In this document: piece by piece, positions 1-5,989 of the stretch
Position numbering within the stretch: position 1 is the first letter of the stretch
How the letters are laid out: the number at the start of each line of letters is the position of its first letter
IMG/VR virus record: IMGVR_UViG_2534682173_000012
Length of the DNA: 5,989 nt
Source: a virus
Lineage: Duplodnaviria; Heunggongvirae; Uroviricota; Caudoviricetes
Direction: 5' to 3' (one strand)
Made by a program: the position numbers and the translations under genes
The notes under the pieces: generated by a model
Databases searched by the model: none
Seen by the model: the letters and a program-made list of their open reading frames with translations, nothing else
What the model was told of the DNA's origin: nothing

Positions 1-1
1 G

Positions 2-1416
<1,415 letters not shown>

Positions 1417-1665
1417 TAACACGGAAACACCAGACGGTACGGTTACAGTCACCATCAGCGATGATCATAACTTTGACCGCCAGATTATTATTCCGCCCAT
1501 TATTTTTAACGGTATAGCGTATGACGATCCGGGGAGCGGAAATAACCCAGGAGGCACGCGATACACGGGTTATGGTTTTGAAGTTCGCAAAAACGGCGTA
1601 TTAATCGCGTCCAGAGAAACTAAAGGGGCCATTCCCGGTAGTTACAGTGCAGTTATTGATATGCC

Positions 1666-1855
1666 GAGTGGCAGGGGAAGCGTCACTCTGGAGTTTAAGA
1701 TTTTCCAGAAAGGCAATCAGGGGGCAGGCAATATCACCGACTGTACGGTGATTGTGACCAGAGTGGCAGGGGAAGCGTCACTCTGGAGTTTAAGATTTTC
1801 CAGAAAGGCAATCAGGGGGCAGGCAATATCACCGACTGTACGGTGATTGTGACCA
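1666..1855 (+). repeat. Perfect direct tandem duplication, 2 x 95 bp (1666-1760 and 1761-1855), inside the 3' end of J
   Basis: Both units read gagtggcaggggaagcgtcactctggagtttaagattttccagaaaggcaatcagggggcaggcaatatcaccgactgtacggtgattgtgacca; compared base by base, no mismatch. Flanking bases (c before, a after) do not allow the boundaries to slide. Confidence 0.95.
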
Positions 1856-1907
1856 AAAAAGCCGCTTCCGGCATCAGTATTCGTTGAAATTGTTATAACC
1901 CATATAA

Positions 1908-1935
1908 GGGCGTCAGAAATGACGCCTTTTTTATT
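1908..1935 (+). terminator. Rho-independent terminator downstream of J
   Basis: Stem ggcgtca (1909-1915), loop gaaa, stem tgacgcc (1920-1926), followed by TTTTTT (1927-1932). Confidence 0.7.
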
Positions 1936-1945
1936 GCAGAAAAGC

Positions 1946-1951
1946 GAGAGG
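1946..1951 (+). promoter_or_regulatory. Ribosome-binding site of lom
   Basis: gagagg, 5 nt upstream of ATG 1957. Confidence 0.5.
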
Positions 1952-1956
1952 TAATT

Positions 1957-2556
1957 ATGCGTAAACTTTATGCCGCCATTTTGTCCGCAGCCATTTGTCT
2001 GGCCGTATCCGGTGCGCCTGCATGGGCGTCTGAACATCAGTCCACGCTGAGCGCGGGGTATCTTCATGCCTCGACGAACGTTCCCGGCAGCGATGATCTG
2101 AACGGGATTAACGTGAAATACCGTTATGAGTTTACGGACACACTGGGGATGGTGACGTCATTCAGCTATGCAGGAGACAAGAATCGCCAGCTGACCCGTT
2201 ACAGCGATACCCGCTGGCATGAAGATTCCGTGCGTAACCGCTGGTTCAGCGTGATGGCGGGGCCGTCTGTGCGCGTGAATGAATGGTTCAGCGCGTATGC
2301 GATGGCGGGTGTGGCTTACAGCCGTGTGTCGACTTTCTCCGGGGATTATCTCCGCGTAACTGACAACAAGGGGAAAACGCACGATGTGCTGACCGGAAGT
2401 GATGACGGTCGCCACAGCAACACGTCTCTGGCGTGGGGAGCTGGCGTGCAGTTTAACCCGACCGAATCCGTGGCCATTGATATTGCTTATGAAGGCTCCG
2501 GCAGTGGCGACTGGCGCACTGACGGTTTCATCGTGGGTGTCGGTTATAAGTTCTGA
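1957..2556 (+). CDS. lom: Lom outer-membrane protein (Ail/Lom/OmpX/PagC family 8-stranded beta-barrel), lambda-type moron
   Basis: 199-aa ORF: MRKLYAAILSAAICLAVSGAPAWA (signal peptide, likely cleaved after AWA) ...SEHQSTLSAGYLHAS...GFIVGVGYKF, ending in the aromatic C-terminal residue typical of outer-membrane beta-barrels. Matches my recollection of lambda Lom. Good RBS upstream; position between J and stf as in lambda. Confidence 0.93.
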   Translation: MRKLYAAILSAAICLAVSGAPAWASEHQSTLSAGYLHASTNVPGSDDLNGINVKYRYEFTDTLGMVTSFSYAGDKNRQLTRYSDTRWHEDSVRNRWFSVMAGPSVRVNEWFSAYAMAGVAYSRVSTFSGDYLRVTDNKGKTHDVLTGSDDGRHSNTSLAWGAGVQFNPTESVAIDIAYEGSGSGDWRTDGFIVGVGYKF

Positions 2557-2582
2557 TTAGCCAGGTAACACAGTGTTATGAC

Positions 2583-2610
2583 AGCCCGCCGGTTCAGGCG
2601 GGCTTTTTTG
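2583..2610 (+). terminator. Rho-independent terminator downstream of lom
   Basis: Stem agcccgc (2583-2589), 8-nt loop, stem gcgggct (2598-2604), followed by TTTTTT (2604-2609). Confidence 0.75.
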
Positions 2611-2620
2611 TGGGGTGAAT

Positions 2621-5600
2621 ATGGCAGTAAAGATTTCAGGTGTACTGAAAGACGGCACAGGAAAACCGGTACAGAACTGCACAATCCAGCTGAAAGCAAA
2701 ACGTAACAGCACCACGGTGGTGGTGAACACGCTGGCCTCAGAAAATCCGGATGAAGCCGGGCGTTACAGCATGGACGTTGAGTACGGTCAGTACAGCGTT
2801 ATTCTGTTGGTGGAAGGATTCCCGCCGTCACATGCCGGGACCATCACCGTGTATGAAGATTCTCAACCCGGTACGCTGAATGATTTTCTCGGTGCCATGA
2901 CGGAGGATGATGCCCGTCCGGAGGCACTGCGCCGTTTTGAACTGATGGTGGAAGAGGTGGCGCGTAACGCGTCCGTAGTGGCACAGAACACGGCAGCCGC
3001 GAAGAAGTCAGCCGGCGATGCCGGCACATCTGCCCGTGAGGCGGCAACCCATGCGACTGATGCTGCAGGCTCAGCACGCGCAGCCAGCACGTCAGCCGGA
3101 CAGGCCGCTTCGTCGGCTCAGTCAGCGTCTTCCAGCGCAGGAACGGCATCAACAAAGGCCACTGAAGCCTCAAAAAGTGCTGCCGCTGCAGAGTCCTCAA
3201 AAAGCGCGGCAGCTACCAGTGCCGGTGCGGCGAAAACGTCAGAAACGAATGCTGCAGCGTCACAACAATCAGCAGCCACTTCTGCATCCACCGCGACCAC
3301 GAAAGCGTCAGAAGCTGCCACCTCAGCCCGGGATGCGTCGGCTTCAAAAGAGGCAGCGAAATCATCAGAAACGAACGCATCCTCGAGCGCCAGTAGCGCA
3401 GCTTCCTCGGCAACGGCGGCAGGCAATTCCGCGAAGGCGGCAAAAACGTCCGAGACGAACGCCAGGTCTTCTGAGACGGCAGCGGGACAGAGCGCCTCAG
3501 CTGCGGCAGGCTCAAAAACAGCGGCTGCGTCGTCTGCCAGTGCCGCGTCAACAAGTGCCGGGCAGGCCTCAGCCAGTGCCACCGCCGCCGGAAAATCGGC
3601 AGAAAGTGCTGCATCGTCCGCTTCAACAGCCACAACGAAGGCTGGCGAAGCCGCTGTACAGGCCAGCGCAGCAGCGAGGTCTGCTTCCGCAGCGAAGACA
3701 TCCGAAACGAATGCGAAAGCGTCGGAAACCCGTGCAGAATCCTCAAAAACGGCAGCCGCATCGTCCGCCAGTTCGGCAGCGTCATCGGCATCATCTGCGT
3801 CTGCTTCAAAAGATGAGGCGACCAGACAGGCGTCAGCAGCGAAGGGCAGCGCCACGACGGCATCCACGAAAGCAACAGAGGCGGCAGGCAGTGCGACGGC
3901 GGCATCTCAGAGCAAAACTACTGCTGAATCCGCTGCGACCCGTGCGGAAGCTGCTGCTGATCGTGCTGAAGAGATTGCCGGTGCAGTTGCGATGGAAGAC
4001 GCAAGCCTTACAACTAAAGGTGTTGTGAAACTTAGCAGTGCTGTTGATAGCACCAGTGAATCGCTGGCGGCAACGCCAAAGGCAGTAAAATCAGCCTATG
4101 ACAATGCAGAGAAACGTCTGCAGAAAGACCAGAACGGCGCTGATATACCCGATAAGGGACGCTTCCTGAACAACATTAACGCGGTCAGTAAAACAGACTT
4201 TGCTGATAAGCGTGGTATGCGTTATGTGCGGGTTAACGCTCCTGCAGGTGCAACATCTGGAAAATATTACCCTGTTGTTGTTATGCGTTCTGCTGGCTCA
4301 GTAAGCGAACTGGCATCAAGGGTCATTATCACCACGGCAACGCGACCCGCAGGCGATCCGATGAATAACTGCGAGTTTAACGGATTTGTTATGCCTGGTG
4401 GCTGGACTGACAGGGGGCGTTATGCTTATGGAATGTTCTGGCAATATCAAAACAATGAACGAGCCATCCACTCAATAATGATGAGTAATAAGGGCGATGA
4501 TTTGCGCTCTGTGTTCTATGTTGATGGCGCTGCTTTCCCTGTTTTTGCGTTTATCGAAGATGGCCTGTCAATATCCGCACCTGGTGCTGATCTCGTTGTT
4601 AATGATACGACCTATAAGTTTGGGGCAACAAATCCGGCGACTGAATGTATCGCGGCGGACGTTATCCTTGATTTTAAGAGTGGGCGTGGTTTTTATGAGT
4701 CTCATTCGTTAATCGTTAACGATAACTTGTCGTGCAAAAAACTTTTTGCCACAGACGAAATTGTAGCGCGTGGTGGTAATCAGATTCGAATGATAGGTGG
4801 GGAGTATGGGGCATTATGGCGTAATGATGGCGCTAAAACTTACCTGCTGCTTACCAATCAAGGTGATGTTTATGGTGGCTGGAATACATTAAGACCGTTT
4901 GCTATTGATAACGCAACCGGCGAACTGGTTATTGGAACCAAACTGTCCGCAAGTCTGAACGGTAATGCATTAACAGCAACAAAGCTGCAAACGCCAAGAC
5001 GGGTTTCTGGTGTTGAGTTTGATGGTTCCAAAGATATTACTTTAACCGCCGCGCATGTGGCTGCTTTTGCCAGAAGGGCAACGGATACATATGCCGATGC
5101 GGATGGTGGCGTTCCCTGGAATGCCGAATCAGGCGCTTACAATGTCACCCGCTCTGGCGACAGCTATATTCTGGTTAACTTCTATACCGGAGTCGGAAGT
5201 TGCCGGACCCTGCAGATGAAGGCGCATTACAGAAATGGTGGTCTGTTCTACCGTTCTTCAAGAGATGGCTATGGTTTTGAGGAAGACTGGGCAGAAGTTT
5301 ATACCTCGAAAAATCTTCCACCAGAAAGCTACCCAGTCGGCGCACCAATCCCGTGGCCATCAGATACCGTTCCGTCTGGTTATGCCCTGATGCAGGGGCA
5401 GACTTTTGACAAATCTGCCTACCCGAAACTTGCTGCCGCTTATCCGTCAGGCGTGATCCCTGATTTGCGTGGCTGGACGATTAAGGGCAAGCCCGCCAGT
5501 GGTCGTGCCGTATTGTCTCAGGAACAGGACGGCATAAAATCGCATACCCACAGCGCCAGCGCATCCAGTACGGATTTGGGGACGAAAACCACATCGTCGT

Positions 5601-5989
5601 TTGATTACGGCACTAAATCCACGAATAACACTGGTGCGCATACCCATAGTTTAAGTGGCAGCACGAATGCAGCTGGTAATCACAGCCATAGAGATGGCCG
5701 TCGATTTAACCCCAGTGTTTTTAAAGATACTTATCAATATGGTTATACAAGCTCAGGTCAAAATACCTGGGGTGTACAAGGCTCAGTAGGTATGTCTACG
5801 GGGTGGTTAGCGAATACCAGTACAGATGGTAATCATAGCCATTCACTGTCCGGCACAGCAGCATCTGCAGGTGCACACGCGCATACTGTCGGTATTGGTG
5901 CTCATACGCACTCCGTTGCGATTGGTTCACATGGACACACCATCACCGTTAACGCTGCTGGTAACGCGGAAAACACCGTCAAAAACATC
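2621..5989 (+). CDS. stf: Side tail fibre protein Stf, 3'-partial (no stop before window end; at least 1123 codons)
   Basis: Hand translation of frame 2 from ATG 2621 has no stop through 5989, and the ORF track (which lists only ATG-to-stop ORFs) shows no frame-2 ORF here, consistent with that. N-terminus [62 protein letters not shown] matches the lambdoid Stf N-terminus as I recall it. Later come [20 protein letters not shown], a tail-collar-like segment ([50 protein letters not shown]) and repeated H-x-H motifs. Weak SD (gggg) 5 nt upstream of the ATG. Confidence 0.9.
2990..3990 (+). repeat. GC-rich low-complexity region of stf encoding an Ala/Ser/Thr-rich shaft with degenerate internal repeats
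   Basis: About 330 codons that are almost entirely A/S/T/K/E/G. The motif AAK(T/S)SETNA recurs four times (nt about 3228-3263, 3353-3385, 3431-3470, 3690-3730). Codon periodicity (GCN/TCN/ACN) creates long spurious ORFs in other frames and on the opposite strand. Confidence 0.6.

Follow-up and report, generated by a model that had tools for sequence, protein, structure and literature searches.

A 434-type receptor-binding module in a non-functional copy of a lambdoid J gene on an Escherichia coli draft contig

The 3′ end of the J gene studied here encodes the well-known h434/OmpC-type receptor module, carried in a non-functional copy of the gene. The window, meaning the whole 5,989 nucleotides analysed, is the entire contig AQAV01000028.1 of draft assembly GCA_000358495.2 from E. 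coli P0304816.12, the strain from which protein records ENF33185.1 and ENF33186.1 derive. We are confident that it holds a 434 allele (~1259–1887) on a lambda-like J backbone, in a dead J of a defective prophage, possibly worsened by draft-assembly errors. The module is the classical h434 host-range type and is already known. As written, J is either a pseudogene or the product of misassembly, and because of this no receptor-binding J can be made from it.

The contig runs from the 3′ 1.9 kb of a lambdoid J (the 3′ half of the gene) through a hairpin to lom and stf. The order J-terminator-lom-stf is as seen in lambda, 434 and many E. coli prophages. The features are as follows.

2 to 1120, + strand: J reading frame as written, covering the FNIII/Ig domains and the first part of the tail-tip fibre, ending at a premature TGA (1118–1120)
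1072|1073, + strand: 1-base deletion, a missing G (CATTAT-TCGCGGG), placed by alignment; the first frame-breaking lesion
1259 to 1400, + strand: end of the central straight fibre, where the 434-type tract begins; recognized by its SNP pattern, with lambda still alignable
1400|1401, + strand: junction of a frame-breaking 65-base deletion relative to every intact 434-type J
1401 to 1887, + strand: 434-type (h434) receptor-binding module, Ig_GpJ_C, with one extra repeat unit and the natural stop TGA at 1885–1887
1666 to 1760, + strand: tandem duplication copy 1, 95 bases; the copies are 100% identical, with a period of 95
1761 to 1855, + strand: tandem duplication copy 2, 95 bases (2 mod 3), missing from all relatives
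1906 to 1929, + strand: terminator-like hairpin 3′ of J, AAGGGCGTC AGAAA TGACGCCTTT followed by a T run
1957 to 2556, + strand: lom, encoding an intact Ail/Lom outer-membrane beta-barrel protein of 199 aa
2621 to 5989, + strand: side tail fibre gene of the stfR type, with 1,123 open codons, running off the contig end

Pfam Ig_J, Ig_J_second and Phage_Tail_Tip were matched by the J frame at 2–1120, and the domain order in the DNA (Ig_J, Ig_J_second, Phage_Tail_Tip, Ig_GpJ_C) is collinear with J of lambda and 434. The module thus lies at the J C-terminus, beyond both the FNIII/Ig domains and the tail-tip fibre. The 434 annotation has a terminator at the position equivalent to the hairpin at 1906–1929. 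The hairpin arms read GGGCGTC...GACGCC here vs GGGCACC...GGTGCC in 434, AR_452 and ECO8855; the changes are paired, with the stem kept, and the version present is that of the AR436/W150 frameshifted-J prophage type.

Further downstream, the N-terminal half of stf contains a long Ala/Ser/Thr-rich stretch (2990–3990, GC 59–66%) that gives rise to spurious long ORFs at 3118–3867 (−), 3213–3905 (−) and 3018–4028 (+), some of which the deposited annotation calls as genes. The C-terminal part of stf (5530–5989) carries repeated His-x-His motifs (SHTHS, AHTHS, NHSHS, AHAHT, AHTHS and SHGHT), of a kind that resembles metal-binding tail-fibre tips such as that of T4 gp37. An identification of the contig with the K-12 Rac remnant was considered and rejected, as K-12-type loci have IS5 in lom and no J upstream. 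In the K-12-type Rac locus an IS5-family transposase lies within lom, and an upstream 342-aa tape-measure fragment takes the place of J.

To locate the divergence from lambda, positions 1–2000 were aligned with lambda, 434, lambda h434 imm21 and one E. coli prophage, and identity was calculated per 100-base bin. Nucleotide identity to lambda was 0.86–1.00 per bin over 1–1352, fell to 0.73 over 1353–1400 and was 0.45–0.58 over 1400–1887, so that the lambda-like stretch of J described in the initial annotation (to ~1400) was confirmed up to ~1350. With the lesions repaired, protein identity to lambda was 96.7% for the equivalent of lambda J residues 520–973 and 38.2% for the equivalent of residues 974–1132. 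The divergence of the J 3′ end from lambda is real and sharp. High identity to lambda J residues ~980–1132, named beforehand as the result that would speak against an exchanged domain, was not found; the module shares 36–38% protein identity and 45–58% nucleotide identity with that region and is not of the lambda type.

The closest phages to positions 1–2000 were lambda h434 imm21 (97.1%) and 434 (96.6%), followed by mEp460, several ECOR-derived phages and Stx-converting phages. Nucleotide identity to 434 over 1353–1887 was 0.95–1.00 per 100-column alignment bin with one exception: the bin containing an allele-specific SNP patch, with just 27 aligned bases, gave 0.81. The last 164 residues, once repaired, were 100% identical (164/164) to J of an AR_452 prophage (WP_047656194.1), 99.4% identical to J of an ECO8855 prophage (WP_053273735.1) and 97.6% identical (160/164) to phage 434 J, compared with 38% for lambda J. 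Near-identity to the 434 module and the same indels relative to lambda place the module in the 434 (h434) type. This type is common: at least 1,088 of 5,426 complete E. coli genomes contain both halves of the 434-specific linker region, in a count where two half-matches score like one full match.

The repaired C-terminus scored 93.6 bits on Pfam PF12421 (Ig_GpJ_C; cut-off 26.2) and covered profile positions 1–134 of 135, whilst the ORF at 1343–1846 as written scored 80.2 bits and covered positions 7–108 of 135 only. Against solved lambda gpJ chains the module gave E = 1.8e-31, and against the ‘A8 gpJ’ chain E = 8.8e-40. Judged by sequence comparison, its homology to solved gpJ is unambiguous, and the module is a divergent allele of the Ig-like receptor-binding domain of lambda rather than an unrelated domain. 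The proposal of a mosaic exchange of the J receptor-binding end, with a receptor probably other than LamB, is therefore well supported by the 97.6% identity to 434 J.

Four substitutions (G to R, V to I, H to Q and R to G) separate the allele from that of 434. All fall in the 22-residue stretch MPSGRGSVTLEFKIFQKGNQGA and within MPSGRGSVTLEFKIFQKGNQGAGN, in the arrangement PSG(G>R)GS...K(V>I)F(H>Q)KGNQ(R>G)AGN. The stretch MPSGRGSVTLEFKIFQKGNQGAGN aligns with PAGRGN...TSTRHSADIPPYTFA of lambda. We suspect that these 22 residues form a putative receptor-contact surface, and the four clustered substitutions could change which OmpC variants are recognized. Within the same region, 434-type alleles differ at five of 13 bases in a micro-patch at 1664–1678 (CCGAGTGGCAGGGGA vs CCTAGTGGTGGTGGT). 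Its sole amino-acid effect is the G to R change, the R version being like PAGRGN of lambda, and the patch resembles a very short tract of gene conversion in a loop that probably contacts the receptor.

Base composition did not mark the exchange. The GC content was 63.5% over 1–600, 51.0% over 601–1400, 48.7% for the module minus one repeat unit and 49.3% for the module as written. A significant GC step (p = 4e-6) was found near 650, within the lambda-like part, and a matching step is present in lambda J (0.62 to 0.52) and 434 J (0.63 to 0.51). GC along J is thus not uniform, but the step does not lie at the module, and GC was rejected as a swap marker since lambda and 434 have the same step. 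The initial annotation had taken an AT-richer module as evidence of a swap, using for comparison a line from the GC-rich FNIII/Ig region; its hand count of 38/60 G+C for 481–540 was correct, and its count of 25/60 for 1481–1540 should read 27/60.

The only real contrast is a modest one, between the 434-type module (48.7%) and lambda’s own module (55.8%; p = 0.049), and this is what would favor a recent import of the module from a donor of lower GC that does not belong to the lambdoid/E. coli gene pool. We regard such an import as very improbable, as the module does not differ in GC from the 800 lambda-like bases that precede it (chi-square p = 0.50), the step at ~650 occurs in lambda and 434 too, and the module is widespread among E. 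coli prophages. The GC of the E. coli genome is usually quoted as ~51%, and that of the module is near this figure.

Three lesions break the J reading frame. The 1-base deletion at 1072|1073 is followed by 15 out-of-frame codons and then the stop at 1118–1120. It is certainly real and inherited, as it is matched exactly in six complete genomes (AR436, AR_0374, 3985, MB165, ET300 and W150), the J genes of which RefSeq labels ‘frameshifted’. Lost with the 65-base deletion are 22 codons, MLEATQVRGDFVKAVSKAFPKK, which encode the connection between fibre and receptor-binding domain. Because 1 + 65 = 66, the module is back in the original frame, but the stop at 1118 comes earlier. The 95-base duplication then shifts the frame again, leading to a stop at 1844–1846, and the true C-terminus KKAASGISIR*, with its stop at 1885–1887, lies in the third frame. 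J is consequently not a single ORF; frame 2 has stops at 1118 and 1844, and the J pieces are spread over three frames.

These lesions bear on how the gene had been read. The ‘shorter linker’ of the initial annotation is the frame-breaking 65-base deletion at 1400|1401. Its peptide is exact once one 95-base copy is removed, yet it is not contiguous in the DNA, having been read without regard to the frames. The divergence it observed was therefore confirmed, whilst the GC contrast, the contiguous protein and the shorter linker were not; likewise, its interpretation of an exchanged module stood, the support drawn from GC and from the linker fell away, and the gene as written proved broken.

Programmed frameshifting was ruled out by stops in all frames and by the absence of the lesions from relatives. 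A free-standing receptor-domain ORF was also rejected as a functional product, as it is without the final strand and has a 28-residue out-of-frame tail. The 167-aa ORF at 1343–1846 is not on record, and a promoter scan of 1300–2700 gave no promoter-like site on the + strand.

The inherited 1-base deletion, common to other E. coli, would by itself end translation at 1118–1120. The remaining two lesions were seen in this contig alone, and draft-assembly errors in this repeat-rich region may make J look worse than it is. The 65-base deletion and the duplication might be absent from the real genome, in which case only the 1-base frameshift inactivates J. Neither the 1400|1401 junction nor the duplication junction had a contiguous match in 5,426 complete E. 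coli genomes, in a search that accepted only contiguous 70-base matches. The 1400|1401 junction, the sole junction scanned there, was also absent from a species-representative genome collection. With the exact Lom and an antisense ORF as queries, only long contigs of unrelated strains were returned, none closer than the relatives already compared. Along its length the contig is a patchwork of stretches that match different E. coli prophages:

301 to 600 and 5555 to 5989: 100% identical to the AR436 434-type prophage
701 to 1258 and 1908 to 3007: 100% identical to the AR436 frameshifted-J prophage
3500 to 5989: ECO8855 stfR, with one mismatch

The SNP pattern changes at 1259–1400 from the frameshifted-J prophage type to the 434 type, with exact runs at 635–1268 to the AR436 frameshifted-J prophage and from 1249/1264 onward to AR_452 and 434. 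The contig ends lie inside J and inside stf, at sequences common to many prophages.

Two accounts of the private lesions were weighed. We give even odds that the 65-base deletion and the 95-base duplication are artefacts of a short-read draft assembly in which resident prophages, two or three in number and nearly identical, were mixed; the real genome would then have ordinary J genes with at most the 1-base frameshift. This would explain a whole contig that starts in J and ends in stf at widely shared prophage sequence, and junctions seen in none of the complete genomes. The two junction-spanning ORFs on record come from AQAV01000028.1 alone, although 15 sibling isolates (P0304816.1–.15) are listed, which also points to an artefact. 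Both junctions are blunt, without microhomology; the 65-base deletion sets in precisely at the point where alignment between the 434-type and the other module type is lost, and the repeat unit starts at the first base of the allele-specific SNP patch (GAGTGGCAGGGGA vs TAGTGGTGGTGGT). Against assembly error, natural lambdoid prophages are mosaic at the same scale, so that the patchiness proves nothing by itself. A J already dead from the shared 1-base deletion would be free to gather further lesions, and a perfect tandem duplication is atypical as a de Bruijn-graph error. Taken alone, the patchwork fits natural mosaicism and chimeric short-read assembly about equally.

That all three lesions are real, through stepwise decay of J with the module replaced via a co-resident 434-type prophage before or after inactivation, has a probability a little short of one half. 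The 1-base deletion is the firm starting point for this account. The J C-terminus of the six frameshifted-J genomes appears, by eye from two alignments, to be of the ‘A8’ type; in the two of the six that were compared, AR436 and W150, it is of another type than 434. A later exchange would then be needed to give the combination in this contig. AR436 has a second prophage with an intact 434-type J beside its frameshifted J, and AR436-like strains thus hold both prophage types in one chromosome. Every point that favors an artefact counts against stepwise decay, as does the occurrence of the combination in one draft contig only. The specific order of events in which a frameshifted J gained the 434-type module by recombination and later acquired the 65-base deletion and the 95-base duplication is more tentative, and we lean somewhat against it; if true, the contig would show, in their order of occurrence, the steps by which prophages went on swapping modules in a J gene that was already inactive. 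The conclusion on the module holds whichever origin of the patchwork is true.

The receptor of the module is probably not LamB, and by the precedent of 434 it is probably OmpC. Lambda carrying the 434 J binds OmpC, the receptor of 434, and the gpJ C-terminus sets this specificity (PMC11101478, PMC3509688). The sequence of the h434 allele was obtained from the hybrid OM418627 (PMC9119081), and natural gpJ C-termini grafted on lambda have yielded delivery particles that use OmpC (PMC11338833). By inference from lambda structures (PMC11101478) and lambda h434 genetics, the Ig-like domain of an intact phage would trimerize at the central tail fibre tip, with its four bottom loops entering the extracellular face of the outer-membrane porin (OmpC for 434, LamB for lambda). 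Porin binding may then spread the domain bases, twist the beta-prism fibre above and open the tail tip.

Ever since the lambda h434 hybrids, exchange of the J C-terminal module between lambdoid phages and the accompanying change of receptor, OmpC in place of LamB, have belonged to textbook genetics, and the present case matters little beyond annotation. Lambda particles are nowadays retargeted on purpose by such exchange (PMC11338833). The lesson here is one of data quality, as the protein ‘reconstructed’ by eye conceals three lesions that break the frame, two of them perhaps assembly artefacts. As a draft contig can hide such lesions, prophage receptor predictions should be made only from intact, verified J genes.

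Among known systems, the nearest are phage 434 J (UMO75286.1, OL657226) and lambda h434 imm21 (OM418627). Their J is of the same length class (1,137 aa), with the same indel pattern relative to lambda and the same J-terminator-lom-stf context. Compared with 434, the gene described here has the four clustered substitutions and the three frame-breaking lesions, and the backbone upstream and lom downstream come from another prophage lineage. The J genes of AR_452 (WP_047656194.1) and ECO8855 (WP_053273735.1) are intact 3,414-base ORFs without any of the three lesions, and the ECO8855 434-type J is found at a Rac-like site adjoining uspF/ompN. Lambda gpJ (PDB 8XCJ, 8XCK and 8IYK) belongs to the same Pfam family, Ig_GpJ_C, at the same C-terminal position, and shares with the module the motifs DDHxFDRQ, DMPxGRG and KKxxxGIS; the two have 34–38% identity and five indels, which fall between conserved blocks in the alignment. 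Reported receptors are OmpC for the 434 type and LamB for lambda (PMC11101478, PMC3509688). The ‘A8’ gpJ chimera (PDB 9WCA/9WCB), the best PDB match of the module (E value given above), has a natural prophage C-terminus of the same domain family that retargets lambda to OmpC (PMC11338833). It represents a third allele type, distinct from the 434 type, and does not align at the nucleotide level with the module in the window.

Follow-up and report, generated by a model that had tools for sequence, protein, structure and literature searches.

The window analysed is the entire 5,989-bp contig AQAV01000028.1 of the draft assembly GCA_000358495.2, whose proteins ENF33185.1 and ENF33186.1 bear the name of Escherichia coli P0304816.12. 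It carries the J - lom - stf order of the lambdoid tail module, as do the related loci L001, L002 and L003, and the three genes, with all the parts of them described below unless marked otherwise, lie on the plus strand. Positions 1-2000 are 94-97% identical to gpJ and lom of lambda h434, phage 434 and many prophages, and the closest complete E. coli genome, ECO8855, shows 97.9% identity across the whole window with the same order of genes. The J gene is cut by the contig start. The lom gene (1957-2556), encoding an Ail/Lom outer-membrane beta-barrel, is intact, matches Pfam Ail_Lom over its full length (2.6e-120) and showed no indels when aligned with its relatives. The side tail fibre gene stf (2621-5989) is open for 1,123 codons, matches Pfam phage_tail_N, Gp34_trimer and Collar, and is cut by the contig end; no stop codon was found in it and no indels relative to L003 in the alignment. 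A terminator-like hairpin (1906-1929, plus strand), after which comes a T run, stands 3′ of J, and a second terminator-like hairpin is located at 2583-2604.

The native reading of J runs in frame 2 up to position 1072, in frame 1 from 1073 to 1400, in frame 2 from 1401 to 1760 and again in frame 1 from 1856 to 1887. Positions 2-1072 show 97-98% identity to the gpJ of phage 434, lambda h434 and numerous E. coli prophages and hold the Pfam domains Ig_J and Ig_J_second, and the segment 1073-1400, assigned by three-frame translation, holds the Phage_Tail_Tip domain. Positions 1401-1665 encode a 434-type receptor-binding domain (Pfam Ig_GpJ_C) with 99.4-99.7% identity to intact gpJ. They lead directly into a duplicated 95-bp unit, 3′ of which the native J tail KKAASGISIR with TGA 1885-1887 is found at 1856-1887. 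Two further indels were revealed by mafft alignment with L001, L002 and L003, namely a 1-bp deletion after 1072, where a G is lost (CATTAT[G]TCGCGG, 1072..1073), and a 65-bp deletion at 1400|1401 (CATGCTGG...CCCGAAAA missing), which sits 265 bp upstream of the duplication. J thus has no uninterrupted reading frame, being broken by indels of -1, -65 and +95 bp. With the indels reverted an open frame of 618 codons was obtained, 609 of which (98.5%) are identical to intact J. In a Pfam scan of this repaired translation Ig_J, Ig_J_second, Phage_Tail_Tip and Ig_GpJ_C each scored above the cut-off (E-values 2.5e-41 to 2.1e-25). Ig_GpJ_C is described in Pfam as a C-terminal receptor-binding domain, and the last 166 residues of the repaired J align to the solved lambda J structures 8iyk (residues 971-1131) and 8xcj, and also to 9wca. 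The domain and the structures bear out an earlier interpretation made from the DNA letters alone (the sequence-only reading), in which the duplication was placed at the 3′ end of a lambda-like J, in its receptor-binding region.

The perfect tandem duplication that the sequence-only reading described was confirmed. The units 1666-1760 and 1761-1855 are identical by direct string comparison, and a separate repeat search agrees, Tandem Repeats Finder giving 1666-1855 as the sole array in the window (period 95, 2.0 copies, 100% matches, 0% indels). Chance cannot account for a perfect repeat of 95 nt. Copy 1 (1666-1760) corresponds to J residues ~1096-1128 of 1137 (PSGRGSVTLEFKIFQKGNQGAGNITDCTVIVTK); the unit codes for the final 33 or so residues of the receptor-binding domain. 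Since 95 is not a multiple of 3, the tail is frameshifted as claimed, and frame 2 continues from ...GNITDCTVIVT into the 28 non-native residues RVAGEASLWSLRFSRKAIRGQAISPTVR before it stops within copy 2 (1761-1855) at TGA 1844-1846. Checking of the codons also showed that the lambda-like ending, with its stop at 1885-1887, is readable in frame 1 only, as had been stated.

The base before the unit is C, the unit runs G...A and the base after the array is A. Because the flanking bases C/A differ from the unit ends A/G, the register of the repeat is fixed and the junction microhomology is zero, which the sequence confirmed as 0 bases at 1665|1666, 1760|1761 and 1855|1856. Zero microhomology was likewise found at the 65-bp deletion junction 1400|1401 in the alignment with three intact relatives, and the repeat search gave no short direct or inverted repeats flanking the junctions that could mediate the indels. 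RecA-independent replication slippage produces perfect head-to-tail duplications of ~100 bp that can collapse again, normally between short direct repeats. The duplication in the window is alike in form but differs at its junction, where neither the microhomology nor the short direct repeat of a slippage-type duplication is present.

Translation of J does not reach the duplication. After the 1-bp deletion it ends at TGA 1118-1120 (codon checked; ORF 41-1120), ~550 nt 5′ of the duplication; the source record has a gene call at 1-1120 of 372 residues, and an ORF at 1093-1419 within J is annotated as ENF33185.1. The duplication cannot be the inactivating lesion of J because this stop precedes it. 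The sequence-only reading, which took the duplication for the lesion disrupting J, had overlooked the -1 and -65 indels, and its suggestion that the lesion would abolish or alter adsorption becomes moot, as the frame-2 reading into copy 2 is unreached by a ribosome translating J. Collapse to one copy would not restore J because the 1-bp deletion still forces the stop at 1118-1120. J is therefore non-functional on AQAV01000028.1, whatever the status of the duplication. The -1 and -65 indels, which sum to -66 and so to an in-frame change, were considered as a compensating pair and rejected, the 328-nt stretch between them being out of frame and containing TGA 1118-1120.

The 1-bp deletion was found elsewhere. 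An identical 80-mer including it occurs in six complete E. coli genomes (AR436, AR_0374, 3985, MB165, ET300 and W150), and the deletion is also present in an unrelated draft locus (L028, MOHX01000009.1). In AR436 the gpJ concerned (NZ_CP029111.1, 4254915-4258312) is annotated as a pseudogene, "frameshifted". A sequencing error was rejected for this deletion, which lies outside homopolymers and is carried by the six finished genomes and one other draft. It is a genuine, inherited pseudogene allele that has spread among prophages. The frameshifted gpJ of AR436 shares with the window both the deletion and its identical 80-nt context, and over window positions 635-1268 the two differ by 1 mismatch. 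Unlike the window, AR436 and MOHX01000009.1 have a lambda/A8-like receptor-binding domain, and neither has the 65-bp deletion or the duplication; both large junctions are likewise absent from AR_0374, 3985, MB165, ET300 and W150. The intact relatives share the 434-type domain with the window and have none of its three indels (-1, -65, +95). Among them, gpJ of phage 434 and lambda h434 (OM418627.1, CDS 15505-18918) resembles the window in the gene itself, in the J-lom-stf order and in the 434-type C-terminal domain, and the intact prophage gpJ of ECO8855 (WP_053273735.1) and MS15047 (WP_078080995.1) does so too; the nucleotide identity of these relatives to the window is 97-99%. J was also seen as a pseudogene or split gene in several finished genomes, at L016 3445-6857 (isolate AJ1, 'frameshifted'), at L019 6842-10320 (CP017438.1), where it is split into 1086 and 71 residues, and at L149 4413-7810 (AR436). 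Loss of J in resident prophages is common.

The two larger indels are, in all collections searched, confined to this contig. Comparison with J genes of related prophages, which the sequence-only reading had pointed to, gave the unit normally as a single copy. Across 50,697 phage records and 5,426 complete E. coli genomes every match was split, into pieces overlapping by 95 bp in the subject, and exactly one copy of the 95-bp unit was found in all relatives. Neither the 40-mer over the duplication junction (1741-1780) nor the 40-mer across 1400|1401 had any match (0 in each case) in the 5,426 complete E. coli genomes; the flanking halves of both match thousands of genomes, in two pieces. A 32-mer of the duplication junction had no match in species-representative genomes, IMG/VR or the metagenome collection, and IMG/VR also lacked the 65-bp deletion junction. 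The wild-type left boundary, used as a positive control, was found in at least 120 IMG/VR contigs, once in each. At the protein level, clustering of ~15 billion proteins left the 61-aa product created by the duplication as a singleton, present on AQAV01000028.1 only, and by exact look-up the ORF spanning the 65-bp deletion junction was also found on that contig only. Exact look-ups of the ORFs 1343-1846, 1093-1419, 1661-1846 and 3118-3855(-) gave nothing or AQAV01000028.1 only, a protein search with the frameshift-tail peptide gave short fragments only, and no near-identical copy of the window was found among the compared IMG/VR loci with the same allele. Lom and the 57-aa ORF are too widespread to pinpoint sister isolates. 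In 150 related loci (1.5 Mb) the array of the window is the only perfect tandem repeat of period >=30, the remaining tandem repeats being all diverged, in frame and inside stf.

The positions of the breakpoints were compared with those at which J alleles diverge. Exactly at the left edge of the 65-bp deletion, lambda/A8-type J alleles begin to differ from 434-type ones, and the unit begins (1666) at the foremost SNP of a cluster, GAGTGGCAGGGGAAGC versus TAGTGGTGGTGGTAGC, by which two 434-type sub-alleles can be told apart. On the right-hand side, breakpoints 1401 and 1855 show no clean coincidence with allele boundaries. Window positions 1264-1400 are identical to the intact 434-type allele of ECO8855 (L003), those from 1401 to 1665 differ from it only in a private G at 1609, and from 1666 onward the sequence follows the sub-allele of MS15047 (L002). 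Because L003 matches both flanks, the 65-bp deletion is internal to one allele, and a simple two-allele chimeric join at 1400|1401 was rejected on the same matches (1264-1400 and 1401-1665, bar the G at 1609). The J part as a whole combines three or more known alleles in a mosaic (~635-1268 AR436-like, 1264-1665 ECO8855/434-like and from 1666 MS15047-like), and could reflect either natural recombination or switching of the assembly path between paralogs. AR436 itself has J at two loci, frameshifted at one and intact and of 434-type at the other, and over window positions 1056-1247 the two genes differ by the G and one substitution. Relative to a panel of 16 loci, 3 private bases were found in the 5,989 bp (949, 1609 and 4346; ~2 in the J part), each either a private substitution or a consensus error. 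Generally low sequence quality was rejected on this low number. All three indels fall within 784 bp, with 0 in the remaining 5.2 kb, a clustering expected by chance with a probability of ~0.047.

The strain name fits the naming scheme of an ETEC project in which multiple colonies were sequenced per patient (PMC4462620). That project used Illumina HiSeq2000 sequencing with 300-bp inserts and the Celera Assembler, with contigs >=500 bp and coverage >200x (PMC4462620). To judge from the naming scheme and the project paper, the P0304816.12 assembly would be a 2013 Illumina and Celera Assembler draft of this project. The sequence of the contig is multi-copy, a complete E. coli genome having matches to it at a median of 3 places and at 16 at most, and the same J segment appears as tiny contigs of 215-564 bp in many other draft assemblies. 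Multi-copy lambdoid tail genes are where short-read assemblies are least reliable. In Celera/CABOG, unitigs are split at repeat-induced path intersections, and among the errors described are chimeras joined within repeats and small faults, mostly of <100 bases, that show up as partially overlapping reference alignments (PMC2639302). The window, in which 95 bp overlap and 65 bp are omitted at allele boundaries or close to them, is like this class of error (Miller et al. 2008, PMC2639302). It differs from the cases of that paper, which cover the collapse of true tandem repeats and pyrosequencing data, in that no tandem repeat exists at the native locus and the sequencing was by Illumina, with software that is presumably the same.

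The 95-bp duplication, and probably the 65-bp deletion, are best read as local assembly errors rather than mutations, with a probability of roughly 0.6. An artefact had rightly been named as a possibility in the sequence-only reading; with the window being a short draft contig from a repeat region, it has now become the leading explanation. The contig would have been built from pieces ending where paralogous J alleles diverge, and two of the joins would have been made by plain abutment, leaving 65 bp unfilled at 1400|1401 and a 95-bp overlap unmerged at 1760|1761, the latter appearing as a perfect head-to-tail duplication. The underlying gene would then be a 434-type J with the genuine inherited 1-bp frameshift after 1072. 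Such pieces would be abutted at a particular step of the assembler. Multi-copy sequence on a short, repeat-bounded contig, as is found here, is the setting in which this would happen. An assembly artefact is favoured because both junctions lack microhomology and short flanking repeats, as would be expected from abutment but is seldom seen with slippage or illegitimate recombination. It is favoured also by the non-random breakpoints, since a mutation need not respect positions that matter in other alleles but an assembler handling paralogs does; here allele-divergence points coincide with the positions where the deletion and the unit begin, and weakly or not at all with 1401 and 1855. The uniqueness of both large junctions and of the perfect repeat, the otherwise clean sequence with its nearly intact J once the three indels are reverted, the odd ratio, for natural decay, of two large indels to ~2 private substitutions in J, the clustering of the three indels within 784 bp and the match of documented CABOG error classes to a 95-bp overlap and a 65-bp omission relative to every reference point the same way, and we infer an assembler origin for the two larger indels. 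Against it stand the project coverage of >200x with a good base-level consensus, and the right-hand breakpoints 1401 and 1855, which lie off clean allele boundaries. Most assemblers also need reads that support a junction, which counts against an artefact, and the 1-bp lesion is real, so that J is a true pseudogene able to gather neutral lesions.

In a less likely second reading both large indels are genuine and arose very recently by mutation in a J already dead by the 1-bp frameshift, as a matter of neutral prophage decay. The 1-bp deletion is real, and the AR436 gene that bears it has the annotation of a frameshifted pseudogene; finished genomes often hold J pseudogenes (L016, L019), high coverage and a clean consensus oppose random error, and the perfect identity of the two copies suits a very recent event. 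A genuine duplication would have had no phenotypic effect, given the stop at 1118-1120, and the 95-bp repeats could collapse by recombination or slippage with J still not restored. This second reading must, however, accommodate two large indels without microhomology beside only ~2 private substitutions in J, an unusual ratio, left breakpoints at allele-divergence points that random mutation would not 'know', junctions of which neither was found in any other genome or protein set searched, and a site on a short repeat-derived contig. Rather unlikely is a contig that follows a chimeric path through several J paralogs of one genome, with ~635-1268, including the 1-bp deletion, and ~1264-1855, with the 434-type domain, taken from different prophages. 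This overlaps with the artefact reading and extends it to the placement of the 1-bp lesion, and in that case the strain may in fact have a fully intact 434-type J. The single mismatch to the frameshifted J of AR436 (L149) over 635-1268, the absence of mismatches to L003 over 1264-1400, with only the private G at 1609 over 1401-1665, and the L002 sub-allele followed from 1666 all agree with such a path, as does the presence of both kinds of J at two loci in AR436, nearly identical over 1056-1247 apart from the G. Lambdoid J is naturally mosaic, however, and a true recombinant gives the same pattern, and the allele switch at ~1264-1268 coincides with no indel.

That both indels are real and arose in one colony during infection, through a single complex event in which the template switched between J paralogs that had diverged in co-resident prophages, is improbable; template switching between paralogs would explain breakpoints that lie at allele-divergence points and yet lack microhomology. 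Least probable by far, and in effect refuted, is that the duplication serves as a functional switch by which the receptor-binding tip of J changes reversibly (phase variation). Only the general tendency of perfect tandem duplications to collapse at an appreciable rate speaks for such a switch, but J is interrupted at 1118-1120 in either state of the duplication, and there is no repeat tract or microhomology to make the event recurrent. One repeat state of a phase-variable locus should give an intact gene, and here the single copy still stops at 1118-1120; copy number should also vary across relatives, and all of them are single-copy, no other genome showing the duplicated state or a variable copy number at the site.

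Be it artefact or mutation, the duplication is ordinary. It is uninformative on adsorption or host range because J is already truncated by an inherited frameshift, and if real it would be one more case of neutral decay in a defective prophage. As a caution, where a short contig of an older draft shows indels or perfect tandem duplications in lambdoid tail genes, these should not be equated with pseudogenisation unless reads support them.

The source record also has two antisense gene calls inside or beside stf, at 3118-3855 (-) with 245 residues and at 2557-2730 (-) with 57 residues. Neither gave a Pfam match, and both are almost certainly spurious annotations. In the stf genes of relatives, in-frame tandem repeats with periods of 42, 45, 99, 132 and 189 nt were observed, none of them perfect and all diverged with 70-91% matches, examples being L023 4414-4718, L030 3372-3810 and L001 8037-8127.

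Follow-up and report, generated by a model that had tools for sequence, protein, structure and literature searches.

A coiled-coil rod of few length classes as the probable identity of the Ala/Ser/Thr-rich shaft in a lambda-type side tail fibre gene

The window analyzed here, the whole stretch of 5,989 nt from a virus of the Caudoviricetes, contains an stf-like gene whose long Ala/Ser/Thr-rich shaft raises the questions of what structure it encodes, whether its repeated DNA makes the fibre vary in length, and whether the long open frames that overlap it are genes. Our analysis indicated, with a probability of approximately 0.9, that nt 2981-3988 encode the known three-stranded alpha-helical coiled-coil rod (PCoil, proximal) of the lambda-type side fibre. 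The Ala/Ser/Thr stretch is real, but it is an ordinary feature that has already been described.

The stf-like frame starts from the ATG at position 2621 (MAVKISGV...) and remains free of stop codons for 1123 codons up to the window end; it is preceded by fragments of J and by lom. [quoted passage not shown] The closest complete genome is 97.9% identical, and its gene is annotated as stfR with tfaR directly after it; since the window ends ahead of the stf stop codon, tfa lies outside our view. The protein WP_012565077 differs from the window ORF by 14 amino acids across 1123 residues, and 11 of the 14 differences are located within the first 119 residues. J is disrupted in the window's prophage, which therefore may not make virions. 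The modules of the gene and the overlapping frames are listed in Table 1.

Table 1. Positions of the fibre gene, its modules and repeats, and the alternative frames in the window.
Feature	Positions	Strand	Basis or remark
stf/stfR-like side tail fibre gene	2621..5989	+	3' end open; ~10 codons missing relative to the 1133-aa StfR of E. coli ECO8855
N-terminal virion-attachment domain (collar / PfN / phage_tail_N), aa 1-134	2621..3022	+	PF08400, E 6e-72; description in PMC12617516
Coiled-coil start, aa 102-120, in the heptad phase of the shaft, with large hydrophobics	2924..2980	+	Translation; AF2 helix from aa 99
Probable Ala/Ser-core rod, 48 uninterrupted heptads x-x-S-A-x-x-A, aa 121-456	2981..3988	+	Periodicity, AF2; homologues in PMC3368898 and PMC12617516
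AAKTSETNA copy 1, aa 203-211	3227..3253	+	Plasmid-borne fibre with unrelated N-terminus joins the shaft here
AAKSSETNA copy 2, aa 245-253	3353..3379	+	Left crossover site of the 336-nt deletion allele
AAKTSETNA copy 3, aa 273-281	3437..3463	+	Motif scan, DNA repeat family
Segment of 15 heptads absent from lambda Stf, aa 304-408, 315 nt	3530..3844	+	Present in window; microhomology only at junction
AAKTSETNA copy 4, aa 357-365, followed by degenerate KASETRA, aa 366-372	3689..3736	+	Right crossover site of the 336-nt deletion allele
Rod end and conserved hinge segment, common to Mu tail fibre protein S	3980..4183	+	PDB 5yvq at aa 454-521
T4 gp34-like trimerisation domain	4607..4951	+	Pfam PF21446 at aa 663-762; PDB 4uxe/5nxf at aa 706-777
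Collar domain and T4 gp37-type His-x-His needle / receptor-binding tip	5324..5989	+	PDB 2xgf, E 9.6e-78, aa 902-1123; Pfam Collar, Phage_fiber
336-aa Arg/Gln/Pro-rich ORF (81 Arg), +1 frame relative to stf (frame 3 of the original prediction)	3018..4028	+	Composition by-product
249-aa antisense shadow ORF, phrog_560, equivalent to lambda orf206b	3118..3867	-	Shares wobble positions with stf
230-aa antisense ORF (-2 frame)	3213..3905	-	Open because NCT|A codon junctions are depleted

The 336 codons of the shaft (codons 121-456) specify 127 Ala, 79 Ser, 40 Thr, 21 Lys, and 20 Glu residues, so that Ala/Ser/Thr account for 73% and Ala/Ser/Thr/Lys/Glu for 85%. The remaining positions are occupied by Gly (few), Gln, Arg, Asn, and Asp, with only two Val, one Ile, and one His; Leu, Met, Phe, Trp, Tyr, Pro, and Cys are entirely lacking. 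The original prediction described approximately 330 codons as nearly all Ala/Ser/Thr/Lys/Glu, and this bias is real, although "nearly all" is slightly overstated. The strict 7-residue period, an organizing principle that had been overlooked, is evident in 48 heptads of the pattern x-x-S-A-x-x-A, which follow one another in a single phase without a break. Position 7 is Ala in 47 of the 48 heptads (98%), position 3 is Ser in 77%, and position 4 is Ala in 71%; the power spectrum of the shaft showed peaks at 3.5 and 7.0 residues of 17-43, compared with a 99th percentile of approximately 9 in shuffles. Larger repeat units of 42 or 84 residues were also sought in the window allele and rejected, as no lag rose convincingly above shuffles that preserve the heptad columns (maximum z of approximately 2.7 in 28 tests).

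An intrinsically disordered, low-complexity Ala/Ser/Thr linker would agree with the extreme composition bias and its seven missing residue types, with the finding that no Pfam model matched the shaft, and with the moderate confidence of the AF2 model. However, a linker of this kind gives no reason for the maintenance of one phase over 48 heptads, for Ala in all but one of the 48 seventh positions, or for the occurrence of most indels in multiples of 7, and homologues of the shaft are helical and trimeric in solution (PMC3368898) and form a trimeric bundle by cryo-EM (PMC12617516). We consider disorder extremely improbable.

The AF2 single-chain model placed helices at aa 99-381 and 395-473 (mean pLDDT 65, helices mostly 70-84) and predicted no beta strands between aa 99 and 473. 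A beta-structured shaft, such as a triple beta-helix or beta-spiral like those of T4 gp12/gp34/gp37 or the adenovirus shaft, was among the options listed in the original prediction, and other modules of the window protein have beta-structured domains of T4 fibres as homologues. The beta-helix option did not survive: strands are absent from the model, the period is 3.5/7, there is no alternating hydrophobic/Gly-Pro pattern in a shaft with zero Pro and few Gly, and experimental data show homologues to be helical (PMC12617516, PMC3368898). This alternative is almost certainly wrong.

The two predicted helices are separated by a fold-back of the chain at aa 382-394. Ala at every seventh residue is the signature of the antiparallel Alacoil, and the shaft carries Ala at nearly every seventh residue, as would be expected if its chains were folded back into Alacoil-like hairpins rather than extended in a parallel trimer. 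AlphaFold3 likewise folded full-length lambda Stf, but that folded model conflicts with cryo-ET of extended fibres with one hinge (PMC12617516), and the stalk length of PfN-PCoil determined by rotary shadowing fits an extended coil (PMC3368898). A fold-back is, moreover, the expected artefact of modelling one chain of a homo-oligomeric coil, and we take that at aa 382-394 to be such an artefact. Hairpins are therefore very unlikely, and the extended coiled coil is the reading that we follow below.

The shaft named in the original prediction was thus correct, and specifically would be an alpha-helical coiled coil in which three parallel chains wind into a left-handed bundle. Helicity and the trimeric state have been shown for homologues in the literature and, by analogy, would apply to the window protein. 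The core would consist of nearly all small residues, with Ala at a (position 7), Ser at d (position 3), and Ala mostly at e. We infer this a/d assignment from an alignment with T7 gp17 and from the hydrophobic residues found in the same positions at both rod ends. A PDB sequence search with the shaft alone returned only this T7 gp17 match and no solved structure covering the rod; the alignment is weak (E 0.03) but extends ungapped and in phase over 96 residues (gp17 residues 172-267), in which position 7 is taken by A/S/T and position 3 reads F, F, N, W, F, F, Y, S, S, S, S. At the rod ends, the core positions are occupied by F106, V113, and V120 (position 7) and M109 (position 3) on the N-terminal side and by V456 and L463 (position 7) on the C-terminal side, as read from the translation. 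These few in-phase heptads with Phe, Val, Met, Ile, or Leu in the core may act as end clamps. An Ala/Ser core over 48 heptads is nevertheless unusual and atypical of a stable coiled coil.

In the proposed fibre, the rod would join the N-terminal collar, clamped on the tail tube/tip junction, to the hinge, distal to which the gp34-like and gp37-like domains would bind the receptor. The rod length would then set the reach of the receptor-binding tip, at approximately 50 nm for 336 heptad residues if fully helical, and the window rod would be 15 heptads (approximately 16 nm) longer than that of lambda. The K(T/S)SETNA heptads would present conserved surface patterns, with K at b, E at e, and N at g.

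The closest characterized relative is Stf of Ur-lambda, whose side tail fibres are present on the virion as trimers and accelerate adsorption; its model comprises a collar (residues 1-91; PDB 9e7m/9mgh), a linker, a proximal coiled coil (residues 102-393) seen as a trimeric bundle by cryo-EM, and a hinge (PMC12617516). The window gene occupies the same position and encodes a near-identical collar (E 6e-52 over aa 1-94, the collar fold proper, against Ur-lambda Stf 1-94 in PDB 9e7m), the same Ala/Ser/Thr heptad shaft with K(T/S)SETNA motifs, and the hinge, and apart from one indel, the 15 heptads that are extra in the window allele (aa 304-408), each residue of one shaft has its counterpart in the other. 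After the hinge, the window protein, which is of the Rac/StfR type (approximately 1133 aa), bears Mu-S-like and T4 gp34-like modules, whereas lambda Stf (774 aa) has neither.

A second group of relatives is formed by EPclA/B of EHEC prophages, in which CD (Tm of approximately 50 C), SEC-MALLS, and rotary-shadowing EM established that PfN-PCoil is an alpha-helical trimer (Ghosh et al. 2012, PMC3368898). The heptad of EPcl PCoil is Ala-X-X-Ala/Ser-X-X-Ser, and its lengths differ by multiples of 7 (PMC3368898). In EPclA/B, as in the window protein, the PfN domain is followed by Ala/Ser-rich heptads, and the EPcl PCoil is almost devoid of Leu and Ile; however, it covers approximately 110-140 residues, is Glu-rich and only "loosely" periodic, and leads into collagen (PMC3368898), whereas the window coil covers 336-344 residues, is strictly periodic, and leads into a hinge and beta-structured fibre domains. 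One relative in our allele set (L101) has a PfN-coil-collagen architecture exactly like that of EPcl. The rod of T7 gp17 (residues ~150-270; PDB 7boz/7ey9) resembles the shaft in its small residue at each seventh position and a shared SE(T/V)NA motif, but aromatic residues fill its d position in the N-terminal half, its adaptor is unrelated, and it is approximately one-third as long. A literature search for the "SETNA" motif gave irrelevant matches only.

Exactly four AAK(T/S)SETNA copies are present, as predicted (aa 203, 245, 273, and 357; nt 3227, 3353, 3437, and 3689), all spaced by multiples of 7, and KASETRA at aa 366 represents a fifth, degenerate copy. Shorter reiterations include SASAA (three times), TAAASSAS (twice), and TAAASSASS (once). 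The imperfect direct repeats noticed in the DNA correspond to a 26-nt family around the motif, with four copies at 85% identity and one at 69%; other repeat families in the shaft reach 60-76% identity. Repeats are above chance, since five pairs shared at least 22 of 26 identities, compared with a mean of 0.28 (maximum of 2) in 200 shuffles that keep the codon content of the heptad columns. Tandem Repeats Finder detected no tandem array in 2621-5989.

To collect alleles, we combined loci from IMG/VR and GTDB with 50%-identity representatives; protein searches with the N-terminal domain or the shaft alone were of little use for lengths because nearly all retrieved proteins were partial, at contig ends. 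In alleles with both the N-terminal anchor and the hinge, the anchor-to-hinge distances were 232, 239, and 344 residues, all equal to 1 mod 7, together with singletons at 341 and 348. Differences that keep the phase amounted to 7, 105 (at two independent sites), and 112 residues, and one allele (L120) carries a one-heptad deletion. The phase-breaking singletons differ by +4 and -3 residues. A TSAS duplication (L041) and an SSA deletion (L080) are small and slippage-like. The existence of alleles with +4 and -3 residues indicates that the heptad phase is not absolutely required; such changes fit the "stutter" that coiled coils are known to tolerate.

The 232-residue class carries a 336-nt in-frame deletion, the crossover of which lies within GCAGCGAA, where motif copies 2 and 4 begin. 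The ends of the lambda-type 315-nt indel share no extended homology, only microhomology, which indicates that some length changes are not repeat-mediated. The short class appears to be reached by three independent routes, namely the loss of aa 134-238, aa 304-408, or aa 246-357. The window allele is the longest common form of the rod: 63 of the 72 unique shafts sampled are equal in length, and among 5426 complete E. coli genomes the long form was found as a single ungapped match in 3662 and the lambda-type short junction in 246. The unequal recombination and length variation proposed originally are consequently borne out by discrete length classes and by one deletion crossover inside motif copies; the length polymorphism of stf is limited to a few classes, mostly in phase, and the gene is not hyper-variable.

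These data also bear on the possibility that the shaft is a contingency locus, in which repeats would drive frequent slippage in repeat number and switch the fibre length fast. The excess of repeats over chance and the slippage-like changes in L041 and L080 are in its favor, but the repeats are neither perfect nor tandem (identity of at most 85% over 26 nt), most unique shafts are equal in length, the long form is ungapped in the majority of the E. coli genomes, and the length classes are few and old enough for many substitutions between them. Such a locus is highly improbable.

Fibre genes of P2, Mu, P1, lambda, and T4 are reportedly mosaics formed by the horizontal exchange of modules, as described by Haggard-Ljungquist et al. 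in 1992 and Sandmeier in 1994. The window protein is likewise modular, and its parts have different relatives (lambda for the collar, Mu S for the hinge, and T4 gp34 and T4 gp37 for the distal domains). A plasmid-borne fibre with an unrelated N-terminus has the same shaft from motif copy 1 onward, that is, the shaft but not the N-terminus is common to both, which represents a swap of the N-terminal domain. What distinguishes the window shaft from the mosaics described is that the position of one junction can be assigned to a particular heptad motif within a coiled coil. The K(T/S)SETNA heptads are the longest near-identical DNA stretches in the shaft and would thus act as sites at which deletions, insertions, and module swaps cross over in phase. 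A joint reading, which we put forward tentatively and regard as rather doubtful, is that they are conserved in-phase recombination joints for whole-heptad length changes and swaps of the virion adaptor, that rod length is selected for approximately 34 or 49 heptads, and that the rod is an extreme Ala-a/Ser-d trimeric coil with hydrophobic end clamps.

All three alternative-frame ORFs named in the original prediction are present (336, 249, and 230 aa), and their open runs and substitutions fit its interpretation of them as artefacts of composition. In the stf frame, variable sites at the three codon positions numbered 58/64/216, and 3144 synonymous substitutions were counted against 1170 non-synonymous ones; the codon-position pattern and the synonymous excess indicate that selection acts on stf. 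The frame of the 336-aa ORF showed 404 synonymous and 3935 non-synonymous substitutions, its open run was equalled or exceeded in 24% of codon shuffles, and it had no PHROG match.

The 249-aa antisense ORF has more in its favor as a real overlapping gene that constrains the sequence: it is open in all 71 of 71 alleles (at least 262 codons), it matches its PHROG family end to end (E 1.8e-122), and its synonymous/non-synonymous ratio (3045/1306) is similar to that of stf. That ratio, however, follows automatically from the third codon positions that this frame has in common with stf, and 28% of stf-shaft codon shuffles gave an equal or longer open run. The PHROG family has no function and may stem from repeated automatic annotation of the shadow ORF, and the sense protein, a proven component of the virion (PMC12617516), accounts for the heptad pattern. 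A gene on this strand is most unlikely. The 230-aa antisense ORF appeared anomalous at first, since none of 1000 codon shuffles produced an equally open run (synonymous-shuffle p of 0.004), but its openness was traced to a depletion of codon junctions (Table 1) that stf also shows outside its repeats. The ORF is disrupted in 25 of the 71 alleles, and we rejected it as a gene.

Existing knowledge of fibre biology is unchanged by these findings. The rod is the segment at which new receptor-binding parts are joined, both naturally and in engineered fibres such as chimeric lambda STFs (PMC11338833). Our results matter for the design of chimeric fibres and of fibre reach, for which a strict heptad array, natural junctions at K(T/S)SETNA, and the tolerance of whole-heptad length changes may provide rules. 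They also point to a problem of annotation, in that an antisense shadow ORF of the rod is perpetuated under the name of a protein family (phrog_560, lambda orf206b).

The window contains the right-hand end of a lambdoid cluster of tail genes. The ORF that begins at nucleotide 2621 is a Rac/StfR-type side tail fibre gene; downstream of phage_tail_N, its product carries the Pfam domains Gp34_trimer, Collar, and Phage_fiber. The top complete-genome match (97.9% identity) is annotated with J, lom, stfR (1133 aa), and tfaR, and the window protein differs from its StfR at 14 of 1123 residues. Relative to the closest StfR (L119), the first 119 residues (2621-2977) hold 11 of the 14 differences and the other 1004 only 3; this clustering suggests that a recombination boundary lies close to where the rod begins. 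When compared with the intact J of Escherichia coli ECO8855, the window J had lost 1 nt at approximately 1073 and 65 nt at approximately 1401, and it carried an exact tandem duplication of 95 bp at 1666-1855 (100% identity). Since each of these lesions shifts the frame, J resembles a pseudogene, unless the assembly is in error there; stf is intact.

Features of the window and of its side tail fibre protein
Feature	Position	Remark
J, C-terminal parts	41-1846	split across three reading frames
lom	1957-2556	Ail_Lom, E 3e-120
Side tail fibre ORF	2621-5989	ATG (MAVKISGV...), 1123 codons without a stop up to base 5989
phage_tail_N	aa 1-134	Pfam, E 6e-72
Ur-lambda Stf collar match	aa 1-94	solved structure 9e7m, E 6e-52
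Rod	aa 121-456 (2981-3988)	
AAK(T/S)SETNA, copies 1-4	aa 203, 245, 273, 357	
Fifth motif heptad	aa 366	degenerate, KASETRA
Mu protein S match	aa 454-521	PDB sequence comparison
T4 gp34 match	aa 706-777	PDB sequence comparison
T4 gp37 tip match	aa 902-1123	2xgf, E 1e-77
249-aa ORF	3118-3867, -	end-to-end phrog_560 match, E 1.8e-122

The original prediction placed a degenerate-repeat shaft rich in Ala, Ser, and Thr at 2990-3990 (aa 124-457) of stf. The fibre-domain matches and the allele comparison bear out this attribution and its predictions, and the composition, the four motif copies, and the imperfect DNA repeats were all observed. Residues 121-456 comprise 127 Ala, 79 Ser, 40 Thr, 21 Lys, and 20 Glu, and a residue count found no Leu, Met, Phe, Trp, Tyr, Pro, or Cys among them. 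The DNA repeats are 85% identical over 26 nt round the motif and 60-76% elsewhere, and a search of the shaft for a tandem array detected none. The repeats exceed chance: five pairs with at least 22 of 26 identities were found, whereas shuffles preserving the codon content of each heptad column gave a mean of 0.28.

Every spacing between repeat copies in the shaft DNA is a multiple of 21 nt, and the four motif copies are 42, 28, and 84 residues apart. When aa 121-456 are set out seven to a row, they give 48 heptads of the pattern x-x-S-A-x-x-A, all in a single phase, with Ala at position 7 in 47 of the 48, Ser at position 3 in 77%, and Ala at position 4 in 71%. The power spectra of Ala, Ser, and Thr peaked at 3.5 and 7.0 residues (17-43, versus a shuffle 99th percentile of approximately 9); no longer period stood out in the shaft once the heptad was accounted for. 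A single-chain AlphaFold2 model (mean pLDDT 65) was helical at aa 99-381 and 395-473, with a fold-back within the most Ser-rich stretch.

The shaft is the coiled-coil rod of the fibre, which has been described previously for lambda-type side fibres. In the earlier of two studies, the homologous "PCoil" region of EHEC prophage fibres was alpha-helical by CD, melted near 50 C, was trimeric by SEC-MALLS, and appeared as a stalk by rotary shadowing; it is rich in Ala and Ser, nearly lacks Leu and Ile, follows the heptad Ala-X-X-Ala/Ser-X-X-Ser, and differs in length by multiples of seven (PMC3368898). Later, cryo-EM, cryo-ET, and AlphaFold3 divided Ur-lambda Stf into a collar (1-91), linker (92-101), proximal coiled coil (102-393), and hinge (394-422), with a trimeric bundle attached to three collar domains in the map (PMC12617516).

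The T7 gp17 rod was the only solved-structure sequence that resembled the shaft (E 0.03); 96 residues aligned without gaps and with the heptads in phase. In T7 gp17, shaft position 7 is occupied by A/S/T, position 3 by F,F,N,W,F,F,Y,S,S,S,S, and position 4 mostly by Arg/Lys in the N-terminal half and by Ala in the C-terminal half. If the phase is extended N-terminally in the window protein, position 7 falls on F106, V113, and V120 and position 3 on M109; at the far end of the rod, position 3 falls on I452 and position 7 on V456 and L463. From this alignment and these hydrophobic residues, we infer that a is position 7 (Ala) and d is position 3 (Ser), which would put the motif K at b, E at e, and N at g. 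The rod would then be a trimer that has an Ala/Ser core and, at both ends, hydrophobic heptads, and its 336 heptad residues would span approximately 50 nm at 0.148 nm per residue.

Total Stf length ranged from 473 to 1176 aa across 80 IMG/VR loci with a near-identical N-terminal domain, most of which ended the shaft at the same residue. Measuring all unique shafts that had both the fixed N-terminal anchor (MVEEVARNA) and the hinge (..VA[LM]ED) revealed length polymorphism, as the original prediction had anticipated. The anchor-hinge distance was 344 residues in 63 of 72 shafts, 239 in three, 232 in three, and 341, 348, and 91 in one each, the last in a 239-aa protein. The three main classes (344, 239, and 232) are all 1 mod 7, and the underlying changes are distinct: aa 304-408 (15 heptads) are missing from the lambda and 767-aa alleles, approximately aa 134-238 (likewise 15 heptads) from protein P0137, 112 residues (16 heptads) from protein P0135, and one heptad from the plasmid fibre L120, while locus L041 duplicates TSAS (+4) and L080 has lost SSA (-3). 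Among 50%-identity representatives sharing the phage_tail_N-type N-terminal domain, the detectable heptad run was approximately 23-344 residues; run lengths peaked near 232-239 and at 344, and the window allele belongs to the longest class. Across the lambda indel, 3662 of 5426 complete E. coli genomes carry the long form and 246 the lambda-type junction. Some relatives with the same N-terminal domain have very different rods (L101, L102/L103); in that of L101 (2528-3802), which is of the EPcl type, collagen-like Gly-X-Y repeats follow a short coil.

In the DNA of L121, of the 232-residue class, the left flank of motif copy 2 was matched up to GCAGCGAA, beyond which the right flank of copy 4 was matched. 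The 232-residue class thus carries an in-frame deletion of 336 nt, and the crossover lies within the repeat. This supports, for at least one event, the proposal that the repeats favour unequal recombination and length variation; however, the length classes are few, other routes exist (the lambda-type indel ends share microhomology only), and the stf locus is not hypervariable. The 111-kb E. coli plasmid NZ_CP020118.1 encodes a fibre of 1761 aa (L120 3222-8507) with an unrelated N-terminus, in which a domain search found no phage_tail_N. Starting at the first AAK(K/T)SETNA and continuing through the hinge, the identity of this fibre to the window protein is approximately 99%. This fibre ends in a Peptidase_S74 chaperone, and the J upstream of it is disrupted by IS1. 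In Escherichia ruysiae and a related species, the motif (K[TSK]SETNA) is present in seven copies that lie 14, 28, and 49 residues apart (L102/L103 from 6001).

The three alternative-frame ORFs in the shaft (336, 249, and 230 aa) are best read as artefacts, as originally proposed. Among 71 unique same-length alleles, variable sites at stf codon positions 1, 2, and 3 numbered 58, 64, and 216, with 3144 synonymous and 1170 non-synonymous substitutions. The openness of the +1 frame (the 336-aa Arg-rich ORF) was reached in 24% of codon shuffles and that of the -1 frame (249 aa) in 28%; the apparent synonymous excess of the latter arises because it shares wobble positions with stf. The -2 frame (230 aa) was more open than all 1000 shuffles because NCT|A codon junctions are depleted, which removes TAG from one antisense frame. 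Two such junctions were observed in the shaft (2981-3988) versus 10.4 expected, and five versus 14.2 in the 666 non-repetitive C-terminal codons of stf (3989-5988); moreover, the 230-aa ORF is interrupted in 25 of the 71 alleles. The family matched by the 249-aa ORF, phrog_560 ("unknown function"), looks like one assembled from shadow ORFs, and "orf206b" of the lambda GenBank record (L118 1998-2618, -) is the counterpart of this ORF; the artefact has thus become entrenched in databases.

Lambda-type stf also occurred in assemblies labelled Desulfosporosinus, Leeuwenhoekiella, Pseudomonas, Shewanella, Oceanobacillus, Kitasatospora, Bradyrhizobium, and others (L083-L099, L104, L107, L109, L113-L114, and L116). 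Their stf contigs were often of low coverage, four were approximately 48 kb, and every gene-spanning locus encoded the 401-aa product of the frameshifted lambda orf-401; these are almost certainly lambda DNA contamination. Most database relatives were partial proteins ending at contig edges (P0007, P0035, P0039, and P0032), indicating that stf is often an assembly break-point, and some N-terminal fragments were evidently misnamed ("short-chain fatty acid transporter", "peptidase S74").

For a rod of a known kind, our analysis adds modest increments: how strict and how long the heptad array of the window allele is, a reasoned a/d assignment, the mapping of in-phase indels with one crossover placed in the motif, a module junction located there too, and a shadow-ORF family.

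Follow-up and report, generated by a model that had tools for sequence, protein, structure and literature searches.

The tail-fibre junction considered here was described in 1992-94. Mosaicism among the tail fibres lambda Stf, P2 gpH, Mu S and P1 S is said to have been reported by Haggard-Ljungquist et al. in 1992, Sandmeier et al. in 1992, Sandmeier in 1994, and Hendrix & Duda in 1992. In this classical mosaicism, phages without relationship to each other carry the same motif, and the sequence next to it, on one side or on both, is unrelated; the locus described below shows no essential difference from it. The motif corresponds to the Pfam family PF03406 (IPR005068), the 'Pf2' domain of Ghosh et al. 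2012, who noted that little is known of its structure or function and did not discuss a role in recombination (PMC3368898).

We analysed a stretch of 5,989 nucleotides (IMG/VR record IMGVR_UViG_2534682173_000012), hereafter designated the window. It carries the lambdoid gene order J - lom - stf, with J remnants at nt 2-1843, lom at nt 1957-2556 and stf from nt 2621, and the RefSeq annotations of matching regions concur with this order and label the regions matching the window stf as stfR. In two close relatives, locus L013 and the K-12 Rac prophage, tfa comes next after stf. On the + strand, frame 2 is free of stops from nt 2582 up to the end of the window, and stf, which begins with the ATG at nt 2621, comprises 1123 codons and is 3'-incomplete, running past the window end about 10 codons short of its stop. 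A whole-protein Pfam scan of the window Stf found PF08400, Gp34_trimer, Collar and PF03335 repeats, and PHROG tail-fibre families also matched. The PF08400 N-terminus is found in the window fibre as in the family-defining proteins lambda Stf, StfR and EHEC prophage fibres (PMC3368898). Both PF08400 and the gene order being present, the window Stf is a lambdoid side tail fibre of the Stf/StfR kind. The gene is composed of the following parts:

2621..5989, + strand: stf, side tail fibre gene of the Rac StfR type (open frame 2, ATG at 2621, Pfam domains, stfR identity)
2621..3022, + strand: prophage tail fibre N-terminal domain, the tail-attaching part (PF08400, E=6e-72, residues 1-134)
3023..4003, + strand: Ala/Ser/Thr-rich, GC-rich shaft (38% Ala, 24% Ser, 12% Thr; GC2 0.80, GC3 0.49)
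3871..4061, + strand: patch divergent from K-12 stfR, the left-hand parental segment (binned identity, informative sites)
4004..4126, + strand: PF03406 Phage_fiber_2 repeat in a single copy (hmmscan E=2e-20, model positions 1-41 of 42)
4061..4069, + strand: mapped crossover interval, the S-L-A codons of ESLAAT (informative-site switch)
4091..4177, + strand: conserved tail of the terminal repeat, in which the majority of the right edges (4102-4181) lie (P2-like matches, HSP edges, P2 variant and Mu S)
4160..4185, + strand: position homologous to Mu gixL and the G-segment boundary, the site itself being absent here (Mu S alignment, pattern search)
4181..5297, + strand: exchangeable distal module, cluster DN0 (99-100% to K-12 stfR; other modules take its place in 8 downstream clusters)
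4607..4906, + strand: Gp34_trimer-like segment inside the distal module (PF21446, E=3e-27)
5298..5351, + strand: second edge cluster, where the tail Collar domain begins (left edges: 5298, 5330, 5339, 5351)
5339..5482, + strand: Pfam Collar (residues 907-954)
5659..5833, + strand: short hypervariable patch in the His-x-His repeat region, third edge cluster (HSP edges; PF03335 repeats)

The composition of the shaft also gives rise, as a by-product, to long overlapping ORFs in other reading frames and on the opposite strand, at nt 3018-4028 (+), 3118-3867 (-) and 3213-3905 (-).

An earlier note on this DNA had placed a conserved tail-fibre motif at nt 4006-4120 of stf. The peptide is present at that place, as 38 amino acids encoded in frame 2 by nt 4007-4120 (LSSAVDS from nt 4031). 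The start given was one base ahead of the first codon (the frame from 4006 has stops), and the end at 4120 is correct for the peptide, but the conserved block made up of the motif and its tail goes about 60 nt further, to ~nt 4180. When a 77-aa fragment was compared with Pfam, PF03406 was matched practically at full length at nt 4004-4126, with 72.6 bits, far over the curated gathering threshold of 22 bits. This family was missing from the list of the whole-protein scan and was recovered by the fragment scan only; absence from a full-length scan list is therefore no evidence in such cases, and the family is easily overlooked. The motif was found by tblastn in 302 phage records, including lambda orf-401, P2 H, Mu S, S of P1 and P7, HP1 and fibres of Stx phages, and a PDB sequence search aligned the motif region to Mu S residues 105-172. 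The kinship to the motif of P2 gpH-, Mu S- and lambda Stf-type fibres, which the earlier note had named, was thus confirmed by both the Pfam match and the direct matches.

The block separates the Ala/Ser-rich shaft from the distal part, which is exchangeable and binds the receptor. In the alignment columns, the first eight residues of the core LAATPKAVK (nt 4064-4090) are invariant and the last K nearly so, and the peptide core is near-invariant across lambda-Stf-, P2-gpH- and Mu-S-type fibres. At the motif, otherwise unrelated genes share an in-frame island of ~100-130 nt with 75-95% nucleotide identity. P2-like phages match the window only at nt 4049-4173 (88-90% at the nucleotide level), and both Mu S and a P2 variant have the conserved tail behind their last repeat copy. 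In distant comparisons, the amino acid is kept in 30-31 of 33 codons, and the number of shared codons (15 vs 12.9 expected) is near random; in the islands of P2 proper, 31 of 37 codons are shared against 15.5 expected. On these codon comparisons, selection on the motif acts at the peptide level. The 77-aa block was also used for a homologue search, which yielded 40 fragments for the alignment, all of them short and most on contigs of 240-390 nt. An AF2 monomer of the block, computed with a 27-sequence alignment, reached a pLDDT of 58 and a pTM of 0.23, with a helix over one 15-residue stretch only; the repeat may act as a structural connector, the monomer model being a poor one. In the Mu cryo-EM study, modelling of S was reportedly confined to the N-terminus and a separate C-terminal crystal structure was fitted, and the motif region probably lies outside the structural coverage of Mu S.

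The window Stf contains one AAT.KAV core, and TRF detected no tandem repeat in the window. Among the relatives, one copy was counted in 157 ORFs, two in 45, three in 12, four in 7 and five in 2, and the number shifts by whole units of 44 aa (132 nt). P2 H has two copies in NC_001895 and four in a variant. When loci with two copies were compared with the one-copy window, HSPs stopped at nt 4102 and resumed at nt 4049. PF03406 being a tandem-repeat family with 1-5 copies in relatives, the single copy in the window is inside the family range, though without tandem copies.

The window's own allele changes parent within the motif. Overall, the window is 95.8% identical to K-12 stfR (b1372) over nt 2367-5659. 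Nevertheless, the identity in 30-nt bins is 53-70% at nt 3930-4049 and 99-100% from nt 4080. The reverse pattern was found against two other loci (L054 and L001), which are ~100% identical to the window in the patch at nt 3871-4061. Of 59 informative sites in this patch, 57 are of the L054 type, the last at nt 4061, and those at nt 4069-4260 are of the stfR type, except for nt 4160, which fits neither parent. Thus, the allele changes parent between nt 4061 and 4069, being phage-plasmid-type to the left and K-12 stfR-type to the right; with three sequences only, the recombinant at this position may be any of the three lineages compared. The allele of the patch was also found in the phages CMS-2020a, phi458 and Cyrano. 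The window stf is a three-part mosaic: its N-terminus and shaft are StfR-like, the patch that follows is of the phage-plasmid type, and the distal part is again of the StfR type. The receptor specificity of its product should be predicted only from the part after nt 4080.

To locate breakpoints among relatives, we used 80 IMG/VR loci picked by the N-terminal 134 aa only and not by the motif. The first loss of DNA similarity fell inside nt 4007-4183 in 49 of the 56 loci in which it was not cut off by a contig end (one more was at nt 4006), figures to be read with HSP edges as approximate breakpoints only and many loci of common ancestry; the independent events are nearer 8-10 than 49. Breaks in nt 4007-4183 lead to 8 distinct downstream sequence clusters, and 9 of the 14 distinct break positions lie within this 5.4% of the gene (binomial 6e-9). 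In a motif-anchored set of loci, left edges heap at nt 4049, 4057 and 4058 and right edges at nt 4102-4181; in a spread sample of E. coli genomes, right ends were found at nt 4090-4179. As judged from these alignments, similarity starts or stops inside the motif island far more often than elsewhere in the gene. The left edges at nt 5298-5351 come from the N-anchored and motif-anchored sets, and the third edge cluster (right edges at nt 5658-5676, left edges at nt 5818-5851) is found in all three locus sets. Part of the clustering could reflect selection for viable chimeras and not a preference of the recombination machinery.

The distal parts recur behind proximal parts of different fibre types. 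Each of three distal clusters (DN0, DN1 and DN2) was found behind both the lambda-Stf shaft (U0) and the P2-gpH N-terminus (U1), and a fourth (DN3) behind P2-type (U1) and Mu-type (U3) N-termini. A recent transfer is indicated by a lambda-type locus (L045) and a P2-type locus (L051), which share 1276 nt at 97.4% identity, beginning within the motif; the upstream part of the latter is 73% identical to P2. From nt 4049 onward, another P2-type locus (L031) is 87% identical to the window. The tracts over which the window is exactly identical to P2-type genes are short (median 17 nt, maximum 38 nt). Fibres of the siphovirus type and of the myovirus type have whole distal modules in common, and the boundary of these modules lies inside the island. 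The earlier note had interpreted the motif as a module boundary and recombination joint, at which homologues should show an abrupt drop of identity and not uniform similarity. Such a drop was found, clustered in nt 4007-4183, and similarity across the motif was not uniform; together with the distal modules joined to unrelated proximal parts and the parent switch at nt 4061-4069, the 49 of 56 first breaks uphold this interpretation.

We consider it very probable that nt 4004-4126 represent one PF03406 repeat of a Rac StfR-type fibre and are a natural junction for distal-module exchange. Joints would be formed by homologous recombination within the island, mediated by RecA or by phage annealases of the Red/RecT type, and the repeat number would be changed by unequal crossing-over between tandem copies. 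If the repeat is a self-contained structural connector, recombinants would survive, any proximal part could carry any distal part plus the matching assembly chaperone, and the outcome of module exchange would be host-range switching. Recombination between lambda and Rac stfR occurs on 88%-identical DNA via Red-beta or RecA (PMC3945230). Against this reading, De Paepe et al. sequenced 12 lambda x Rac recombinants and saw no hotspot in the region that they tested, 703 bp of 88% identity (PMC3945230). It is also possible, though we regard this as doubtful, that nucleotide similarity of the PF03406 core across lineages is upheld by repeated gene conversion, that the core is a homology-guided annealase hotspot and that the copy number (1-5) is a spacer tunable via unequal crossing-over. 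What suggests this possibility is that more synonymous codons than expected are shared in some comparisons of lambda with P2, namely the islands of P2 proper mentioned above. If it is true, synonymous recoding of ~60 nt should sharply cut natural host-range switching.

Other explanations of the junction were weighed against the exchange of modules by homologous recombination. One would take the boundary as compositional, the result of an insertion of foreign DNA with another base composition, and the earlier note had likewise pointed to a switch of composition at the motif. The drop of GC is real, from ~0.61 to ~0.47 across nt 3980 (0.60-0.62 in 60-nt windows up to nt 3979 and 0.45-0.52 from nt 3980). 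Nevertheless, the step sits in the second codon position (GC2 0.80 in the shaft vs 0.41-0.51 downstream), because of the Ala/Ser/Thr make-up of the shaft (74% for the three residues), and the third position changes little (GC3 0.49 vs 0.42-0.45, a difference of 0.04-0.07 only). In addition, it is located at the shaft end, at ~nt 3980, and not at the mapped crossover at nt 4061-4069. The switch of composition is thus an amino-acid effect of the shaft, which lends little support to a joint, and the GC step is no independent evidence of a joint or of foreign origin; as a sign of the latter, it was dropped after the split into GC1, GC2 and GC3. An insertion of foreign DNA is accordingly very improbable. 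Distal exchange may alternatively be attributed to Din-family invertases (Gin, Cin, Pin) acting at crossover sites in fibre genes, with the motif merely adjacent; invertase-mediated exchange of fibre modules was reportedly proposed by Sandmeier. Mu gixL (TTATCCAAAACCTCGGTTTACAGGAA) and the G-segment boundary, at S codon 170, lie 30 residues past the motif AVK, at a position homologous to window nt ~4175 where some HSP edges (nt 4173-4181) are also found, and in K-12 Rac pinR is located just downstream of stfR-tfaR. Nevertheless, the crossover core AAACCNNGGTTT has no match in the window at up to 2 mismatches and was found in none of the 80 motif-anchored loci, in which no close Gin homologue was found either, the only hits being four loci at ~35% identity; in Mu, the AAACC..GGTTT cores of the 26-bp crossover sites were found at the expected places. 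Moreover, the mapped crossover is ~100 nt upstream of the gix-equivalent position, most HSP edges lie at nt 4049-4107 and not at 4175, and the cix site of P7 is ~210 residues past the repeats. The invertase hypothesis is largely refuted for the window locus, and we regard it as quite unlikely.

The remaining two alternatives concern why the motif is conserved. The motif might be kept for structure only, with illegitimate joints arising gene-wide and only those at domain boundaries giving working fibres, so that the clustering reflects survivorship. The near-randomised synonymous sites in distant comparisons, which place conservation at the peptide level, the short exact identity tracts to P2-type genes and the other edge clusters at domain starts (e.g. 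nt 5339, the Collar start) are all in favour of this explanation. It is nonetheless unlikely, as (i) all joints examined are in register, without indels and inside the nucleotide-similar island, (ii) the repeat number changes in whole units, (iii) the parent switches inside the most nucleotide-conserved 50 nt, and (iv) lambda takes up prophage stf DNA by homologous recombination, illegitimate events being below detection (PMC3945230). Finally, the conserved nucleotides might constitute an element that functions as RNA or as DNA (e.g. a structured mRNA segment or a protein-binding site), instead of or besides encoding the peptide. The predicted RNA fold of nt 3990-4190 is somewhat stabler than those of shuffled sequences (z = -2.1; 2 of 200 shuffles as stable), but the motif region has no match in Rfam, no Chi site and no - strand ORF of at least 50 aa overlapping the motif, and distant homologues retain the amino acids with nearly random third positions. 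We therefore assign hardly any probability to such an element.

Among the closest described systems is the K-12 Rac StfR (b1372), which shares with the window the lom-then-stf order, the length class and the single motif copy. The two differ in the 190-nt patch (nt 3871-4061) ending inside the motif, which is replaced by another allele in the window; furthermore, lomR of Rac is split by IS5, whereas lom is intact and J is damaged in the window. In Mu S, the residues 105-172 around the Sc/Sv boundary correspond to window nt ~3980-4183, and the G-segment boundary is at the 3' end of the block. However, Mu carries gixL and a Gin-invertible G segment, and neither a gix-type site nor an invertase was seen within the window; unlike the programmed switch of Mu, the exchange at the window junction is evolutionary. 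In the Salmonella phage BIS20, an Eganvirus (186-like), a tail-fibre recombination hotspot has been described, conservation being reported for the initial 789 bp of the gene and no relationship for the remainder (PMC8986868). We located the motif block of BIS20 at gene nt 652-813, and the conserved 789 bp thus end inside it; the fibre is P2-type, and the motif was not identified in that study (PMC8986868).

The junction phenomenon is already known, and the current understanding is unchanged. The present analysis contributes a quantified distribution of breakpoints and, for one allele, a crossover mapped at base level, and its practical value for the window is annotation. The junction governs the re-assortment of receptor-binding modules in temperate coliphages and prophages, and thereby host range. 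It is also a site for building working chimeric fibres, of use in phage therapy and for DNA-delivery particles. A working lambda-P2 fibre was obtained by Brodel et al. (Nature 2024), who fused residues 1-393 of lambda Stf with the part of P2 H that begins at residue 251 (PMC11338833). When we checked the positions in the sequences, both fusion points were 8 residues past the motif AVK, which is aa 383-385 in lambda orf-401. The lambda Stf tail following AVK in the chimera, VVMDETNRK, differs from the tail of the window; the engineered lambda-P2 fusion point is nonetheless the natural junction.

The genes in the window are the distal tail genes of a lambdoid prophage, laid out as follows.

nt 2-1843: 3' part of J, split over three frames
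nt 1957-2556: lom
nt 2621 (ATG) to past the end of the window: stf, the side tail fibre gene, 1123 codons
nt 4004-4126, inside stf: the PF03406 repeat, hereafter the motif

Matching regions of E. coli genomes are labelled stfR, host specificity protein J and Lom in RefSeq, and a comparison of stf with PHROGs returned tail-fibre families and nothing else. In Pfam, Stf residues 1-134 match the prophage tail-fibre N-terminal domain (PF08400); a Gp34_trimer-like segment, the tail Collar domain and His-x-His repeats were also recognised. Over nt 2367-5659 the DNA is 95.8% identical to the Rac-prophage stfR of K-12. Of 5426 complete E. coli genomes, 3884 have a match to nt 3400-4800 (99.6% in strain SE11), and none matches the window as a whole above 97.9%. 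J appears to be a pseudogene: relative to three loci with an intact J (L013, L002 and L048), nt 1040-1860 have lost 1 nt near 1072 and 65 nt at 1400/1401 and carry a perfect tandem duplication of 95 nt (1666-1760 = 1761-1855, 100% identical). Other frames of the stf shaft contain long overlapping ORFs of 230-336 aa (3018-4028, plus strand, frame 3; 3118-3867 and 3213-3905, minus strand), which are most simply by-products of GC-rich repetitive coding sequence; in lambda, orf206b is annotated on the opposite strand of this Ala/Ser-rich shaft region.

The peptide that an earlier note had singled out as a conserved tail-fibre junction motif is indeed present, in frame 2 at nt 4007-4120, its start having been placed one base early. 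A 77-aa fragment matched PF03406 (Phage_fiber_2) with E = 2e-20 and 72.6 bits (cut-off 22) over model positions 1-41 of 42; the Pfam scan of the whole protein did not pick up this family. tblastn with the block hit 302 phage records, including lambda orf-401, P2 H, Mu S, the constant part of P1 and P7 S, HP1 and Stx phages, and a PDB sequence search aligned it to Mu S residues 105-172, bearing out the kinship with lambda, P2 and Mu fibres that the note had pointed to. The unit is a 44-residue tandem repeat in P2 H, canonical P2 having two copies and one variant four. Among 223 fibre ORFs collected, 157 have one copy, 45 two, 12 three, seven four and two five. A conserved tail follows the last copy; since the window carries this tail too, the conserved block reaches ~nt 4180, ~60 nt beyond the end (4120) that the motif had been given. 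An alignment of 27 sequences has K, G, L, A, S, S, E and LAATPKAV as its invariant positions. Structural modelling of the block (AF2 monomer) gave a poor model. Ghosh et al. describe a globular bead set between stalks (PMC3368898), and in a Mu cryo-EM study S is reportedly modelled at its N-terminus only, with a separate C-terminus crystal structure fitted. The 40 database proteins retrieved with the block (P0001-P0040) are mostly partial ORFs from contigs of just 240-390 nt, evidently because short-read assemblies break at a multi-copy repeat, and some are misleadingly named 'short-chain fatty acid transporter' or 'shikimate transporter'.

With the N-terminal 134 residues alone as bait, 80 IMG/VR loci were fetched free of ascertainment on the motif, and the first break was taken as the earliest point at which a locus loses collinear DNA similarity to the window. 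In 56 loci this break is unaffected by contig ends, and 49 of the 56 breaks lie inside nt 4007-4183, which is the abrupt loss of identity among homologues that a module boundary, as proposed in the note, should produce. One more falls at 4006, and the sole other first break between 2621 and 5047 is at 4524. Counted as distinct positions, nine of 14 lie within 5.4% of the gene (binomial, 6e-9), and the breaks open into eight distinct downstream sequence clusters. Among 80 motif-anchored loci, left edges concentrate at 4049, 4057 and 4058, whereas right edges do so at 4102-4181; the same right ends (4090-4179) recur in E. coli genomes sampled widely, and the match of P2-like phages to the window is restricted to nt 4049-4173 (88-90%). 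Two further edge clusters in stf look like additional module boundaries, one at 5298-5351, at the start of the Collar domain (Pfam Collar from nt 5339), and the other flanking a ~165-nt hypervariable patch (5659-5833) in the His-x-His repeat region. The match to the window begins at nt 3154 (85-96%, nothing upstream) in the ~108 kb phages CMS-2020a and Cyrano and in the related loci L001 and L054, indicating a further joint within the Ala/Ser shaft; it ends at nt 4107 in all of these except L001, in which it reaches 4479.

The allele in the window itself changes parent within the motif. Compared with K-12 stfR, identity is 90-100% up to ~3900, 53-70% in 30-nt bins over nt 3930-4049 and 100% from 4080; compared with L054 and L001, it is ~100% up to 4079 and then 73-78% or absent. 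The patch of these two loci is common to phages CMS-2020a, phi458 and Cyrano. At sites where L054 differs from stfR, the window agrees with L054 at 57 of 59 between 3871 and 4061, and with stfR at all sites from 4069 to 4260 except one, which fits neither. This places the switch at nt 4061-4069, within the S-L-A codons of ESLAAT, where the invariant core begins. Judged from these sites, the allele is probably a recombinant at the motif, in line with the joint postulated there. The switch from GC-rich shaft to lower GC, which had been cited in favour of that joint, is real. Nevertheless, it is carried by the second codon position (GC2 0.80 in the shaft and 0.41-0.51 downstream; GC3 changes little, from 0.49 to 0.42-0.45), and is thus an effect of amino-acid composition, the shaft being 38% Ala, 24% Ser and 12% Thr. 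The step is the end of the shaft at ~nt 3980 and lends no independent support to a recombination joint.

Separate clustering of the 150 residues that precede the first repeat and the 200 that follow the conserved tail showed distal clusters DN0, DN1 and DN2 each behind both the lambda-Stf shaft and the P2-gpH N-terminus, and DN3 behind both P2-type and Mu-type N-termini. L045, a lambda-type locus resembling the window up to the motif, and L051, a P2-type locus preceded by P2-like baseplate genes (73%), have 1276 nt in common at 97.4%, starting inside the motif. From nt 4049 on, the P2-type gene of L031 matches the window at 87%.

Several loci have other arrangements. L086 and L110 (module DN4) combine the lambda-type shaft and motif with a different conserved fibre segment (…ALNTLNELAAALGNDPNF…DILAK…VIEYLGLQETVNRARNAV…) that is followed by a Mu Sv-like module beginning precisely at the Mu gixL-encoded peptide (LGLQE); P7 before cix is arranged likewise. 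L022 and L023 (nt 3377-6046), from a phage with different upstream genes, encode an 890-aa fibre in which a J-derived segment (window nt 909-1445, 97%) is joined to the distal half of Stf ~20 nt upstream of the motif, just before …IASAVALEDAS…, and then matches window nt 4058-5658 at 98%. A truncated stf in L028 and L029 (98.6% to window nt 4049-5989) starts within the linker between repeats (…NGKYTAQDATTAQKG…), with a Rac-type spanin gene and trkG immediately upstream, and looks like a deletion with its end point in the repeat array. In three retrieved proteins (P0013, P0018 and P0020; alignment A1), …NGADIPD runs straight into the His-x-His repeats of the C-terminus and the final …NIAFNYIVRLA; the distal module, from window nt ~4150 to ~5900, appears wholly deleted.

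The breaks cluster, the modules reassort and the joints are in register: all joints examined are in frame without indels, and copy number shifts by whole units. This favours homologous recombination in an island of nucleotide similarity as the way in which the joints may form. HSPs to two-copy loci stop at 4102 and resume at 4049, the pattern that unequal crossing-over in the core would leave between single- and two-copy forms. In the experiments of De Paepe et al., lambda took up Rac stfR DNA via Red-beta or RecA where the two sequences are 88% identical, and illegitimate recombination stayed below the detection limit (PMC3945230). Runs of perfect identity shared by the window's block and P2-type genes are short, with a median of 17 nt and a maximum of 38 nt, and homologous events in the island should therefore be rare. 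In distant comparisons the amino acid is retained in 30-31 of 33 codons with codon sharing near random, and conservation of the block is mainly at the peptide level; some lambda-P2 pairs share 31 of 37 codons (15.5 expected), implying recent exchange of the island itself.

The main alternative is Sandmeier's invertase model, in which distal modules are swapped by site-specific recombination. The Mu G-segment boundary and gixL, at S codon 170, do coincide with the 3' end of the same block (window ~nt 4175). However, a gix-type core is absent from the window even at two mismatches and from all 80 related loci, the mapped crossover lies ~100 nt upstream of the gix-equivalent position, and the P7 cix site is ~210 residues beyond the repeats. 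Pure survivorship, with random joints filtered by function, may contribute, although it fits in-register, homology-embedded joints less well than homologous recombination does. An RNA or DNA element at the motif is unlikely, given the randomised third positions, a weak fold z-score and the lack of any Rfam hit or Chi site.

The motif is a curated Pfam family, and the papers of 1992-94 on horizontal tail-fibre gene transfer were reportedly based on its occurrence in unrelated phages with unrelated flanks. The junction finding is correct and already known; the base-level crossover of the window's allele and the quantified edge distribution add confirmatory detail. The junction is already in use for engineering: lambda Stf 1-393 fused to P2 H from residue 251 gives a functional fibre (PMC11338833), which shows that it tolerates swaps, and both fusion points, checked on the sequences, lie eight residues past the AVK of the motif. 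A hotspot has been reported at the equivalent place in 186-like phages, where the BIS20 fibre gene is conserved over its first 789 bp (PMC8986868); that conservation stops inside the motif block.

Follow-up and report, generated by a model that had tools for sequence, protein, structure and literature searches.

Positions 5330–5989 of the window, the whole 5989-nt stretch of viral DNA that was analysed, fall in stf (stfR), the side tail fibre gene of a lambda-like Escherichia coli prophage; stf starts at 2621 and its lambdoid product has 1132 aa. They encode the C-terminal part of this protein, and we are highly confident that this part is the C-terminal receptor-binding module of an StfR-type Stf, homologous to the tip of T4 gp37. 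A gp37-type module had been proposed in a first-pass annotation made from the DNA letters, and the proposal is borne out by a match to the T4 gp37 receptor-binding tip (PDB 2XGF; E = 5.7e-78, chain residues 27–233) and by seven HxH motifs that lie in register with those of gp37. Nothing contradicts the assignment. The finding carries little weight as a discovery: the gene is already annotated stfR by RefSeq, and the literature already covers the homology of the lambda Stf and gp37 tips, iron binding by the HxH needle and the requirement for a Tfa/gp38 chaperone. Its practical use lies in host-range work, where specificity would map to one short cassette at 5690–5815.

The stf gene and its surroundings

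The stf reading frame, found by ORF analysis in frame 2, opens with the ATG at 2621 and stays open to the end of the window, with 1123 codons inside it. The last nine codons and the tfa gene lie outside the window and are known from genomes identical to it over 4000–5989. Two of these, Escherichia coli SE11 and ECO8855, are 100% identical over that interval, and RefSeq calls the gene stfR in both; the part encoding the tip is found at 100% identity in several E. coli genomes. The SE11 sequence places the stf stop codon 30 nt beyond the window end and gives AFNYIVRLA as the last nine residues. At its N-terminus the protein carries the Pfam domain phage_tail_N (PF08400; aa 1–134, E = 6.1e-72), and residues ∼500–903 contain a Gp34_trimer domain and a Mu S'-like domain.

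Upstream of stf are fragments of J (1–1890) and then lom, and in the identical loci tfa comes next, so that the order J-lom-stf-tfa matches that of lambda. The features are listed in the table below. Three small ORFs overlap the tip-coding region, at 5447–5647 (−), 5796–5930 (−) and 5655–5789 (+), and were taken to be incidental to the long stf reading frame. Tandem Repeats Finder detected no DNA tandem repeat in 5300–5989, and a search of both strands of the tip region against Rfam gave no family match; together these null results exclude reading the region as a tandem array in the DNA or as an RNA element. The repeats of the tip region exist at the protein level only.

Features of the window, with the segments of the Stf tip module
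Feature	Position	Strand	Basis or relation to T4 gp37
lom (Ail/Lom outer-membrane protein gene)	1957–2556	+	Pfam Ail_Lom PF06316, E = 2.6e-120
Putative terminator-like hairpin and T-run in the lom–stf intergenic space	2583–2604	+	Consensus scan only
stf (stfR-type side tail fibre gene)	2621–5989	+	ORF analysis, Pfam, annotation of identical copies
Collar domain, N-terminal part (aa 902–973)	5324–5539	+	Equivalent to gp37 811–881 (D10), 59/72 identical
Descending stem strand (aa 974–1023)	5540–5689	+	40/50 identical to gp37 882–931
Tip subdomain insert (aa 1024–1065, 42 aa, free of HxH)	5690–5815	+	Between HxH 3 and 4; aligns to gp37 932–959
Ascending stem strand (aa 1066–1115)	5816–5965	+	35/50 identical to gp37 960–1009
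Collar domain, C-terminal part (aa 1116–1123 inside the window)	5966–5989	+	16/17 identical to gp37 1010–1026 (with the SE11 continuation)

Architecture of the tip module

The domain limits used here, as well as the number of irons in the gp37 needle, were taken from the description of gp37 (PMC6957217). In gp37 the collar is domain D10 and the needle domain D11. Identity to gp37 is 70–94% in the collar and both stem strands and drops to 3/42 (about 7%) in the tip insert. The C-terminal part of the collar, completed with the SE11 continuation, is also identical to lambda Stf at 17/17 positions.

All of the peptides quoted in the first-pass annotation, both the collar-like string (aa 918–956, nt 5372–5488) and the HxH strings, are present in the translation, and the collar call is confirmed by Pfam. 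Collar (PF07484; gathering threshold 24 bits) matches aa 907–954 (nt 5339–5482) with E = 1.2e-12, scoring 48.0 bits on the fragment and 46.2 bits on the whole protein. The fibre-repeat family Phage_fiber (PF03335; gathering threshold 20 bits) scored 33.9 bits over two stretches when the 220-aa fragment was scanned, and 18.8 bits, slightly below the cut-off, on the whole 1123-aa protein. One 14-aa Phage_fiber repeat lies on the descending strand, at about nt 5624–5665. Both HMM families named in advance as a check on the tip assignment are therefore matched.

The histidine array

Seven HxH motifs are present in 5330–5989. Three are on the descending strand, beginning at aa 975 (nt 5543–5551), 1007 (nt 5639–5647) and 1021 (nt 5681–5689), and four on the ascending strand, beginning at aa 1072 (nt 5834–5842), 1086 (nt 5876–5884), 1095 (nt 5903–5911) and 1104 (nt 5930–5938); the last three are spaced nine residues apart. 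At least nine motifs had been reported earlier. The array is real and that count is wrong; the list of motifs that accompanied it also totals seven.

A sequence rich in Gly, Ser, Thr and His might produce such motifs as a chance or low-complexity feature with no role in metal binding, and the region is indeed compositionally biased. However, when the 220-aa region was shuffled 100 000 times, the mean number of HxH motifs was 0.82 and the maximum six, and seven were reached in none of the shuffles. All 14 histidines of the region fall within the seven motifs, and 14/14 are invariant in an alignment of 24 sequences (76–100% identity), while the remaining 903 residues of Stf hold six histidines and no HxH. 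The motifs also align one-to-one with gp37 H883/885, H915/917, H929/931, H966/968, H980/982, H989/991 and H998/1000, and the gp37 needle reportedly contains seven coordinated irons, with H929 and H931 being iron ligands essential for function (PMC6957217). The chance reading is effectively refuted, and we give it next to no probability.

By analogy with gp37, a fold can be proposed for the Stf tip. Three chains would come together in a collar domain made of aa 902–973 and 1116–1132, from which a long thin stem would project. Each chain would run down this stem along aa 974–1023, with three HxH motifs, and back up along aa 1066–1115, with four, returning to the collar with the C-terminus at the window end. 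The HxH histidines of gp37 point inward, toward axial metal ions. Contributed by three chains, each HxH level in Stf would likewise supply six histidine ligands to one ion, and with seven levels there would be seven ions stacked along the fibre axis, riveting the intertwined trimer. In the T4 gp37 needle the metal is reported to be iron, which is critical for the folding and structure of the fibre (PMC6957217); the trimeric state and the metal of the Stf tip would follow this precedent. An AlphaFold2 monomer model of the 220-aa region, built with the 24-sequence alignment, had a mean pLDDT of 46 and a pTM of 0.17, a poor result as expected for an obligate, intertwined and metal-bound trimer.

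The tip insert and receptor specificity

Among 68 unique homologues, the columns of the tip insert are hypervariable, against a conservation of at least 95% in the flanking collar and stem. Seven HxH motifs with a long gap after motif 3 are found in 91 of 95 complete homologous C-termini, and at least 15 unrelated cassettes of 32–53 aa occupy the position of the insert. In gp37 the corresponding subdomain, residues 932–959, is the distal pole and binds LPS and OmpC (PMC6957217). The 42-aa insert (aa 1024–1065) is therefore likely to be the receptor-specificity element of this Stf: it would make up the distal pole as a small tip subdomain, contact the host receptor and set specificity. The HxH array, by homology, would be a structural stem and not the receptor-contacting surface. 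Thus, the earlier description of the HxH region as the receptor-contacting tip holds for the receptor-binding nature of the module and fails in placing the contact on the array, since the contact surface would be the insert.

As originally worded, that description had the whole HxH-rich stretch, and not the insert alone, contacting the receptor; on such a view the His- and Gly/Ser/Thr-rich repeats would themselves bind it along the needle's flank. Alanine substitution of H929/H931, next to the T4 tip, abolishes plaques (PMC6957217), and the end of the fibre has been proposed to fit into the cavity of the OmpC trimer (PMC12617516), so that part of the stem next to the tip might also contact the receptor. 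The loss of function in T4 was, however, attributed to lost iron binding and folding (PMC6957217), and a stem that stays at least 95% conserved while carrying at least 15 unrelated tip cassettes shows the wrong pattern for a specificity surface. We regard contact along the whole stretch as improbable and favour the insert as the specificity element.

The receptors of T4 and lambda are an outer-membrane porin and/or LPS. The present cassette has a sequence unrelated to that of the T4 tip and resembles the lambda tip only weakly (10/42 identical). Its receptor may differ from the OmpC/LPS of T4 gp37 and lambda Stf, though this is somewhat less likely than not. Should this be true, a common E. 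coli prophage cassette would represent a new specificity in the gp37/Stf scaffold, usable for fibre swapping. Many sequenced E. coli genomes carry the cassette, as does the isolated phage Kati, and the conserved stem on either side of it could serve as natural junctions for recombination or engineering.

The Tfa chaperone and the state of the prophage

A tfa gene had been predicted to lie immediately downstream, outside the window. In SE11 and ECO8855 tfaR indeed adjoins stf, beginning on its stop codon with a 1-nt overlap. TfaR belongs to the Caudo_TAP family (E = 1.4e-43) and shares 93% identity with lambda Tfa and 29% with T4 gp38 (E = 6e-19). Folding and trimerisation of Stf require the Tfa chaperone, and the Tfa encoded directly downstream would be needed for both in the present fibre.

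On the virion, the side fibre mediates a rapid, reversible adsorption step that precedes binding of the J tip to its own receptor. Relative to the intact J of ECO8855, the J in the window has three disruptive indels: a 1-nt frameshift near 1075–1090, the loss of 65 nt at 1400/1401, and a 95-nt segment duplicated perfectly in tandem at 1666–1855. In the complete E. coli genomes that match best, neither J rearrangement junction was seen unbroken, and all the matches listed fell into two parts. Because of these rearrangements, an exact match to the whole window is found in no complete E. coli genome, with 97.9% in three pieces as the best match.

Given the J lesions, the prophage in this strain may be defective, and its fibre may never become part of a particle. 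The stf gene would then be an unused remnant, persisting only as a passenger inactivated not long ago or as a source of sequence for recombination with incoming phages. The three J changes and the junctions missing from the best-matching genomes listed favour such a remnant, but stf is open across all 1123 codons in the window and 100% identical over 4000–5989 to copies from prophages whose J and tfa are intact, and the J lesions could be assembly or sequencing errors. On balance a remnant is possible, though somewhat unlikely. Since it concerns the use of the gene in this strain and not the identity of the module, it is compatible with the assignment of a gp37-type receptor-binding tip. Stf is presumably expressed in this strain.

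Comparison with known fibres

In T4 gp37, as in the present tip, the HxH motifs number seven and keep the same register, motifs 3 and 4 flank a tip insert, the C-terminal end is identical (...NTVKNIAFNYIVRLA) and a homologous chaperone gene, encoding gp38, lies directly downstream. The tip itself differs, being 28 aa long in gp37 and 42 aa here and essentially unrelated. The rest of Stf is also unrelated to gp37, with phage_tail_N and an Ala/Ser-rich rod as in a lambda-type side fibre, and Stf belongs to a siphovirus-type prophage whereas gp37 is carried by a contractile-tailed lytic phage.

The short tail fibre protein gp12 of T4, founder of Pfam Collar PF07484, is another relative; a short tail fibre chain (9cuy) matches the module weakly (E = 5.2e-09). 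Gp12 has a single, zinc-bound metal site formed by the HxH of three chains and no seven-site needle, and its receptor-binding domain is built differently. As a similar HxH site holds zinc in gp12, the ion in Stf could differ from iron.

The lambda counterpart, Ur-lambda Stf, is represented in lambda PaPa by orf-401 and orf-314 and lies in the same J-lom-stf-tfa gene order. The first 326 residues of the present Stf are 83% identical to it (orf-401) and the last 229 residues 71% identical, but lambda has no counterpart to aa ∼500–903, and Ur-lambda Stf has ∼774 residues against 1132 here. Lambda also has eight HxH motifs, through an extra 9-aa unit (IGAHQHPVV) on its ascending strand, and an extra 10-aa unit (SFDYGTKTTG) on its descending strand; together the two units suggest a lambda stem one rung longer. 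Lambda Stf is reported to be extensively similar to the gp37 tip, to bind OmpC and to speed adsorption (PMC12617516). A study of lambda-STF engineering (PMC11338833; Nature 2024) holds nothing specific to the present tip.

Close relatives are the StfR/TfaR pairs of Rac-type E. coli prophages, under which names RefSeq annotates the identical copies and from which we found no substantive difference, and the tail fibre of phage Kati (PP925833), which also has 1132 residues, is 99.5% identical over 5330–5989 and carries the same tip cassette; a tail fibre assembly gene comes after its coding sequence. The T4/lambda receptor-binding protein family comprises over 200 proteins, whose divergence centres on the specificity region and whose chaperone gene is always downstream (PMC9659904). 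The Stf tip described here is an ordinary member of this well-described family.

Gene content and the stf frame

The window comes from a lambda-like E. coli prophage and covers its tail-fibre end. At its N-terminus the Stf side tail fibre carries Pfam domain PF08400 (prophage tail fibre, N-terminal; E 6.1e-72), and over 326 aa it shares 83% identity with lambda orf-401, which forms the N-terminal half of lambda Stf. Positions 4000-5989 are a 100% match to the gene annotated in RefSeq as stfR in E. coli strains that include SE11 and ECO8855. Since the protein is 1132 aa long in these genomes, the window ends 30 nt before the end of the gene (AFNYIVRLA and the stop codon). The stfR type to which this Stf belongs is a common one: 1357 of the 5426 complete E. 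coli genomes carry it at a coverage of at least 80%.

Three ORFs of 230-336 aa, in other frames or on the opposite strand (3018-4028 (+), 3118-3867 (-) and 3213-3905 (-)), lie within the Ala/Ser/Thr-rich rod of Stf (aa about 135-465), and most likely arise as artefacts, since the coding sequence there is GCN-rich, biased and repetitive. The annotated antisense ORF orf206b of lambda is similar and occupies an equivalent position. Terminator-like hairpins with T-runs, identified by consensus match only, are present in the J/lom gap (1906-1929 (+)) and in the lom/stf gap (2583-2604 (+), 17 nt 5′ of the stf ATG).

Measured against ECO8855, where J is intact, the 3′ part of the tail-tip gene J (1-1890) shows three disruptive changes: a 1-nt frameshift, a perfect 95-nt tandem duplication and a 65-nt deletion (lost: MLEATQVRGDFVKAVSKAFPKK). 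In those complete E. coli genomes that matched best, neither of two rearrangement junctions was found in one piece, all matches listed being split in two. Given the three lesions and these split junctions, the source strain may carry a defective prophage, or there may be errors in the assembly; the state of J leaves the identity of the stf module unchanged.

Features of the window, with identity to T4 gp37 for the C-terminal domains of Stf
Feature	Window nt	Stf aa	Details
J, 3′ part	1 to about 1890		
J frameshift	near 1075-1090		1 nt
J deletion	1400/1401		65 nt
J tandem duplication	1666-1760 = 1761-1855		95 nt, perfect; junction 1760/1761
lom	1957-2556		Pfam Ail_Lom, E 2.6e-120
stf long open frame	ATG 2621 to beyond window end		1123 codons inside window
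Collar-N	5324-5539	902-973	59/72 identical
Descending stem	5540-5689	974-1023	40/50 identical
Tip	5690-5815	1024-1065	3/42 identical
Ascending stem	5816-5965	1066-1115	35/50 identical
Collar-C	5966 onwards	1116-1132	16/17 identical
HxH motif starts, 1-7	5543, 5639, 5681, 5834, 5876, 5903, 5930	975, 1007, 1021, 1072, 1086, 1095, 1104	

The Stf C-terminus corresponds to the T4 gp37 tip

The first-pass annotation had described a collar-like segment followed by at least nine His-x-His (HxH) motifs at 5330-5989. All of the peptide strings it quoted are found in the Stf translation; the number of motifs is seven, which is also the sum of its own list. Every one of the 14 histidines in the 220-aa region belongs to one of these motifs, and the other 903 residues of the protein contain just 6 histidines and no HxH. 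Shuffling the region gave seven HxH in 0 of 100,000 trials (mean 0.82, maximum 6), so the pattern is far from chance. Searches for the two proposed HMM families returned both: the collar-like segment is a genuine Collar domain (PF07484, E 1.2e-12), and the Phage_fiber repeat (PF03335, cut-off 20 bits) scored 33.9 bits with the fragment as query and 18.8 bits, slightly below the cut-off, with the whole protein. Scans of the region for DNA tandem repeats and for Rfam families found neither.

The proposed likeness to the T4 gp37-type tip was borne out by a match to the solved gp37 receptor-binding tip (PDB 2XGF, chain residues 27-233, E 5.7e-78), and by aligning Stf to the phage Kati, lambda orf-314 and T4 gp37 sequences, which placed the seven motifs one-to-one with gp37 H883, H915, H929, H966, H980, H989 and H998. 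In gp37, the collar D10 comprises residues 811-881 and 1010-1026, the stem 882-931 and 960-1009, and the tip 932-959; seven iron atoms are coordinated along the needle, H929/H931 being essential ligands, and binding to LPS and OmpC takes place at the tip subdomain, which forms the distal pole (PMC6957217). These limits were transferred by alignment onto Stf to define the domains in the table.

By homology, three chains would form a collar from which a stem projects, each chain running down and then back up the stem to give six intertwined strands. HxH triads would provide six histidine ligands per site, with seven axial metal ions clamping the trimer, and at the turn a small insert that lacks HxH would be the distal pole touching the receptor. 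Trimer, metal identity and receptor are all inferences here; structure prediction, for the monomer only, gave an uninformative pLDDT of 46. With such a fold-back, calling the region the receptor-contacting tip is right for the module as a whole and needs refinement: the HxH array would be structural, the C-terminus at the window end would be back at the collar, and specificity most likely resides in nt 5690-5815.

Conservation and the downstream chaperone

Querying a database with the final 230 aa gave 1732 proteins at E ≤ 1e-10. Across a 24-sequence alignment (76-100% identity) none of the 14 histidines varies. In 68 unique complete C-termini the collar and stem show conservation of at least 95%, and columns between motifs 3 and 4 hold up to nine or more residue types. 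Seven HxH with a long gap after the third occur in 91 of 95 complete C-termini, and the cassettes that fill this gap (32-53 aa) are of at least 15 unrelated kinds. Such a pattern is as expected for a constant scaffold presenting an exchangeable specificity element, and agrees with the divergence centred on the specificity region described for the T4/lambda receptor-binding protein family (PMC9659904). In a phage collection the module was carried by the lambdoid phages Kati (99.5%) and 4W (70%), by T4-like phages (about 55-65%) and by other siphoviruses, and in part by Felixounavirus and P2-like phages.

No tfa gene lies in the window. In the genomes identical over 4000-5989, the tfaR start codon shares its first base with the end of the stf stop codon (TAATG), directly downstream as had been anticipated, so the second proposed refutation, absence of a chaperone gene downstream, fails as well. 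TfaR belongs to the Caudo_TAP family (E 1.4e-43) and shares 93% identity with lambda Tfa and 29% with T4 gp38 (E 6e-19); phage Kati has the same stf-chaperone arrangement. Beyond the chaperone gene, Kati (7363-7953 of its locus) carries a DNA invertase gene just 3′ of its tail fibre assembly gene; in SE11 and ECO8855 the prophage ends past tfaR, with a diguanylate cyclase gene next.

Comparison with lambda Stf

The stf tip module is already known biology: lambda Stf is homologous to the gp37 tip, Ur-lambda Stf binds OmpC, and Stf/Tfa are functionally exchangeable with gp37/gp38 (PMC12617516; PMC9659904). The main difference from lambda is a middle section of roughly 400 aa, lambda Stf having no counterpart to aa about 530-900 (window about 4200-5320). 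This section contains a T4 gp34-type trimerisation domain (Gp34_trimer, PF21446, aa 663-762, E 3.4e-27) and, just before the collar (about aa 813-907), a domain that resembles the Mu S′ tail fibre in its variable part (PDB 8ju3), so that modules of lambda, Mu and T4 type are combined in one mosaic fibre. The tip cassette of lambda also differs, and lambda Stf has eight HxH (6270-6971 of the lambda locus) versus seven here (5540-5965) and in T4, with an extra 9-aa HxH unit (IGAHQHPVV) in the ascending strand and an extra 10-aa unit (SFDYGTKTTG) in the descending strand. The sequence comparison suggests that the lambda stem is one rung longer, with eight sites, and that stem length may vary by whole rungs.
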